In this document: in pieces, positions 1 to 64,000 of the stretch
Position numbering within the stretch: the first letter of the stretch is position 1
Layout of the letters: each line of letters begins with the position of its first letter
Made by a program: the position numbers and the translations under genes
Notes under the pieces: model-generated
Seen by the model: the letters and a program-made list of their open reading frames with translations, nothing else
Told to the model about the DNA's origin: nothing
Databases searched by the model: none
NCBI GenBank assembly: GCA_965242485.1
Contig: CBDESM010000003.1
Coordinates: 1,549,362-1,613,361 of the forward strand
Direction: 5' to 3'
Length of the DNA: 64,000 bases
Source of the DNA: Dehalococcoidia bacterium
Lineage (GTDB): Bacteria > Chloroflexota > Dehalococcoidia > Bin125

Positions 1-1
1 T

Positions 2-481
2 TCATTCCGCGACCCAGACACTGGCCAAACACACACCTACAACCAATACAACACAAAATCAACAAACAGAACCAATCAGCAATTCCTTGCAGCCTTTGAG
101 CAACATCTCCCTGCTGGCACAATAGAGACAGATTGCTATAGACTATGTGAGTTTCGGTATGTTGATCTAGATGAATCGCCAAATTGTCTTTCGTTTGAAA
201 AATTACGAGAAATAGGTCATGCCCCTGTAGGCGCTTGGGCTCCCACGGATAATCTGCCTTGCACTGGAGATTTCCACTCAAAGATTATCGATAATATATT
301 TGCTGTACTACCGTTATCGCCCGAGGTCTGTATTGTAAGAAATGGAAATCCTCACCCTTACATCGCAGGTTTAGCATTTCAAAGAACTCCGAGCATTCCC
401 CCCTTTATCATTGTCTTTGAGGATAATAAACGAACCGATTCGGGATACCTTGCATCTCTTCTGCAAACAGAGGTGCAATGA
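2..481 (+). CDS. Hypothetical protein, C-terminal fragment entering from upstream, in AT-rich segment
   Basis: Open frame from the window edge to the TGA at 479-481; GC is far below the rest of the window; no recognisable motif. Confidence 0.3.
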   Translation, partial: SFRDPDTGQTHTYNQYNTKSTNRTNQQFLAAFEQHLPAGTIETDCYRLCEFRYVDLDESPNCLSFEKLREIGHAPVGAWAPTDNLPCTGDFHSKIIDNIFAVLPLSPEVCIVRNGNPHPYIAGLAFQRTPSIPPFIIVFEDNKRTDSGYLASLLQTEVQ

Positions 482-899
482 GCTATGCCATGTCAATCAA
501 GCTTGGCATGAAGAGCAACAATTGCGATTAGATTCACTGTTTCATAGAATCAATAGAGTCAATAACTTCAACGACAGCAAACATGGAAAAGAATTCATTG
601 ACATCATAGGATTTACAACGACAGAGAATGGAACACTGGCACTGCCAACAGGCAGCATATATCGGGATATATATCACAGAAATAACGAAGGATGGGCCCG
701 TAATACCCTCGAGCTTGCAGCCGAACTTTGCGCTATATATTTAATAGATGCCATGGGGGAACCGAGTCCATATGAATGGCATCGATATAATATCGGGAGA
801 TTGCCGCAAAGGCAAAAATTTGACGTTGGCAAATACCTGACCCCCGAAGTTGTTGAGTGGCTGGAGACCTACATGATTCTGCCGGAGATCGCGGACTGA
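411..899 (+). CDS. Hypothetical protein (AT-rich island)
   Basis: 162-aa ORF in roughly 43% GC DNA; no recognisable domain; start uncertain because it overlaps the upstream partial ORF. Confidence 0.35.
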   Translation: MSLRIINEPIRDTLHLFCKQRCNELCHVNQAWHEEQQLRLDSLFHRINRVNNFNDSKHGKEFIDIIGFTTTENGTLALPTGSIYRDIYHRNNEGWARNTLELAAELCAIYLIDAMGEPSPYEWHRYNIGRLPQRQKFDVGKYLTPEVVEWLETYMILPEIAD

Positions 900-926
900 G
901 CATGGCGGTCTTGGTCGGCGTGCGAC

Positions 927-1121
927 TCAGCCGCCGGGGCCGGTGATGGGCGGGAGGGAGAGGCGTTGGGAGGTGCGGCAGCGGCGGCAGCGCCAGCGGA
1001 CGGTGACGGTGCCTTTGGGCGGGCGTTCGAGTTCGCAGGCTAGTGCGCCTTGGCCGTGCTTGCGGCTGGGGCAGGCGGGGTTTTGGCAGCGGATTTGTTC
1101 GCGGATCATTTGCTTGGGCAT
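927..1121 (-). CDS. Small zinc-ribbon protein (C-x4-C ... C-x2-C)
   Basis: 64 aa with CQNPAC and CRRC pairs; lies directly downstream of, and co-oriented with, the 628-aa gene. Confidence 0.3.
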   Translation of the reverse strand: MPKQMIREQIRCQNPACPSRKHGQGALACELERPPKGTVTVRWRCRRCRTSQRLSLPPITGPGG

Positions 1122-1172
1122 GGATCGGTTCCTTTCGTTGGCGGCGGCGGAGCGCTGCGGCTGGCGGCGGGG

Positions 1173-3059
1173 TCAGAGGATTCCGGGGGCGGCATCGAGG
1201 TCGCCGAGGCTGCCGAGATCGGGCGCGAGGGGCGGTGTGAGCGGTGGCGGGACTGCTGCGTCCGCGGGGGCGGTTGCAGGAGCGGCTGGGTGCTGGCCGG
1301 CGGCGCGGGCGAGTTCGTGCTGGAAGGCGGCGCGTTCTAGGAGCCAGCGGCGGTGGCGGGCGATGGCGGCTTCGGGGTGCTCGTCGCCGATGTACTGCTC
1401 GAGGTAGCCGCGCTGGTCGAGCGGATCCAGCGGGTCGTTGAGGCGGGCGCGGCCGTGCTCCTGGATGGCGATGCGCTGGGCCTGGCTGTAGGGGTCGATG
1501 CGGACGTCGATGTCGAGCGAGGGGATGCCGGCGGGGTCGACGCCGACGACGGTGTCGCGGAGGAGGCGGCCTTCGCGGGTGCAGGCGAAGACCCAGACGG
1601 GCTCGCCGAAGCCGCCGTCGGCGGCGGGCTTGGACATGACCATGGCCATGTTGCGGAGCATGGTGCGGACGGCGCGTGCCTGCTGCTGCTTGAGGTGCTG
1701 GACTTGGGCGTTGCGCGCGGAGAGGAGGAGGTTGAGCGTGTGCGGGCGTGTGTTGGGGCCGGCCTCGCCCTGGAGGATGGCGCCGGTGTCGGGCGCGGCG
1801 GCGGCGAGGTCTTCGGCGGCGACGCGCATGAATTCGATGAAGGCGGGATCGAGGCTGAAGTCGATCTTTTCGAGCGATGCGCCGGCGGGGAGGGAGCGGG
1901 CGGCCGCGGCCGAGGCGCTGACTTGGACGCGGACATCGTCGTCGTCGGTCTCGTAGCCGCCGCCTTCGAGGCGGATCCAGTAGAGCGGGACGGCGGCCTG
2001 GTCGGCGAGGACGCGGGCGAGGGAGCGGTCGTAGTCGAACATCGGTTTGACGCGGTAGACGCCTTCGAGCAGCGGTTCCCAGCGGCGGAGCGGGTCGGGA
2101 TGGTCGTTGACGTCGGCCGCGGCGATGGCGAAGGGCGGCATTTCGTAGGGGTGCGGGTGCGATTTGACGAGGGTCCAGCCGCCGTGTTCGGGCGCGGCGA
2201 GCTCGTAGTAGCGGGAGCGGGTCCAGAGCGCGGCGACGCGGATGCGCCCGCCCCAGCCGGCGGCGGAAGGGTCGGCATCGGACGGGACCCCGCCGGGGAC
2301 GGCAATTTCGAGGGCTGGGCGGCCGCGTCCGCGCTCGGGGCGGAGGTCGATGCGGTCCTGCGCGGCGAGGGCGGCGCGGTACTCGGCGAGGCCGATCTCG
2401 CGGAGGACGAGGGCGACGCCGATGCCGTTGGGCGCGAGGCGGTCTTCGATGAAGGCGAATTGGTCGGGGCGGACGACCTCGATGCGCCAAGGGAAGCCGG
2501 CGCGGGCCTTGGCGCGGCGGTCGCGTTCGCGGCGGGCGGCGAAGGACTCGGCGCTCGGGCCGCCGGCATCCGCGGACGGGAAGGGCGGCAGCTGGTCGGG
2601 GGAGCGCTGCCAGTGGAGGACGCCGTAGCAGAGGCAGACCTGGCCGTAGGCGAGTTCGCCTTGGATGCCGGCGGCGGAGCGTTCGTCGGCGAGGACGAGG
2701 CCGTGCTCGAAGACCTGTTCGAGGTCGTTGGCGGAGCGGCGCGCGGCTTCGGAGTCGTTGGGCGGCTCGACGTGGACGCGGAGCGGATGCTCGCGGAGGC
2801 GGACGCGGAGTTCGGACCAAGTGCGGCGTGCGAGGTCGGTCTGCCAGGCTTTGAACTCGTGGAACGGTTCGGGCAGGCGCGGGTCGGCGGCGGGGGCGTT
2901 GAAGAGGTGCTGCTCGCGTTCGCGGATGCGTTCGTGGAGGACGGCGAAGCGGGCCCGGCCGCCGCCGGCGGGGGCGCTGGCGGTTGACGCGGCGAGCCGG
3001 GCGATCAGGTCGGAAAGTTGGCCGAGGGAGAGGGGCGTCTCCGGAGCGGAGGGAGGCAT
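1173..3059 (-). CDS. Hypothetical 628-aa protein, no recognisable catalytic motif
   Basis: Long ORF with non-degenerate composition (not simply Arg/Pro-rich), co-directional with the upstream amidohydrolase gene; no P-loop or obvious nuclease motif. Confidence 0.55.
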   Translation of the reverse strand: MPPSAPETPLSLGQLSDLIARLAASTASAPAGGGRARFAVLHERIREREQHLFNAPAADPRLPEPFHEFKAWQTDLARRTWSELRVRLREHPLRVHVEPPNDSEAARRSANDLEQVFEHGLVLADERSAAGIQGELAYGQVCLCYGVLHWQRSPDQLPPFPSADAGGPSAESFAARRERDRRAKARAGFPWRIEVVRPDQFAFIEDRLAPNGIGVALVLREIGLAEYRAALAAQDRIDLRPERGRGRPALEIAVPGGVPSDADPSAAGWGGRIRVAALWTRSRYYELAAPEHGGWTLVKSHPHPYEMPPFAIAAADVNDHPDPLRRWEPLLEGVYRVKPMFDYDRSLARVLADQAAVPLYWIRLEGGGYETDDDDVRVQVSASAAAARSLPAGASLEKIDFSLDPAFIEFMRVAAEDLAAAAPDTGAILQGEAGPNTRPHTLNLLLSARNAQVQHLKQQQARAVRTMLRNMAMVMSKPAADGGFGEPVWVFACTREGRLLRDTVVGVDPAGIPSLDIDVRIDPYSQAQRIAIQEHGRARLNDPLDPLDQRGYLEQYIGDEHPEAAIARHRRWLLERAAFQHELARAAGQHPAAPATAPADAAVPPPLTPPLAPDLGSLGDLDAAPGIL

Positions 3060-3229
3060 GGAGGGTTCTCGTGCGCCTCAGCCCCTGCGGCGCCTGCGGG
3101 CCATCGTGCGGCGGCTGACCTTACGCCGGAGGCCGGAGATTTGTCAAACGGGCGTGCTATTGACGTTCGGCGCGGCACGACGCGACGCAGGTGGATCGGC
3201 GCACACGGGATTGGAGCGGAAGCTGCGGA

Positions 3230-4429
3230 TCAGCCGCCGGCTGCCGCTGCGGCCGCCTGCTGGATGCCTTCGGGCATCGCTTCGGGGAGGGAGATGTTGT
3301 AGAGCTTGGCCGCGTTTTCCCAGAGGATCTTGCGGCGGGTGGTTTCGGACTGGCCTTCGAGCCCGGCTTCGATGGTTTCCTGCACGTTGCCGTAGAGGCA
3401 GGTGGGGTGGGGGAAGTCGGTTTCGAAGAGGATGTTGTCTTCGCCGATGTCGTCGATCAGTTTGCGCGGGGCGATCTTTTCGAACCAGTAGCAGGCGTAG
3501 ACCTGCCGGCGGAAGTAGTCGCTGGGCATCATCTCGAACTCGGGGCGGGCCTTGCGGATGTCTGCGGCGAGGAAGTGGTAGTCGCAGCTTTCGAGACAGA
3601 AGGGGACCCAACCGATGCCGGATTCGACGGAGATGAATTTGAGTTCGGGGAAGCGGGGGAGGAGTCCGCAGAGGAGCAGGTCGGTCATCTGCAGGCCGTT
3701 GGCCATGAAGAGGACGGTGGAGGTGCGGGCGTAGGTGACTTCGGCGCCGTCGACGGCGAGGCGCTCGGGGGTGAAGCCGTCGGTGAAGTCGCCGGAGCCG
3801 ATGTGGAAGGAGATCGGCAGGCCGGTTTCGACGGCGGCGTTCCAGATCGGGTCCCAGTGATGGTCGCCGAGGAAGGGCTGGCCGTGCGACTGCGGGTCGC
3901 CGGTGAAGAGGATGCCGCGGTGGCCGAGATCGGCGGCGCGGTAGATCTCCTTGGCCGATTCCGCGACGTCCCAGAAGGGGATCGAGGCGTTGGCGACGAA
4001 GCGTTCGGGCGCGGCGTCGATCCATTCGGCTTGGAAGTCGTTCCAGGCGCGGACGCATTCGAGCATCAGCTCGGGCTCCTTGAGCTGGAGGAAGCGCTGG
4101 GAGCCGAAGCCGGCGACGTTGGGGTAGAGGACCTGGGCGTAGACGCCGGTCTCGTCCATGAGCTTGATCCGCTCGTGGACGTCGAAGGAAGCGGGGTGCG
4201 CTTCTTCATAGGTGGGAGGCGAGGAGGGGAACTTGCCCTTCCAGCCGGCGAAGACGCCGGAAGGCGCGTTGGCGATCTTGGCGTCGCCGACGAACCAGGC
4301 GTTGATGTTCTTGTCGTCCTGGCGGACATGGGGGACGCGGTCGCCCCACTTGGCGGAGACGCGGGAGGTCCAGAGGTCGGCGGGTTCGGTGATGTGGGTG
4401 TCGGCGTCGATGAAGGTGGTGAAGGGCAT
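3230..4429 (-). CDS. Amidohydrolase family 2 (ACMSD-like metal-dependent hydrolase)
   Basis: TIM-barrel amidohydrolase-2-like sequence (FETDFPHP, HIGSGD motifs). Confidence 0.75.
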   Translation of the reverse strand: MPFTTFIDADTHITEPADLWTSRVSAKWGDRVPHVRQDDKNINAWFVGDAKIANAPSGVFAGWKGKFPSSPPTYEEAHPASFDVHERIKLMDETGVYAQVLYPNVAGFGSQRFLQLKEPELMLECVRAWNDFQAEWIDAAPERFVANASIPFWDVAESAKEIYRAADLGHRGILFTGDPQSHGQPFLGDHHWDPIWNAAVETGLPISFHIGSGDFTDGFTPERLAVDGAEVTYARTSTVLFMANGLQMTDLLLCGLLPRFPELKFISVESGIGWVPFCLESCDYHFLAADIRKARPEFEMMPSDYFRRQVYACYWFEKIAPRKLIDDIGEDNILFETDFPHPTCLYGNVQETIEAGLEGQSETTRRKILWENAAKLYNISLPEAMPEGIQQAAAAAAGG

Positions 4430-4493
4430 GCTTGCTCCTGCTGATCCGCGATCGTGCCAATGCTAGCGATTCGGAGGCGCGGGCGCGCGGGGA

Positions 4494-6245
4494 TCAACGG
4501 ATGGCGGACTCGCCGGAGACGGCGCGGACGATGTCGAAGTAGGAAACGACGATGATGAAGATGATGAAGGCGGCGAGGCCGGCGAGGTGGACGAGGCCCT
4601 CGCGTTCGGGCGAGATGCGCTTCCCGCGGCGGAGGATTTCGATGAAGATGAAGAAGATGCGTCCGCCGTCGAGCATGGGCAGGGGGAGGATGTTGATGAT
4701 GGCGAGGTTGAGGGAGAGCAGGGCGGCGAGCTCGATCAGGCGGGCCCAGCCGGCGCGCTCGATGACTTCGCCGGTGACGCGGGCGATGCCGATGGGGCCG
4801 GAGAAGTCGAGGCCGGGGCCGCCGGCGATCCAGGAGCGGATGCGGTTGCGGACGATCAGGACGGTGTCGACGATCTGGCCGCCGGAGCGGGCGATGGAGT
4901 CGAAGAAGCCGTAGCCGACGCGGCTGGTGCCGGTGAGGTCGTTGCGGACGCCGATGCCGGTCGCGCCCTGGGGGATTTCGATTTCGGTGCCGGGCGGGGG
5001 ATGGCGCGGATCGATGCCGAGGGAGCGGTAGAGGGCGGAAGTGCGGATCCAGGGCTTGGCGGCGATCGCGCCGATGGTGTCGCCGTCTTCCACGACGTAG
5101 GAATCGCCGCCGGGCAGGTCGATCACGCGGCCCTCTTCGAGTTCTTCAGATTCGACGCCCCAAGCGCCGAGGACCTGGCCGGCGGTGACTCCGAGCAGAT
5201 CGGCGATCTCGGTGACGGATTCGCCCTCCCGGACGACGTGCCGGAGTTCGGAGGGGGCGAGGCGGAGGTGGACGGGCGCCTCGAAGGTTTCGGCGATGCG
5301 GACGTCGGCGGGGACGGAGGCGAGGGAGCCCGCGCCGTCTGACGCGGGGCGCTCGACGGTGAAGACGACGTTTTCGCCGAGGTTGGTCTGGGTTTCGCGG
5401 AGCAGGTCGGTGGTGTTGCGGATCGGCGTTCCGTCGAAGGCGACGATGCGGTCGCCGGGCTCGATGCCGGCGCGGTCGGCGGGCGCGCCGCTGATGACGG
5501 AGGTGACGATGACGGGCCCGTTGGGGACGTCGTCGGGGATGAGGTTGCCGATGGTGAAGAGGAAGACGGGCAGGACGGCGTTGACGGCCGCGCCGGCGGC
5601 GAGGATGACGATGCGGGTGGCGCGCGATTTGGAGCCGAGCGAGTGGGGGTCGGCGCCGGTGGTGATGCCGATGACGCTCTCGAAGCGTTCGAGGGCGGCG
5701 TCGGTGTCGGCCTGATCGCCCGATTCTTCGGCGCTGCGGAATTGGGCGACGATCGAGGGGGCGGCGGCGAACTCGGGGGCTTGGCCCGATTCGCGGTACA
5801 GGTCGCGGCGGGTGAAGCTCCAGTTCTTGATCGTGCCGTCGTCCTCGGTGCGGCTGTAGCTGATCATCGCTTCGCCGGAGGCGAGGGCCTCGGAGTACAT
5901 GCGGGCGAACTGGAGGCGGTCGTAGACGCGCTTGCCGCCGACGTGGCTGATGCGGTCGCCGGCGCGGAGGTATTCGGGGTCGATCAGATCGCGGTCGACG
6001 CCGTGGACGAGGATGCCCGAGGATTCCTCGCCGGTGAGGCGGACGAAGCCGCCGATGGGGAGCCAGTTGATCGAGTAGAGGGTGCCGCGGAAGACGCGGC
6101 CGGTGATGCGGGGGGGGAGGCCGACGCCGAACTCCTCGACGCGGACCTTGGCGAGCTTGGCGGTGACGAAGTGGCCGAGCTCGTGCAGGATGACGAGGAC
6201 GAGGAGGATGGCGATGAAGGCGAGGACGTAGGCGACGGTATCCAT
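4494..6245 (-). CDS. rseP: RseP/Rip-type site-2 zinc metalloprotease (M50) with PDZ domain and inserted LysM pair
   Basis: HELGHF zinc motif, C-terminal NILPLPMLDGG motif, PDZ segment, two LysM-like segments; start MDTVAY overlaps the dxr stop (ATGA). Confidence 0.85.
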   Translation of the reverse strand: MDTVAYVLAFIAILLVLVILHELGHFVTAKLAKVRVEEFGVGLPPRITGRVFRGTLYSINWLPIGGFVRLTGEESSGILVHGVDRDLIDPEYLRAGDRISHVGGKRVYDRLQFARMYSEALASGEAMISYSRTEDDGTIKNWSFTRRDLYRESGQAPEFAAAPSIVAQFRSAEESGDQADTDAALERFESVIGITTGADPHSLGSKSRATRIVILAAGAAVNAVLPVFLFTIGNLIPDDVPNGPVIVTSVISGAPADRAGIEPGDRIVAFDGTPIRNTTDLLRETQTNLGENVVFTVERPASDGAGSLASVPADVRIAETFEAPVHLRLAPSELRHVVREGESVTEIADLLGVTAGQVLGAWGVESEELEEGRVIDLPGGDSYVVEDGDTIGAIAAKPWIRTSALYRSLGIDPRHPPPGTEIEIPQGATGIGVRNDLTGTSRVGYGFFDSIARSGGQIVDTVLIVRNRIRSWIAGGPGLDFSGPIGIARVTGEVIERAGWARLIELAALLSLNLAIINILPLPMLDGGRIFFIFIEILRRGKRISPEREGLVHLAGLAAFIIFIIVVSYFDIVRAVSGESAIR

Positions 6246-7413
6246 CAGGGCGGTTCGATTCCGGCGATGCGCTGTTCCGTGAAGCGGCGGGCGGCGGCGT
6301 CGGCGCCGTCGATCTGTTCGAGGTCGAGCTCGTCGCCGGGCTGGTGCCGTTCGAGGGCGGCTTCGACGAGGCCGGGGATATCGGTATAGCGGATGCGGCG
6401 TTCGAGGAAGGCCCGGACGGCGATCTCGTCGGCTGCGGCCATGGCGGCGGGACAGGTGCCGCCTTGGCGTCCGGCCGCGATGGCGAGGCGGAGGCAAGGG
6501 TAGCGGTCGAGATCGGGGCGGGCGAAGTCGAGCGTGCCGACGGCGGCGAGGTCGAGCGGGTCGGCGGTGGGCCGGAGGCGTTCGGGGTAGCTGAGCGCGA
6601 GCTGGATCGGGAGCCGCATGTCGGGGTAGCCGAGCTGGGCCTTGACCGAGCCGTCGGAAAATTCGACGAGGGAGTGGACGATGGATTGGGAGTGTTGGAC
6701 CACTTCGACGGCGTCATAGGGGACGTCGAAGAGCCAGCGGGCTTCGATGGTTTCCATGCCCTTGTTCATGAGGGTGGCGGAGTCGACCGTGATCTTGTCG
6801 CCCATGTCCCAAGTCGGGTGGGCGAGCGCCTGCTCGGGGGTGACGTCGCGCAGCTGATCGGCCGGGAGGCGGCGGAGCGCGCCGCCGGAGGCGGTGAGGA
6901 TGATGCGGCGGACGTGGCGGGGCTGCTCGCCGAAGAGGCACTGCCAGACGGCGGAGTGTTCGGAGTCGACGGGGCGGAGCTGGCCGCCACCCTCGTCGGC
7001 GGCGCGGCGGACGAGGGCGCCGGCCATGACGACGACTTCCTTGTTGGCGAGGGCGACGGCGCCGCCGCGGCGGAGGGCGGCGAGCGTGGGTTCGAGGCCG
7101 GCGCGGCCGGCGGTGCCGACGACGAGCACGTCGCAGGCCGGATCGGCGGCCATTTCGTCCATCGAAGCGACCGATGCGCCGGCCTCGCGGGCGATGGCGT
7201 CGAGGCGGTCGCGCGGCTGATCGCCGCCGGTGTCGGCGCAGATGAAGGCGGGGCGGAACTCGCGGGCTTGTTCGCGGAGGCGGTCGAGGTTGCGGCCGGC
7301 GGCGAGGGCGCGGATCGTGAAGCGGTCGGGCATCGCGCGGACGACGTCGAGCGTTTGGCGGCCGATGCTGCCGGTGGAGCCGAGCACGGCGAGTTGGGCG
7401 GGTGCTTGAGTCA
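6245..7413 (-). CDS. dxr: 1-deoxy-D-xylulose 5-phosphate reductoisomerase
   Basis: LAVLGSTGSIG N-terminus and Dxr-like sequence; GTG start overlaps the cdsA stop (GTGA). Confidence 0.9.
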
Positions 7414-8268
7414 CGTGGTCCACTCGACGAAAAAGTACACGGCGGGGATGCCGAAGAGCAGCGAGTCGAGGCGGTCGAGCACGCCGCCGTGGCCGGGGAT
7501 CAGGGCCGAGGAGTCCTTGACGTCGTGCGCGCGCTTGAAGAGCGATTCGGCGAGGTCGCCGACTTGGGCGAAAAGGGGCAGCGCGAGGGCGAGGATGACG
7601 AGTGGCCAGATTTCGACGCGGAGGCCGAGAATCTGGTCGAGCGCGATGGCCGCGCCGAAGCCGCCGAGCCAGCCGCCGATTGCGCCCTCGACGGTTTTGT
7701 TGGGCGAGATCGCGGGGGCGAGGCGTCGGCGGCCGAGGCTGCGCCCGACGGCGTAGGCGGCGGCGTCGGTGCTCATCACGGCGAGGACGGCGAGCAGGAC
7801 CCACTCCGCGCCCTGATCCGCGCCGCGCAGCAGGACGAAGGCCGCGCCGGCGGTCGCGAACGCGGTCGCGGCGAGGGCGGAGACCGAGGATGCGCGCAGG
7901 GCGCGGCGGAGCGCGGGCAGGTCGGGCCCGCGGATGCGCAGCGCCGCGATGCAGGCGGGCAGCCCGAAGATCGCGAGGAGCGACCAGGCGAGGACGTGGT
8001 GGATCGGGGCGGCACCGGCCAAGGCGGCCGCCAAGGCCGCGCCGATGGCGGCGACGCCGAGCAGGAAGGCGAGCGAGCGGCGCGGCGCTCCGGTCGCGGC
8101 GGCGACCTCCCAGAACGCGATTGCGAGGGCGAGCGCGAGCAGCGCGGTGAAGAGCGGGCCGCCGACGAGGATGGCGGCGATGATCGGGGGGATGCCGACG
8201 GCGGCGGAGAGCAGGCGGAGTGCGAGCGGGCTGGCCGCGACGCGGGCCGGGAGGGCGGGGCGGCTCAC
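7411..8268 (-). CDS. cdsA: Phosphatidate cytidylyltransferase
   Basis: Polytopic membrane protein with a CdsA C-terminal motif (PGHGGVLDRLDS). Confidence 0.85.
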   Translation of the reverse strand: MSRPALPARVAASPLALRLLSAAVGIPPIIAAILVGGPLFTALLALALAIAFWEVAAATGAPRRSLAFLLGVAAIGAALAAALAGAAPIHHVLAWSLLAIFGLPACIAALRIRGPDLPALRRALRASSVSALAATAFATAGAAFVLLRGADQGAEWVLLAVLAVMSTDAAAYAVGRSLGRRRLAPAISPNKTVEGAIGGWLGGFGAAIALDQILGLRVEIWPLVILALALPLFAQVGDLAESLFKRAHDVKDSSALIPGHGGVLDRLDSLLFGIPAVYFFVEWTT

Positions 8269-8296
8269 GCGGCCCGCGTCCGCATTCCGGCGCCGG

Positions 8297-9088
8297 TCAG
8301 TCGCCGCGGCCGCCGAAGTTGCGGCGGCGGCGGGCGTAGGCCTCGAGTGCGTCGTCGATGTCGCGGTCGCCGAAGTCGGGCCACCAGGTGGGCGTGAAGA
8401 GGAACTCGGCGTAGGCCGACTGCCAGAGCAGGAAATTGGAGACGCGCTGGCGGCCGCCGGTGCGGATGATCAGGTCGGGATCGGGCAGGTCGCCGGTGTA
8501 GAGCCGGCGGGCGAGCGCAGCCTCGTCGATCTCGGAGGCGGGCACGCCCTCGCGGACGAGGTCGCGGACGGCGTCGACGATCTCGGCGCGGCCGCCGTAG
8601 TTGAAGGCGATGCAGACGGTCATCTGGTCGTTGCTGCGGGTCCGTTCGACGGCCTCGTCGATCTTGCGGCGCAGGCGATCCGAGAGCGCGTCGAGCCGGC
8701 CGATGTAGCGGAGGCGGACGCCGGCCTCGTCGAGCGGGCGCAGCTCGCGGTCGATGGTGCGCGAGAGGATGTTCATCAGGCCGCGCACTTCGGGGCGGGG
8801 GCGGGACCAGTTTTCGGTCGAGAAGGCGAAGAGCGTCAGCACGCGGACGCCGCGGCGGCCGAAGGCCTCGATCACGTGGCGGATATTTTCGGTGCCGGCG
8901 CGGTGGCCGTCGGTGGGCCTGAGGCCGCGGTGCTCGGCCCAGCGGCCGTTGCCGTCCATGATCACGGCGACGTGGCGCGGGACGGCGGCGGGGGACGCGG
9001 GCGGCTCGGCCGGCGCGGCGATCGGCGCGATCCGGGGCGGCGGGAGGGTGGCGATGGACGGGCGTGCAGGAGCTTGGCGGAGAGTCAA
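8297..9088 (-). CDS. uppS: Undecaprenyl diphosphate synthase
   Basis: HVAVIMDGNGRWA and FSTENWSRP motifs. Confidence 0.9.
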   Translation of the reverse strand: MTLRQAPARPSIATLPPPRIAPIAAPAEPPASPAAVPRHVAVIMDGNGRWAEHRGLRPTDGHRAGTENIRHVIEAFGRRGVRVLTLFAFSTENWSRPRPEVRGLMNILSRTIDRELRPLDEAGVRLRYIGRLDALSDRLRRKIDEAVERTRSNDQMTVCIAFNYGGRAEIVDAVRDLVREGVPASEIDEAALARRLYTGDLPDPDLIIRTGGRQRVSNFLLWQSAYAEFLFTPTWWPDFGDRDIDDALEAYARRRRNFGGRGD

Positions 9089-9105
9089 GTGGTGCGCCTC
9101 CGGTG

Positions 9106-9681
9106 CTAGACCTCGAGGAGCTCGCGCTCCTTCTGATTCCCCGCCGCGTCCACTTTAGCGATGAACTGCTTGGTGAGGGCGTCGAGCCGTTCTTCGGCGA
9201 CGTGCTCCTCGTCCTGCGAGATGTCGCCGTCGCGCTGCATCTTGCGGAAATCGTCGTGTACGTGGCGGCGGACGTTGCGGACGGCGACGCGCGCCTCCTC
9301 GGTCTTGCGGTGGACGAGCTTGACCAGTTCGCGCCGGCGCTCCTCGGTGAGTTCGGGCAGCACGAGCCGGATCAGGATGCCGTCGGACTGCGGGTTGATG
9401 CCGATGTCGGAGGCCTGCAAGGCCTTGGTGATCGGGTCGAAGGCGTTCTTGTCCCAGGGCTGGATCGCGATCAGGCGGGCCTCCGGCGCGTTGATCGTGG
9501 CGAGCTGGTTGAGGTCCATCGCGGTGCCGTAGTAGTCGACGCGGATCTTCTCGACGAGCGAGGAATGGGCGCGGCCGGTGCGGACGGCCTGGAGTTCGGC
9601 GTCGAGCGCGGAGACGGCGCCGGCCATGCGCGAGTCGGCGTCGTCGAAGGCGAGCTCGAACAGTTCCTCGTCGACGGCCAT
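9106..9681 (-). CDS. frr: Ribosome recycling factor
   Basis: Full-length Frr-like sequence; conserved position between pyrH and uppS. Confidence 0.9.
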   Translation of the reverse strand: MAVDEELFELAFDDADSRMAGAVSALDAELQAVRTGRAHSSLVEKIRVDYYGTAMDLNQLATINAPEARLIAIQPWDKNAFDPITKALQASDIGINPQSDGILIRLVLPELTEERRRELVKLVHRKTEEARVAVRNVRRHVHDDFRKMQRDGDISQDEEHVAEERLDALTKQFIAKVDAAGNQKERELLEV

Positions 9682-9696
9682 GGCGGGCTCCGCGGA

Positions 9697-10428
9697 TCAG
9701 CTCGCGAGCGCGGTCGGACCCGCGTGGATGCGGGTGCCGATGCGGTCGCGCAGGACGGCGTCAACGATAGCGCCGTCGGATTGGATGCTGAACACGTGGA
9801 TCGGGAGGCCGTGTTCGGCGCAGAGCGAGATGGCGGCGGAGTCCATGACGACGCCGAGCCGGGCGGCGATGGCGTCTTGGAAATTGAGCGTCTCGTAGCG
9901 GCGCGCGTCCGGTTCCCGGTTGGGGTCGCTGGTGTAGACGCCGTCGATGCCGTGCTTGCCCATGAGCAGGGCGGAGGCCTCGATCTCGATGGCGCGGAGC
10001 GCGGTGGCAGTGTCGGTGGTGACGAAGGGGTTGCCGGTGCCGCCGACGCAGATCACGACGCGGCCCTTGTCGAGGTGGCGGATGGCGCGGCGGCGGATGT
10101 AGGGCTCGGCGATCTGGGGCATCTGGAAGGCGGACATGGTGCGGACGTCGGCGCCGCGGGCCTCGACGGCGTCCTGCAGGGCGAGGCCGTTGAGGACGGT
10201 CGAGAGCATGCCGACGGTGTGGGCGGTGGCGGCGGTCATGCCGGAGGCTTCGGCCTCGCGGCCGCGGAAGAGGTTGCCGCCGCCGATCACGACGGCGATC
10301 TGGACGCCGGCGGCGCTGCATTCCGCGACTTGGCCGGCGATGCGGTCGAGCTCGGCCGGATCGATGCCGAAGGGACGGTCGCCCTGGAGGGCCGCGCCGG
10401 AGACCTTGAGGACGATGCGGCGCTCCAC
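9697..10428 (-). CDS. pyrH: UMP kinase
   Basis: KVSGAAL ... VVIGGGN amino-acid kinase motifs. Confidence 0.9.
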   Translation of the reverse strand: MERRIVLKVSGAALQGDRPFGIDPAELDRIAGQVAECSAAGVQIAVVIGGGNLFRGREAEASGMTAATAHTVGMLSTVLNGLALQDAVEARGADVRTMSAFQMPQIAEPYIRRRAIRHLDKGRVVICVGGTGNPFVTTDTATALRAIEIEASALLMGKHGIDGVYTSDPNREPDARRYETLNFQDAIAARLGVVMDSAAISLCAEHGLPIHVFSIQSDGAIVDAVLRDRIGTRIHAGPTALAS

Positions 10429-10446
10429 GGCGGGCGCGGGCCGCGG

Positions 10447-10935
10447 CTACTCGCCGAGCTGCCAGCGGACGAAGCGGGCGACCTCGATGCGCTCCTTGGC
10501 GCTGGCGACGACTTCGTTGATGCGGTCGCCGATGGTCTTGGAGGAGTCGCGGATGAACTCCTGGTCGAGCAGGGCGGGGCCCTCGTCGCCGTCTCCGAGC
10601 TGGTCGGCGCTGACGGCGGCCGGGTTCATCGAGGCGACCTGCATGGCGATGTCGTGGGCGAGCTCGCGGAAGGGCTCGGTGCGGGCGACGAAGTCGGTTT
10701 CGCAGCGGAGGTCGACGAGGACGCCGATGCGCCCGTTGTGGATGTAGGACTCGATCAGCCCCTCGCTGGCGTCCTTGTCGGCGCGCTTGGCGGCGGTGGC
10801 GACGCCCTTTTCGCGGAGGACGGCTTTGGCGGCTTCGAAGTCGCCGCCGGAATCTTCAAGCGCGTGGCGGCAGTCCATGATGCCCGCGCCGGTCTCCTCG
10901 CGGAGCGCCTTGATCTGTTCGATGGATGCGGGCAC
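10447..10935 (-). CDS. tsf: Elongation factor Ts (short form, 162 aa)
   Basis: UBA-like N-terminus (IKALREETGAGIMDCRHAL) and conserved position after rpsB. Confidence 0.8.
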   Translation of the reverse strand: MPASIEQIKALREETGAGIMDCRHALEDSGGDFEAAKAVLREKGVATAAKRADKDASEGLIESYIHNGRIGVLVDLRCETDFVARTEPFRELAHDIAMQVASMNPAAVSADQLGDGDEGPALLDQEFIRDSSKTIGDRINEVVASAKERIEVARFVRWQLGE

Positions 10936-10975
10936 GGCGGGTCCTTCCCGGTGCTGGCGGCGTCCGCGTCGGCCG

Positions 10976-11743
<768 letters not shown>

Positions 11744-11895
11744 AGTGCTCCAAGCATGGGAGGGGCGCGGTCGCGGGTGCCGTTCGAGTATACGCAGGGC
11801 CCGGCGGACGTGATAGATTCGCGCCCTGAGCGGCGCGGGCGGCTCGGCGGCATCGCCGTGCCGTCGCGCATCGCCCCGTGCGCGGAGGAAACGAC

Positions 11896-12199
11896 AGTGC
11901 CACGATACGCCTACGAATGCTTCGAGTGCGGACACACGCTGGAGAAGCTGGAGGGCTGGGACGCGCCGGCGAAGCAGCCGTGCAGCGAGTGCGACTCGGA
12001 GCTGCAGCGGATTCCGAGCGCGCCGGCGATCGTGTTCAAGGGTTCGGGCTGGTACTCGACCGACAACCGCAAATCGTCTTGGAAGTCGCGCTCGGACGAG
12101 GATCGGGACGGCGGATCCGGCGATTCTGAGAGCGGCGGCGAGGGCAGCGAGGCGAAGGCCGAGGGTGGCAAGGAGGCCGTCGCGTCCGCCGCCGAATAG
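11896..12199 (+). CDS. FmdB-family zinc-ribbon regulatory protein
   Basis: YECFECGH ... CSECD CxxC pairs; GTG start; acidic Gly/Ser-rich tail. Confidence 0.65.
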
Positions 12200-12208
12200 C
12201 GGCGCGGG

Positions 12209-12673
12209 ATGCGGGTCGTCGTCCAGCGGGTCAGCCGCGCCGAGGTCCTGGTCGATGGCGAGCCGGTCGGCAATATCGGCCGCGGGCTGTTGATCCTGAT
12301 CGGCGCGGCCGAAGGCGACGATGAGGCGCGGGCCGACGCGCTGGCGGCGAAGGTGGCGGGGCTGCGCATCTTCCCGGGCGAGGACGGACGGCCCGATCTA
12401 CCGCTGGCAGATGCCGGCGGCGCAGCGCTCGTGGTGAGCCAGTTCACGCTGCATGCGGACGTGCGCAAGGGGCGGCGGCCGAGTTTCACCGCCGCCGCCG
12501 CGCCGGAGATCGCGGAGCCGCTGGTGGAGCGGTTCGCGGACGCGCTGAGGTCGCGCGGCATCCGCGTCGAACAGGGCAGGTTCGGGGCCTACATGGAGGT
12601 CGATCTGGTCAACGACGGGCCCTTCACGCTCGTGATCGATTCGGCCGATCTGGAACGCCCGCGCAAGGGCTGA
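12209..12673 (+). CDS. dtd: D-aminoacyl-tRNA deacylase
   Basis: [14 protein letters not shown]-terminus and SQFTL motif. Confidence 0.85.
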
Positions 12674-12681
12674 GGCGCGGC

Positions 12682-13533
12682 TCAGAAAGCGAGATCGAGC
12701 GCGATGTCGAGGGCGGGGGCGGAGTGGGTGAGCGCGCCGAGGGAGATGTAGTCGACGCCGGCGGCCGAGATCGCTTCGATGTCGGCGAGGGCGATGCCGC
12801 CGCTGGCTTCCGTGGTCGCGCCAGCGCGGGCCGCGAGCGCCGCGGCGGCGGGGAGGTCGGCGAGCGCGAAGTTGTCGAGCAGGAGCGAGCGCGCTCCCGC
12901 CGCCAGCGCTTCCTCGGCTTCCGCCGCGGAGGTGACTTCAACCTCGACTGCCGTGGCGGGGCCGACGTTCTGCAAGGCGGTGCGGACGGCGTCGCCGAGG
13001 CTGCCGCCGGCGGCGCGGACGGCGGTGATGTGGTTGTCCTTGATCAGGACGCCGGCGGCGAGGTTGTCGCGGTGGTTGAGGCCGCCGCCGCAGCGGACGG
13101 CATAGCGCTCGGCCGCGCGCAGTCCGGGCGTCGTCTTGCGGGTGTCGAGGATGCGGGCGCGGCCGCCGCGCCGGGCCGCGGCGACGGCGGCAGCGGTCAG
13201 CGTGGCCGTGCCGGAGAGGCGCTGGAGGAAGTTCAGCGCGACCCGCTCGCCGGCGAGGATGCCGGCGGCGGAGCCTTCGATGCGGGCGATTCGGCGGCCG
13301 GCGGCGACCTGCTCGCCGTCTGCGGCATCCGCCGCGAATTCCGCGCCGATGGCGGTGATCTCGAAGGCGGCGCTGGCGAAGCCGATGCCGCAGATGACGC
13401 CGTCGGCGCGGGCGATGATCTCGCCGGCCGCGTCGCGCATCCAATCGGCGAGCGACATCGTCGTGACGTCGAGGCCGGCGCGGTCCTCGGCAAGCGCGGC
13501 TGCGGCGAGCGCGCGGATGGCGGCGCGATCCAT
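12682..13533 (-). CDS. nadC: Nicotinate-nucleotide pyrophosphorylase (quinolinate PRTase)
   Basis: QPRTase-like sequence; start at MDRAAIR, 5 bp after the nadB stop. Confidence 0.85.
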   Translation of the reverse strand: MDRAAIRALAAAALAEDRAGLDVTTMSLADWMRDAAGEIIARADGVICGIGFASAAFEITAIGAEFAADAADGEQVAAGRRIARIEGSAAGILAGERVALNFLQRLSGTATLTAAAVAAARRGGRARILDTRKTTPGLRAAERYAVRCGGGLNHRDNLAAGVLIKDNHITAVRAAGGSLGDAVRTALQNVGPATAVEVEVTSAAEAEEALAAGARSLLLDNFALADLPAAAALAARAGATTEASGGIALADIEAISAAGVDYISLGALTHSAPALDIALDLAF

Positions 13534-13537
13534 CGGC

Positions 13538-15052
13538 CTACTCGACCGCCATCCGCCAGAAGCGGCTGCGCGCCTGGCGGGCGTCTGCTTCGGGGAAGTC
13601 GGAGCGGACATGCGCGCCGCGGCTCTCCTCGCGGGCGAGCGCTGCGCCGATGATCGCGCGCGCTGCGAGCGCCGCGGAGTGCGTTTCCCGCTGTGCTTTG
13701 CTCGCTGGGTGCCGCCGCGCGTCGATCTCCGCTGCTGCCGCGGCGAGCCCGTCGGCGTCCCGGACCAGGCCCGCGCCGGCGGACATCGCGCCCCGGAGCG
13801 CGTCCCATGAGGGAGCGGCGGCGGAGGCGGGCAAGGCGAGCTGCTCCGGTGCGCAGCCGAATTCCGCGCCGCGCGGCGTTTCCGCTGCGGCGCGCGCGGC
13901 CCGGGCCGAGAAGACGGCGGCTTCGAGCAGGGAGTTGGAGGCGACGCGGTTCGCGCCATGCGCGCCGGTGGCGGCGGTCTCGCCGCAGGCGAAGAGGCCG
14001 GGGACGCTGGTGCGCCCGTCGAGATCGGTCGCGGCCCCGCCCATGTGGTAGTGGGCCGCGGGCGCAACGGGGACGGGGCCAGAGGCGAGGTCGTGGCCGC
14101 GCTCGAGGCAGCCGGCGCGGACGCCGGGGAAGCGTCCGCGGATGAAGTCGGCGCCGCGGTGGGAGATGTCGAGCCAGACGCGGTCGCTCCCGTCGCGGCG
14201 CATCGTTTCGGCGATGGCGTTGGCGACGACGCTGCGGGGGGCGAGCTCGGCGTCGGGGTGGACGCCGGCCATGAAGCGGTCGCCGCGGGCGTCGAGCAGG
14301 ATCGCGCCTTCACCGCGGAGGGCTTCGGAGACGAGGAAGGCGGAGCCGTCGCCGGCGACGAGCGCGGTGGGGTGGAACTGCACGAACTCGACGTCGCGGA
14401 CGATCGCGCCGGCGCGGAGCGCGAGGCCGAGTCCGTCGGCGGTGGCGCCGGGCGGGTTGGTCGTGTGGCGGTAGAGGGCGCCGGCGCCGCCGGTGGCGAG
14501 GATCGTCGCGCGGGCCTCGATCGCCGACGCGTTGCCGTCGGCGTCTTCGACCACCGCGCCGGCGCAGCGGCCGGCATCGATGATCAGCTCTCGCGCGCGC
14601 GCGCCGATGCGGAGATCGAGGCCGGCCTCCGCCGCTTGGGCGGCGAGCGCGGATTGGATATGCAGGCCGGTGCGGTCGCCGCCGGCGTGGAGCACGCGGT
14701 CGACGGAGTGCGCGCCCTCGCGGCCGAGCGCGATTGCGCCGTCCGCCGCGCGGTCGAAGTCGACGCCGAGCTCGATCAGGCGACGCACCGCCGGCGGTCC
14801 CTCGCGCGCGAGGACGCGGACGGCCGCGGGGTCGCAGAGGCCCGCGCCGGCGCGGATCGTGTCCGCCGCGTGCCGTTCGGGGTCGTCGTCCGCGCCGACG
14901 GCCGCGGCGATGCCGCCCTGCGCCTGATTGGTGTTGGTGCCCGCGAGCGGCGTCTTCGAGACGACGGCGACGGAACCGCGTTCGGCGGCGATCAGCGCGG
15001 CGTTGAGTCCGGCCAGGCCGCCGCCGATGACGAGGACGTCGACGCGGCGCAT
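13538..15052 (-). CDS. nadB: L-aspartate oxidase
   Basis: FAD-binding VLVIGGGLAGL N-terminus and fumarate reductase/succinate dehydrogenase flavoprotein-like sequence. Confidence 0.9.
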   Translation of the reverse strand: MRRVDVLVIGGGLAGLNAALIAAERGSVAVVSKTPLAGTNTNQAQGGIAAAVGADDDPERHAADTIRAGAGLCDPAAVRVLAREGPPAVRRLIELGVDFDRAADGAIALGREGAHSVDRVLHAGGDRTGLHIQSALAAQAAEAGLDLRIGARARELIIDAGRCAGAVVEDADGNASAIEARATILATGGAGALYRHTTNPPGATADGLGLALRAGAIVRDVEFVQFHPTALVAGDGSAFLVSEALRGEGAILLDARGDRFMAGVHPDAELAPRSVVANAIAETMRRDGSDRVWLDISHRGADFIRGRFPGVRAGCLERGHDLASGPVPVAPAAHYHMGGAATDLDGRTSVPGLFACGETAATGAHGANRVASNSLLEAAVFSARAARAAAETPRGAEFGCAPEQLALPASAAAPSWDALRGAMSAGAGLVRDADGLAAAAAEIDARRHPASKAQRETHSAALAARAIIGAALAREESRGAHVRSDFPEADARQARSRFWRMAVE

Positions 15053-15059
15053 CGCCGGC

Positions 15060-16289
15060 TCAGGTGATTTCCAGCATGCGGTTGAGCGCGACCTGCGCCC
15101 ACTCGCGGGTGTCGTCGTCGACTTGGATGCGGTTCACGACGCGGCCCTCGACCAGCGACTCGGCGGCCCAGGCGAGGTAGGCCGGGTGGATGCGGTACAT
15201 CGTCGCGCAGGGGCAGACGACCGGGTCGAGGCAGAACGCGGTCTTGCCCTGCGGCGCGACCTCTTGGTCGAGCCGGTGGACGAGGTTGATCTCGGTGCCG
15301 ACGGCGTAGACGCCGGGCTCGCCGCCGCGGACGTAGTTGATGATGAATTCGGTGGAGCCGACTGCGTCGGCCGCGTCGACGACGGGTTCGGGGCATTCCG
15401 GGTGGACCACGACCTTGCAGCCCGGATGCTGCGCGCGGGCCTTCTCGATCTGGTCGGTGCGGAAGCGGACGTGGACGGAGCAGTGGCCCTGCCAGAGCAG
15501 CACTTTGGACTGCTCGACGCGTTCGGGGCGCAGGCCGCCGAGCGCCTTGTTCGGGTTCCAGACGGCCGATTCGGCGCGGACATCGATGCCGAGCGCCTTG
15601 GCGGTGTTGCGGCCGAGGTGCTGGTCGGGGAAGAAGAGCACGCGGTCGCCGCGCTCGAAGGCCCAGCGCAGGACGGCATCGGCATTGGAGGAGGTGCAGA
15701 CCGCGCCGCCGTGCTTGCCGACGAACGCCTTCAGGGAAGCGGCCGAGTTCATGTAGGTGATCGGGATCACGCGCTCGGCGTCGACGACTTCGGAGAGCTC
15801 GTCCCAAGCGGCGTAGACGTCGTCGGGCTGGGCCATATCGGCCATCGAGCAGCCGGCGGCGAGGTTGGGCAGGACGACGATCTGGTCGGGCCGCGTGAGG
15901 ATGTCGGCGCTTTCGGCCATGAAGTGGACGCCGCAGAAGATGATGAATTCGGCTTCGCCGGCCGCGGCGGCCTGCTGCGCGAGCTTGAAGGAGTCGCCGC
16001 GGAAGTCGGCGAACTCGATGATGTCGTCGCGCTGGTAGTGGTGGCCGAGCACGAGCAGCCGATCTCCGAGCTCGCGGCGCGCGGCTCGGATGCGCTCGCG
16101 CAGTTCGCCGCCGCCCAAGTCGAGGTACTGCTGGGGGATTTCGGGCTGCCACTCCGGCAAGTGCGGTTCGGAGGCGAGGGGGACGGTGGCGATGCCGGTC
16201 TCGCACTGATCGTCGGGCAAATTCGGCGGCAGGCGCGGGGGTTCGTAGCGCGGGGTGATGATCACGGAAGCGGGCGATGCAGTGGTCAT
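15060..16289 (-). CDS. nadA: Quinolinate synthase A
   Basis: NadA-like sequence; start trimmed to MTTASPAS. Confidence 0.85.
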   Translation of the reverse strand: MTTASPASVIITPRYEPPRLPPNLPDDQCETGIATVPLASEPHLPEWQPEIPQQYLDLGGGELRERIRAARRELGDRLLVLGHHYQRDDIIEFADFRGDSFKLAQQAAAAGEAEFIIFCGVHFMAESADILTRPDQIVVLPNLAAGCSMADMAQPDDVYAAWDELSEVVDAERVIPITYMNSAASLKAFVGKHGGAVCTSSNADAVLRWAFERGDRVLFFPDQHLGRNTAKALGIDVRAESAVWNPNKALGGLRPERVEQSKVLLWQGHCSVHVRFRTDQIEKARAQHPGCKVVVHPECPEPVVDAADAVGSTEFIINYVRGGEPGVYAVGTEINLVHRLDQEVAPQGKTAFCLDPVVCPCATMYRIHPAYLAWAAESLVEGRVVNRIQVDDDTREWAQVALNRMLEIT

Positions 16290-16308
16290 GGGCGGCTCTC
16301 GAACAGCG

Positions 16309-16329
16309 TTTAGTGTCAATATGACACTA
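16309..16329. promoter_or_regulatory. Perfect 21-bp palindrome TTAGTGTCAATATGACACTAA; putative NrtR operator
   Basis: Located 20 bp upstream of the nadA start and downstream of the Nudix-wHTH regulator gene; perfect 9-nt inverted-repeat arms around ATA. Confidence 0.5.
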
Positions 16330-16385
16330 ACGGGAATGGCGCAAGTGTTGCAGATTTTGGAGCAATTTGTCAACTGGTTGACCCG

Positions 16386-17036
16386 CTAACCGCGGTCGCG
16401 GAAGCGGTAGAGGCGGGCCGGCCGGCCGCGGCTGCTGATGCGGGTTTCATCCGTTTCGCGCAGGAAGCCGGCGGCCCGGATGCGGCGGCGGAAGTTCCGC
16501 TTGTCGAGCGGGCGGCCGAGGATCGCCTCGTAGACCGACTGGAGTTCGGGCATGCTGAAGCGCGGCGGCAGCAGCGAGTAGGCCGCGTCGGTGTACTCCA
16601 GCTTGTTGATCAGCCGCTGGCGGGCCGTGGCGATCACCTCCTCGTTGCGGAAGGCGAGCGGCGGCAGCGCGTCGAGCGGGAACCAGGCCGGGCGCCAAGC
16701 CGGGCGCGTGGCGAGGCGGACGCCGTCGCGCCGCACGAGCGCGAACGAGGCGACCGCGACGCTGCCGTCGGCCGGGCTCGGATCGAGATCGTTGAAGGTG
16801 TAGAGCTGCTCGAGGAAGAGATCGGCGACGCCGGTTTCCTCTTCGAGCTTGCGGACGGCGGCGCGGTCGAGCGATTCGCCCGGCTGCAGCGCGCCGCCGG
16901 GCGCGGCCCACTTGCCCTCTTCGGGCGGCGCGGAGCGCTCGATCAGCAGGACTTGCAGGCGGCCGGGATGGCGGGAGCCGATGGATTCGCCGACGCTGAA
17001 GATGACGACGACGACCGCGACGTCGGGGCGCCGCAT
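16386..17036 (-). CDS. nrtR: NrtR-type Nudix-related transcriptional regulator (Nudix domain plus C-terminal winged helix)
   Basis: Nudix box (GGALQPGESLDRAAVRKLEEETG), C-terminal DNA-binding domain, directly upstream of nadABC. Confidence 0.7.
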   Translation of the reverse strand: MRRPDVAVVVVIFSVGESIGSRHPGRLQVLLIERSAPPEEGKWAAPGGALQPGESLDRAAVRKLEEETGVADLFLEQLYTFNDLDPSPADGSVAVASFALVRRDGVRLATRPAWRPAWFPLDALPPLAFRNEEVIATARQRLINKLEYTDAAYSLLPPRFSMPELQSVYEAILGRPLDKRNFRRRIRAAGFLRETDETRISSRGRPARLYRFRDRG

Positions 17037-17051
17037 CTCGGCGGGTCGGAG

Positions 17052-18401
17052 TCAGCTGCCGGCCGGCGCGGCGGTCGGCTGGCCGCTCAGCGACCATGCG
17101 CCGGCGCGGGTGATCGCCACGTCGACCAAGTCGCCGTTGGCGATGGCGCCGCGCTCGGCGTTGAAGTGGACCAGCTTCATCGTGCGGGTGCGGCCGGTCA
17201 CCCGGTCGGTCGGCTCGTCTTCGGGCGACTTGATCGACTCGACCAGCACTGCCTCCTCGCGCCCGAGGTAGGCGGAATTGATCCCGAACGCGACGCTCTT
17301 CTGCAGTTCTTCGACGGCGTGCAGGCGCTCCGCCTTGACCTCGGCCGGCACGTCGTCGGGCTGGTTGCGGTCGGCGAAGGTGCCGGCGCGCGGGCTGTAG
17401 GCGGCGACGTGGACCTTGTCGAAGCGCAGCTCGGCGAGCAGGTCGTGCGTGGCCCGGAAGTCGGCCTCGGTCTCGCCGGGGAAGCCGACGATCACGTCGG
17501 TGCTGATCGAAACATCGCTCCAGAGCGAGCGGACTTTTTCGACGCGGTCGCGGAACTCGGCGACGGTGTAGCCGCGCCGCATCTCGGCGAGGACGCGCTC
17601 CGAGCCCGATTGGACGGGGAGCGAGAAGGCTTCGCAGACTTTGGGCAGCGAGGCCATCCCTTCGAGGATGCGGTCGGTCATGTCGGGCGGGTAGCTGGTG
17701 AGCTGGCGGATGCGGACCAGGCCGTCGAGGTCGTGCAGCGCGGCCATGAGGTCGTAGAGGTCGGCGTGCTCCGCGCCGTCGGCGACGGCAGGCTGATCCT
17801 TGCCGTAGGCCTCGACGGTTTGGCCGAGCAGGGTGACTTCGCGGACGCCGCGCTGGACGTGGGCCTCGACCTCGCGGCGGATCTCGCCGATGGGCCGGCT
17901 GCGCTCGCGGCCGCGGCGGAGCGGGACGATGCAGTAGGTGCAGAACTTGTCGCAGCCTTCGATTACGGGGACGTAGGCCGTGGCGCGGGTCTCCTCGGGG
18001 AAGATCGCGGGCCAGAACTCGCCGCCGTCGTCGGCTTCATCGGCGATGTCGAGCAGGGCGGCGACGTCTTGGAACTGCTGCGGTTGCGCGAAGGCGTCGA
18101 CGAAGGGGAAGCGCTTGGCGAAGGCGTCGTCGCGCCGCGCCGTCTTGGGGCCGACCATGCAGCCCATCACGGCCACGCGCATGTCGGGGTTGGCCTGCTT
18201 GAGCGAGGCGAGCGTGCCGAGCTTGGCCTGCGCCTTGTCCTCCGCGTGCCGGCGGACGGCGCAGGTGTTGAGCACGACGAGGTCGGCGTCGCGCGGGGAG
18301 TCGGTCGGCTCCATGCCGAGCCGTCGCAGGCCGGCGGCGAGCTTGGCGCTGTCGGCGACGTTGACTTGGCAGCCGACGGTCCAGATGTGGAACTGGCGCA
18401 T
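17052..18401 (-). CDS. miaB: MiaB-family radical SAM methylthiotransferase
   Basis: N-terminal MTTase domain (WTVGCQVN), CTYCIVP radical-SAM motif, C-terminal TRAM domain. Confidence 0.8.
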   Translation of the reverse strand: MRQFHIWTVGCQVNVADSAKLAAGLRRLGMEPTDSPRDADLVVLNTCAVRRHAEDKAQAKLGTLASLKQANPDMRVAVMGCMVGPKTARRDDAFAKRFPFVDAFAQPQQFQDVAALLDIADEADDGGEFWPAIFPEETRATAYVPVIEGCDKFCTYCIVPLRRGRERSRPIGEIRREVEAHVQRGVREVTLLGQTVEAYGKDQPAVADGAEHADLYDLMAALHDLDGLVRIRQLTSYPPDMTDRILEGMASLPKVCEAFSLPVQSGSERVLAEMRRGYTVAEFRDRVEKVRSLWSDVSISTDVIVGFPGETEADFRATHDLLAELRFDKVHVAAYSPRAGTFADRNQPDDVPAEVKAERLHAVEELQKSVAFGINSAYLGREEAVLVESIKSPEDEPTDRVTGRTRTMKLVHFNAERGAIANGDLVDVAITRAGAWSLSGQPTAAPAGS

Positions 18402-18433
18402 GGGCGGGGCCTTCGGCGGAAAGCGGCAGGTGG

Positions 18434-18526
18434 TGGCGGAGGGTGAGGGATTCGAACCCTCGACGGAGTCTCCCCCGAACCCGCTTAGCAGGCGGGCGCA
18501 CTAGGCCACTATGCGAACCCTCCGCC
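18434..18526 (-). tRNA. tRNA-Ser (anticodon GCT)
   Basis: Cloverleaf with long variable arm; anticodon loop CTGCTAA; T-loop GGTTCGAATCC; CCA encoded. Confidence 0.8.
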
Positions 18527-18587
18527 AGCGATGGTACCAGCGCAGCGCTCCCCCGGGAGGACGCGGATCGGCTTTAGGCTGCACCCG

Positions 18588-19475
18588 ATGAAGCGGATCG
18601 CGGAACTGCTGCGGGGCGCGGCCGGGCGCGCGGGGGCGCTGGCGATGCGGCCGCGCGCCGTTCCCGTGATCGCCGCCGGCGCAATTGCGGGGGCGCTGAT
18701 CTTCGCCGTCGCGCTGGGCGCGGCGACCAAGTCGGACGGCTTCGTGCTGCGCTCCGACGACGGCCTGCCGTTCGTCGCCGAGCTGACCGGCGACGGCGAC
18801 CGCTGGGTGCTGCTCGGCCACATGTGGCCCACCAACCGGCACATCTGGGACGTGCTGGAAGCGCGCCTGATCGCCGAGGGCTACCGCGTGCTGAGCTGGG
18901 ACTTCCGCTGCCACGGCGACACGCGCTGCCAATACAGCGGCGAGCCGCTCGACGACGTCCCCGAGGTCTACCTCGAGTGGGAGGCCGCGCTGGACCACGC
19001 GATCGAGGAGGACGCCGAGGAGATCATCTGCATCGGCGCGAGCATGGGCGGCACCTCGTTGATGCAGATCGCGGCGTACCGGACGGAGTGCGCCGCCGTC
19101 GCCGCCATCTCCAGCCCCAACGTCTTCCCCAACAAACTGCCCGAAAACTACCGCGACGGCCGCCTCAACGGCCTCTCGACCGTCGCCGAGATCGCCGTCC
19201 CCAAGCTCTTCATGGTCGGCGCGACCAACCGCTGCGCCTACCTCTACTCCGAGCGCTACTACGAGCGCTCGACCGCACCCTCCCGCCTAATCGTCTACGA
19301 CACCAGCCTGCACGGCACCACGATGATCGACGACGCCGAGTTCCGCCAAGACGCCCAACGCGAAATCCTCGCCTTCCTCCGCACCCACGCCGCAATGCAA
19401 GGCAAGCAAGTCCGCAACGAAGCCCCAGAGGTCGTGGCATACGACGAGTGCTACCCGGACGACGAGGATGACTAG
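18588..19475 (+). CDS. Alpha/beta hydrolase fold protein
   Basis: GASMGG nucleophile elbow; N-terminal hydrophobic segment; start at MKRIAELL. Confidence 0.6.
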   Translation: MKRIAELLRGAAGRAGALAMRPRAVPVIAAGAIAGALIFAVALGAATKSDGFVLRSDDGLPFVAELTGDGDRWVLLGHMWPTNRHIWDVLEARLIAEGYRVLSWDFRCHGDTRCQYSGEPLDDVPEVYLEWEAALDHAIEEDAEEIICIGASMGGTSLMQIAAYRTECAAVAAISSPNVFPNKLPENYRDGRLNGLSTVAEIAVPKLFMVGATNRCAYLYSERYYERSTAPSRLIVYDTSLHGTTMIDDAEFRQDAQREILAFLRTHAAMQGKQVRNEAPEVVAYDECYPDDEDD

Positions 19476-19526
19476 TTAGCGTTGTCGTGGTCTGTGTCTT
19501 GGGCGAATGTCGGCCCTTCAGCGGCT

Positions 19527-19557
19527 CGACTGCTGGACAGCAGTCGAGCCGCACGGC
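19527..19557 (+). terminator. GC-rich hairpin (13-bp stem GGCTCGACTGCTG/CAGCAGTCGAGCC) after the hydrolase gene
   Basis: Perfect inverted repeat about 50 bp downstream of the stop; no T-tract. Confidence 0.3.
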
Positions 19558-19620
19558 CCTATGCGGCGCTTACAATCCCCCCGAGAAAGAGACGGGCCAA
19601 TTCAAGACGGGGCGAACGGG

Positions 19621-20337
19621 ATGACCAGTTCGGACAACAAGGGGGTCGACAGCGGATTCATCGAGTTGGCGCAAGAACAGCTGGATGGCGTTGAGGCGCG
19701 GCTCGGCGAGATCGAAGTCGAGATGAAGAATCTGGCGCGCGAGCGCGGCACCTTGCTCAATAACCGACTCCACTTGCAAGGCTTGGTCGGCGTTTCCAAC
19801 GCCGCGAACGACGGGGTGCAGCGTGGCGGCAACCTTGATGTGCAGGCGACTCGCGACGCGGTTGTTGACGTAATCCGCGCTCACGGACGTCCCATGCACT
19901 TCCGCGACGAGATCTACCCGAGCCTGGCAGCAGCCGGGCACGAGATCGGCGGGCAAGATCCGGCAAGCACGCTGCTCTCGCGGATGACCCCCGACAAGCG
20001 CCTGCATCGAACCGGGCGCGGCGAATACGGCCTCGCCGAGTGGTCCGATCCGGTCCCGTCTCCGGTCCGCGCGGTTTCTGTAGCGGAGAGAGGAGGTTCG
20101 AAGGTGGTTGCGGCAGCAGTGCAAGCCTTACGAGATGCCGGCGAACCTCTCCACTACCGAGAAATCACGAAGCGGACGCTCAGAGGCGGATTGTGGGAGA
20201 CGTCAGCCAAGATGCCGAACGACGTGATGGCACGCGCATTGAACAAGAGCATCGAGAAAAGCGGCAATAAATCACCTGTCATCAAGATTCGCCCCGGCAT
20301 ATTCGGGCTTCGCGGGCGCGACGAGGCGGACTCCTAA
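19621..20337 (+). CDS. Hypothetical protein with two tandem winged-helix (HARE-HTH/Mrr-N-like) domains after a coiled-coil N-terminus
   Basis: Two repeats each ending in a G(R/L)(G/R)EYGL(A/R) hairpin motif; lower-GC leader. Confidence 0.45.
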   Translation: MTSSDNKGVDSGFIELAQEQLDGVEARLGEIEVEMKNLARERGTLLNNRLHLQGLVGVSNAANDGVQRGGNLDVQATRDAVVDVIRAHGRPMHFRDEIYPSLAAAGHEIGGQDPASTLLSRMTPDKRLHRTGRGEYGLAEWSDPVPSPVRAVSVAERGGSKVVAAAVQALRDAGEPLHYREITKRTLRGGLWETSAKMPNDVMARALNKSIEKSGNKSPVIKIRPGIFGLRGRDEADS

Positions 20338-20981
20338 TCCAGCTGTTTCTCCATGCGGTGGACTTCGTCGGAGCCGGTGATGTACTTGACTAGGAAGCCG
20401 CGTGTCGTCTTGACGATTTTGTAGCCGAGGCGTTCGTAGAGGCGAATTGCGCCTTGGTTGTCGCCGATCACGTCTAGGGCCAGGATGGGGAGATTGAGTT
20501 CGCGGGCGCAGGCTTCCGCCTCGGCCATCAGTTTGCCGCCGATGCCCAGGCCGCGGATGTCGGCGTCTACGGCGATGGATTCGACGTAGAGCGCGTTTGG
20601 CGGCGGGGACTCGTTGAGCAGCAGGAAGTTGAACAGGACGCGGAGGGTTTTGAGCGGCCAGAAGGTGGCGAGCAGGCGGCGGGTGCCGATGTTGTAGAAC
20701 GTTTCGCCGCTGGATTGGCGGGTGAGGATGCCGGCGATGCGGCCGTCGACGATCGCCGTCCAGCAGGCGGAGCGGTCGACTTCGCCGGCGAAGAGGCGAA
20801 CCATGTCATCGGGGCCGTCGAGGCCGATGCGGAGCTTGTAGGCGAAGGCGGCGTGGAGGATGCGGAGCGCGCCGGCTTCGTGTTCCGGGTCCAATCCCTC
20901 GCGGATTTCGACCTCCGCAGCGGTCACTGGTCGTCGGCTTCCGGCGGTGCCGGCGGAGGCGCGCGCTTGGCGAGGAACCAC
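20334..20981 (-). CDS. GNAT family N-acetyltransferase
   Basis: Acetyl-CoA binding motif (RGLGIGGKLM) in the C-terminal half. Confidence 0.7.
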   Translation of the reverse strand: MVPRQARASAGTAGSRRPVTAAEVEIREGLDPEHEAGALRILHAAFAYKLRIGLDGPDDMVRLFAGEVDRSACWTAIVDGRIAGILTRQSSGETFYNIGTRRLLATFWPLKTLRVLFNFLLLNESPPPNALYVESIAVDADIRGLGIGGKLMAEAEACARELNLPILALDVIGDNQGAIRLYERLGYKIVKTTRGFLVKYITGSDEVHRMEKQLD

Positions 20982-21193
20982 ATGATCGCGGGGAGGGCGA
21001 GCAGAGTGGCCGCGAGGCCGACGGCGACGCCGGCCCAGGGGTCGACGGCGAGGCCGAGGATGAGCATCAGGGCGATGCCGATCAGCGGCGCGAACACGCC
21101 GGCGCGGGCGGCATCGGCGGGGCGGCGCTGCATCGCGGCGAGGATGCCGCGGCGTTCCGGATCGGTCGGCTCGGGAGTCGGGTGCTCGGCCAT
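20924..21193 (-). CDS. Small membrane protein (2 TM helices)
   Basis: 89-aa ORF from MAEHPTPEP with two hydrophobic helices; weak. Confidence 0.3.
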   Translation of the reverse strand: MAEHPTPEPTDPERRGILAAMQRRPADAARAGVFAPLIGIALMLILGLAVDPWAGVAVGLAATLLALPAIMWFLAKRAPPPAPPEADDQ

Positions 21194-21210
21194 GGTCGTC
21201 GGCGCGGCGG

Positions 21211-22116
21211 CTATTGCGCGGAGATCGCGCTGGCGAGGCCGTTCTGCCGCAGCACGCGCAGCATCGTCTGGCCGATCTGGGCCGGGCTGCGCGAGATCGT
21301 CGCGCCGTTCTGCTTCAGCACGCGCAACTTGGCGTCGGCGGTGCCGTCCTTGCCCTCGATGATCGCGCCGGCGTGCCCCATCCGCCGTCCCGGAGGCGCC
21401 GACGCGCCGGCCACGAAGGCGACCACGGGCTTCTTCATCTCGCGTTTGATGTAGGCGGCGGAGGCTTGCTCGGCGGTGCCGCCGATCTCGCCGATCAGCA
21501 CGACCGCGTCGGTCTCCGGGTCCTCGTTGAACCACTCCAGCACGCGGACCTGCGGGACGCCGATGATCGGGTCGCCGCCGACGCCGACGCAGGTCGATTG
21601 CCCGATGCCGAGCCGGGTCAGCTGGTCGACGGCTTCGTAGACCAAGGTGCCGGAGCGGGAGACGACGCCGACGCGGCCGGGCAGGAAGACGTCGGGCGGG
21701 TGGATGCCGACGCGGCAGCGGCTGGCGGGATGGATCACGCCGGGGCAGTTGGGGCCGATCAGGCGCGATTTCGAGCCGGCCAGCGCCTCGCGGACGCGGA
21801 TCATGTCGTGGACGGGCACGCCCTCGGTGATGCAGATGATCAGCGGGATTTCCTCGGCGGCCGCCTCGAGGATCGCGTCGGCGGCGCCGGGCGCGGGGAC
21901 GTAGATGATCGTGCAGTTGGGCTTGGCCGCTTCCTTGGCCTCGCGCACGGTCGGGAAGACGGGGAAGCCCTCGAACTCGTCGCCGCCGCGGAAGCCGGGG
22001 TGGACGCCGGCGACGACTTTGGTGCCGTAGGCGAGGGAGCGGCGGATCTGGTTCTGGCCCTCGCCGCCGAGGCCCTGGATCATCACCTTGGTGTTCTTGT
22101 TCAGCAGCTGCTTCAT
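21211..22116 (-). CDS. sucD: Succinyl-CoA synthetase alpha subunit
   Basis: CoA-binding GxxGxxG N-terminus and active-site His loop region. Confidence 0.9.
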   Translation of the reverse strand: MKQLLNKNTKVMIQGLGGEGQNQIRRSLAYGTKVVAGVHPGFRGGDEFEGFPVFPTVREAKEAAKPNCTIIYVPAPGAADAILEAAAEEIPLIICITEGVPVHDMIRVREALAGSKSRLIGPNCPGVIHPASRCRVGIHPPDVFLPGRVGVVSRSGTLVYEAVDQLTRLGIGQSTCVGVGGDPIIGVPQVRVLEWFNEDPETDAVVLIGEIGGTAEQASAAYIKREMKKPVVAFVAGASAPPGRRMGHAGAIIEGKDGTADAKLRVLKQNGATISRSPAQIGQTMLRVLRQNGLASAISAQ

Positions 22117-22143
22117 CGGTCGTCTCCAGTGCTGGCGGCGGGT

Positions 22144-23397
<1,254 letters not shown>

Positions 23398-23558
23398 GTT
23401 CACCGCCGTCGGAGTGGCGCGCCGGCCGGCCGCCGCGGGGAGCGCGAGCGGTCGAATCGCCGCCGCCGCGCCGCACTTGCGAACATAACCGCGCCCCGCG
23501 CGTGGGACAACATTTCGGCCCCGATCAGGGCGGAATCCGCGCCGAGATCGCGCCCGGA

Positions 23559-24779
23559 TCAGCGTTTCCGTGCGAAGCCGCCGGGGATGATGCCGCGTCC
23601 GAGGCCCTTGATTCGGCGGTCTTCCGACTGCGCGGCGCGCTCGGAGAGCGTGTGCAGCGCCTCGCCGAGCGTCGTCTCGCGGAACAACCAGCGGTTCAGC
23701 GCCGCGTCGTCGGGCTGCGCGCCGGGCTGCGCCGATGCGGCCTCGAAGTACCAGGCGCGCATGTCGTCGGCGGCGTACTTGAGCCGGATCGGCATCGGGT
23801 GGCCCCAATCGCCGCCGGGGTCGTGGTCCTCGAAGGCGTTGCGGGCGATCAGCTCGGCCATGCGCTCGATTCCGTCGGCCCCGACGCCGGAGCCGCCGAC
23901 CGACGTGCGTCCGCGTTCGCGCACCCATTGGTCGTGCCAGGGCTGGAGCCGGCGGATCTCTCCGGTCAGGCGCTGCAGCAGCGCGTCGGCGCCGCTCGCC
24001 GGTTCGGGCGCGGCGAGCTGGACGGGGCAGGTCCACTGCCCGCCGTTCGCGTCCGCCGGCACGTCGTGCGGATAGTCGGCCAGCGTCGTCTCCGCCGCCG
24101 TCTCGAGCAGTCCGAGCGCGGCGCGGAGCACGCCGGTCTGGAACCCGGCGTCGCCGGGCGCGCCCAGCGGCAGGCCGAGCGGGAACGGGACGAAGAGGGA
24201 GCGCGGCGGGCGCATGCCGGCGGCGTGCTCGCGGATCAGGCTGATCCCGGCCGTGGCGACGCCGGCCCGCTCGATGTAGTGCGAGAGCGCGCAGACCGCG
24301 CGCGTGCACCACGGTCAAACCGGCGTCAGCAGCACCGCGTCGGCGCCGTCATCGCGCAGCAGCCGGCCGACTTCCTCGCCCGTTTCGCGCAGGCCCGTCG
24401 GGTCGCCCTGCGCGCCCATGAACGAGTAGTGGTAGTTCGCCACTCCGCCGATCTCCCCCGCCGCGGCCAGCTCGCGCAGGCGCTCGATCGGGAAGACGAC
24501 GTTCGGATCGCCGCGGAAGCCGGAGCGGTCGAAGGCGATCGAGGCGTGAGACATGCTCAGTTCGCCGGCGTCGACGTCGCCGGGGATCAGCCGGTAGCCC
24601 GTGTCGCCCGCTTGGAAGGGGCGGTCGCCGCGCTGCGCGAGGCCGGCCGTGGTGACGATCGCGATCGTGGACTCGGCGAGCGGCTTGGGCGCGATCCAGG
24701 GCGCGGGCTCGATCTCGGGCAGGTCGAGCTTGAGCAGGCCCTCGGCCATGGCTGGATGGAGATCGGCGGTGCGGACCAT
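23559..24779 (-). CDS. GrdB/PrdB-family selenoprotein (glycine/betaine/sarcosine/D-proline reductase protein B-like) with in-frame UGA at 24315-24317
   Basis: Two ORFs in the same frame separated by a single TGA; flanking sequence DAVLLTPV-U-PWC resembles the PrdB Sec region; SECIS-like hairpin just downstream. Confidence 0.7.
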
Positions 24780-24904
24780 GCTGTCGGCCTCCTCGCGAGC
24801 CGCGCGGCGTCGACGTGCGCGGCTCGGCGCAGGATAGGCGCGGGCAGGCGGTACGATTGGGCGCGGAAAGCAGGTCCCGCGGCGCGGGCAGAGCGGAGGC
24901 GCAG

Positions 24905-25246
24905 ATGCCGGAAGACACCGTCGAGGTCAGCGTACGGATGGCGGATCGGGGCGAGGTCGGCTACCGCATGATCTCCGCCTCGATCAGCAGCCGCGAAGGG
25001 TCGCTCGCCGGCGCGCCGGTCGACTTCAGCATCGTCGAGGGGCCGGGCGCGCTGACCCAATCCGGAGGCCGCGACCGCACGGTCGAGTCGGACGAGTGGG
25101 GCATCGCCGAGGTCAACTGGTACCCGGAGCAGCACCCGCGCTCGTCGCCCGAGGCCGAGGCGGTCCAGACCGTGACCATCCGCGCGCTCTGCGAGACCGC
25201 GGCCCAAGTCGATCTGAACGTCGCCAGCCCGATCTGGAAGCACTGA
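24905..25246 (+). CDS. Hypothetical small protein
   Basis: 113-aa ORF from MPEDTVEV; no motif. Confidence 0.3.
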   Translation: MPEDTVEVSVRMADRGEVGYRMISASISSREGSLAGAPVDFSIVEGPGALTQSGGRDRTVESDEWGIAEVNWYPEQHPRSSPEAEAVQTVTIRALCETAAQVDLNVASPIWKH

Positions 25247-25385
25247 TCAGCGAATCCAGCGCATCCCCGCAGCCAGCGCCGGAGCCGCCGCGCGGGCGCT
25301 ACGTCGTTCCCGACGAGCTGATCGAGCGCGTCGCCCGGGCGCGGCTCGAGCGCAGCCGGCTGCCGATCTACGACCAGACCGCGGG

Positions 25386-25974
25386 CATGGGCCTGCTGCC
25401 GCTCATCGCCTTCCTGGTCCTGCTCGAACTGGCCGACGTGCGCTGGGCGATCTGCGTCTCGCTCGCCGTCGCGCTGGCCGTCTTCGCGGTCCAGCGGCGG
25501 CTCGAGCGGAGCGGCGGGCTGGTCTTCAAATTGGCGCTGCTGGGCCTGGTGACGCAGATCGGGGCGGGAATCGCCGGCATCATCGTCGAGTCCGAGCGCG
25601 TCTTCCTCTGGCAGGACCCGGTCGGCGATTTCTCCATCGCCGCGCTCTGCTTCGCTTCGCTGGTGCTGCGCTGGCCGATGATCGGCCGCTTCCTGGGCGA
25701 GCTCTTCCCGCGCGTCGCCGCGGCGCTGCCCGCCGGCCACAAGGTCTTCTTCTGGATCACGATCATGTTCTTCGTCGAGAACATCGGGATGGGCTTCGTC
25801 CGCGTCTGGATGCTCGAGGCGACCGACACCTCCGCTTTGGAGTACGCGCTGTTCTCGCGCGCCGTCGGCATCCCCTTCCGCATCCTCCTGATCGTCGCCG
25901 GCTGGTGGCTGATCCGCCGCGCGATCCGCAACGAGGAGTACGCGATCCTGCTCGCCGGCCGCAGCCCCCGTTAG
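25386..25974 (+). CDS. Integral membrane protein (start uncertain)
   Basis: Multiple hydrophobic helices; start could be further upstream. Confidence 0.4.
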
Positions 25975-25983
25975 CCGGGGCCG

Positions 25984-27060
25984 CTAGCCGAAGTGGTCGG
26001 GCAGGCCGTACTCGGCGAAGAGGCCGCGGAAGTATTCGATCACGTCCGGGTGGTAGGGGATGCCCAGCTCGCGGCGCTCGATCTCCTGCTCGTGTTCTTC
26101 GAGGCCGGCGTAGAGGACGCGCTCCTGGCCCGGCGCAGGCGGGGTTTCGCGCAGCGCCTTGAGGTACGCGTCCATCCCCGCCTTGAACTCGTCCACGTCC
26201 GTGAACGCGGCCACGTTCATCACCGTGAAGTGGTGGCCGACGCCGTTGTTCCGCTGGACAGCGGAGCCGGCGGCGGAGAGGATGCCGGCGAGGATGTCGA
26301 TCGAGGCGGCCAGCGAGTAGCCCTTGTGGGAGCCGATCTCGCGGGTGCCGCCCAAGGGCAGGATCAGGAACTCGTCCGGCGTCTGGGCGGGTTCCATGAT
26401 CGGCGTGCCCTCGGCGTCGGCGACCCAGCCGGGCAGCAGCGCTTCGCCGAGCCGCTGCGCCAGCCGCACCTTGTTGCCGGCGACCGACGACATCGAGGCG
26501 TCGAAGATGAACGGGGCCTCTGCGCCGGCCGGGGCCGCGATCGAGAGCGGGTTGAGGCCGACCATCGCCTTGGAGCCGAAGGTGGGCGCGACGAGCAGGC
26601 CGCCCACGGTCATCGAGATGCCGATCATGTCGTGTTCCAGCGCCATCTGCGCGTGGAACGCGGCCGCGCCGTAGTGCCGCCCGTTGTTGGCCACGACGGT
26701 CGCGACGCCCGCGTGCCGCGCCTTCTCGATCGCGATCTCCATCGCCTGCGGGCCGATCGTCAGGCCGAGCCCGCGGTCGCAGTCGACCGTGGCCGCGGCC
26801 GGGTGATCGCGCTCGATCTTCATCACCGGCGCCGGGTTGATGTCGCCCGATTTCAGCCCGTCGACGTAGAACCGCATCATGTTCGAGATGCCGTGCGAGT
26901 CGATCCCGCGGATGTCGGCGTAGAACAGCGTCTCGGCCGAGCGTGCCGCGTCGGCTTCGGGCATCCCCAGGGCGCGGAAGATGTCTTGGATCGCGGCGCG
27001 CACGTTCGCCGCCGGCATGCGCACGGCGATCTCGTCGGGGACTTTGAACTGCTTGAGCAT
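25984..27060 (-). CDS. Ldh_2 family malate/L-lactate/sulfolactate dehydrogenase
   Basis: Type-2 malate/lactate dehydrogenase family sequence (HKGYSLA motif region). Confidence 0.75.
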   Translation of the reverse strand: MLKQFKVPDEIAVRMPAANVRAAIQDIFRALGMPEADAARSAETLFYADIRGIDSHGISNMMRFYVDGLKSGDINPAPVMKIERDHPAAATVDCDRGLGLTIGPQAMEIAIEKARHAGVATVVANNGRHYGAAAFHAQMALEHDMIGISMTVGGLLVAPTFGSKAMVGLNPLSIAAPAGAEAPFIFDASMSSVAGNKVRLAQRLGEALLPGWVADAEGTPIMEPAQTPDEFLILPLGGTREIGSHKGYSLAASIDILAGILSAAGSAVQRNNGVGHHFTVMNVAAFTDVDEFKAGMDAYLKALRETPPAPGQERVLYAGLEEHEQEIERRELGIPYHPDVIEYFRGLFAEYGLPDHFG

Positions 27061-27299
27061 GGCGGGGCTCCGGATTCGGCGCTTGAACGACGGCGGCAGG
27101 CTACAGCGGGCGCGCGCCGGGCCCGATTCGGCGGCTCCGATGGGAATCTCGTGTTAACGATGCGGCATTCGGGCGGCGGATGTAGTCCGTGACACATTTC
27201 ACAATCGCTTTCCCCCATAACGTCGCAATCAAGCGCGGCGGGAGCGAATCGGCCCGGGAGCCCGTCGACCGGAGCGCCGCGCACTGGAAGGCAAGGAAG

Positions 27300-27542
27300 A
27301 TGGACCCCACCCTGATCAACTTGGCGCTGCCGCCGGAGGCGGCGGCCGCGCGCCGGATCGAACTCGCGCAGCGCGCCGCGGTGCAGCGGGAGATCGAGAT
27401 CCGCGCGCGCCTGGCCCGGCCGGCGCGGCGGCCCCTGATCGCGGCCATCCGCGACCGCGCGGCTGCCATCGCGTTCCCCGCGCCGCAGCCGCCCTACGGC
27501 CGCCCCGCCCCGCGCGCGCAGCAGCCCTCGCTGCCCTACTGA
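27300..27542 (+). CDS. Hypothetical small protein
   Basis: 81-aa ORF in a 640-bp intergenic gap; weak. Confidence 0.2.
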   Translation: MDPTLINLALPPEAAAARRIELAQRAAVQREIEIRARLARPARRPLIAAIRDRAAAIAFPAPQPPYGRPAPRAQQPSLPY

Positions 27543-27699
27543 GCGCCGTCGCGCCGCGATCCGACGCGGCCGCGGCAGTCGCCGCCGCGGATCGCGCGTA
27601 CCACCGCCCCCGCTTAGGATGCTAAGCGGCGGCGCGCCGGGCTTCGGCGCACCGCTTCAGCGCGGCCCCGCAGCGGGCCGAATCGCAGAGGAGGCGGCG

Positions 27700-28128
27700 A
27701 TGGCCGATGAGAAGACGGAAGCCGGCTACAGCCTGCCGATCCCGGAGCCGGATCCGGTCTCGCAACCATTCTGGGACGCGGCCAAAGAGGGCCGCCTGGC
27801 GCTGCCGCGCTGCACCGACTGCAACCGCGTGCACTGGTACCCCCGCGTCATCTGCCCCTTCTGCCACTCCGACGATATTGAGTGGATCGAGGGCTCCGGC
27901 AAGGGCACGATCCACACCTTCGCCGTCCAGACCCGCAAGTGGGGCCCTTGGGATCCTCCCTACGTCACCGCCTACATCGACCTCGCCGAGGGCGACCGCA
28001 TGGTGACGGTGCTGCGCGGCGTCGACGCCGAAGACCCCGAGTCGATCAAGATCGGCGCGCCCGTCGAGATCGAGTTCGAACCCGCCAGCGACGACGTCCA
28101 CATCCCCTTCTGGCGGGTCGTCGGCTGA
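27700..28128 (+). CDS. DUF35-type Zn-ribbon plus OB-fold protein (thiolase partner)
   Basis: CTDCNRVHWYPRVICPFC zinc ribbon followed by an OB fold; precedes an SCP-x-type thiolase. Confidence 0.75.
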   Translation: MADEKTEAGYSLPIPEPDPVSQPFWDAAKEGRLALPRCTDCNRVHWYPRVICPFCHSDDIEWIEGSGKGTIHTFAVQTRKWGPWDPPYVTAYIDLAEGDRMVTVLRGVDAEDPESIKIGAPVEIEFEPASDDVHIPFWRVVG

Positions 28129-28168
28129 GGCCGGCGCGAGCCCCGAACGCACGAACAGGAGCACCCCG

Positions 28169-29425
28169 ATGCCAGGTCCCGCATCCAACGCAGCCGCCAT
28201 CGTCGGAGCCGCCGAAGCCGACGAGATCGGCTACCCGGCGACGCCCAAGTCCTCGCTCACCCTCCACATGGAGGCGATCCGCAACGTCTGCGCCCAGACC
28301 GGCATCCCGATCCGGGCCATCGACGGCATCTTCTCGGCCGGCTGGTCGTCGCAGATCGCCGAGTACCTCGGGCTGCATCCGAAGTACATCGACACCACCG
28401 CCGTCGGCGGCTGCTCGTTCGAGATGCACGTCCACCACGCGCTGGCCGCGATCCACGCCGGGATCGTCGACGTCGCCCTCGTCTCGCACGGCGAGATGGG
28501 CTTCAACGCGCGCAACACCCGCGGCCGCGGCACCGGCCGCCCCTTCGGCGGCGGCGACCCGTGGGACCCCGCGACCCAGCACTCCGTCGCCTACGGCATG
28601 GGCGGCGCGCCCACGGCCTATTCGCACGCGCTCAACCGCCACATGCACCGCTACGGCACGACCCAGGAGGACTTCGCCGAGATCGCCGTCGTCACCCGCG
28701 AATGGGCCGGGCTCAACCCCAAGGCGATCATGTACAAAAAGGCCGCCAAGGAGGACCTGCCCGAGGGCAGCATGGGCGGCGGCAAGATGGGCCACCCCTT
28801 CGGCGGCCCGATCACCGTCGACGACGTGATGAACTCCCGCGTCATCTCCTGGCCCCTCAAGCTGCTCGACGTCTGCCTCGTCACCGACCACGGCGGCGCC
28901 GTCCTGATCGTCGGCAAGGAATTCGCCCACTCGACCAAGAACAAGCCCGTCTGGATCACCGGCGCGGGCGAGAACATGTCGCACTCGAACATCATGGAGA
29001 TGAGCGACTTCACCGCCACCTCCGCCTCCGCCTCCGCCGCCACCGCCTACAAGATGGCCGGGATGGGCCCCGAAGACATGGAAATGGCCATGATCTACGA
29101 CTCGTTCACGGTCACCGCCGGGATCACGGCCGAGATGCTCGGCCTCGCCCCGCGCGGCGAGGGCTTCCGGCTCTGGAAGGACCGCCACGCCGCGCCCGGC
29201 GGCCGCCTGCCGATCAACACCAACGGCGGCGGCCTCTCCTTCAACCACTCCGGCATGTACGGCATGCAGCTGCTGGTCGAGGCTTACCGCCAGCTCTCCG
29301 GCACGGCCGAGGACGGCGGCGTCACCGGCGACCTCGGCAAGCAGACCGACGCCCGCTCCTGCGTCGTCAACGGCACCGGCGGCTCGCTCTCGACCACCGG
29401 CACGCTGGTGCTCACCGCCGACTAG
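28169..29425 (+). CDS. Thiolase-like protein, SCP-x / lipid-transfer protein type
   Basis: Thiolase fold with conserved Cys region and GGGLSFNHSGMYG C-terminal motif. Confidence 0.8.
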   Translation: MPGPASNAAAIVGAAEADEIGYPATPKSSLTLHMEAIRNVCAQTGIPIRAIDGIFSAGWSSQIAEYLGLHPKYIDTTAVGGCSFEMHVHHALAAIHAGIVDVALVSHGEMGFNARNTRGRGTGRPFGGGDPWDPATQHSVAYGMGGAPTAYSHALNRHMHRYGTTQEDFAEIAVVTREWAGLNPKAIMYKKAAKEDLPEGSMGGGKMGHPFGGPITVDDVMNSRVISWPLKLLDVCLVTDHGGAVLIVGKEFAHSTKNKPVWITGAGENMSHSNIMEMSDFTATSASASAATAYKMAGMGPEDMEMAMIYDSFTVTAGITAEMLGLAPRGEGFRLWKDRHAAPGGRLPINTNGGGLSFNHSGMYGMQLLVEAYRQLSGTAEDGGVTGDLGKQTDARSCVVNGTGGSLSTTGTLVLTAD

Positions 29426-29473
29426 AGTGGGCGGCGCGGGCGGGCCGATGCCCGCCGGAACGGGTGCATCGAC

Positions 29474-29899
29474 ATGGCTGAAGCGGGATCCGCCAGCAGC
29501 AGGTTCGACAAGGTCTGGTACTGGCTGTGGCTGCTCGGCTTGGGCGGCGGCGTCGTCGTCTACGGGCTCACGGCCGGCGGCGTGTTCAGCGACGGCGACC
29601 TCCCGGTCTCCGAGGTCGGCGTCATCGCCGCCGGCGCCGTCAACGCCATCGGCGTCATCGCCGTTGCCCCGATCAACGCGATCGGCATCGTCGCCATCGG
29701 CGGGGTCAACTCGATCGCCGTCGTCTCGATCGGCACCATCAACAGCGTCGGCGTGATCGCGATCGGCGGCTGGAACACCGCCGGCCTGGTCTCCCTGGGC
29801 GGCGCGTTCAACAGCTACGGCGTGATGATGGCGACCGTCAACGCCCGCACCGGCGGCCCGCTCGTCACCATGCACGACGTCAAGGTGCTCCGCAAGTAG
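29474..29899 (+). CDS. Small hydrophobic protein built from 11-residue repeats (xN[AS]IGVIAIGG)
   Basis: About 8 hendecad repeats after an N-terminal hydrophobic helix; paralog immediately downstream. Confidence 0.5.
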   Translation: MAEAGSASSRFDKVWYWLWLLGLGGGVVVYGLTAGGVFSDGDLPVSEVGVIAAGAVNAIGVIAVAPINAIGIVAIGGVNSIAVVSIGTINSVGVIAIGGWNTAGLVSLGGAFNSYGVMMATVNARTGGPLVTMHDVKVLRK

Positions 29900-29950
29900 C
29901 CCCGCCGCCGCGCTGCACGCATCCCGCTTGGCATCCCGGAGGAGTGATCC

Positions 29951-30418
29951 ATGTCCGAACCTGCAAATCAGGGCAACGCGGCTCACCGCGCGGCCGAAGG
30001 CTGGACCGACGTCTGGGTGATGCTGCTCGGCGGCGGTATCGTGATCTGGGCGCTGGCGCACGCCGGCATCCTCGGCGATATCGAACTGGATTCCGAAGTC
30101 GGCTGGTTCGCGATGGCGTCGCTCAACGCGATCGGCCTCGTCGCGGTTTCGCCGCTGAACGCGATCGGGCTGATCGCGATCGGCGGCGTCAACTCGATCG
30201 GCGTGATCACCATCGGCACGGTCAACAGCATCGGCTTCATCGCCGTCGGCGGCGTCAACGCGCTGGGCGTGATCTCGTTCGGCGGCGCGTTCGGCAGCTA
30301 CGCGCTGCTGATCGCCACGGGCGACTTGGTCTCGCGGGACGGCAAGACCTGGGGCCGCCAGGCCGCGCCCGTCGCCTGCAACCCGCTCGGCCGCCGGCTC
30401 CTGCACTTGGACGATTAG
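29951..30418 (+). CDS. Paralog of the 11-residue-repeat protein
   Basis: Same repeat architecture (LNAIGLVAVSP/LNAIGLIAIGG/VNSIGVITIGT ...). Confidence 0.5.
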   Translation: MSEPANQGNAAHRAAEGWTDVWVMLLGGGIVIWALAHAGILGDIELDSEVGWFAMASLNAIGLVAVSPLNAIGLIAIGGVNSIGVITIGTVNSIGFIAVGGVNALGVISFGGAFGSYALLIATGDLVSRDGKTWGRQAAPVACNPLGRRLLHLDD

Positions 30419-30435
30419 CGATCTGGTAGCCTCGC

Positions 30436-30530
30436 GCCACGAGTTGATGCCGGGGTGGTCCGCTTGAGGCGGGCCTGAGAGCACACCCGCTGAACCTGAT
30501 CCGGGTAATGCCGGCGCAGGGAGCGTTCCA
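30436..30530 (+). promoter_or_regulatory. TPP (THI-box) riboswitch
   Basis: GGGGUG ... CUGAGA ... ACCC ... GAACCUGAUCCGGGUAAUGCCGGCGCAGGGA matches the THI-element consensus directly upstream of thiD. Confidence 0.75.
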
Positions 30531-30544
30531 GGTCCGCCCGCAGC

Positions 30545-31402
30545 TTGTCCGAACCGGCGCGAAAGCGTCAGCGCGTGCGCGTCATCTGCAGCATCGCCGG
30601 TTCCGATTCCTGCGCCGGCGCCGGCATCCAAGCCGACATCAAGGCCGCCGCCGCCTTCCTCGGCTGCCACGCCGCCACCGTGATCACCGCGATCACCGCC
30701 CAGAACACGCTCGGCGTCCAAAGCGCGCACCAGCTGCCCACCTCCGTCGTGCGGGCCCAGATCGCCTCCGTCTTCGACGACCTCGACGTGGCCGTGGTCA
30801 AGACCGGCATGCTCGGCGACTCCGAGATGATCGAAACGGTCGCCGACGAGCTCTCGGCGCGGCCGAGGCGCTGGACCGTCGTCGACCCGGTGATGATCTC
30901 CAAGACCGGCTTCGCGCTCTTGGCGGACGACGCGGTCGCCACGTTCACCAGCCTGATGCTGCCACTGGCCGACCTGCTCACGCCCAACACGCACGAGGCC
31001 GAACGGCTCACCGGCATCGCCGTGCGCACGCTCGACGACGCTAAGCGCGCCGGCCAAGCGCTGCTCGAACTCGGCGCCAAGGCCGTGCTCGTCAAGGGCG
31101 GGCATCTCGAGGAAGCGCCCGGCACCGACACGCTCGTCACCGCCGAGGGCTTCCAGATCTTCGAAGGCCGCTGGATCGAAACCAAGCACACGCACGGCAC
31201 CGGCTGCACCTACGCCTCCGCCATCGCCGCCCGCCTCGCCCATTCCTTCAACATCGACGACGCGGACCCGAGCGGCGCGATCGAGGACGCGAAGCTCTGG
31301 CTCGACGCCGGCGTGATCCAGTACGGCCTGCCGATCGGCCATGGCGTCGGCCCGACCAATCCCTTCTACGACCGCGAGTGGTACGGATGGAACGGCGGAT
31401 GA
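30545..31402 (+). CDS. thiD: Hydroxymethylpyrimidine/phosphomethylpyrimidine kinase
   Basis: PfkB-family ThiD-like sequence (VKTGML, GTGCT). Confidence 0.85.
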   Translation: MSEPARKRQRVRVICSIAGSDSCAGAGIQADIKAAAAFLGCHAATVITAITAQNTLGVQSAHQLPTSVVRAQIASVFDDLDVAVVKTGMLGDSEMIETVADELSARPRRWTVVDPVMISKTGFALLADDAVATFTSLMLPLADLLTPNTHEAERLTGIAVRTLDDAKRAGQALLELGAKAVLVKGGHLEEAPGTDTLVTAEGFQIFEGRWIETKHTHGTGCTYASAIAARLAHSFNIDDADPSGAIEDAKLWLDAGVIQYGLPIGHGVGPTNPFYDREWYGWNGG

Positions 31403-32055
31403 CGGGCGCGCCGCGGATCGGCCGCCTGCACGTGATCACCGACGAGGTCCTGCAAGACCGCTTCAGCCACGCGGAGCTGGCCCGTTTCGCCGCAGAGGGC
31501 GGCGCGGACGTCATCCAGTACCGCGAGAAGCGCCCGCTGGCCACGCGTGAGCTGGTCGAGGCCGCCGCCGCCGTCCGCGACGCGATCAACGGCAGCGGGG
31601 CCGGCCTGATCGTCAACGACCGCGTCGACGTCGCCGCGGCCGCCGGTGCGGACGTGCATCTCGGCCGCGATGACCTCGCCCCCGCCGCCGCCCGCCGCCT
31701 GCTCGGGCCCGGAGCGGTGATCGGCGGCACGGCCAACAGCATCGAGGAAGCGCGCCGCGTCGCGGCCGGGCCGGTCGATTACATCGGCGTCGGCCCCGTC
31801 TACGGCACTGCATCGAAGGGCGACCGCGCGGCGCCGAAGCTGGGGCTGGAGCGCCTGGCCGAGATCGCCGCGGCGGTGGACAAGCCCGTGATCGCGATCG
31901 GCGGCATCCAAGCCTCGAACGCGGCCGAGGTCATGGCGGCGGGCGCGCACGGCATCGCGGTCCTCTCCGCCGTGGTCTGCCGGGCCGATCCGCGCGCGGC
32001 GGCGGCCGAGTTCCGCGCCGCGCTCGATGCTGCGCTGGCGGAGCCGGGGCCATGA
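31398..32055 (+). CDS. thiE: Thiamine-phosphate synthase
   Basis: TMP-TENI family; start overlaps the thiD stop (ATGA). Confidence 0.8.
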
Positions 32056-33215
32056 TCCATACGTTCGAAGCCTTGGTCGTCGGCGCGGGCGCGATCGGCC
32101 TCTCGGTCGCGTTCGAGCTGATCCGCCGCGGCCACGACGTGCAGGTGATCGACACCCGCCGCGGCTGGGACGTCCGCGCCAGCAACGTCGCGGCTGGCAT
32201 GCTCGGTCCCGCCTCCGAAGCCGAGATCGCGGAACCGGCCGCGCTCGAACTGCAGCTCGACAGCCTGCGGCGCTATCCCGAATTCATCGCCGCCCTCGAA
32301 TCCGCGTCGGGCGAGCCCTCCGGCTACCGAGCCGAAGGCACGCTGTGGCCCGCGCGGCACCGCGACGACGAGCTGCAGTTGGAACACCTCCATCAAGTCC
32401 AACGGGATCGCGGCCTGGAAGCCGAGTGGCTGACCGCAGCGCAGGCGCGGGCGCTGGAACCGGCGCTCGCCCCGCGCGTGATCGGCGGCCTCTTCGTAGC
32501 CGGCGACCACCAAGTCGACCCGCGCCGCTTCACCAACGCGCTCCAGCGCGCAGTCACCAACCACCGGAGCTGGCTGCATTGGGAAACCCGGATTCGGCGC
32601 TATGAGGAAATCGCGGACGGGTTCCACGTCTGGTACGGCGGCGCGAGCGGCATGAACTTCCGCGCGCGCCACATCGTCATCGCCACCGGCCCTTGGAACG
32701 ACCAGCTCAAGCAGCCGCCGCTGCCGCCGATCGGGATGCGCCCCGTCAAGGGGCAGCTGCTGCGCCTGCGCGGCGAACCGCTTGCCGACCGCGTCCTCCG
32801 CACGCCGGACGTCTACATCGTCCCGCGCGCCGACGGCGAGCTGATCATCGGCGCGACCGAGGAAGAACAGGGCTGGGACGACCGCCCGATGGCCGGCGGG
32901 GTGCTCGACCAGCTGCGCTACGCCTGGGAGGTGCTGCCGGGCATCTACGACCTCGAACTCCGCGAGATCAGCGTCGGTTTCCGCCCCGCCGTCGGCGATC
33001 ACATGCCCGTGATCGGCCGCGCCGATGATCATGAGCGGATCATCTACGCGACCGGCCACTACCGGCACGGCATCCTGCTCGCGCCGGCCACCGCTTGGCA
33101 CGTCGCCAACCTGATCGAAGGGCGGGACGCGCCCGATGTGCTGCGCCCGTTCGCGCCGCGGCGGCTGACCGCCCCCATCGCCTCGCCCCTTCCCCGCAAG
33201 GAGGCCGTCAGATGA
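32052..33215 (+). CDS. thiO: Glycine oxidase
   Basis: FAD-binding GAGAIG N-terminus and DAO-family sequence, within the thiamine cluster. Confidence 0.8.
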   Translation: MIHTFEALVVGAGAIGLSVAFELIRRGHDVQVIDTRRGWDVRASNVAAGMLGPASEAEIAEPAALELQLDSLRRYPEFIAALESASGEPSGYRAEGTLWPARHRDDELQLEHLHQVQRDRGLEAEWLTAAQARALEPALAPRVIGGLFVAGDHQVDPRRFTNALQRAVTNHRSWLHWETRIRRYEEIADGFHVWYGGASGMNFRARHIVIATGPWNDQLKQPPLPPIGMRPVKGQLLRLRGEPLADRVLRTPDVYIVPRADGELIIGATEEEQGWDDRPMAGGVLDQLRYAWEVLPGIYDLELREISVGFRPAVGDHMPVIGRADDHERIIYATGHYRHGILLAPATAWHVANLIEGRDAPDVLRPFAPRRLTAPIASPLPRKEAVR

Positions 33216-33430
33216 GCTCCGCGACGATCGAACTCACGGTCAACGGCGAACCCGCAGCAGTTGAGGCCGCCGCGATCCCCGACCTGCTCCGCGCGCTCGG
33301 CTACGACCCGGAGCAGCAGGGCATCGCCGTCGCGGTCAACGCCGAGGTCGTGCCGCGCAGCCAATGGGCCGAATCAACGATCGCCGCCGGCGACCGCATC
33401 GAGATCGTCGGCGCGAAGCAGGGCGGATAG
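33212..33430 (+). CDS. thiS: Sulfur carrier protein ThiS
   Basis: 72 aa ending in GG; ATGA overlap with thiO. Confidence 0.8.
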
Positions 33431-33438
33431 GAGGCGGC

Positions 33439-34245
33439 ATGGCCGGACTCGCTGATCAATGGACGCTCGCGGGCGAGGAGATGTCCTCGCGCGTGCTGCT
33501 CGGCACGGCGCGCTATCCCAGCCGGCAGGTCCTGCTCGACGCGCTCGAGGCCTCCGGCACGGAGCTCGTCACCGTCGCGCTGCGCCGCGTCGGCGTCGAC
33601 GGCGGCGGCGAGAACCTCTACGACGCGCTCACCGGGCGCGGCTACAAGCTGCTGCCCAACACGTCCGGCTGCTTCACCGCCTCCGACGCCGTGCTCACCG
33701 CCGAACTCGCCCGCGAAGCGCTCGGCGTCGACCTGGTCAAGCTCGAAGTGATCGCGGACGAGGAGACGCTGCTGCCCGACACGCACGAGCTGCTCGAGGG
33801 CGCGCGCGAACTGATCCGCCGCGGCTTCCGCGTGCTGCCCTACACCAACGACGACCCGATCGTCGCCAAGAAGCTCGAAGACGCCGGCTGCGCCGCCGTG
33901 ATGCCGCTGGGCGCGCCGATCGGCTCCGGCCTCGGCATCCGCAATCCGCACAACATCGAGCTGATCGTCGAACGCTCGAACGTGCCCGTCATCGTCGACG
34001 CCGGCGTCGGCACCGCCTCCGACGTAGCCATCGCGTTCGAGCTCGGCGTCGACGGCGTGCTGCTCAACACGGCCGTCGCCCGCGCGCGGGATCCGGTCCG
34101 CATGGCCCGCGCGGTCAACGCCGCGGCGCGGGCCGGGCGCGACGCCTTCCTCGCCGGCCGCATGCCGCGCAAATTCTTCGCCGAAGCGTCTTCCCCGGCG
34201 GCGGGGAGGATCGAACGCGCCGGAACCGATGGAGGAACCGAATGA
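33439..34245 (+). CDS. thiG: Thiazole synthase
   Basis: ThiG-like TIM-barrel sequence ([20 protein letters not shown]). Confidence 0.9.
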
Positions 34246-34874
34246 GCGAACCCGGACTCTCCCAGCGCCTCTGGGAGGCCAACGCCGACTTGGCGCAGGC
34301 CTCCCTCGAGCATCCATTCGTGCAGGGCCTGGCCGACGGCACCCTGCCCGACGAGACCTACGCCTTCTTCTCCGGGCAGGATCACTTCTACCTCGACGTC
34401 TTCGCCCGCTGCTACGCGCTCGGCGCATACCGCGCGCCCGACCGCGCCTCGCGCCGCAAGTTCGGCCAGCTGCTCAGCGGGCTCGTCACCGAGGGCACGC
34501 TGCACGAGCGCACGGCCGAGGAATTGGACCTCGACTTGGAATCGGCTGAGCCCGCGCCGGCCGCGCGCGAGTACACCGACTTCCTGCTCGCCGCCAGCGC
34601 CGTCGGCACGCTCGGCGAGCACCTCGCCGCGATGGCCCCCTGCGCCCGCCTCTACCGCTTCCTCGGCACCCGGCTCGCCGACCAGCCCTACGACCCCAAG
34701 TACAAGTTCTGGATCGAGATGTACGCCGGCGACCGCTACGGCGGCAACGTCGCCGCCGTCGAGGCGCTGCTCGATCAACACGGGCGGGACGCGCCCGGCG
34801 AGCGCTCCAAGTACCGCACCGCGATGCAGCTGGAATGGAACTTCTTCGAGTCGGCCTGGAACGGAGGACAGTGA
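34242..34874 (+). CDS. tenA: Thiaminase II / aminopyrimidine aminohydrolase
   Basis: TenA/PqqC-family sequence; ATGA overlap with thiG. Confidence 0.8.
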
Positions 34875-36157
34875 TGCGCAGGATTCTCAAATTCCCCCTG
34901 CTCGTGGCGGCGCTCGCCATAGCCGCGGTGCTCGCCATCGCCTGCGAGCCCGAACCGCCGCGCGAAACCGCGCCGGTACCGCCGAATCTGCCGACCCTGA
35001 CCGCGACTCTGGGAACCGCCTACGAAACGGTGCTGCCCGAATCCGAGGGAACGCCCGCGCCCACGATCACACTCGCCGGCGTTCCCGACGGCCTCAAGTA
35101 CACGGCGGCGACGCGGACCTTGGCCGGCACGCCGGCCGAGCCGGGCGCCTTCACGCTTCAATACACCGCGACCAATACCGCCGGCGAGACCACCGTCGCG
35201 TTCGGCTTGGTCATCGAACCCGCCAGCGTCAAGCTGCAGCTCGACTGGCTGCCCAACACGAACCACACAGGAATCTACGCCGCACTTGAACAAGGCTGGT
35301 ACGACGCCGAAGGCATCGCACTCGAGATCCTGCCCTACAGCGGCGCGAACGGCGATGTCCTGGTCGCCGAGGGCGTCGCCGATGTCGCGTTCTCGTTCTC
35401 GACGACGCTCCCTTTCGCCCGCGCCCAAGGCCTCGAAGTCGTCAGCATCGCCGCCGTGCTGCAGAAGTCGCCCACCGCCATCGCCGTCCTCGCCGACGGC
35501 CCGATCTCGCGCCTGCGCGACCTCGACGACCGGCTCTACGGCGGCTTCGGACTGCCCTACGAGAAGCCGCAATGGACGGCCGTCGTCCAGGCCGACGGCG
35601 GCGAAGGCACCGTGCAGGGCGTGATCCTGAATACCGCCGCCTACGAGGCGCTCTATAACGGCAACGTCCAGGCTGCCGAGATTTTCGTTACTTGGGAGGG
35701 CATCGAGGCAGCCCAGCGCGGCGTCGACCTGCGCACTTGGACCTACCAGGACTTCGGCATCCCCGACCGCTACGGCGTGCTCCTGGTCGCGTCGGAATCG
35801 GCCGTCGAGGAAAACGCCGACGTCTTGGAACGGTTCCTCCGCGCCACCATCCGCGGCTACGAGTTCGCCGCCGCCAACCCGCGCGAAGCCTCCGACATGC
35901 TCGTCCGCGGCGCCGGCGAGGAAGCCTTCCCCAGCCTCGATCTCGTCTACGAGTCCGCCGAATTGCTCGGCGCCGAGTACTACCTCGACGCCAGCGCCCG
36001 CTGGGGCTCCCAAACGCTCGACCGCTGGACCGGCTACACCCGCTGGCTCTACCAAGCCGGCCTGCTCAGCAACGCCGACGGCGAGCAACTCTCCGAAGAG
36101 CTCGACTACGCCGCGATGTACACGGACGCGATCTACCAAGCCGCCCTCGACGACTGA
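34874..36157 (+). CDS. thiY: ABC transporter substrate-binding lipoprotein, NMT1/THI5 (ThiY-like), with an extra N-terminal Ig-like domain
   Basis: Lipoprotein signal (LAIAC), Ig-like segment, then NMT1/THI5-like periplasmic binding domain. Confidence 0.75.
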   Translation: MRRILKFPLLVAALAIAAVLAIACEPEPPRETAPVPPNLPTLTATLGTAYETVLPESEGTPAPTITLAGVPDGLKYTAATRTLAGTPAEPGAFTLQYTATNTAGETTVAFGLVIEPASVKLQLDWLPNTNHTGIYAALEQGWYDAEGIALEILPYSGANGDVLVAEGVADVAFSFSTTLPFARAQGLEVVSIAAVLQKSPTAIAVLADGPISRLRDLDDRLYGGFGLPYEKPQWTAVVQADGGEGTVQGVILNTAAYEALYNGNVQAAEIFVTWEGIEAAQRGVDLRTWTYQDFGIPDRYGVLLVASESAVEENADVLERFLRATIRGYEFAAANPREASDMLVRGAGEEAFPSLDLVYESAELLGAEYYLDASARWGSQTLDRWTGYTRWLYQAGLLSNADGEQLSEELDYAAMYTDAIYQAALDD

Positions 36158-36179
36158 GCGCGGCGATTGTCCATGCCGG

Positions 36180-36297
36180 CTCGCGCGTGCTCACGCTTAT
36201 CATTGAGGGACCGGACGAGAAAGGCCGCTGGCATATCGTTACCGTGTTCCCAACCAGCAACGCTGCCGACCTCGATCGCTACTGGCGATCCCGATAG
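36180..36297 (+). pseudogene. Remnant of the 3' end of a brnT-like toxin gene
   Basis: Frame encodes RVLTLIIEGPDEKGRWHIVTVFPTSNAADLDRYWRSR, which aligns to the C-terminus of the BrnT-like protein at 42308-42625; no N-terminal half. Confidence 0.35.
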
Positions 36298-36317
36298 GGC
36301 GAAGAACGCGTACTCCG

Positions 36318-36569
36318 ATGCACGACCCCGACGATCCCGACGCTGAGTTCTACGAAGACGATGACGATGTGGAAATCGTCCTCGGCGGGCCGCCGCTCTG
36401 GGGGTTCGAGGTCTTCTTCGAAGACGACGAGTTTGAGCGCCTGCTCCGCATGCAAGGCGACTCCGGCGGCAAATTCAACGTCTTCATCCATGACATCGCG
36501 ATGCGGGCGCTGGCCGAGTGGGAAGCCGGCGCGGCCGACCGTCCAGCGCCGGTCACCGCGGCCGACTGA
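36318..36569 (+). CDS. Orphan BrnA-like ribbon-helix-helix protein with acidic N-terminus
   Basis: C-terminal KFNVFIHDIAMRALAEWEA aligns with NRYLKDLAMRAIEEWQA of the three paralogs at 42642-43547. Confidence 0.45.
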   Translation: MHDPDDPDAEFYEDDDDVEIVLGGPPLWGFEVFFEDDEFERLLRMQGDSGGKFNVFIHDIAMRALAEWEAGAADRPAPVTAAD

Positions 36570-36602
36570 CCCGCCGCGACGACTTCGGCTCCGAGTCGCT
36601 TC

Positions 36603-37372
<770 letters not shown>

Positions 37373-37376
<4 letters not shown>

Positions 37377-38152
37377 ACGCCGGCCGCCAGCGCAGCTGGG
37401 CGCTCAGCGCCGGCGCGCCGCTCGCATTGATCATCGTCGTGCTCGCCGTCTGGCAGGCCTACGTCTGGCTCTCCGGCATCCGCCCGCAGATCCTGCCCGG
37501 CCCGGTCCGCATCGTCCGCGAGAGCGTCCAAGCGGCGGACCTGATCTGGTCGCACTCGCTCGTCACCATGAGCGAGGTCGCGATCGGCCTCGCCATCTCG
37601 ATCACCGGCGCGCTCCTGCTCGGCCTCGCGCTCGATCTCTCGGCCCCCGCGCGCCGCGCGCTCTACCCCCTCATCGTCGCCTCGCAGACCGTCCCGATCC
37701 CCGTCGTCGCGCCGCTGATGATCGTCTGGTTCGGCTTCGGCATCCTGCCCAAGATCATCGTGATCAGCCTCTTCACCTTCGTCCCCATCGTGCTCGGCTT
37801 CACCGCCGGCCTCGCCGCCGTCGACCGCGAGGCGCTCGACCTGATGCGCACCTTCCGCGCCTCGCGCTGGCAGCTCTACCGCCACCTCAAGATCCCCGCG
37901 GCCCTGCCGGACCTCTTCACCGGACTCCGCATCGGCGCGATCTACGCGGTGATCGGCGCTATCTTCGGCGAGCTGGCCGGATCAATAGATGGGCTCGGCA
38001 TCTTCATGGAGCAAGCGCGCCTCTCCTTCCGCCTCGACTTGGTCTTCGGCGCGATCTTCGTCAGCACCCTGCTCTCCTACCTGCTCTTCCTCGCCGTCGT
38101 CGCCGCCGAGCGCCTGCTCGTCCCGTCGCGCTTCGCCGACAGGGAGCGTTGA
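37373..38152 (+). CDS. ABC transporter permease (ThiX-like)
   Basis: Six TM segments with a BPD-transporter-type inner-membrane fold; overlaps the neighbouring genes. Confidence 0.8.
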
Positions 38153-38796
38153 TCGTGCCCGGCGAGCTGCCGCGCCTGATGCTCGTGACCGACCGCGGAG
38201 CGACCCGCGGCCGCCCGCTTGAAGACGTCGTCCACGCGGCCGCGGTGGGCGCGGACGGGCGCTTGTTCGTGCAGGTGCGCGAACCCGATCTCGGCGAAGA
38301 TGCGCTGGCCGAACTTTGCGAGCGCATCCTCCGCAGCCTCGAACCCTCCGTCCGCGTCGCCGTCAACGGGAACCCCGCGGTCGCCGCCCGGCTCGGCATC
38401 GGCCTCCACCTGCCCGCCCGCGCGCCTGCGGCGGAGCCGGGCGCAAGCCTCGTCGGACGTTCCGTTCACGACCGGTCGGAAACCGATGCCGCCGTCGCCG
38501 AGAAGGTCGATTACGCGGTGATCGGCACCGTCTTCGAGACCGCGTCCCACCCCGGACGCGAAGCCGGGGGGCTCGAACACGTCCGCGTGCTCGCCCAGCG
38601 GCTCGGCGGCATTCCGGCCTACGCGATCGGCGGGATGACGTCCGCCAACGCCGCGCTCGCGATCGCGTCGGGGGCGCACGGCGCGGCGGTCCGCTCCGCC
38701 ATCCTCGCGTCCGAAAACCCGGCCGGCGCCGCGCGCACGATCCTCGCCGCCGTCGAGGCGATGGCTGCCGCCGCCGCTCCGTCTGCTGCCGGCTGA
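38149..38796 (+). CDS. TMP-TENI family protein (second ThiE paralog or TenI-like thiazole tautomerase)
   Basis: ThiE/TenI-fold sequence (LMLVTDR ... AIGGM). Confidence 0.65.
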   Translation: MIVPGELPRLMLVTDRGATRGRPLEDVVHAAAVGADGRLFVQVREPDLGEDALAELCERILRSLEPSVRVAVNGNPAVAARLGIGLHLPARAPAAEPGASLVGRSVHDRSETDAAVAEKVDYAVIGTVFETASHPGREAGGLEHVRVLAQRLGGIPAYAIGGMTSANAALAIASGAHGAAVRSAILASENPAGAARTILAAVEAMAAAAAPSAAG

Positions 38797-38816
38797 GCCG
38801 CGGCTAGCCTGCCTCC

Positions 38817-41789
38817 ATGCCCGTCTCCGCCCCGCCCAGGCCCGTGCTCGAAGGCGCGACCGCCTCGCGCTACCCCAGCGTCGAGCGCGCCCGCCGGATG
38901 CTGCGGGACGCGCCCGCCGGCCTGCGCGCGCTCGCCGACGACCTCCGCGCCGCCGTCGAACTCCCGGCGGACGTGCTCGTCGATCGCCCCTCGCGCCTGC
39001 TCTTCGCCACCGACGCCTCGCTCTACGAGATGGAGCCGGTTGCCGTCGTCTTCCCCCGCAGCGCCGAGGATGCCGCCGCCGCCGTCAACGTCGCGCGCGC
39101 CCGCGGCGTGCCCGTCCTGCCCCGCGGCGCCGGCACCAGCCTCGCCGGCCAGGGCGTCAACCACGCCGTCGTACTCGACTTCACCCGCTGGATGGACGGC
39201 ATCATCGAGATCGATCCCGCCGCCCGCACCGCCCGCGTCCAGCCCGGCCTCGTGCTCAGCGAACTCAACAAGGCGGCCCGCGAGCACGGGCTGCAGTACC
39301 CGATCGACCCGTCGACCGCCAACCGGGCCACCATCGGCGGCGGCATCGGCAACAACTCCTGCGGCACACACTCCGGCCTCTACGGCAAGACCATCGACGT
39401 CGTCGACTCCGTCGCCGTCGTGCTAGCCGACGGCTCCCGCCTCGAATTCGCCCGCCGCGAAGGCTCCGAACTGCGCGGCCTGCTCGACGCCGGCGGCCCC
39501 GAAGGCCGACTCTTGGCGGACCTCCGCGCCATCGCTGACGAGCACCGCGGCGAGATCGCCGAGCGCTTCCCCGACATCCCCCGCCGCGTCTCCGGCTACA
39601 ACATCGAAACCCTGCTCGATCCCGATGCCGCCGATCTCTCGCAGCTGATCGTCGGCTCCGAGGGCACCCTCGCCGTCGTCACCGAGGCCTCCGTCCAGCT
39701 CGCGGAACTGCCCAAGCGCCGCGGCGTGCTGGCCGCGCACTTCCGCACGCTCGTGGAGGCCGCCGAGGGCACGCTGATCGCCCGCGAGCGCGATCCGGCC
39801 GCCATCGAGCTGGTCGACGACATCATCATCGAGCGCTGCCGCTCCTCGACCGGCTACGCCCCGCTCGCCGATTTCGTCCAGGGCGAGCCCGGCGCGGTGC
39901 TCCTGATCGAGGCGTTCGGCGAGGACGAGGAGGACGTGCGGGGGCAGCTCGCGCGGATCGAGCACGACCTGCTCCGCGCCCGCACCTGCTACGCCGCCGT
40001 CACCGAGCTCGATCCCGCCGCGCAAGCGCGGATGTGGAGCATGCGCCAGGCCGGACTCGGGCTGCTCATGTCGATGCACGGCGACGCCAAGCCCGTCGCC
40101 TTCGTGGAAGACGCCGCCGTCCCGCCCGAGCATCTGCCCAAGTTCGTCGCCCGCTTCGATGTCGCCGTGCGCAATTTCGGCCTCCGCGCCGGCTACTACG
40201 GCCACGCCGCAGCCGGCTGCCTCCACATTCGCCCCATCGTCGACGTCAAGGACAAGGCCGGCCTCGAAACGGCCGAGCGCCTCGCCGAAAAGATCGCCGA
40301 CCTCGTGGTCGAGTTCGGCGGCAGCCTCTCCGGCGAGCACGGCGACGGCATCGTCCGCGGCGCATTCCTCGAGAAGATGTACGGCCCGCGCCTGGTCCAG
40401 GCCTTCCGCGACGTCAAGTCCGTCTTCGATCCCGAAGGCATACTCAACCCCGGCAAGATCATCGATACCCCGCCGTTCCGCGACAATCTCCGCCTCTCGC
40501 CCGCGACGGTTAACCATGATCCGCAGCCGCTGCTCGGCTTCCAAGCCGAGGGCGGCCTCGCCCGCGCCGTCGAGATGTGCAACGGGCAGGGCGCGTGCCG
40601 CAAGTTCGACGGCGCCATGTGCCCCTCGTTCCAAGTCACGCGCGACGAGGAGCACTCCACCCGCGGCCGCGCCAACCTGCTCCGCCAAGTCCTCAACGGC
40701 GGGCTGCCGGCCGACGAGCTCGCCGGCGACCGCCTCCATGCCGCGCTCGATCTGTGCGTCGAGTGCAAGGCCTGCAAGGCCGAATGCCCTTCCGGCGTCG
40801 ACGTCGCCAAGCTCAAGTACGAAGTGCTCTCCCAGCGCCGCCTTGCCCGCGGCGCTCCATTGAGGGACCGCGCCTTCGCCCGCATCGACCGATTGGCCGC
40901 CTGGGGCGCCCGCGCCGCGCCGCTCGCCAACCGAATCGCCGGCATCGGCCCGGCCCGCTCCCTGCTCCACCGCCTCGGCATCCACCGCGACCGGCCGCTG
41001 CCGCAGTTCGCATCGCGCACCTACGACCAATGGCGCGCCGATCGCGAGCCGCCGAGAACGAAGCGCGGCGAAGTCGTCCTGTTCGTTGATACGTTCACCA
41101 ACTACTTCCATCCCGAAGTCGGCATCGCCGCCACGCGCATCGCCGAAGCGCTCGGCTATCGCGTGATCAGCGTTGACCAGCGCGAATGCTGCGGCCGCCC
41201 CTCGATCTCCAAGGGCGAGCTCGGCCGCGCCAAGCAATTGGCCGAACATAACGTCGCCGCGCTCGTCGGCTACGCCCGCCGCGGTATCCCCGTCATCGGC
41301 GTCGAGCCCTCCTGCATCCTCACGCTGCGCGACGAGTACCCGCTGCTGCTGCGCAGCGCCCCCGCCGCGATGGTGGCCGAACGCGCGCTCCTCTTCGACG
41401 AATGGCTCGCCGCCGAGCTCGAGCGGGAAGACGGCCCCGGCATCTTCCGCCCGGCCGACCGCGAGCTGCTCGTCCACATCCACTGCCACCAGAAAGCGCT
41501 CGCCGGCTTCACGCAGACGCTCGACGTACTGAAATCCGCCGGCTACGCCGCCAGCGTCGTCGACTCGGCCTGCTGCGGCATGGCCGGCTCCTTCGGCTTC
41601 GAAGCCGAGCACTACGAGATCTCGCGCCAAATGGCCGACCTGCGCCTGCTCCCCGCCATCGAGAACGCATCGCCCGACGCCCAAATCGCCATCACCGGCG
41701 TCTCCTGCCGCCAGCAAATCTCCCACTTCGCCACCCGCCAACCCCGCCACCTGCTCGAATACCTATCCGACGCCCTCACCACCGATTGA
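38817..41789 (+). CDS. FAD-linked oxidase (GlcD-like) fused to a 4Fe-4S dicluster and CCG (GlcF/GlpC-like) domains; putative D-lactate/glycolate/2-hydroxyacid dehydrogenase
   Basis: FAD_binding_4 N-terminus, CxxCxxCxxxCP ferredoxin motifs, C-terminal cysteine-rich CCG repeats. Confidence 0.8.
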   Translation: MPVSAPPRPVLEGATASRYPSVERARRMLRDAPAGLRALADDLRAAVELPADVLVDRPSRLLFATDASLYEMEPVAVVFPRSAEDAAAAVNVARARGVPVLPRGAGTSLAGQGVNHAVVLDFTRWMDGIIEIDPAARTARVQPGLVLSELNKAAREHGLQYPIDPSTANRATIGGGIGNNSCGTHSGLYGKTIDVVDSVAVVLADGSRLEFARREGSELRGLLDAGGPEGRLLADLRAIADEHRGEIAERFPDIPRRVSGYNIETLLDPDAADLSQLIVGSEGTLAVVTEASVQLAELPKRRGVLAAHFRTLVEAAEGTLIARERDPAAIELVDDIIIERCRSSTGYAPLADFVQGEPGAVLLIEAFGEDEEDVRGQLARIEHDLLRARTCYAAVTELDPAAQARMWSMRQAGLGLLMSMHGDAKPVAFVEDAAVPPEHLPKFVARFDVAVRNFGLRAGYYGHAAAGCLHIRPIVDVKDKAGLETAERLAEKIADLVVEFGGSLSGEHGDGIVRGAFLEKMYGPRLVQAFRDVKSVFDPEGILNPGKIIDTPPFRDNLRLSPATVNHDPQPLLGFQAEGGLARAVEMCNGQGACRKFDGAMCPSFQVTRDEEHSTRGRANLLRQVLNGGLPADELAGDRLHAALDLCVECKACKAECPSGVDVAKLKYEVLSQRRLARGAPLRDRAFARIDRLAAWGARAAPLANRIAGIGPARSLLHRLGIHRDRPLPQFASRTYDQWRADREPPRTKRGEVVLFVDTFTNYFHPEVGIAATRIAEALGYRVISVDQRECCGRPSISKGELGRAKQLAEHNVAALVGYARRGIPVIGVEPSCILTLRDEYPLLLRSAPAAMVAERALLFDEWLAAELEREDGPGIFRPADRELLVHIHCHQKALAGFTQTLDVLKSAGYAASVVDSACCGMAGSFGFEAEHYEISRQMADLRLLPAIENASPDAQIAITGVSCRQQISHFATRQPRHLLEYLSDALTTD

Positions 41790-41846
41790 GCATCTGATAC
41801 CCCGGACGCAAAGCCGGGCTGCCGCGTACTCGCGCCACAAGAGGAG

Positions 41847-42183
41847 GTTGGTGGCCCGGGGCAGAGTCGAGCTGCCGGCGCCGCGCCTCCGGCAATGGCA
41901 GCCAGTGCCTGCTCGCATCGCAAGCGGAAAGGTTGGTGGCCCGGGGCAGGGTCGAACTGCCGGCACCACGCCTCCGGCAATGGCAGTCAGTCGTGTGCTG
42001 GTGGCGCAAGTGGGAAAGGTTGGTGGCCCGGGGCAGAGTCGAACTGCCGGCACCACGCCTTCGGCAATGGCAGTCAGTCGTGTGCTGGTGGCGCAAGTGG
42101 GAAAGGTTGGTGGCCCGGGGCAGAGTCGAGCTGCCGGTGCCGCGCCTTCGGCAATGGCAGTCAGTCGTGTGCTGGTGGCGCAA
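41847..42183 (-). repeat. Four tandem ~87-bp repeats, each containing a degenerate tRNA-Phe 3' portion (T-arm plus acceptor plus CCA)
   Basis: Unit starts at about 41847, 41921, 42008, 42095; each carries GGCAGTTCGACTCTGCCCCGGGCCACCA on the minus strand. Confidence 0.6.
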
Positions 42184-42259
42184 GTGGAAAGGTTGGTGGC
42201 CAGGGGCAGAGTCGAACTGCCGACACCACGATTTTCAGTCGTGTGCTCTACCAACTGAG
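42184..42259 (-). tRNA. tRNA-Phe (anticodon GAA)
   Basis: Cloverleaf; anticodon loop CTGAAAA; T-loop GTTCGACTC; CCA encoded. Confidence 0.85.
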
Positions 42260-42307
42260 CTACCTGGCCGCGGGCACCAATCATACAGTGCAGCGGGAGG
42301 CCGAGTG

Positions 42308-42625
42308 ATGCCGCCGGACGTTGACGAGCTGGATTGGAGTGCCGACATTCCGTCGAAGCTCGGACGACACGGCTTGACGACCGACGATGCGCAGGACGTG
42401 TTCAGAATCCGTCCGCTGCTCGCGTGGCAGAAGGAGGAATGGCAGTTGGGAGACGATGGACTGCTCCGTCTGAGGCCTCGACGCGTCAGGATGATCGGCC
42501 CTGACTACTCGGGGCGCTTCCTGACGTTTATCCTTGAAGCACCGGACGATCGTCGCGTGTCACAGATCGTCTCGGGCTGGCCGGCTACGCGGCGCGACAT
42601 CGCCCGCTACCGCCGAGCCAGATGA
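42308..42625 (+). CDS. brnT: BrnT-like (DUF497) toxin of a type II toxin-antitoxin module
   Basis: GRHGLTTDDAQDVF and GRFLTFILEAPDDRRVSQIVSGWPATRRDIARY resemble the BrnT family; toxin-first gene order. Confidence 0.55.
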   Translation: MPPDVDELDWSADIPSKLGRHGLTTDDAQDVFRIRPLLAWQKEEWQLGDDGLLRLRPRRVRMIGPDYSGRFLTFILEAPDDRRVSQIVSGWPATRRDIARYRRAR

Positions 42626-42641
42626 TCCGCGCGACTGCACA

Positions 42642-42929
42642 ATGACCGACTACGACGACTGCATCTGCCCGAATGACAGCAGGGACCACCTCCCCCACTG
42701 CGCCTTCGCCGATGAGGACCAATGGGAAGAGGGCGAGATCATCGAAGGCAAGACCGTGAGGATGCATGTGCGCGCCGTTTTCGAAGGCGACGAGTACCGC
42801 GCTTTCTCGGCGATGATGCGCGCGAACGGCGAGTGGCATCCCAACCGCTATCTCAAAGACTTGGCGATGCGCGCCATCGAGGAATGGCAGGCAGTGCCGC
42901 AGCACTCTGCCGTCGCGGAGGGCGACTGA
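42642..42929 (+). CDS. BrnA-like ribbon-helix-helix antitoxin paralog 1 with Cys/His-rich acidic N-terminal extension
   Basis: DDCICPNDSRDHLPHC N-terminal segment, C-terminal RHH (KTVRMHVRAVFEGDEYRAFSAMMRANGEWHPNRYLKDLAMRAIEEW). Confidence 0.5.
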   Translation: MTDYDDCICPNDSRDHLPHCAFADEDQWEEGEIIEGKTVRMHVRAVFEGDEYRAFSAMMRANGEWHPNRYLKDLAMRAIEEWQAVPQHSAVAEGD

Positions 42930-42935
42930 CCGGGC

Positions 42936-43232
42936 ATGCCTGCTACCGCTGATCCGGGCTGTCGTCTAGACGACTGCATTTGCCCGGCAGACAGACGGGA
43001 TCACCGGCCCGATTGCCCGTATTCCGATATCGGGCTCTGGGACGACGAAGAAGATGGCGTTGGCATGATCGTACGGGTCCCGTTCGAGCAGCAGCAGTAC
43101 GGCGCGCTCCGCGCGATGATGCGCGCGCATGGCGAGGACAACCCCAACCGTTTCGTTCGAGACATGATGCTCCGCGCTATCGAGGAATGGCAGGCGGTGC
43201 CGCCGCACTCCGCCGTCGCGGAGGGCGACTGA
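42936..43232 (+). CDS. BrnA-like antitoxin paralog 2 (diverged copy)
   Basis: DDCICPADRRDHRPDC ... MIVRVPFEQQQYGALRAMMRAHGEDNPNRFVRDMMLRAIEEW. Confidence 0.5.
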   Translation: MPATADPGCRLDDCICPADRRDHRPDCPYSDIGLWDDEEDGVGMIVRVPFEQQQYGALRAMMRAHGEDNPNRFVRDMMLRAIEEWQAVPPHSAVAEGD

Positions 43233-43238
43233 CCGGGC

Positions 43239-43547
43239 ATGGCCTCCGCTGTTGATCTGGAAGATCGCCTAGACGACTGCATCTGCCCGAATGACAGCAG
43301 GGACCACCTCCCCCACTGCGCCTTCGCCGATGAGGACCAATGGGAAGAGGGCGAGATCATCGAAGGCAAGACCGTGAGGATGCATGTGCGCGCCGTTTTC
43401 GAAGGCGACGAGTACCGTGCTTTCTCGGCGATGATGCGCGCGAACGGCGAGTGGCATCCCAACCGCTATCTCAAGGACTTGGCGATGCGCGCCGTCGAGG
43501 AGTGGCAGGCGGTGCCGCCACATTCCGCTGTTGCGGAGACTGATTAG
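43239..43547 (+). CDS. BrnA-like antitoxin paralog 3 (near-identical to paralog 1)
   Basis: Near-identical DNA to 42650-42930. Confidence 0.5.
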   Translation: MASAVDLEDRLDDCICPNDSRDHLPHCAFADEDQWEEGEIIEGKTVRMHVRAVFEGDEYRAFSAMMRANGEWHPNRYLKDLAMRAVEEWQAVPPHSAVAETD

Positions 43548-43554
43548 CGGGGGC

Positions 43555-44250
43555 TCAGGGCTCGCGCATGCTGGCTACTACGGGGGCGGCCTTGGCGCGG
43601 ACTTGGTCGAAGACCTCTTCGACCGAGCCGCGGGCGTCGACTACGTCGAAGCCGTAGCGGTCCGACATTTCGCGGAACTCGGCGATCATCTTGCCCTGGT
43701 GTTGCACGAACGCGTCGTGGATCGACGCCCCCTGCAGGTAGTCGCCGCCCGACTCCCAGTAGTCGAACCCGCGCTCCAGCACCCGCAGCACGAGCTGATC
43801 GACGTCGATGTCGAGGTAGATCACCTGGTCCGGCACCAGCGCGAACGAGTAGACGTCTTCCAGCCAGGCCCGCGGCGCACCGCGCACCGTCGCGCGCGCG
43901 ATCAGCGAGAAGATGTAGCGGTCGACCAGCGCAACCATGCCCGCGCGCAGCGCCGGCAGCACGATCCTCTCGAAGCGGTCCCAGAAATCGGTCGCGTAGA
44001 ACAAATTCAGCGTGATCGGGTCCAGCGTGTGCCCGCGCTTGGCCCGCTCGATCCCCGGCCCGACCAGCGGCGAGCGCCGCAGGCCGCTGTCGACGACGCC
44101 GAACCCTTCCGCCTCGAGCCATTCCTTCAGCAGCGAGATCGCGGTCGAGCGGCCCACTCCGTCGGTGCCCTCGATCACGATCATCCGGCCCGGCAGGTCG
44201 GCCGTGCCGACGCCCGGCGGCGGGTCGCCGTAGAAGCGCAGGTCGGTCAT
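43555..44250 (-). CDS. Thymidylate kinase-like P-loop kinase (paralog 2)
   Basis: P-loop IEGTDGVGRST and DRY lid motif; tandem with a paralog. Confidence 0.55.
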   Translation of the reverse strand: MTDLRFYGDPPPGVGTADLPGRMIVIEGTDGVGRSTAISLLKEWLEAEGFGVVDSGLRRSPLVGPGIERAKRGHTLDPITLNLFYATDFWDRFERIVLPALRAGMVALVDRYIFSLIARATVRGAPRAWLEDVYSFALVPDQVIYLDIDVDQLVLRVLERGFDYWESGGDYLQGASIHDAFVQHQGKMIAEFREMSDRYGFDVVDARGSVEEVFDQVRAKAAPVVASMREP

Positions 44251-44260
44251 CGCGCCCGCC

Positions 44261-45055
44261 TCACGATCGCGTCTCGCGGCGCGCGCCGACATCGGGCAGG
44301 TACACCCCTTGCAGCCCCGTCGCCTTGAGCAGCTCCGGGATCTCGTGCGGCTGCCGCCGCGGCAGCCCTTCCAAGTGCGGCGCCACGATCGCCCGCAGCT
44401 TCGCCTGCTGCGCGACGAGCGTGTCGGTCGCGTCGATCCGCTGGATGTCGAACTCTTCGCACAGCGCTTCGTACTCGGCCACGATCCGGCCTTGGAAGAT
44501 GCGGAACGATTCGACGATGTCCTCGCTCAGCCCCATGTCGAGGCCGGCTTCGTAGTACTGGATCGCCTCCCGCGCCGACGAGATCCGCGAGATCGATTCC
44601 TCCAGCGGCACGTCGAAATAGAACGCCAGCGTCGGCGGCACCGCGAACGAGTACAGATCGCGCACCCAGCCGCGGTTGACCCCGCGCGCCGCATCCCGGG
44701 CGAACGCGGTGTAGACGTAGCGGTCGGCCAGCACGATCACGCCGGATTGCAGCGCCGGCAGGATCTGCTCGTAGGTCCGCGAGGCGAAGTCGGCGGCGTG
44801 GATCAGGCTGAAGCTCATCGGCGTCAGCAGCCGCCGCCGCTTCCCCCGCCGCGTCGTGCCGCGCACGATCGGGGCCGAGTTCCAAGTCGTGAAGACGGTG
44901 ACGTAGCCCTCGGCCCGCAGCCATTTGTGCAGCAGGTCCAGCTGCGTGCTCTTGCCCGAGCCGTCGATTCCCTCGACGACGATCAACTTGCCGGGCAGCG
45001 CCGAATGGTCGACATCGGCCGGATGGGGCATCCCGGTGCCGGCGTGCTGGGTCAT
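44261..45055 (-). CDS. Thymidylate kinase-like P-loop kinase (paralog 1)
   Basis: P-loop VEGIDGSGKST and DRY motif. Confidence 0.55.
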   Translation of the reverse strand: MTQHAGTGMPHPADVDHSALPGKLIVVEGIDGSGKSTQLDLLHKWLRAEGYVTVFTTWNSAPIVRGTTRRGKRRRLLTPMSFSLIHAADFASRTYEQILPALQSGVIVLADRYVYTAFARDAARGVNRGWVRDLYSFAVPPTLAFYFDVPLEESISRISSAREAIQYYEAGLDMGLSEDIVESFRIFQGRIVAEYEALCEEFDIQRIDATDTLVAQQAKLRAIVAPHLEGLPRRQPHEIPELLKATGLQGVYLPDVGARRETRS

Positions 45056-45131
45056 GCGGCCATCATCGCAGTTCGGGCCGCTTGCCGGGAATGCGGCTGG
45101 TTGGCGGCGGAGCGGAATCGCGGAGGGGCGA

Positions 45132-45207
<76 letters not shown>

Positions 45208-45274
45208 ACTGCGACGGGCGCCGCGAGGGCGGAACCGGACACGCCCCAATCCTACATCGCCCGCGAGCCGCCGT

Positions 45275-45835
45275 TCAATCGGCGCGATCCGCGATCCGCC
45301 CGCCGCGTCCGCCGCGCGCGTCCGCAGATTGCCCGACCTGCGGCTCCAGCCCGTCCGGCAGGTCCACGACCATCCGCCCGGCCGCGGCATCGACCTCCAC
45401 GACCACGTCCCGCAGCGCCGGAATCAGCAGATCGCGCTGCTCCTTGCGCGAGACGACGTAGACGTCGTTCGCCCCCGTCTGCAGCACCTCCGACACGGTG
45501 CCGATTGACTGCCCGTCCCGCGAGACGACGGCGATCCCCTCGATCTGATCGATGTACCAGGCCCCTTCTTCGGGAATCTCGCCGTCCGGAATCTCGATCA
45601 GCAGGTTTCGCAGTTCCTCCGCCGCCTCGCGCCCGGCCACGCCGTCGATCTTGAAGTAGACCCGGTCCTTGTGCCAGCGCGACTGCCGCACGGTGCGGGG
45701 GCGTTGCCCGATGAATACCGTGGCGCCCGGTTCGAACCGTTCCGGGTAGTCGGTGAGCGGCCGAGCCTTCAGTTCGCCCTTGAGGCCGGCGGGCCGCTCG
45801 ACCAGGCCGATGGCGCGGAAGCCCGGCCGCGGCAT
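45275..45835 (-). CDS. rimM: 16S rRNA processing protein RimM
   Basis: RimM N-terminal barrel plus PRC domain; conserved position after rpsP/KH. Confidence 0.75.
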   Translation of the reverse strand: MPRPGFRAIGLVERPAGLKGELKARPLTDYPERFEPGATVFIGQRPRTVRQSRWHKDRVYFKIDGVAGREAAEELRNLLIEIPDGEIPEEGAWYIDQIEGIAVVSRDGQSIGTVSEVLQTGANDVYVVSRKEQRDLLIPALRDVVVEVDAAAGRMVVDLPDGLEPQVGQSADARGGRGGRIADRAD

Positions 45836-45872
45836 CCGCAGCGGCTCGCGCCGCGCCGCCACGCCGGCTGCC

Positions 45873-46121
45873 TCAGCGGATTTCCAGCGAGGCGTCGACC
45901 CCCCGCGCATGCCCCGAGACCGAGAGCAGCGTCCGCATCGCGCTGGCCAGCCGCCCGTCGCGCCCGATGATCCGCCCCATGTCGTCCTCGCCCACCTCGA
46001 GTTGGACCAAGACGCGGCTGCCGGGTTCGGGCTCCCCGTCTCCGTCCCCCTCCACCGTGATCGCGACCGCGTCCGGGTCGTCGACGATCCACTTGGCCAC
46101 GTAGTCGATCAGCTTTTCCAT
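45873..46121 (-). CDS. KH domain RNA-binding protein (YlqC/UPF0109)
   Basis: IGRIIGRDGR KH motif; between rpsP and rimM. Confidence 0.75.
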   Translation of the reverse strand: MEKLIDYVAKWIVDDPDAVAITVEGDGDGEPEPGSRVLVQLEVGEDDMGRIIGRDGRLASAMRTLLSVSGHARGVDASLEIR

Positions 46122-46125
46122 CGTG

Positions 46126-46437
46126 CTACTCCGCCGCCGCTGCCGCCGCGGCGCGCTTGAGGTCGGAACGCTTGCTGCGCGGCTTCGCCACCAGCGGATC
46201 GATCAGCCCCTCTTTGGCGAGGAAGCGGTGCACCGTCTCCGTCGGCTGCGCGCCCTTGCCCAGCCAGTGGCGGGCGCGCTCGTGATCGACGTTGAAGACC
46301 GGCTGCTCGGGCAGCGGGTCGTACTGCCCCAGGATTTCGACGAATCCGCCGTCGCGCGGGGCGCGGCTGTCCTGCACGACGACGCGGTAGAAGGGCCGGC
46401 CTTTGCGGCCGTGGCGGGCGAGTCGGATTTTCAGCAT
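46126..46437 (-). CDS. rpsP: 30S ribosomal protein S16
   Basis: MLKIRLARHGRKGRPFYRVVV N-terminus. Confidence 0.9.
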   Translation of the reverse strand: MLKIRLARHGRKGRPFYRVVVQDSRAPRDGGFVEILGQYDPLPEQPVFNVDHERARHWLGKGAQPTETVHRFLAKEGLIDPLVAKPRSKRSDLKRAAAAAAAE

Positions 46438-46460
46438 CGGATCTGCTCCTCGGGAACTGC

Positions 46461-47801
46461 TCAGCGGGCTCGGGCGCCGGCCAGTCCGGCCGGCATCTTC
46501 CCGCTCGCCAGCTGCTTCATCAGCTTCTTCGCTTGCTTGTACTGGTTCAGGAGCTGGCTCACCTCTTGGGTCGAGGTCCCGCTCCCGTTCGCGATCCGCC
46601 GCCGCCGCGAGCCGCGGATGATCTCCGGCTTGCGCCGCTCCTCCGGCGTCATCGACGACACGATCGCCTCGAACTGCTTGAAGTAATCATCGTCGAGTTC
46701 ATCTACTTCCAATTGCTTCTTGACGTTCCCCAAGCCGGGGATCATGTTCAGCAGCTGACTCAGCGTACCCATGTTGCGCACGCGGTCAATCTGCTCCATG
46801 AAGTCCTCGAGGTTGAAATCGCCGTCGCGCATCCGCCGCTGCATCTGCTTGGCGTCGGCCTCGCCGAATTCGGCCTGCGCCCTCTCGGCCAGGGTCGCCA
46901 TGTCGCCGCGCCCGAGGATGCGCGAGGCGAGGCGGTCGGGGTGGAACGCCTCCAGCGCGTCGGGCCGCTCGCCGACGCCGAGGAAGCGGATCGGCGCGCC
47001 CGTCACGGAGCGGATCGAGAGCGCCGCCCCGCCGCGCGCGTCGCCGTCCATCTTCGACAGGATCACGCCGGTGATCCCGACCGCCTCGTGGAAGGCCGAG
47101 GCCGCGTTGACGGCGTCCTGCCCCGACATCGCGTCGGCGACCAGCAGCACCTCCGACGGCTCGAAGCGATCGCGCAGCTCGCGGATCTCGTCCATCATCG
47201 CCTCGTCGACGTGCAGCCGCCCCGCCGTGTCCACGATCACGGTTCCCGCGCCGGCCGAGGCCGCGTGCTCCAGCCCCCGCTCGACGATCCGCCGCGGCGT
47301 TTCCTCCGCGCCGAGCTCGAAGACCTCGATGTCGAGCTGCGCGCCGAGCTGCTTCAGCTGCTCGATCGCCGCCGGGCGGTAGACGTCGGCCGCGATCAGC
47401 AGCGGCCGCTCGCCGCTCCTGCGCGCGCGCAGCGCCAGCTTGGCGCAGGTCGTGGTCTTGCCGGAGCCTTGCAGGCCGACGATCAGCACGATCGTCGCTC
47501 CCTGCGAGGCCCGCTGCAGCTTGGCCGACTCCTCGCCGAGCAGCGCGATCAGCTCGTCGTTGATGATCTCGATCAGCCGGTTGAGCGGCGTCGTGCTGCG
47601 CAGCACTTCGTCGGTCGCGGCCCGCGCGCGCACCGCCTTGATGTAGTCGCGCGCCACCTTGTAGTTGACGTCCGCCTCGAGCAGCGCCATCCGCACTTCG
47701 CGCAGCGCCGCGTCCAAATCCTGCTCCGAGAGCGTGCCGCGACGGCCGACGGATTGGAAGACCCCCTGCAGTTTCGCGCTCAGCGCGTCGAACATCGCCA
47801 T
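46461..47801 (-). CDS. ffh: Signal recognition particle protein Ffh
   Basis: N domain, SRP GTPase G domain (GLQGSGKTT), Met-rich M domain. Confidence 0.9.
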   Translation of the reverse strand: MAMFDALSAKLQGVFQSVGRRGTLSEQDLDAALREVRMALLEADVNYKVARDYIKAVRARAATDEVLRSTTPLNRLIEIINDELIALLGEESAKLQRASQGATIVLIVGLQGSGKTTTCAKLALRARRSGERPLLIAADVYRPAAIEQLKQLGAQLDIEVFELGAEETPRRIVERGLEHAASAGAGTVIVDTAGRLHVDEAMMDEIRELRDRFEPSEVLLVADAMSGQDAVNAASAFHEAVGITGVILSKMDGDARGGAALSIRSVTGAPIRFLGVGERPDALEAFHPDRLASRILGRGDMATLAERAQAEFGEADAKQMQRRMRDGDFNLEDFMEQIDRVRNMGTLSQLLNMIPGLGNVKKQLEVDELDDDYFKQFEAIVSSMTPEERRKPEIIRGSRRRRIANGSGTSTQEVSQLLNQYKQAKKLMKQLASGKMPAGLAGARAR

Positions 47802-47841
47802 GGCGCGACTGTACCCGTCCCGGCGCGGCGGTCGGCCCGGC

Positions 47842-48864
<1,023 letters not shown>

Positions 48865-48949
48865 GGTTCCTGCTCTCGCTGCGCGGATGGACTCCCGAAA
48901 GGTTGCCAGCGCGGGCGCGTTGGCACAACCGCGCCGCCCGCCCTCCCGC

Positions 48950-49861
48950 TCAGAGCAGGATGCGCTTGGGCGCGCCCGACGGCTGGCGGCGGAAATTGTC
49001 GATCAACAGCCGCTGGCGTCCCGCGTCGCTGATCCACTCGGCCCGGCAGCGGCCCGGCTGATCGTTCAGCTGGATCGAGAGCCGGTGCAGCCGCTGGTAC
49101 TCGGCGCGGTCCTCGGCCTCCGCGGCGAACAGGCCCGAGCCGATCGCGAAGCGGCACTGGCGTTCCTGCAGGAGGCGCTGCCAGCCGAGCAGCAGCTGGG
49201 CCCAGCCGCAGTGGAAGCGCGGCTCGGCCCAGGAGACGGCGAGCCGCTTGTCGTGCGATTCCGCGGCCGAGAGCAGGGCCGAGGGGCCGAAATGCGAGCG
49301 GGCCAGCTCGGCCGCGGCGCGGTAGGCCGCGCCGGTCTCCTCCGACATCGCGATCTGCTGCCCCGCCATGTACTGGCCCATCGCGACGTCGGTCGCGCGC
49401 AGCTCCGGGTGCGGCCCCCAGCCGCCCTGCGGGTCGCCGCGCAGCCAGTCCTCGAACTCGATTTGCTCCTCGCCGACCACGGCCTGCTCCGCGCCGAGCC
49501 ACTCGAAGGCGGAGCGCAGCAGCGGCAGGCAGGAGCCGTAGGACGCCCCCGCGGTGAGGGCGAGCAGATCGATCCCGGCGAGATGCACGCGGGACCAGAA
49601 CAGCAGCGCCGAGGCGAAGCGTCGGTTGCGGTGCTTCGAGTGCGTGCTGCCGGCGACGATCCGCCGCTGCAGGTTGAGCGTGTCGAGCAGCCACTTCAGG
49701 TCCGGCCCCAGCGCGAAGCCGGTCTCGCGGAAGGCGTCGCGGACGGACTGCGGCGCATCGGGCGGTGCTTTCGGGAGCGCCAACGGCTGATCGCCGAGCG
49801 TGATCGGCGAAATCCGCTGCCTCGGCGCCGGCCGCTCGGCCCCGCCGGCCGCTTCGTTCAC
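48950..49861 (-). CDS. Hypothetical protein
   Basis: 304-aa ORF; GTG start overlapping the upstream gene's stop (GTGA); no recognisable domain. Confidence 0.4.
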
Positions 49862-50382
49862 TGATCGCCCGCCTCCGGCATCACCCGTTCCAAGTACTCG
49901 ATCAAGCGCCGCCCCTGATGTTCGACGAACGGCCGATCCGGGTGCCAGCTCCAGAACTCGCGCACGACTTCCAGCGTCGACCAGAGGTTGGTTTCGCCGT
50001 TCTCGACGATCTGCGCGCAGCGCCGCGCGATGTCGTCGCAGGTCCAGAGCATCGGGCGCAGATCGTCCAGTTTGCCGACGGTCTGCGTCATCGCCTGCAT
50101 CAGCCGTCCGGAGGTATCGAACGGCATGCCTTCGTCGTGGAATTTGGCCCGCAGGGCGAGCACTTCGGGCAGGTCGACGCTGCGGGCGGGAGGGCGGTCG
50201 GGCGGCTCGATCGGGGCCGGCCCGTCGTCTTCCGGCATCGCGGCGAGCGCGGCGCTCCAGCTCGACGACGGCGCAGCCCGCAGCTCGCGGTAGAGCAGCA
50301 GGCCGCCGGAACCGTCGCGCCACCAGGCGCTAAGCCGTTCGAGGTTGGTCTGCCCGAGATGGGGAGCGGAGGCGGCGGTCAC
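49858..50382 (-). CDS. Hypothetical protein
   Basis: About 174-aa ORF downstream of eno; start chosen at the first GTG after the eno stop. Confidence 0.35.
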   Translation of the reverse strand: MTAASAPHLGQTNLERLSAWWRDGSGGLLLYRELRAAPSSSWSAALAAMPEDDGPAPIEPPDRPPARSVDLPEVLALRAKFHDEGMPFDTSGRLMQAMTQTVGKLDDLRPMLWTCDDIARRCAQIVENGETNLWSTLEVVREFWSWHPDRPFVEHQGRRLIEYLERVMPEAGDQ

Positions 50383-50434
50383 GCGGGGGATGGTATCGCA
50401 GCCCGGCCGGATGCCCGCCGGGCAGGATCCGCCG

Positions 50435-51796
<1,362 letters not shown>

Positions 51797-52063
51797 CTAG
51801 ATGGGCAGATGCTTCGGTTAGGTTCCGCGCGGCCTCCCCGCTATCAGGCGACCAGATAGGAATCGGGCCCGCGCGCGTAAAATCCGCGTCCGATTCCGAG
51901 CCCCGTTACATGACCGCGTAGGGCTGCGCTCGGGCGCATTGGTACAGCGGAACCGCGCACGAATCACAGCCGCGCGAAGCCGCCCCAGGCCCCGCCTGAT
52001 GCAGCAGCCGAGCGCTCCGCCAACGACCCCCGTGCGCGCCACGCGGAAAGGACAGCGCGCCTC

Positions 52064-53047
52064 ATGCAGCCCGAGATCAAGCAGTTCCTGACCTACCTCA
52101 CGACCGAGAAGGGCGCGTCCGCGCACACCATCTCGGCCTATCGCAACGACCTCAACCAGTTCCGCACCTTCTGCGCGGACCAGTCGCGCGGCCTCGTCGC
52201 CGCCTCCGCCGGCAACGGCGCGAACGGGAACGGCCGCAACGGGCACGCCAACGGCAACGGGGCCGCCAAGTCCTGCGACAGCGTCGACGCCGTCGACGCC
52301 AACATGCTCACCGCCTACGTCGCCCACCTGCGCGAGCAGGGCTACGCCCAGGCCACCGTCGCCCGCAAGGTCGCCGCGGTCAAGAGCTTCTTCGGCTACC
52401 TCTCGGCCGAGGAACTGGTCGCCGCCAACCCGGCCCGCGAGATGCCCGCCCCCCGCGTCGGCCGCTCGCTGCCGCGCGCGCTCTCGATCGACGAGGTGGA
52501 CGCGCTGCTCGAACAGCCCGGCCGCAAGGACACCCCGGAGGCGCAGCGCGACCGCGCGATGCTCGAGCTGCTCTACGCGACCGGCGTCCGCGTCTCCGAG
52601 TTCGTCAACCTCGACCTGACCTCGGTCGAGCTGCGCAACGGCTCCGCCTCCGTCCGCTGCATCGGCAAGGGCGACAAGGAGCGGCTGATCCCGATCCACG
52701 ACGCCGCCGTCTCGGCGCTCTGCACCTACCTCGAACAATCGCGCCCCAAGCTGGCGCGGCGGCGCGGCGAGCGGGCCCTCTTCGTCAACCGTCGCGGCGA
52801 GCGCCTCACCCGCCAGGGCATCTGGCTGATCCTCAAGAACTACGCCAAGGAAGCCGGCATCGACGACGTCACCCCGCACACCCTGCGCCACTCCTTCGCC
52901 ACCCACATGCTGCGCGGCCGCGCGCCCCTGCGCAGCGTCCAGGAGCTGATGGGCCACGCCAACATCTCGACCACGCAGATCTACACGCAGCTCACCGACG
53001 ACCACATCCGCGAGGTCTACGACCACGCCCACCCGCGCGCCAGCTGA
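52064..53047 (+). CDS. xerD: Tyrosine recombinase XerC/XerD
   Basis: SAM-like N domain; catalytic R..HxxR..Y (TPHTLRHSFATHML ... STTQIYT). Confidence 0.8.
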   Translation: MQPEIKQFLTYLTTEKGASAHTISAYRNDLNQFRTFCADQSRGLVAASAGNGANGNGRNGHANGNGAAKSCDSVDAVDANMLTAYVAHLREQGYAQATVARKVAAVKSFFGYLSAEELVAANPAREMPAPRVGRSLPRALSIDEVDALLEQPGRKDTPEAQRDRAMLELLYATGVRVSEFVNLDLTSVELRNGSASVRCIGKGDKERLIPIHDAAVSALCTYLEQSRPKLARRRGERALFVNRRGERLTRQGIWLILKNYAKEAGIDDVTPHTLRHSFATHMLRGRAPLRSVQELMGHANISTTQIYTQLTDDHIREVYDHAHPRAS

Positions 53048-53067
53048 CCGAATTCCGCCCCGGCGGC

Positions 53068-54954
53068 CTACAGCTCGCGCTTGAGCGTCTCGGCCAGCTG
53101 CAGCGTCAATCCCGGCGTCGCCGCGATGTCCGACGCCTCCGCCTCGCGGATCGCCTTGAGCGAGCCGAACTTGCGCAGCAGCGCCTTCTTCCGCGCCGGC
53201 CCGATCCCCGCGATCCGGTCCAGCGGCGACTGCGATGCCCGCCGCGCCCGCACCCGCCGGTGGTACGAAATCGCGAACCGGTGCGCCTCGTCGCGGATGC
53301 GCTGCACCAGGTACATCCCCTGCGAGCGCCGGTCGAGCCGCACCGGCTCGGCTGAATCGACTTGGAACAGCAGCTCCTCCCGCTTGGCCAGCCCCACCAG
53401 CGGGATGTCGTCGACCGCCGCGTTGCGCATCACGTCGGCCGCGGCCGAGACCTGCCCGCGCCCCCCGTCGACGATCACCAGATCGGGCACGGCCCCCCAG
53501 CCCTCGCGCTCTTCCTCGCTCGGCTCCGCCGACGGGTCCGCGCCGGACTCGCGCCGTTCCCGCCGCGCCTCAGAGAGCCGCTTGAAGCGGCGCCCGATCA
53601 CCTCGGCCATCGACGCGAAGTCGTTGGGCCCCTCGCCGTCCTGCGCGACCGCCTTGATCTGGAACCGCCGGTACTCGTTGCTGACCGGGCGGCCGCCGAT
53701 GAACACGACCATCGAGGCGACGGTGCTGTCGGACTGCGTGTTGGAGATGTCGTAGCACTCGATCCGCTCCGGCCGGCGGGGCAGGCTGAGCGCCTCTTCG
53801 ATCTCGTCCAGCGCCGCGTCCGTCCGCTGCCGGTCGGCCATCCACTGGACCCGCCGCATCTGCAGTGCCTCGGCCGCGTTCTCCTCGGCCATCTCGACCA
53901 GCCGGCGCCGCTCGCCGCGCTGCGGGCGCCTCAGCTCGACCCTGCCCCCCCGCCGCTCCGCCAGCCAGGCCGCGACCAGCTCGGCCTCGCCGATCTCCTC
54001 CGGCACCAGCACCAGCTTGGGCACCTGCACCGCTCCCTCGTAGTACTGCCGCAGGAACGAGGAGAGCACGTCGGCCGGCGCTTCGTCGCGCACCCCCGCC
54101 AGCGCGAAATGGTCCGATCCCGTCATCTTCCGCCCGCGGATGAACAGCACCTGCACGACCGCCTCGTCGCCGTCCACGGCCATCCCGAACGCGTCGATCT
54201 CGGAGGCCTGCACGTCGGCGGTGAGCTGCTGCTCGGTGACCTTCTCGACCGCCGCGAGCTGATCGCGCAGCCGCGCCGCGCGCTCGAACTCCATCGCCTC
54301 AGCCGCCTCCGACATCTCCCGCCGCAGGTCGTCCGCGAGCTGCCCGCCGCGGCCCTCGAGGAAGAGGATCGTCTGGTCGATCACCGAGCGGTACTCCGCC
54401 TCGGTGCAGTACGACGTGCACGGCGCGATGCAGCGCTTGATGTAGTAGTCGAGGCAGGGCCTCGGGTCGTCGCCCGTGATCTCCTTGTCGCAGGAGCGCC
54501 AGGGGAACAGCTTCTTGACCAGATCGAGCGAGGTGCGCACCGACTTGGCCGAGGCGTAGGGGCCGAAATAGCGCGCCCCGTCCTTCTGCACCCGCCGCGT
54601 GATCGTCACCCGCGGCCAGGGCGAATCGACGTCGATCTTGAGGTACGGGTAGTGCTTGTCGTCCTTCAGCCGCACGTTGAAGAAGGGCTGGTGGCGCTTG
54701 ACCAGTGTCGCCTCCAAGTGCAGCGCGTCCTGCTCGCTGCGCGTGGTCACGTACTCGACCGAGGCGATCCGCGAGGCGAGCACGCGGGTCTTGCCCTCGA
54801 GCGAGCGCGGCGAGCCGAAGTAGGAGCGCACCCGCGACTTGAGGTTGGCCGCCTTGCCGACGTAGATCACGCCCCCGTCGCCGCCGCGGAAGGTGTAGAC
54901 GCCGGGCTTGGCCGGGACGGCGGCGACTTGGGCTCGGAGTTCTTCCGAAGTCAC
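53068..54954 (-). CDS. uvrC: Excinuclease ABC subunit C
   Basis: GIY-YIG N-terminus (PGVYTFRGGDGGVIYVGKA), UvrBC domain, C-terminal HhH. Confidence 0.9.
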   Translation of the reverse strand: MTSEELRAQVAAVPAKPGVYTFRGGDGGVIYVGKAANLKSRVRSYFGSPRSLEGKTRVLASRIASVEYVTTRSEQDALHLEATLVKRHQPFFNVRLKDDKHYPYLKIDVDSPWPRVTITRRVQKDGARYFGPYASAKSVRTSLDLVKKLFPWRSCDKEITGDDPRPCLDYYIKRCIAPCTSYCTEAEYRSVIDQTILFLEGRGGQLADDLRREMSEAAEAMEFERAARLRDQLAAVEKVTEQQLTADVQASEIDAFGMAVDGDEAVVQVLFIRGRKMTGSDHFALAGVRDEAPADVLSSFLRQYYEGAVQVPKLVLVPEEIGEAELVAAWLAERRGGRVELRRPQRGERRRLVEMAEENAAEALQMRRVQWMADRQRTDAALDEIEEALSLPRRPERIECYDISNTQSDSTVASMVVFIGGRPVSNEYRRFQIKAVAQDGEGPNDFASMAEVIGRRFKRLSEARRERRESGADPSAEPSEEEREGWGAVPDLVIVDGGRGQVSAAADVMRNAAVDDIPLVGLAKREELLFQVDSAEPVRLDRRSQGMYLVQRIRDEAHRFAISYHRRVRARRASQSPLDRIAGIGPARKKALLRKFGSLKAIREAEASDIAATPGLTLQLAETLKREL

Positions 54955-55034
54955 GCGCTCAGGGTATCGGGACGGCGCCGGCTGGGGCCCGTCCGGGGAC
55001 TCGGGGGCAGATGCCGATGAAGGAAAGGGAAAGA

Positions 55035-55111
55035 TGGCGCGCCCGGCAGGACTTGAACCTGCGGCCTCTGCCTCCGCAGGGCAGCGCTCTAATCCGCTGA
55101 GCTACGGGCGC
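55035..55111 (-). tRNA. tRNA-Arg (anticodon reads GCG)
   Basis: Cloverleaf; anticodon loop CTGCGGA; T-loop GGTTCAAGTCC. Confidence 0.7.
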
Positions 55112-55153
55112 GGGTCGCGTCGCGGCCGCGGGGGCCGCGCTGCGGGTGATGGA

Positions 55154-55240
<87 letters not shown>

Positions 55241-55319
55241 ACGCGGCTCGGCGCGCCATGCGCGCCGCTGCTCCTCGCTTTCGGCGGCGCCCCGCCGGGC
55301 GTCCGCAACGTTGGGCGGC

Positions 55320-55397
55320 TGGTGGGCGATGCAGGACTTGAACCTGCGGCCTCTCGGATGTGAACCGAACGCTCTAGCCAGCTGAGCTAATCGCCCC
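55320..55397 (-). tRNA. tRNA-Val (anticodon CAC)
   Basis: Anticodon loop TTCACAT; T-loop GGTTCAAGTCC. Confidence 0.8.
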
Positions 55398-55432
55398 CTT
55401 GGTTCGGCAACGCCGCCCGGCGCTTCGCGGCG

Positions 55433-55508
55433 GTGGTAGCAGCGGCAGGACTCGAACCTGCGACACGGGGCTTATGAGTCCCCTGCTCTGCCAACTGAGC
55501 TACGCTGC
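55433..55508 (-). tRNA. tRNA-Met (anticodon CAT)
   Basis: Anticodon loop CTCATAA; T-loop GGTTCGAGTCC; G1.U72 wobble. Confidence 0.7.
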
Positions 55509-55707
55509 CGCGCCTCACGGCCGGCGGGCCCGCGCGGCGGCGCCCGCCTCCCGCAACGCTATCCGCATCGCCCCCGCTCGTCAAAGCGCTCCGCCGGACC
55601 CCGCCGGCGGGCGCGCAGCGCGGCCGTTCGCCTACGATCAGGTGCAGACAGGCAGAAGCGGCCCGCACCCGGCGCCGCGCCGGCCCGCGCAGGGGAGCGC
55701 GCGAACG

Positions 55708-56277
55708 ATGCCCGACTCGGAGCTGCTGCGGACCCTGCGCGGACGCCTGCTGGTCGCCGCGCCCTCGCTCGGCGACGCCAACTTCTTCCGCACCGTCATC
55801 CTCATGCTCGAACACCACGGCGGCACACTCGGCCTCGTCCTCAACCGCCCCTCCTCGATCACCATCGCCGAAGCCGCCCCCGATTGGGCTGCCCTCGTCG
55901 GACGCCCCGGCATGGTCTTCCAAGGCGGCCCGGTCGAGCGCACCTCCGCGATCGGCCTCGCCCGCTACGACCCGGACGCCGACCTCGATCCCGGCCTCGT
56001 CACCCCGCTGCACGGCGACGTCGGCATCGTCGACCTCGCCCGCGGTCCCGAAGGCGTCGCCGGCCGCGTCCGCGACATCCGCATCTTCTCCGGCTACGCC
56101 GGCTGGGCAGAAGGCCAGCTCGAGGGCGAGATCGAGGACGGCGGCTGGCTCGTGCTCGACGCCGCCACGTTCGATTCGCTCACCCCCGATACGGCCGCGC
56201 TCTGGCCCCGCGGCCTCTACCGCGCCTTCGCCAACGGCCCTTGGGACAACGCCGTCGTCTACCGCGGCGACAACTGA
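55708..56277 (+). CDS. YqgE/AlgH family protein (UPF0301)
   Basis: Conserved family sequence (LVAAPSLGDANFFRTVILMLEH). Confidence 0.75.
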   Translation: MPDSELLRTLRGRLLVAAPSLGDANFFRTVILMLEHHGGTLGLVLNRPSSITIAEAAPDWAALVGRPGMVFQGGPVERTSAIGLARYDPDADLDPGLVTPLHGDVGIVDLARGPEGVAGRVRDIRIFSGYAGWAEGQLEGEIEDGGWLVLDAATFDSLTPDTAALWPRGLYRAFANGPWDNAVVYRGDN

Positions 56278-56285
56278 GCGCGCGC

Positions 56286-57470
56286 ATGGAACTCCTCCGC
56301 AGCATCTCCCGCCGGCTCGACTCTTGGGTCCAGTTCACCGTCCTCCGCCGTCCGCGCAACGTCCGCGAAGCCGCCAACCGCGCGCTGATCCTCGCCCTCG
56401 TCGTGCTCGCCGCCGTCTCGCCCGTCTTCATCAGCTCCGACCCCGGCGACGTCGACCAGGGCGCTTCCGACGAGTTCGCCGCGCTGCAAGCAGAGCTGGC
56501 GGAGGCCCGCGCCGACCTCGAAGCGCTGGACGGCGGCACGGCCGCGGCCGCCGACTTGCGCGAACGCATCGCCGAACTCGAAGACGCGACCCGGCTCGGC
56601 TACATCGAACGCGACGGGGACGCCGCCCGTCGCAACGCCCTCGCGCCCGACTTTCGCCTACTCGATCTCGAAGGCGACCCCGTCCGCCTCGCCGACTTCG
56701 AGACGCCGGTCGTGCTCAACTTCTGGGCCTCTTGGTGCCAGCCCTGCATCCAGGAAATGCCCGACTTCCAGCGCCTCCACGAGCAGTACGGCGACCGCCT
56801 CGCCATGATCGGCGTCAACGATGGCGAAGACCTCGCCACCGCCGCCGAGTTCGCCGGACCCAACCGCACCGATGTCCGCTACCGCATCCTGATCGACCCC
56901 TCCAAGTCGCTCACCGACGGCCCCTACCGCCTGATCGGACGCCCCACCACCTACTACATCGACGCCGGCGGCATCATCCGCGACATCCGCGTCGGTGAAC
57001 ACGACCTCGAGACGATGCGCGAGCTCGCCGCCAACCTGCTCGGCGAAGAGCCCGCCGAACAATCGGCGGAAGAGGCGACCGGCGACTACCCCGCCGACGC
57101 CGCAACCCTGCTCGAATCGATCACCGCCAACTTCAACGCCGCCCAAGCCGAATTCGCCCGCGCCGCCGAGGACGCCGCCCTCTACGACGACCCAGCCTGG
57201 CGCCGCAACGCCGCCGCCCAAGCCGCCATCTGGCAGGAACGCATCGACCGCTGGCGCGAGCTGGAACCGCCGACGCAATACGCCGACCTCCACACCGCAG
57301 TGAACCGCCCCCTCAACGTCATCCGCATCGCCGCCGACCTCCTCACCCAAGCCCTGACCGCCCAAGACCAGCCCGCCACAGAAACCGCCATCCAGACCTT
57401 CCAAACCGCCCTCTCCGACTACACCGGAGCAGCCGACGACCTCTCCGACGTCCTAGAAGCCGCGCAATGA
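56286..57470 (+). CDS. TlpA/ResA-like thiol-disulfide oxidoreductase with N-terminal TM anchor and long C-terminal helical extension
   Basis: Thioredoxin fold with WASWCQPC (CxxC) motif; signal-anchor helix. Confidence 0.65.
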   Translation: MELLRSISRRLDSWVQFTVLRRPRNVREAANRALILALVVLAAVSPVFISSDPGDVDQGASDEFAALQAELAEARADLEALDGGTAAAADLRERIAELEDATRLGYIERDGDAARRNALAPDFRLLDLEGDPVRLADFETPVVLNFWASWCQPCIQEMPDFQRLHEQYGDRLAMIGVNDGEDLATAAEFAGPNRTDVRYRILIDPSKSLTDGPYRLIGRPTTYYIDAGGIIRDIRVGEHDLETMRELAANLLGEEPAEQSAEEATGDYPADAATLLESITANFNAAQAEFARAAEDAALYDDPAWRRNAAAQAAIWQERIDRWRELEPPTQYADLHTAVNRPLNVIRIAADLLTQALTAQDQPATETAIQTFQTALSDYTGAADDLSDVLEAAQ

Positions 57471-57502
57471 GTCGCGCGAATGGCGAGTAGGCTGCCCCAA
57501 AC

Positions 57503-57578
57503 GGGCGATTAGCTCAGCGGCCAGAGCGTCCGGTTTACACCCGGAAGGCCGGAGGTTCGACCCCTCCATCGCCCACCA
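57503..57578 (+). tRNA. tRNA-Val (anticodon TAC)
   Basis: Cloverleaf; anticodon loop TTTACAC; T-loop GGTTCGACCCC; CCA encoded. Confidence 0.85.
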
Positions 57579-57638
57579 AGCCGACGATTCTTGACGAGAG
57601 ATCGCGCATACCCGTAGCCTCTCCAGCGCTCAGGAGAC

Positions 57639-58286
57639 GTGGCGATGACCCGCTCGACACCGCCAATCACTTGGACTCAGGCGCTTGGTGCGCCAACCCC
57701 AAGCGCATCGCTGCTCGGTATGCGAAAAGGTGATGTGGTGAAGGGCTGCGTCTGCGAAGTACGGAGTGCCTCGGTCAATGTGAGATTGATGAACGGGGAA
57801 TATGGCTGGGCACACGACCTAGGACTTGGGCTCGATGGTGACGAGCAGCCACAGGACCGATACCGCGAGGGAGATTTGGTATCTGCGGAGGTGACCGGTC
57901 TCGATCGTGGCAATGAGTGCGTCACGTTGTCGATTCGCTGGCACGTGCCCAACCCTTATCAATGGCTGTCGCCAGCGTCTACGGCTTCCAGATATCCTGC
58001 TCCGCAGCTGAATGGGATGCAATCCGGCTCTTGGTTGTATGCGTCCATCCGAGAAGTGCGGGAGACCGGGCTGCGCGTAGTTGCGCAGAATGTGCCCGGT
58101 TGGATTGATCGTCGGGATGCCGGCATCTCGGAGGAGGCCGCCGTTGCTGACTACCACCGAACTGGCGGGGCCATATGGGTGCGGGTGACTGGCGTGAATC
58201 ATGTCGGTGGGGAATTCACTGCGCGGGCGGTTTCGCCACCGTCCCCCCAGCCAGTCGCCGGCCGTTGGTACGAAGCTATCCGTTAG
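57639..58286 (+). CDS. Small protein with two S1-like OB-fold domains; paralog of the repeat unit of the large S1-Schlafen protein
   Basis: Lower GC than its neighbours; [16 protein letters not shown] resembles [16 protein letters not shown] of the large-protein repeats. Confidence 0.5.
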
Positions 58287-58305
58287 CCGTGGCGAGGAGT
58301 TGCGC

Positions 58306-59989
58306 GATGACCGCTGAAGAACAGCTGGCGAGCTGGCGCGAGGGGACCTATGGGAAGGCGGTCTCGCGGTTTCCGGAGCGGCGGGGGGAGTTCCGGCGCT
58401 CTTCGGGGGGGGCGCTGGAGCCCGTCTATGTGGGGGGGGACGGGGATGGGGTGCCGTTGCCGGGGGAGTTCCCGTATACGCGGGGGATTCAGCCGACCAT
58501 GTACAGGGGGCGGCTGTGGACGATGCGGCAGTACGCGGGGCAGGAGGATGCGGAGGCCTCGAACCGGCGCTACCGCTTCCTGCTCGAGCAGGGGCAGACG
58601 GGGCTCTCCGTCGCCTTCGACCTGCCGACGCAGATCGGCTACGACTCCGACGCGCCGATGGCCGAGGGCGAGGTGGGCAAGGTCGGCGTCGCGATTGATT
58701 CCATCGACGACATGCGGACGCTGTTCGACCAGATCCCGCTCGACCGGGTGACGACCTCGATGACGATCAACGCGACCGCGGCGATCCTGCTCTCGCTCTA
58801 CGCCGCCGTCGGCGAGGAGCAGGGCGTGGCGCTGGACAAGATCGGCGGCACGGTCCAGAACGACATCCTCAAGGAATACGTCGCGCGCGGCACCTACATC
58901 TACCCGCCCGCGCCCTCAATGCGGCTGATCACGGACACCTTCGCCTACTGCACTGAGAACGTGCCGCGCTGGAACACGATCTCGATCTCCGGCTACCACA
59001 TGCGCGAGGCCGGCTGCACGGCCGCGCAGGAGATCGGCTTCACGCTGGCCAACGCCATCGCCTACGTCGAGGCCGCGCAGGCCGCCGGGCTCGCCTTCGA
59101 CGACTTCGGCCCGCGCCTCTCCTTCTTCTTCGCCTGCCACTCCAATTTCCTCGAGGAGGTCGCCAAGTTCCGCGCCGCCCGCCGGCTCTGGGCGACCATC
59201 GCCCGCGACCGCTTCGGCTCAGCCAACGAGCGCGCCCAGATGCTGCGCTTCCACACCCAGACCGGCGGCGTCACCCTGACCGCGCAGCAGCCCGACAACA
59301 ACGTGATCCGCACGGCCCTGCAAGCGCTCGCCGCGGTGCTCGGCGGCACCCAATCGCTGCACACCAACTCGCTCGACGAAGCGCTCGGCCTGCCCTCCGA
59401 GCACGCCGTCGAGATCGCCCTCCGCACCCAGCAGGTGATCGGCTACGAAAGCGGCGTCGCCGACGTGATCGACCCGCTCGGCGGCTCCCACTACATCGAG
59501 CAGACCACCGACCAGCTCGAGGACGAAGCCCGCCGCATCATCGACCAGGTCGACGCCCTCGGCGGCGCCGTCTCCGCCATCGAAGACGGCTTCCAGCAGT
59601 CCGAAATCCTGGCCGCCGCCACCGAGTTCCAGCACGAAGTCGAGACCGAAGTCGAAGCCGCCCGCGCCGGCGACGGCTCCGCCGGCGCCAAAGGCCGCGT
59701 CATTGTAGGCGTCAACCGCTTCCAGACCGAAGAACCCACCGACGTGGAGATCGTCCGCGTGGACCCCAGCGTCCGCGAACGCCAAACCGAAAAACTCGCC
59801 CGCCTCCGCGACGCCCGCGACGAAGCCGCAGTCCGCGCCGCCCTCGACCAGATCTCCCAAGCCGCCGCCGGCGACGAAAACCTGCTCCCCCTGATGCTCA
59901 ACGCCGTCAAAACCTCCGCCACCCTAGGCGAAATCTCCAACGCCCTCCGCCAAGTCTGGGGCGAATACCGCGAACGCATCGTGGTCTAG
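58306..59989 (+). CDS. Methylmalonyl-CoA mutase family protein, substrate-binding (N-terminal TIM-barrel) domain only
   Basis: MCM large-subunit catalytic-domain sequence ([20 protein letters not shown]); no B12-binding domain in this ORF. Confidence 0.8.
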
Positions 59990-62643
59990 CGATCCTCGTC
60001 CTCAACGGCAGCACGCTGGTTGCGCTTCACCAAATGATCACGGATTGCCTCGCGGGTATGGAGTCGCTCGGTGCTATCTCCTTTGCGGGCATAGAATTCT
60101 GATTTGCCCTTCACGATCCAGTTTGCCCCGGATTCGGGGCCCGGATCACAGCTGACGATCAACAGGGTTTTACCACGGATAGTCACTGTTTCCCAAACAA
60201 CAAGCGTCACGATGTCAAAATCTTCCAAAGGGTTGCCTGAATGAATATTCTGCAGATTACTGTGAAGGATCTGATTCGCGCTATCAATCTTCTTATCGAT
60301 AGTATCACCTGCCAAACCTTGATCTGCTTCAAGGCCGACCACATCTCGGTTGCTGTCTTCAATGCCGATGATCAGCCGACCTCCATCTGTGTTGAGAAAA
60401 CCGACGACTGTGCGAATCGCCTCGCGAGTCATTTCACGTGTATCGTCAGCTGATTCATCTCCTTTCAAGACCGCTTTGAATTCTAGCGTTTGCGATTCTG
60501 ATTCTCCAATCAGTGCCTCAAGCCACTGGTCGCGGTGTTCGGCAGTGATATGGTGGTTGTCATAGTCAATGCTGGTTACACGAATCGGGATAGTTTCTCC
60601 GATCCGATCGCGACGGGATCTGCTGGGCTTGTCAGATTCGGGGATATGTTCAGGAGAGATTATGGCCAGCAGCCCAGAACCGAGGTCAACTTGGGCTGCC
60701 CTTGAGCTGACCGTGCGCAGTTCTGCATTGACCTCGCTACCAACTTCAAACTTTGCCACGAGATCCTGCCAGCGAGCATCAAAATCCTTTAGCGAGACGA
60801 TTGCGGAACCTCCCTCGGGGTCAACAGATTCGATGACGACACCAAGAGGGTGGTTGGCCTTGAAAGACATAAACTCGGCTGCATCAGCCGGGCTAAATTC
60901 TTCTTCCCGAATATATCCTGTGATCGGACCAAGATCGACCGCGACACGTTGTTCATCATCTGGCATCGCAGCCTCAGGGATGACCACAGCATTAGACACG
61001 AGCACCCCATCTGCGAATTGTGCGACATAGTCTTTCCAATCGCCTATAGCACGGCGATGCGATAACCGGTTGGCCAAGCCATCATCACCGATATCAAGTA
61101 CGACGACATCGATCTCCGAATTGGATTCGAAACGAAATTGCCGTTCAACAAAGCAATCTAGCTCATGATTAGGAATGAAAACATTCGTACTCGCAACAAG
61201 GACGTTGATGCCACCGATTCGGCTACCTCGCACTACAGCTTTGATCGTCGCGCCCACGGCGTGGGCCTTGAGCTCGGCTGCTCGTGATTGATTGCTGAGA
61301 ATAATCATGCGACTCTCACGGTCGATCTGCCAGACGAACAGGTTCTGCACAATGTCCCTGGTTTTGTAGAGGTCCGTTGCCATTTCACCTGTTGGCACCG
61401 GCCATTCGCCTGCGGGGACAACGCCGATCACACCATTGATGTCTACCCAGAGCGAATTGGGTAGCACATCCGTGGCTGTGCCTGAGACGCCGACACCGAC
61501 ATAGAGCTTATCAAGCGTGTCAAGGTAGCCAGGCATGTTGCGACGGATGGAGAGTCCGAGATGACGAGAGTCCCGGTCGATCCACCAGACGAACAGGCCC
61601 TGCACTGTGTCGCCTGTCTTGTAGAGGTCTGTGGCCATCTCGCCGGTTGGCAGTGGCCATTCTCCTGTAGGGACGGCACCAATCACGCCATCAATGTCTA
61701 GCCAGAGCGTGTCGGGCAACACTGCCATGGCGGTGCCGGAAACGATGTCGCCGACATGGTACTTGTCAAACGCATCAAGGTAGCCAGGTACATTGCGACG
61801 GATAGAGAGTCTAAGTTCCCGAGAGTTGCGGTCGGTCTGCCAGACAAACAAGTCCTGCACTGTATCACCTGTTTTGTAGAGATCTGTAGCCATCTCACCG
61901 GTTGGCAGCGGCCATTCTGCTATAGGAACGAAGCTGATTACGCCATTGACGTCCAACCAGAGCTCGTCAGGTAGCACTGTTGTGGCGGTGCCGGAGACGA
62001 CGTCGCCGACGCGGTGCTTGTCAAGTACATCAAGGTAGCCGGGCGCATTGCGACGGATAGAGAGTCCGAGTTCCCGAGAGTTGCGGTCGATCCGCCAGAC
62101 GAACAGGTCCTGCACAGTGTCACCGGCCTCGTAGAGGTCGGTTGCCATTTCGCCTGTAGGCAGCGGCCATTCGGCTGTGGGGACAAAGCCGATCACGCCA
62201 TCAATGTCCAGCCAGAGCGTACTTGGCAGCACCGCCATGACGGTGCCGGAGACGACATTGCCGACACGGTGCTTGTCAAACGCATTGAGGTAACCGGGCG
62301 CATTGCGGCGAATGGAGAGTCCGAGATGGCGCTCCTCACGGTCGATCCGCCAGACGAACAGGTCCTGTACAGTGTCACCGGCCTTGTAGAGGTCGGTTGC
62401 CATTTCGCCTGTAGGCAGCGGCCATTCGGCTGTGGGGACAAAGCCGATCACGCCATTGATGTCCACCCAGAGCTCGTCAGGCAGCACCTCAGTGACAAGG
62501 CCAGTGACGTTGTCGCCGACATGGAGTTGCCCGAGCCGATCGTTGGTTATCGGGGAGGGAGGGCGAGCAGTCATTCCCCTATCACGTGATGGGCGCGGCA
62601 ACTTCTGGGGCGGCTTCCGGCGGGACTTCTTGGGCTTGGGCAT
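59986..62643 (-). CDS. Multi-S1-repeat protein with C-terminal Schlafen/AlbA_2 domain (putative RNA-sensing defence or stress protein)
   Basis: Lower-GC gene; about 8 S1-like OB repeats, 5 of them near-identical 74-aa units; C-terminus [11 protein letters not shown] ... [31 protein letters not shown] matches the AlbA_2/Schlafen N-terminal domain; start at MPKPKK. Confidence 0.7.
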
Positions 62644-62697
62644 GGTGGGGAGTTTAGGGCATGTCGTAGACTGCGCTGCCGTAGAGGAGGGTCGGTC

Positions 62698-63516
62698 ATG
62701 GCATTGACGCGGATTCATCACATTGGGGTGGCGGTGCGGGATGCGGATGCTGCCGCGGCTGTTTGGGCTGAGGCGTTCGGGCTTTCTGTGGCGCTGGATG
62801 CGGAGCTGGAGGAGCAAGGGGTGCGGGGGGTGATCTTGCCGTTGGACAACTGCGAGATCGAGCTGCTGCAGCCGACGCGGGAGGGGACGGGGATCGCGAA
62901 GTACTTGGAGGCGAACGGGGAGGGGTTCCATCACGTCTGCTTCGAGTCGACCGATGTGGCGGGGGATTTGCGGGCGGCGGCGGACTCGGGGATGCAGATG
63001 ATCGACCGGGAGCCGCGGGTGGGGCTGACGGGGATGATCGGGTTCATCCATCCGCGCGAGAATCACGGGGTGCTGGTCGAGTACGCGCAGCCGCCGGAGG
63101 ATGCGCCGCGGCACGGCGGGCCGGCGGGGGACGACGCGGCGCACGCGCTGCACCACATGACCGTCGCGGTGCACGACGTGGCGGCCGTGGCGGCTGAGTT
63201 CGCGGGCAAGTTCGGGTTCGAGGGGCGGGAGCCGTTCGAGAACGCGGGGCTGGGGATCGCGGGGCAGTTCACGGATTTGGGGCCGACGGCGATCGAGCTG
63301 ATCACGGGGCTGCCAGGAGCGGCGGAGGGGCCGTTGCAGAAGCGGCTGGCGAATCAGGGCGAGGGGATGTTCATGATGGCGCTGACGGTGCGCGACGCGG
63401 AGGCGGCGGTGGCGCGGCTGCGCGGGCACGGGATGACCGTGACGGACGCGGGCGCGGGCGCCTTCATCTCCCCCCGCGGCACGTTCGGCGCGCGGGTGCG
63501 GCTCTCTGAGGCCTGA
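62698..63516 (+). CDS. Tandem VOC (glyoxalase-fold) protein, likely methylmalonyl-CoA epimerase
   Basis: Two VOC modules (HHIGVAVRD ... HHMTVAVHD); genomic association with the mutase-family gene. Confidence 0.65.
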   Translation: MALTRIHHIGVAVRDADAAAAVWAEAFGLSVALDAELEEQGVRGVILPLDNCEIELLQPTREGTGIAKYLEANGEGFHHVCFESTDVAGDLRAAADSGMQMIDREPRVGLTGMIGFIHPRENHGVLVEYAQPPEDAPRHGGPAGDDAAHALHHMTVAVHDVAAVAAEFAGKFGFEGREPFENAGLGIAGQFTDLGPTAIELITGLPGAAEGPLQKRLANQGEGMFMMALTVRDAEAAVARLRGHGMTVTDAGAGAFISPRGTFGARVRLSEA

Positions 63517-63545
63517 GGCATAATCCGAGGCATGGGAGGGATCAG

Positions 63546-64000
63546 ATGATCGACTTGTCTATTGGCGCCCGGGCGTTGTCGGCGCTGAAGATCCGCAGGC
63601 CGGTTCGGCTGTGGGCAGCAGTTCTCGCGGGTTTGGCGGCGCTGTTGCTGCTCGGCGGCACGGCGCTGGGGCAGGAGGCCGCGGGCGGCGAGACGGGGCG
63701 GCCGGAGGTGCTCCAGTTCTCGGCGGAGATCAGCGACCTCAACTCGCTGATCGCTTGGGTCACGGTGAGTTTGAGCGATGAGGCGCGGGTGCAGATCGAG
63801 TACCGCAACGGGGGCGCGGGGCGCTTCCGGACGCGGCTGAGCGAGCCGGCGGTGCACCATTACCTGCCGGTCGTGCGGCTGCGGGCGGAGACGACGTATG
63901 AGTACGTCATCGGCGTGGAAGGGGCCGACGGGGAGATCGCGTTCGATGCGGACGATGCGGGGGAGTTCACGACCAGGCCGTTGCCGGAGATCATGCGGAG
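63546..64000 (+). CDS. Secreted/anchored hypothetical protein, N-terminal part (runs off the window)
   Basis: Signal-peptide-like hydrophobic N-terminus; open to the window end. Confidence 0.4.
   Translation, partial: MIDLSIGARALSALKIRRPVRLWAAVLAGLAALLLLGGTALGQEAAGGETGRPEVLQFSAEISDLNSLIAWVTVSLSDEARVQIEYRNGGAGRFRTRLSEPAVHHYLPVVRLRAETTYEYVIGVEGADGEIAFDADDAGEFTTRPLPEIMR

What the first reader, a model, noticed from the sequence alone, without database searches (positions are those of the whole stretch)
57503..58286. Small 2xS1 protein, paralogous to the big protein's repeat unit, inserted directly downstream of tRNA-Val(TAC)
A 215-aa ORF with two S1-like OB domains and lower GC sits 60 bp after tRNA-Val, a classic island insertion point. 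Its S1 units share the LSIR(R/W)xxPxxYxxL signature with the repeats of the S1-Schlafen protein 2 kb away on the other side of the mutase-family gene. The two may be components of one system (sensor plus effector, or decoy), or the small gene may be the source of the repeat amplification.
Basis: partly seen in the sequence, partly recalled or inferred. Interest (0 to 1): 0.55.

Follow-up and report, generated by a model that had tools for sequence, protein, structure and literature searches.

The report
Strain-variable tandem-S1 gene in defence hotspot
The small gene after tRNA-Val is real and encodes a rare protein with two S1 RNA-binding domains in a slot that closely related strains fill with phage-defence genes, but it is not a specific copy of, or obligate partner for, the nearby S1-Schlafen protein.

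Summary
tRNA-Val(TAC) lies at 57503-57578. A conserved ORF follows 60 bp later (57639-58286; likely true start ATG 57645, 213 aa). It encodes two S1/OB domains and has GC3 0.63 against about 0.9 in its neighbours.

Domain 1 resembles the big protein's repeats at 30-36% identity, which is weaker than its match to unrelated ribosomal-S1-type domains. Domain 2 does not match the repeats significantly. The 'signature' is the generic S1 strand-5 motif, out of register by one residue, and is not conserved in orthologues. There is no tRNA-derived att repeat and no integrase.

The slot between tRNA-Val and the mutase gene is nevertheless a genuine variable hotspot. In strains with 96-97% identical flanks it holds:
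- a 52%-identical allele of the small gene;
- a CapH/CapP-BilABD defence system;
- or another Schlafen gene.

Co-occurrence breaks both ways. Two strains have S1-Schlafen without the small gene. One strain has the small gene next to a decayed Schlafen remnant.

Best reading: an independent, lineage-restricted accessory RNA-binding gene carried as hotspot cargo in uncultured Dehalococcoidia-like bacteria. Its function is unknown and possibly related to phage-host conflict. Interest is moderate.

The parts
57503..57578 (+). tRNA-Val(TAC). It is the conserved left flank of the variable slot and is identical in the near-isogenic locus L091.
   Evidence: ARAGORN; Rfam tRNA, 69 bits; identical sequence in L091.
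57591..57620 (+). Candidate promoter of the small gene: TTGACG (57591-57596), an 18-nt spacer, then TAGCCT (57615-57620). Both elements are conserved in all loci that carry the small gene and absent from L091.
   Evidence: Junction sequences of seven loci and sequence reading. The consensus promoter scan did not flag it, so promoter function is inferred.
57632..57636 (+). Shine-Dalgarno-like AGGAG, 8 nt upstream of ATG 57645.
   Evidence: Sequence.
57645..58286 (+). Coding sequence of the small tandem-S1 protein (213 aa from the ATG; the mechanical ORF starts at GTG 57639, giving 215 aa). GC3 is 0.63.
   Evidence: Purifying selection, dN/dS 0.27-0.47.
57735..57947 (+). S1 domain 1 (aa 33-103 in the 215-aa numbering).
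   Evidence: Pfam S1, 26 bits over aa 29-100; AF2 strands E33-41, 45-50, 55-59, 80-89, 94-103; Foldseek.
58032..58229 (+). S1 domain 2 (aa 132-197). It is divergent and missed by Pfam.
   Evidence: AF2 strands E132-141, 144-149, 152-157, 178-187, 192-197. hhalign domain 2 vs generic S1 set, 96.7% probability; domain 1 vs domain 2, 97.5%. The rpsA model aligns across both domains.
57579..58306 (+). Slot A, the hypervariable replaceable segment between the tRNA 3' end and the mutase start. Identity to near-isogenic strains falls from 90-99% to 43-76% (L089), or the segment is replaced by a 3.6-kb Bil cassette (L091).
58307..59989 (+). Methylmalonyl-CoA mutase large-subunit gene. It is the conserved right flank of slot A, 20 bp after the small gene's stop.
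   Evidence: Pfam MM_CoA_mutase, E 2e-214; 90-97% nt identity among relatives.
59986..62568 (-). Context only: the S1-repeat-Schlafen (AlbA_2) gene in slot B between mutase and epimerase. It carries five 85-aa S1 repeats (255-bp tandem repeat, 61319-62487) and the ESQTLEFK nuclease motif. GC3 is 0.59.
   Evidence: The motif definition comes from PMC13056530.

Best explanation
The small gene encodes a stand-alone protein of two tandem S1 (OB-fold) domains. It has a disordered N-terminus, a linker, and a conserved C-terminal tail (PxPVAGxWxExIR). The family is confined to one lineage of uncultured, high-GC Chloroflexota (Dehalococcoidia-like) bacteria.

The gene is accessory cargo of a hypervariable slot bounded by tRNA-Val(TAC) and the methylmalonyl-CoA mutase gene. 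It is not a core gene and not a classic integrase-borne island.

Shown:
- In strains whose flanks are 96-97% identical, the slot holds deeply divergent alleles of this gene (about 52% aa), a CapH/CapP-BilABD defence system, or another Schlafen-domain gene.
- All alleles keep a low GC3.
- All alleles keep their own conserved promoter-like element.
- Selection on the coding sequence is purifying.

Inferred:
- Cargo is exchanged by homologous recombination through the conserved flanks.
- The protein binds single-stranded RNA through its two S1 domains.
- It acts on its own in a phage-host-conflict or RNA-regulatory role, for example by sequestering or sensing RNA. It does not act as a dedicated subunit of the neighbouring S1-Schlafen nuclease.

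Its similarity to that nuclease's repeats is the generic similarity of S1 domains. The tandem pair looks more like two consecutive ribosomal-protein-S1 domains.
For: - Fold: the AF2 model has two OB barrels. Foldseek's top hits are bS1 two-domain fragments. Pfam S1 matches domain 1. The rpsA model aligns over aa 28-185.
- Real gene: 7 database homologues plus 2 found by tblastn, all 213-228 aa, 48 invariant columns, dN/dS 0.27-0.47.
- Rarity: no relatives in GTDB species genomes, JGI metagenomes or phage records.
- Fixed position: tRNA-Val(tac), then the small gene, then mutase, in L001, L002, L004, L005, L092 and L096; in L088 and L089, whose tRNAs were not scanned, the gene lies between AhpC and the mutase.
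- Hotspot: the identity profile has sharp edges. L091 has the slot replaced by capH/capP-like genes plus BilA, BilB and BilD (PADLOC E 2.5e-20, 1.5e-39, 1.5e-130). L097 carries an X-SLFN gene there. The distant relative L008 carries VapBC-like pairs there, named from reading the ORF translations only.
- Allele divergence uncoupled from flanks: between the window and L089, dS is 1.13 in the small gene against 0.11-0.16 in the flanks. The gene tree is discordant with the flank clades.
- GC3 is 0.63-0.68 in all three alleles measured.
- Conserved spacer elements.
- Independence from the big gene.
- Generic rather than specific similarity.
Against: - No function has been shown. PADLOC, PHROGs and NCBIfam give no informative family.
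- An S1-only protein has no obvious effector domain.
- Part of the excess dS may reflect weaker codon or GC3 constraint rather than ancient alleles.
- In five of the eight loci informative for both slots the small gene and the S1-Schlafen gene are both present, and in a sixth (L004) the big gene was once present. Both are low in GC and hypervariable, so a facultative functional link is not excluded.
- The canonical aromatic RNA-contact residues of strand 2 are not obvious in domain 1 (reading), so RNA binding is inferred from the fold only.
- Only about a dozen contigs, nearly all from one metagenome project (two, L093 and L096, come from other assemblies), support the population picture.
Confidence: 0.6

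Rival explanations
1. Facultative partner of the S1-Schlafen nuclease. The small tandem-S1 protein would modulate the neighbouring nuclease in trans, as a decoy or competitor for the activating RNA, an adaptor, or an immunity factor. The two variable genes flanking the mutase would then form one system.
For: - They lie about 1.7 kb apart and both use S1 domains.
- Both are low in GC3 (0.63 and 0.59) in a background of about 0.9.
- Both are hypervariable between near-identical strains.
- They co-occur in the window, L001, L002, L092 and L096.
- The small protein has a conserved disordered C-terminal tail that could be a docking motif.
Against: - L091 and L097 carry the S1-Schlafen gene with other cargo in place of the small gene. 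L091's big-protein allele is 75% identical to the window's.
- L004 keeps an intact small gene next to a decayed Schlafen remnant.
- S1-Schlafen paralogues at other loci lack a small gene.
- The two genes are on opposite strands with a housekeeping gene between them.
- There is no specific sequence relationship.
- Published bacterial Schlafens act as single fused sensor-effector proteins (PMC13056530).
Confidence: 0.13
2. Resident housekeeping RNA chaperone or regulator. The gene would be a native, lineage-specific gene co-transcribed with the mutase operon. It would evolve fast under relaxed constraint and simply be displaced when defence cargo inserts.
For: - It is the commonest state of the slot (at least 9 contigs) across three flank clades.
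- It lies on the same strand as the mutase, 20 bp upstream, with no terminator predicted.
- dN/dS is below 1.
Against: - GC3 stays at 0.63-0.68 in the three alleles measured against about 0.9 in neighbours.
- Synonymous divergence is about 9-fold above the flanks and unrelated to flank relatedness, with sharp boundaries.
- The gene is dispensable in L091 and L097.
- It is absent from the closest GTDB relative, which has other cargo at this position.
Confidence: 0.15
3. Recent paralogue, or the source, of the big protein's amplified repeat unit.
For: BLASTP gives 31-32% identity over 77-88 aa, E 8e-4 for the single comparison. Smith-Waterman z-scores of domain 1 against repeats 1-4 are 5.7-8.4.
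Against: - The same domain scores higher against unrelated bS1-type domains: z 11.5-25.9, and 41-55 bits against 26.9.
- Domain 2 is not significantly similar to the repeats (z 1.3-3.5; hhalign probability 29%).
- The repeats are 65-82% identical to each other and closer to generic S1 (hhalign 104) than to the small protein (41.7).
- There is no nucleotide similarity.
- Orthologous big genes in other strains have their own repeat arrays.
Confidence: 0.02
4. Classic integrase-mediated genomic island inserted into the 3' end of tRNA-Val.
For: The gene sits directly downstream of a tRNA, has lower GC, and is variable among strains.
Against: - No direct repeat of the tRNA 3' half of 11 nt or longer occurs downstream in the window or in L091. 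The single 10-mer is what chance predicts.
- The slot contains no integrase. The only tyrosine recombinase nearby is a syntenic XerC/D-type gene 4.5 kb upstream, conserved in all relatives.
- The segment is only 0.73 kb.
Confidence: 0.03

Closest known systems
Ribosomal protein bS1 (tandem S1 domains, e.g. D3-D4 / D5-D6 fragments; PDB 9gut_B, 7a05)
   Same: Both have two consecutive S1 OB folds joined by a short linker. bS1 gives the best structural matches (Foldseek E 5e-10 to 2e-9 over about 177 columns). It also gives the best sequence-family match (TIGR00717 positions 359-505 align to aa 28-185). Single bS1-like domains are the closest relatives of domain 1 outside the family.
   Different: The small protein has two domains rather than four to six. 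It scores 29.6 bits against an equivalog cutoff of 577. It is strain-variable, low in GC, and sits in a hotspot rather than being a core ribosomal gene.
Small stand-alone S1 proteins of Firmicutes (YabR / GSP13 / CvfD; CvfB, PDB 3go5)
   Same: These are short S1-only proteins without catalytic domains, thought to act as RNA-binding regulators or stress proteins (my own knowledge). GSP13 (2k4k), YabR (9a5a) and 3go5 appear among the fold matches.
   Different: Those proteins are conserved chromosomal genes with one S1 domain, or several S1 domains plus a winged helix. No specific sequence relationship was detected. They belong to a different phylum and show a different evolutionary behaviour.
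Prokaryotic Schlafen (pSlfn) antiphage tRNases fused to sensor domains (Nat Microbiol 2026, PMC13056530)
   Same: The neighbouring big gene fits this kind: SLFN_AlbA_2 domain, Ex4(E/D)xK motif (ESQTLEFK) and an N-terminal putative sensor array. The small gene shares only the S1 fold of that sensor array and the genomic neighbourhood.
   Different: The small protein has no Schlafen domain. pSlfns are described as single-gene sensor-effector fusions. S1 fusions are not named in that paper's main text. Co-occurrence with the small gene is not obligate.
Defence hotspots / defence islands bounded by conserved core genes or tRNAs
   Same: The flanks are conserved. Cargo is mutually exclusive between close strains and includes recognised defence systems (Bil with CapH/CapP, and Schlafen). 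Cargo is low in GC.
   Different: Here the commonest cargo is a single S1-only gene with no known defence role, and no mobility genes are present. The comparison with published hotspots rests on my own knowledge, not on a test.

Membership tests
S1 RNA-binding domain proteins (Pfam PF00575, OB fold) | Match to the S1 profile above the curated threshold. | tested here: met
   Domain 1 scores 26 bits against a cutoff of 22. Pfam misses domain 2, but hhalign gives 96.7% probability against a generic S1 set and 97.5% against domain 1.
S1 RNA-binding domain proteins (Pfam PF00575, OB fold) | Five-stranded antiparallel beta-barrel with a short helix between strands 3 and 4. | tested here: met
   The AF2 model shows this topology twice, with domain pLDDT about 85. 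Foldseek matches solved S1 domains with rmsd 1.6-2.8 A for single domains. This rests on a prediction from an 8-sequence alignment.
S1 RNA-binding domain proteins (Pfam PF00575, OB fold) | Binds single-stranded RNA. | not testable with these tools
   Requires EMSA, CLIP or similar experiments.
Ribosomal protein bS1 (rpsA) | Full-length equivalog match with four to six S1 domains. | tested here: not met
   TIGR00717 scores 29.6 bits against a cutoff of 577, and the protein has only two domains.
Paralogue of the neighbouring S1-Schlafen repeat unit | Closer to the repeat units than to generic S1 domains. | tested here: not met
   BLASTP gives 26.9 bits against the window's big protein and 41-55 bits against bS1-like proteins. 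HMM per-domain score is 11.7 bits against 30-44. hhalign gives 41.7 against 113. z-scores are 5.7-8.4 against 11.5-25.9.
Paralogue of the neighbouring S1-Schlafen repeat unit | Shared specific signature LSIR(R/W)xxPxxYxxL. | tested here: not met
   The pattern fits the small protein only. The repeats have a P-x-Y spacing. LS[ILVM][RK] occurs in 120 of 135 unrelated S1 proteins. The tail of the motif is not conserved in orthologues.
Two-gene system with the S1-Schlafen nuclease | Conserved co-occurrence and operon-like arrangement across genomes. | tested here: not met
   The big gene occurs without the small gene in L091, L097, L093, L094 and L095. The small gene occurs beside a decayed big gene in L004. 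The two are on opposite strands and separated by the mutase.
Two-gene system with the S1-Schlafen nuclease | Physical or functional interaction. | not testable with these tools
   No multimer prediction tool or experiment was available.
Integrase-mediated tRNA-targeting genomic island | Direct repeat of the tRNA 3' end (att) at the distal boundary. | tested here: not met
   No exact match of 11 nt or longer was found. The single 10-mer at 63700 equals the chance expectation of 0.5. L091 gives the same negative result.
Integrase-mediated tRNA-targeting genomic island | Integrase gene within the island. | tested here: not met
   The slot holds only the small gene. The nearby tyrosine recombinase (52064-53047) is syntenic in all relatives.
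Integrase-mediated tRNA-targeting genomic island | Variable presence between strains and deviant composition. | tested here: met
Defence-hotspot cargo | Alternative cargoes, including recognised defence systems, between the same conserved flanks. | tested here: met
   L091 carries capH/capP-like genes plus BilA, BilB and BilD. L097 carries a SLFN_AlbA_2 gene. Flanks are 96-97% identical.
Defence-hotspot cargo | The gene itself matches a known defence family or protects against phage. | tested here: not met
   PADLOC gives no hit and PHROGs nothing meaningful. Protection against phage cannot be tested here.

The most novel reading that the evidence does not exclude
The tandem-S1 protein is a new kind of minimal, effector-less phage-conflict factor. 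It would be an RNA-binding protein kept as deeply divergent alleles in a defence hotspot. It would either restrict phage by itself, by sequestering or occluding phage or tRNA-like RNA, or tune in trans the RNA-triggered S1-Schlafen tRNase on the other side of the mutase gene.
Probability: 0.2. Interest if true: 0.65.

Novelty: new member of a known kind. Interest (0 to 1): 0.4.

Why it matters
The attractive story does not hold. The small gene is not a seed, decoy or partner derived from the repeats of the S1-Schlafen protein, so it should not be annotated as part of that system.

What remains is still useful. In an uncultured Dehalococcoidia-like lineage, the mutase gene is bracketed by two fast-turnover slots that exchange Bil, Schlafen and S1-only cargo between strains 96-97% identical in their flanks. 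This is a compact natural experiment for finding new defence-associated genes in a phylum where almost none have been tested.

If the S1-only gene proves to act in immunity, it would add an RNA-binding protein without a catalytic domain to the defence repertoire. It would also give a handle on how S1-repeat Schlafens sense RNA.

Tried and rejected
- att-site search. The tRNA 3' half plus 12 nt was searched against everything downstream on both strands, in the window and in L091. Only chance-level 9- and 10-mers appeared.
- Consensus promoter and terminator scan of 57300-58500: nothing found.
- Rfam at a permissive threshold over 57000-63000: only the tRNA.
- PADLOC, PHROGs and NCBIfam on the small protein: no informative family.
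- Searches for relatives of the small family: GTDB species genomes, JGI metagenome contigs and phage records all returned none.
- Enrichment of S1-Schlafen proteins at the top of the whole-library profile search. At first this looked like support for paralogy. I rejected it for two reasons. Whole-sequence scores sum over many repeats, and per-domain scores are no better than for bS1. In addition, all three of the top hits whose contigs were traced (P0009, P0011, P0013) are from this or related metagenome samples, and two of them (P0009, P0013) are alleles of this very locus.
- Truncated relic of a second S1-Schlafen gene. This idea was prompted by L093, which has S1-Schlafen genes on both sides of the mutase region. 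I rejected it because only 20 bp lie between the stop codon and the mutase, there is no Schlafen remnant, there is no specific similarity, and selection is purifying.
- Split S1 + S1-SLFN gene calls in L093. I did not take these as evidence for a two-gene architecture. The contig name indicates 2x coverage, and its mutase is also broken.
- Covariation of small and big alleles. Only four loci have both genes, which is too few to test.
- Literature. No paper in the library combines 'S1 domain', 'Schlafen' and 'prokaryotic'. No supplements of PMC13056530 are held.
Full report
**What is there**

ARAGORN and Rfam place tRNA-Val(TAC) at 57503-57578 on the + strand. Exactly 60 bp later an ORF opens at GTG 57639 and ends at 58286, giving 215 aa. 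An AGGAG at 57632-57636 lies 8 nt before an in-frame ATG at 57645. The closest orthologue begins M-SRSTSP opposite M-TRSTPP. The real product is therefore probably 213 aa.

The mutase gene starts 20 bp after the stop codon (58307; Pfam MM_CoA_mutase, E 2e-214).

The ORF has GC 0.61 and GC3 0.63. Its neighbours have GC3 0.87-0.98 and the window averages GC 0.69.

The S1-repeat-Schlafen gene lies on the other side of the mutase, on the - strand (59986 to about 62568). It has GC3 0.59 and a 255-bp tandem repeat of 4.6 copies.

**Is it a real two-S1 protein?**

Pfam finds one S1 domain (aa 29-100, 26 bits, cutoff 22) and nothing for the second half.

An AlphaFold2 model built on eight family members has mean pLDDT 70, about 85 within the domains. 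It shows two five-stranded barrels with the S1 helix, at aa 33-103 and 132-197. The N-terminus, the linker and the tail are disordered.

Foldseek against the PDB returns two-domain fragments of ribosomal protein bS1 first (9gut_B, E 5e-10; 7a05, E 2e-9; about 177 aligned columns). NCBIfam's rpsA model aligns across both domains but far below its cutoff (29.6 bits against 577). Profile-profile comparison links domain 2 to domain 1 (97.5%) and to generic S1 domains (96.7%).

The ORF is intact in every relative found, at 213-228 aa with 48 invariant columns. Pairwise dN/dS is 0.27-0.47. The description 'small 2xS1 protein' is therefore correct.

**Is it a specific paralogue of the big protein's repeats?**

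It is not. BLASTP does align domain 1 to repeats 1-3 at 31-32% identity, with E 8e-4 to 0.017 for a single comparison. Several controls show this is generic S1 similarity.

- I compared five small-family proteins with 19 S1 proteins. The window's big protein was the weakest match every time it scored at all (25.8-28.1 bits). Unrelated bS1-like proteins scored 41-60 bits.
- HMMs of each small-protein domain give the window's repeats 11.7 and 7.0 bits. Ordinary S1 proteins get 30-44 bits.
- hhalign scores are: domain 1 vs repeats 41.7; domain 2 vs repeats 23.8 (29% probability); domain 1 vs a generic S1 set 113; repeats vs the same set 104. The generic set was chosen on domain-1 score, which favours domain 1. 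The repeats match it equally well even though they were not selected for.
- Smith-Waterman z-scores from shuffles are 5.7-8.4 for domain 1 vs repeats 1-4 and 1.3-3.5 for domain 2 vs the repeats. For domain 1 vs bS1-type domains they are 11.5-25.9.
- The repeats are 65-82% identical to one another.
- The small and big genes share no nucleotide similarity.

The proposed signature also fails.
- It matches the small protein, but the repeats read LSIRRxxPGYL, so the spacing is one residue off.
- LS[ILVM][RK] is present in 120 of 135 unrelated S1 proteins.
- The residues after LSI are not conserved in the small protein's own orthologues.

The whole-library profile search ranked S1-Schlafen proteins just after the family. 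This looked supportive at first. It reflects summed scores over many repeats. The three top hits whose contigs I traced came from this or related metagenome samples, and two of them (P0009, P0013) are alleles of the big gene at this very locus.

**Where else does the small gene occur?**

The 5.8-billion-protein collection holds only seven homologues, at 51-59% identity, all from metagenomes. tblastn on fetched loci found two more. Pattern scans of GTDB species genomes and JGI metagenome contigs found none, and the phage collection gave no match.

The closest GTDB genome by mutase identity (74%) is a Dehalococcoidia MAG. I infer that the window comes from a related, uncultured, high-GC Chloroflexota lineage.

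The small gene occupies the same position in every case where it is present. The order is AhpC/TSA-like gene, tRNA-Val(tac), small gene, mutase.

**The slot is a hotspot**

Flank similarity defines three clades: {window, L089, L091, L097}, {L001, L092} and {L096, L004}. Mutase nucleotide identity is 95-97% within clades and about 90% between them.

Window vs L089:
- Nucleotide identity is 90-99% up to and including the tRNA.
- It falls to 43-76% exactly over 57597-58300.
- It returns to 89-100% in the mutase.
- It falls again on entering the big gene.
- The two small proteins are 52% identical.
- dS is 1.13 in the small gene against 0.11-0.16 in the flanks.

Divergence of the small gene does not follow flank relatedness. 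The window's nearest allele, at 59%, sits in L088, whose AhpC belongs to the other deep allele group.

L091:
- The flanks are 90-99% identical to the window and the tRNA is identical.
- The 0.73-kb segment is replaced, from the last base of the tRNA to the mutase start, by a 3.6-kb cassette with GC 0.48-0.63.
- The cassette encodes a capH-like HTH, a capP-like HEXXH protein, BilA, BilB and BilD (PADLOC E 2.5e-20, 1.5e-39 and 1.5e-130).

L097:
- Its mutase is 97.3% identical to the window's.
- The gene upstream of the mutase is a partial protein of at least 275 aa with a Schlafen AlbA_2 domain (Pfam E 1.6e-17; motif EGDSVEFK).

L008, the distant GTDB relative:
- The same tRNA-to-mutase interval is 4.2 kb.
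- Reading the ORF translations, it contains what look like PIN/antitoxin (VapBC-type) pairs; no family search was run on them.

No tRNA-derived repeat and no integrase accompany any of these states. I infer that cargo is exchanged by homologous recombination through the conserved flanks rather than by site-specific integration.

All three small-gene alleles measured keep GC3 at 0.63-0.68. All small-gene loci share TTGACG-N18-TAGCCT in the spacer after the tRNA. I read this as the gene's own promoter. The consensus scanner did not flag it.

**Relation to the S1-Schlafen gene**

The big gene occupies a second variable slot between the mutase and the epimerase.
- Its alleles range from about 600 to 1476 aa.
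- Between strains with 96.7% identical flanks, the C-terminal halves can be only 37% identical.
- It carries ESQTLEFK, which fits the Ex4(E/D)xK motif reported for prokaryotic Schlafen antiphage tRNases (PMC13056530).

Co-occurrence with the small gene is frequent but not obligate.
- Both are present in the window, L001, L002, L092 and L096.
- L091 and L097 have the big gene without the small gene. L091's big allele is 75% identical to the window's.
- L004 has an intact small gene, 92% identical to L096's. Where the big gene should be, it has a 497-bp segment of 51% GC that translates into a stop-riddled Schlafen fragment.
- Further S1-Schlafen paralogues at other loci (L093, L094, L095) have no small gene nearby.

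The two genes are on opposite strands with a housekeeping gene between them. Published bacterial Schlafens are single-protein sensor-effector fusions. A dedicated two-gene system is therefore unlikely, though a facultative interaction cannot be excluded.

**Most likely explanation**

The small gene is an independent, lineage-restricted accessory gene. It encodes a tandem-S1 protein that probably binds single-stranded RNA. It is the commonest of several alternative cargoes in a recombination hotspot that otherwise holds recognised defence systems.

Shown:
- the fold (as a prediction);
- the coding constraint;
- the rarity of the family;
- the sharp hypervariable boundaries;
- the alternative cargoes;
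- the broken co-occurrence with the big gene;
- the generic nature of the similarity to the repeats.

Inferred:
- RNA binding;
- the promoter;
- recombination as the exchange mechanism;
- a role in phage-host conflict, which rests only on guilt by association.

One caveat applies to the excess synonymous divergence. Part of it may come from the weaker GC3 constraint in this gene rather than from ancient alleles. The lack of any relation to flank divergence argues for allele replacement.

**Verdict**

The gene does sit at an insertion or replacement point next to a tRNA. It is not a specific paralogue of the repeats, not their source, not a demonstrable partner of the Schlafen gene, and not a classic att/integrase island.

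It is a new member of a known kind (S1-domain proteins) in an interesting setting. Interest is moderate (0.4). The most novel reading still open is an effector-less RNA-binding immunity or Schlafen-tuning factor. I give that about a 20% chance.

Noticed in passing
window 59986-62568 (- strand); L001, L092, L096, L097, L091: The gene between mutase and epimerase combines an S1-repeat array with a Schlafen AlbA_2 domain carrying ESQTLEFK (Ex4ExK). Its size varies from about 600 to 1476 aa between strains. The C-terminal halves can be only 37% identical in strains whose flanks are 96.7% identical. No PADLOC hit. S1 fusions are not named in the main text of the 2026 bacterial Schlafen paper.
   Followed up: partly
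L004 12375-12871 (- strand): This strain lacks the S1-Schlafen gene. The 497-bp mutase-epimerase spacer (GC 0.51) translates into a Schlafen fragment with stop codons and an E-to-N change in the catalytic motif (SEPESQTLNFKEV). This is a recent decay of the big gene, while the small gene remains intact.
   Followed up: yes
L091 10543-14133 (slot between mutase and tRNA-Val): A near-isogenic strain carries capH-like HTH, capP-like HEXXH protease, BilA, BilB and BilD in place of the small S1 gene, at GC 0.48-0.63. No BilC (JAB) homologue was seen in the called or mechanical ORFs.
   Followed up: partly
L097 12170-12997 (- strand, runs off the contig end): Another strain of the window's clade has a different Schlafen-domain gene (motif EGDSVEFK; N-terminal part with IERHHLFP) directly upstream of the mutase. 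That strain therefore has Schlafen genes on both sides of the mutase.
   Followed up: partly
window 57591-57620 and the equivalent spacer in L001, L004, L089, L092, L096: The tRNA-to-small-gene spacer keeps TTGACGAG.GATC.CGC and TAGCCTC in all alleles, although the coding sequences are only 50-63% identical at the protein level. The non-coding leader is better conserved than the gene.
   Followed up: partly
window 57645-58286; L001 10001-10672; L004 10001-10672: GC3 of the small gene stays at 0.63-0.68 in the three alleles measured, in genomes whose other genes have GC3 near 0.9. Synonymous divergence is near saturation between alleles. What maintains the low GC is unexplained. Candidates are a separate gene pool, lack of GC-biased conversion in a non-recombining hypervariable gene, or selection.
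   Followed up: partly
window 56277-57470 (AhpC/TSA-redoxin-like gene, 397 aa) and orthologues: This neighbour also falls into two deep allele groups: 60-64% aa identity between groups and 78-99% within them. The mutase stays at 94-96% aa. The region left of the tRNA may therefore also be mosaic.
   Followed up: no
L093 (ERZ25068400, 2x-coverage contig): A more distant relative has S1-Schlafen genes on both sides of the mutase region, each called as a split S1 + S1-SLFN pair. It also has a CAP12-PCTIR TIR-domain gene nearby. The splits may be indel errors, since the contig's mutase is also truncated.
   Followed up: no
L094 7001-9076 and 14675-16076; L095 7001-9627: Further S1-repeat(-Schlafen) paralogues sit at unrelated loci in the same metagenomes, next to HNH and colicin-V-production genes. 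S1-Schlafen is therefore a multi-copy family in this lineage.
   Followed up: no
window 58230-58283 (aa 198-215 of the small protein): The C-terminal tail PxPVAGxWxExIR is conserved across otherwise divergent alleles but is modelled as disordered (pLDDT below 50). It is a candidate short docking motif.
   Followed up: no
window 55035-55509: A four-tRNA cluster (Arg-GCG, Leu-CAG, Val-CAC, Met-CAT) lies on the - strand between uvrC and the DUF179 gene. It is syntenic in all relatives examined.
   Followed up: no
window 59986-63429 (- strand): The mechanical 1147-aa ORF of the big gene runs about 860 bp upstream of the likely start (MTARPPSPI, about 62568). It overlaps the epimerase gene on the other strand (62698-63516). 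This is an artefact of high GC, not a longer protein. The true start was not verified.
   Followed up: no

Follow-up and report, generated by a model that had tools for sequence, protein, structure and literature searches.

A low-GC gene in an allele-swapping slot of a Dehalococcoidia genome joins an S1 array to a Schlafen domain and is a candidate defence nuclease

The 64,000-nt stretch of Dehalococcoidia DNA that we analysed (the window) carries, between two core metabolic genes, a gene whose product places eight S1-type modules in front of a C-terminal Schlafen/AlbA_2 domain. On balance we regard this S1-Schlafen gene as probably encoding a single-protein effector of the prokaryotic Schlafen (pSlfn) class. 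The effector would most likely be a nuclease directed against phages or mobile elements and act by abortive infection or growth arrest. The locus is arranged as follows (positions are those of the window).

57639 to 58286, plus strand: gene for a small 215-aa protein with a Pfam S1 domain, GC3 0.63
58307 to 59989, plus strand: methylmalonyl-CoA mutase N-domain gene, native flank, 560 aa, GC3 0.92
59986 to 62643, minus strand: S1-Schlafen gene, 885 aa plus stop (ORF call and Pfam)
59990 to 62693, no strand: exchangeable cassette; DNA similarity to near-identical relatives ends exactly here
62698 to 63516, plus strand: methylmalonyl-CoA epimerase gene, native flank, 272 aa, double VOC, GC3 0.90

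The minus-strand ORF had been proposed, with these coordinates and this length, in an earlier sequence-only reading of the window, and both proved exact. Its TAG stop overlaps the stop of the convergent mutase gene in the tetranucleotide CTAG, and the epimerase gene lies 54 nt from its start codon. Profile matches identified the two flanks as the mutase and epimerase that had been named, the epimerase with 157.7 bits to TIGR03081 (cutoff 115). The suspected GC drop and atypical composition were also real. Windowed GC is 0.50-0.61 at the gene compared to 0.68-0.74 in the flanks, and its GC3 is 0.594, while the mutase and epimerase genes reach 0.916 and 0.901. Measured against the 44 native ORFs of the window (0.91±0.03), this corresponds to z = -9.9. 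In all genomes checked, GC3 of S1-Schlafen family genes was lower than that of native genes. A tblastn search found no further S1-Schlafen paralogues within the window. The protein is divided into the following parts.

62575 to 62643, minus strand: polybasic N-terminal tail, aa 1-23 (from K/R content in the family)
61270 to 62544, minus strand: five tandem 85-aa S1-like units, aa 34-458, 255-nt period (TRF, repeat finder, Pfam S1)
60526 to 61269, minus strand: three divergent S1/OB modules, aa 459-706, the conserved core common to the whole S1-Schlafen family
59989 to 60525, minus strand: C-terminal Schlafen/AlbA_2 nuclease-like domain, aa 707-885
60475 to 60498, minus strand: predicted catalytic motif E716-SQTL-E721-F-K723 (Ex4ExK; family and superfamily alignments)
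60355 to 60357, minus strand: D763, predicted third acidic residue (family alignment and SLFN14 alignment)

Pfam S1 (PF00575) matched the protein with E 5e-34, and Spt6_S1 matched at aa 631-699. The count of about eight S1 repeats held, with seven of the eight modules found by a family repeat HMM and the eighth (aa 537-626) by hhalign (probability 93%, E 2.6e-7). An AF2 model of aa 454-885 revealed three beta-barrels and a Schlafen domain (pLDDT 85.9), and the protein shows both the profile match and the five-stranded OB barrel of PF00575. Other details of the sequence-only reading had to be corrected. The repeat unit is not 74 aa long, since TRF and a repeat finder both gave a period of 255 nt, or 85 aa. 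The five similar units are not near-identical either, sharing 59-81% amino acid and 67-82% nucleotide identity in pairwise comparison. Pairwise dS between them is 0.3-1.3 (dN/dS 0.14-0.61), and the repeat amplification, which had been called recent, is therefore old. Proteins of the family carry 5 to 14 repeats with the unit consensus …GLWLDV.G..G…EL.L..GES…RY.VG…LSvRRNAPGY.

The C-terminal region matched SLFN_AlbA_2 (PF04326) over aa 716-861 with E 5.8e-16 and 59.5 bits (cutoff 25.3), and it has the AlbA_2/Schlafen fold. The structure prediction that had been suggested as a check returned a Schlafen domain in AF2. With PF04326 and PF00575 both well above cutoff, the proposed Schlafen/AlbA_2 domain behind a multi-S1 array is confirmed. 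Outside the family, the closest Schlafen domains form the C-terminal part of fusions with HsdR, GmrSD_N/DUF262, MZB, ResIII+REase, BrxL and N6_Mtase; these nearest outside partners are restriction or defence enzymes.

Comparison with relatives revealed that the mutase-epimerase interval is exchanged as a unit. Between the window and loci L087 and L082 the flanks are about 96-97% identical at the DNA level, with zero similarity within the cassette. The two flanks of L087 share 97.3% and 95.7% identity with the window, the breakpoints fall exactly at the ends of the flanking genes, and the slot holds an unrelated allele of 1476 aa with 13 repeats. At least ten related loci have an S1-Schlafen gene in the slot; the alleles found there in other relatives measure 555+, 562, 598, 620, 866, 871 and 1160 aa. 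In L085 the slot is empty and a GmrSD-Slfn gene lies one gene further on. The family comprises about 40-50 proteins, and one of the genomes that encode them is a Dehalococcoidia MAG. A genome scan with the type-A subtype alignment against species-representative genomes, a set that does not include the genome of the window, found at least three S1-Schlafen paralogues in one genome; paralogues sit at conserved positions, and copies at the same position in different genomes differ in repeat number. Because at least ten loci are occupied and the allele differs between near-identical flanks, the interval is a long-standing, swap-prone slot and not the site of a single recent insertion. Of the insertion event that had been suggested, the varying occupant therefore stands and the single recent insertion does not; a search for insert-free orthologous loci, recommended at the time, gave one empty locus (L085) against at least ten occupied ones.

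A transposon-like insertion was ruled out, as the cassette lacks flanking direct or inverted repeats. It also carries no dedicated integrase or transposase, and the nearest tyrosine recombinase gene (52064-53047) is native in GC3 (0.98) and keeps its synteny in relatives. Phage origin was likewise rejected, with family members absent from IMG/VR, where the search gave a single weak match (32% identity), to the Schlafen domain alone. In L087 the start of the epimerase gene seems to be duplicated over 43 nt, but the copies lie on either side of a run of N, and the duplication is a scaffolding artefact.

The proposal that the gene is a defence candidate is plausible and is backed by the locus context in relatives. 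There, the slots adjoining the S1-Schlafen slot hold BilA/BilD, GmrSD-Slfn, ThsB_TIR and KAP NTPase genes, DUF262/GmrSD-Slfn genes occupy neighbouring slots of the same operon, and defence-type genes lie at most 10 kb from the homologous locus in L083, L086, L087, L089 and L090. The same four kinds of gene are absent within 10 kb in L084, L092, L093, L001 and L091. In the window itself, none of the Pfam-scanned ORFs lying up to 10 kb away was recognised as a known defence gene, which counts against the defence reading. PADLOC (2023) gave no match for the S1-Schlafen protein, a null result that is uninformative because its database predates the pSlfn papers. Bacterial AlbA_2 clades are reported to be significantly associated with defence systems (PMC12680541), and 30% of the published pSlfn genes are not defence-associated (PMC13056530). 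Two further observations weigh against defence. The slot is widely occupied in the lineage with paralogues at conserved positions, which a lineage-specific cellular function also fits, and there is no direct sign of mobility in the form of viral contigs, flanking repeats or an integrase.

Such a cellular function, namely that of a lineage-specific housekeeping or regulatory RNase, is the alternative that survives best, and we consider it rather unlikely. The S1 array would then bring cellular RNA (mRNA, rRNA precursors or tRNA) to a Schlafen-type endonuclease, with roles in turnover, stress-induced translation control or ribosome quality control comparable to those of RNase E/G, RNase II/R and PNPase. 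Fusions of S1 to a nuclease are classically housekeeping RNases, and the S1 modules studied here structurally resemble those in RpsA, PNPase, RNase II/R and RNase E. The occupancy of at least ten loci, the conserved paralogue positions, the lack of both a defence gene nearby in the window and a PADLOC match, and the fraction of pSlfn genes outside defence also agree with this explanation. It is the behaviour of the locus that argues against it: flanks with 96-97% identity enclose an unrelated allele, the number of repeats varies from 5 up to 14, the effector domain comes in more than five subtypes, GC3 lies about 10 SD under that of native genes, the L085 slot is empty, and neighbouring slots in relatives hold known defence genes. 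Such behaviour is not normal for housekeeping RNases. If this explanation were true, the protein would be a new kind of cellular RNase, which is less surprising and still undescribed.

The residues of the predicted active site bear on whether the Schlafen domain is a nuclease at all. Within the family this domain forms more than five subtypes that diverge to 22-30% identity. Nevertheless, five C-terminal sequence subtypes all retain E, E, K, N, GG, G and D without exception, and in 143 superfamily representatives E, E, K and D vary little or not at all. D763 never varies within the family and aligns with the GVDD segment in SLFN14. Against solved Schlafens, the family profile matches the nuclease lobe in SLFN14, SLFN11, SLFN13 and others, with its ExxxxEFK…N.GG….G..D placed over TESTHVEFK…NTQGGYVLIGVDD. 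The published pSlfn motif is Ex4(E/D)xK (PMC13056530), and in CbCash mutation of the E-D-K triad (E17/D22/K24) abolishes tRNA cleavage (PMC13462974). We propose that the Schlafen domain of the 885-aa protein is a metal-dependent endoribonuclease with its predicted site at E716/E721/K723 and D763. One could instead regard AlbA_2 as a DNA/RNA-binding module and the protein as a non-catalytic RNA chaperone, scaffold, or nucleoid or RNA-granule component, modelled on many AlbA_2 regulators and the SAMD9 "DBD". DIP2311-type AlbA_2 regulators are also among the top matches, and some mammalian SLFNs lack nuclease activity (PMC13462974). However, invariance of the motif amid more than five divergent subtypes is the signature of a maintained active site and argues against a non-catalytic role, and the SAMD9 AlbA_2 is itself a tRNase (9o0d; PMC12680541). 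We therefore consider a mere binder very unlikely.

At the other end of the protein, 25 of the 53 family members examined have at least seven K/R among their first 20 aa, many with a PRPxR motif, and this conservation of the polybasic tail speaks for 62643 as the position of the start codon. A second low-GC gene, the small S1 gene, lies in a slot upstream of the mutase and has an S1 unit similar to those of the array. The window, L084, L092 and L093 have this small gene and L082, L083 and L087 do not, which rules it out as an obligate partner. The least probable explanation is that the S1-Schlafen protein is the toxin in a selfish or addiction module, or an exported effector acting on the RNA of another cell, with the Arg/Lys-rich N-terminus as targeting or uptake signal. 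This would accommodate the polybasic N-terminus kept in about half of the family, the foreign-like composition and the small S1 protein as a facultative neighbour in four loci and possible modulator, but there was no sign of a secretion system, a signal peptide, an overlapping gene resembling an antitoxin, or any hallmark of a mobile element, several loci keep the S1-Schlafen gene without the small S1 gene, and RNA binding predicts polybasic tails equally well.

For the favoured pSlfn-type defence effector we infer nuclease activity, an RNA target, a mechanism of activation and a defence phenotype. By analogy to pSlfn, Cash and mammalian SLFN/SAMD9, the Schlafen domain would cut tRNA or other RNA and thereby shut down translation. 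Nucleic-acid binding would fall to the polybasic tail together with the eight S1/OB modules. The array may sense long or foreign single-stranded RNA, so that the Schlafen domains assemble into the oligomer the nuclease needs; alternatively, it may recruit the RNA substrate. Divergent alleles would be swapped at the fixed slot between the two core genes via recombination in the conserved flanks. More tentatively, the S1 array could be a direct RNA sensor, in which binding of single-stranded RNA to 5-14 modules aligns the Schlafens for tRNA cleavage, and the locus a multi-allelic immune locus with flank-recombined alleles; we regard this specific version as possible, and doubtful. Its ligands would be long foreign or aberrant single-stranded RNAs such as phage transcripts or RNA genomes. 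If true, it would represent the first RNA-licensed prokaryotic Schlafen, and an uncultured Dehalococcoidia lineage would keep a multi-allelic immune locus in fixed chromosomal slots with alleles exchanged through flanking core genes. The locus is also a clear-cut case, found in nature, of one allele replacing another at a fixed site flanked by core metabolic genes.

How does the S1-Schlafen protein compare with known systems? In contrast to bS1 (RpsA) and Rrp5-type multi-S1 proteins, its units follow a consensus specific to the family and are joined to a nuclease domain. It is not a bS1 protein, since the NCBIfam rpsA models scored 145-164 bits against cutoffs of 577-624, and TIGR00717 scored 145 against 577. 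With the S1-bearing RNases (RNase E/G, RNase II/R, PNPase) it shares a layout in which S1 feeds single-stranded RNA to a nuclease on the same polypeptide. However, these enzymes use RNB, RNase E or PH catalytic domains, none of which matched our protein in Pfam or NCBIfam, and they combine one or two S1 domains with a conserved housekeeping gene, whereas here a Schlafen/AlbA_2 domain follows eight modules at a hypervariable locus.

Mammalian SLFN11/13/14, SAMD9/9L and bacterial Avs9 align with the S1-Schlafen protein in fold and catalytic segment. SAMD9 and Avs9 also combine an AlbA_2 nuclease with OB-fold nucleic-acid-binding domains, where sensing is thought to license the tRNase. Different from these, the S1-Schlafen protein has a single Schlafen lobe instead of the two-lobed SLFN core, it is devoid of helicase, SIR2, STAND NTPase and TPR, and its OB folds are of S1 type and in tandem. 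Pfam yielded no NTPase, SIR2 or TPR match, and the protein is not of the SAMD9/Avs9 STAND type.

Cash (Csx15-Slfn; PMC13462974) has a comparable acidic-acidic-lysine triad, with E17/D22/K24 of CbCash corresponding to E716/E721/K723, and CbCash, too, is from a Chloroflexi bacterium. Cleavage of tRNA by Cash is gated by oligomerisation and provides a mechanistic template for S1-Schlafen. Unlike Cash, S1-Schlafen lacks a cyclic-nucleotide sensor of the Csx15/CARF type, and the scanned part of the window showed no CRISPR locus; any activation must act by direct binding to the S1 array.

The closest comparison is with the bacterial Schlafen nucleases described in 2025-26 as anti-phage tRNases fused to many sensor domains (PMC13056530, PMC13462974), one of which, a DUF262-Slfn protein, protects E. 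coli from phages (PMC13056530). Like RorSlfn5 (Ig-like-Slfn) and EcoSlfn7 (DUF262-Slfn), S1-Schlafen has a PF04326 nuclease domain with the Ex4(E/D)xK motif and joins, in a single polypeptide, a nuclease to a non-catalytic module presumed to sense infection (PMC13056530). The partners given in the main text of PMC13056530 are HisKinase, HTH, DUF5929, Ig-like, DUF262 and TBP-like, and S1 is not listed there. The main texts of PMC13056530 and PMC13462974, as distinct from the table of 55 architectures, do not name an S1-Schlafen fusion, and a literature search for S1 domain, Schlafen and prokaryotic found no paper. The novelty that had been claimed for the architecture thus holds for the S1 fusion in the literature searched and not for Schlafen-sensor fusions in defence, which are published; the S1 array is most likely a not yet described sensor part of this recently described class. 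In S1-Schlafen the partner consists of eight S1 OB folds (5-14 in the family) and a polybasic tail, the implied ligand is RNA and not a phage protein, and the protein is known here from genes of an uncultured Dehalococcoidia lineage of the Chloroflexota, outside the E. coli-based assays of the cited pSlfn papers. In those bacterial Schlafen papers detection is set by the fused sensor domain, and of the triggers characterised there, one is a phage protein and the other a cyclic nucleotide. The long S1 array in front of the Schlafen domain suggests RNA as trigger or guide, which, if true, would parallel the nucleic-acid licensing of mammalian SAMD9 and SLFN11 and add a new sensing logic to an ancient immune module.

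The S1-Schlafen gene lies in a slot between two metabolic genes:

58175-59989, ORF of the methylmalonyl-CoA mutase gene (N-domain; Pfam/NCBIfam matches), true start probably 58307
59986-62643, minus strand, S1-Schlafen gene, 885 aa (ORF analysis)
62698-63516, methylmalonyl-CoA epimerase gene, scoring above the TIGR03081 cutoff

The sequence-only reading had placed the gene and its length exactly, and profile matches bore out both flanks. A CTAG tetranucleotide is common to the convergent stop codons of the mutase and S1-Schlafen genes. Upstream of the called S1-Schlafen start the longest minus-strand ORF continues further; homology supports the called start codon, since a polybasic N-terminal tail of the same kind opens about half of the related proteins, often with PRPxR next. 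The suspected atypical composition was borne out when computed. Windowed GC at the gene is 0.50-0.61 against 0.68-0.74 in the flanks, and the gene as a whole has a GC3 of 0.594, with 0.51 in its Schlafen part; the mutase reaches 0.916 and the epimerase 0.901. The whole-gene value lies 9.9 SD below the 44 native-looking ORFs of the window (0.914 ± 0.032). In all genomes examined, GC3 is lower in family genes (0.72-0.81) than in their native neighbours (0.86-0.92), and the window's clade is the extreme of the family (0.57-0.61).

Both proposed domain types were recovered with Pfam, namely S1 (PF00575, E 5.2e-34) and SLFN_AlbA_2 (PF04326; aa 716-861, 59.5 bits against a cutoff of 25.3, E 5.8e-16). 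A profile of the family C-terminus aligned to the nuclease lobe of the solved SLFN14, SLFN11, SLFN5, SLFN13 and SLFN12, with ExxxxEFK…N.GG….G..D superposed on SLFN14 TESTHVEFK…NTQGGYVLIGVDD. The 215 C-terminal residues were modelled with AlphaFold2 (pLDDT 87.4), and the model was compared with the PDB by Foldseek. The top 26 matches, every one with E <= 3e-3, were AlbA_2/Schlafen-fold structures, including DIP2311, SLFN5/11/12/13/14, a RecG-related AlbA_2 domain (2kyy) and the rSAMD9 tRNase domain. Eight residues (E716, E721, K723, N751, G754, G755, G760, D763) do not vary within the family and are invariant or nearly so in 143 representatives of the wider superfamily. The family's Schlafen domains form at least five sequence subtypes, 22-30% identical to that of the window protein.

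Repeat detection gave a tandem unit of 255 nt, or 85 aa, instead of the 74 aa claimed earlier. Five units span aa 34-458 and, rather than being near-identical, share 59-81% of their protein and 67-82% of their DNA sequence in pairwise comparison. A recent tandem amplification had been assumed; because synonymous divergence between the five units is 0.3-1.3 and dN/dS 0.14-0.61, we conclude from these rates that the array is old and has been kept under purifying selection. The estimate of about eight modules was correct: seven are detected in the 885-aa protein by a repeat HMM derived from family members, and for the leftover stretch, aa 537-626, hhalign gives a 93% probability of a match to the repeat profile. 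Pfam Spt6_S1 matches aa 631-699, and in the AlphaFold2 prediction for aa 454-885 (pLDDT 85.9, pTM 0.66) three beta-barrels precede the Schlafen domain. The 85-aa unit occurs 5-14 times per family member, with a consensus (328 units) that reads in part GLWLDVdG..G…EL.LadGES…RYaVGeTI..LFVW..D…R.L.LSvRRNAPGY.

About 42 relatives of 598-1327 aa that share this layout came from a word-indexed search; each is a singleton, and they derive from metagenome assemblies or from genomes of 2.0-3.5 Mb. When 1.84 billion representatives were searched exhaustively with an HMM, 11,191 AlbA_2-type proteins were returned. The tight S1-Schlafen group comprises only about 27 of the representatives, below which scores fall to generic C-terminal Schlafen domains. 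The next 121 include four further S1-array proteins (P0285, P0356, P0314, P0266) and fusions to Response_reg, N6_Mtase, BrxL, GmrSD_N, LRR, UvrD and others; the Schlafen domains nearest to that of the family occur in restriction and defence fusions. The one genome match with an organism name was the Dehalococcoidia MAG OZ251529.1, with at least three paralogues, and relatives of the flanking mutase are annotated Chloroflexi or Dehalococcoidia. The viral contigs searched held no family member. Protein P0254 (2337 aa, on a 401-kb NCBI contig), with 22 separate Schlafen-profile matches, consists of tandem Schlafen-like segments of eukaryote-like sequence and is unrelated to the S1 family.

Comparing the loci gave the most informative result. 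The gene had been taken for an insertion that related loci might lack. This held for the related locus L085, where the order is mutase-DinB-epimerase, the DinB-epimerase gap is empty and a GmrSD_N-Schlafen gene lies one gene beyond. An S1-Schlafen gene occupies the slot in at least ten loci (the window, L082, L083, L084, L086, L087, L089, L090, L092, L093), and what varies is the allele. Close relatives differ in the allele carried. L087 is 97.3% identical to the window in mutase DNA and 95.7% in the epimerase region, and the protein encoded in its slot is 1476 aa long, has 13 repeats and carries a Schlafen domain of another subtype; its slot gene has no detectable DNA similarity to window 59990-62693. 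Similarity ends at the mutase stop codon and restarts 4 nt before the epimerase ATG. The flanks of L082 are about 97% identical to the window's and its cassette is unrelated, sharing only the first ~50 nt, which code for the basic tail. In L083 the Schlafen part is 91-95% identical and the repeat array is remodelled. An apparent duplication in L087 proved to be a scaffolding artefact. Since this duplication is artefactual and no direct or inverted repeats flank the cassette, the simplest mechanism would be allele exchange via homologous recombination within the conserved genes on either side.

Other intergenic sites of the mutase/epimerase operon are also variable in relatives. Downstream neighbours include arylsulfotransferases, GmrSD-Schlafen, ThsB_TIR or KAP NTPase.

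Variable content around the operon
Upstream of mutase, small S1 protein: window, L084, L092, L093
Upstream of mutase, BilA/BilD genes: L083, L086
Upstream of mutase, GmrSD-Schlafen: L087, L089, L090
Upstream of mutase, MBL-fold gene (in place of the small S1 gene): the more distant L085, L086
Slots round the mutase/epimerase/B12/MeaB operon (BilA/BilD, ThsB-type TIR, KAP NTPase, GmrSD_N-Schlafen): L083 13616-15010; L086 4328-7218; L089 5400-5843; L090 4768-6294; L085 11105-13363; L087 1-828
Between epimerase and B12-binding subunit, 1-3 tandem arylsulfotransferase genes (in the window's closest relatives): L083 2218-8339; L084 13481-15274; L087 8070-12570; L092 16938-20455

These intergenic sites behave like a defence hot spot in the lineage. 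A DUF262-Schlafen fusion of the GmrSD-Schlafen sort protected E. coli against several phages (PMC13056530). The small S1 gene of the window (57639-58286, plus strand; 215 aa, Pfam S1 at aa 29-100; GC3 0.63, z = -8.8) lies just past tRNA-Val (57503-57578). It adjoins the mutase in all four loci examined (window, L084, L092, L093), with the S1-Schlafen gene on the opposite side. At 32% identity, its S1 unit is similar to those of the array, and the protein has only seven related clusters.

Further features were seen elsewhere in the window:

1-1000, lowest-GC kilobase (0.47)
411-899, plus strand, 162-aa ORF, no Pfam match
1173-3059, minus strand, 628-aa ORF of native GC3, no Pfam match
19507-20337, plus strand, lower-GC ORF (regional GC ~0.64), 276-aa protein with two HARE-HTH domains (PF05066, E 6.5e-17), which also occur in restriction-associated proteins
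30441-30539, plus strand, TPP riboswitch (RF00059, 66.9 bits, above gathering score)
41845-42230, 87-nt tandem repeat (4.5 copies, 91% matches) overlapping the 3' part of tRNA-Phe (42194-42269, minus strand); looks like repeated partial tRNA copies, as from serial integration
42534-43547, adjoining this repeat, three tandem paralogous ORFs of lower GC (131, 98, 102 aa; DDCICP…EEWQAVP motif), one of which was run against Pfam without a match
52064-53047, tyrosine recombinase of native GC, adjoining UvrC, syntenic in relatives
55035-55509, minus strand, four tRNA genes (Arg-GCG, Leu-CAG, Val-CAC, Met-CAT) between UvrC and a DUF179 gene

On balance, the gene most likely encodes a defence nuclease of the prokaryotic Schlafen (pSlfn) type, a prediction we favour modestly because an RNA-binding array is joined to a conserved Schlafen active site, because the closest nuclease-domain relatives are restriction and defence fusions, and because alleles turn over in a slot that, in relatives, has defence genes around it. 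By analogy, the Schlafen domain would cut tRNA and so arrest translation. Characterised Schlafens require dimer, oligomer or filament formation for activity (PMC13462974, PMC13056530), and a long S1 array would therefore be a natural device, which could gather several molecules on one RNA; alternatively, it could hold the substrate. A lineage-specific cellular RNase, to which the wide occupation of the slot and the lack of a defence gene within 10 kb among the window's Pfam-scanned ORFs would point, seems rather unlikely. That the protein only binds, without catalysis, is improbable given the invariant active-site residues, and a toxin or exported effector, for which the polybasic tail is the only hint, is more doubtful still.

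For the pSlfn-type defence nuclease, the novelty once claimed for Schlafen-linked bacterial defence has been overtaken by two 2026 papers, one with a 2025 preprint. They show that anti-phage tRNases of the pSlfn type, fused with many different sensors, are widespread (PMC13056530, PMC13462974), and one of these reports catalogues 55 domain compositions; their main texts do not name an S1-array fusion, and our literature search returned no paper joining S1 domain, Schlafen and prokaryotic. The interest lies in the implied RNA-sensing logic and in a clean allele-replacement locus in an uncultured lineage. Since motif and fold both match, the window protein has every testable feature of a pSlfn nuclease domain, and its activity is predicted. 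It carries, as E716/E721/K723, the Ex4(E/D)xK motif, which PMC13056530 reports to be the active site conserved among prokaryotic Schlafens; the motif corresponds to the E17/D22/K24 triad of the CRISPR-associated Schlafen CbCash, whose mutation abolishes tRNA cleavage (PMC13462974).
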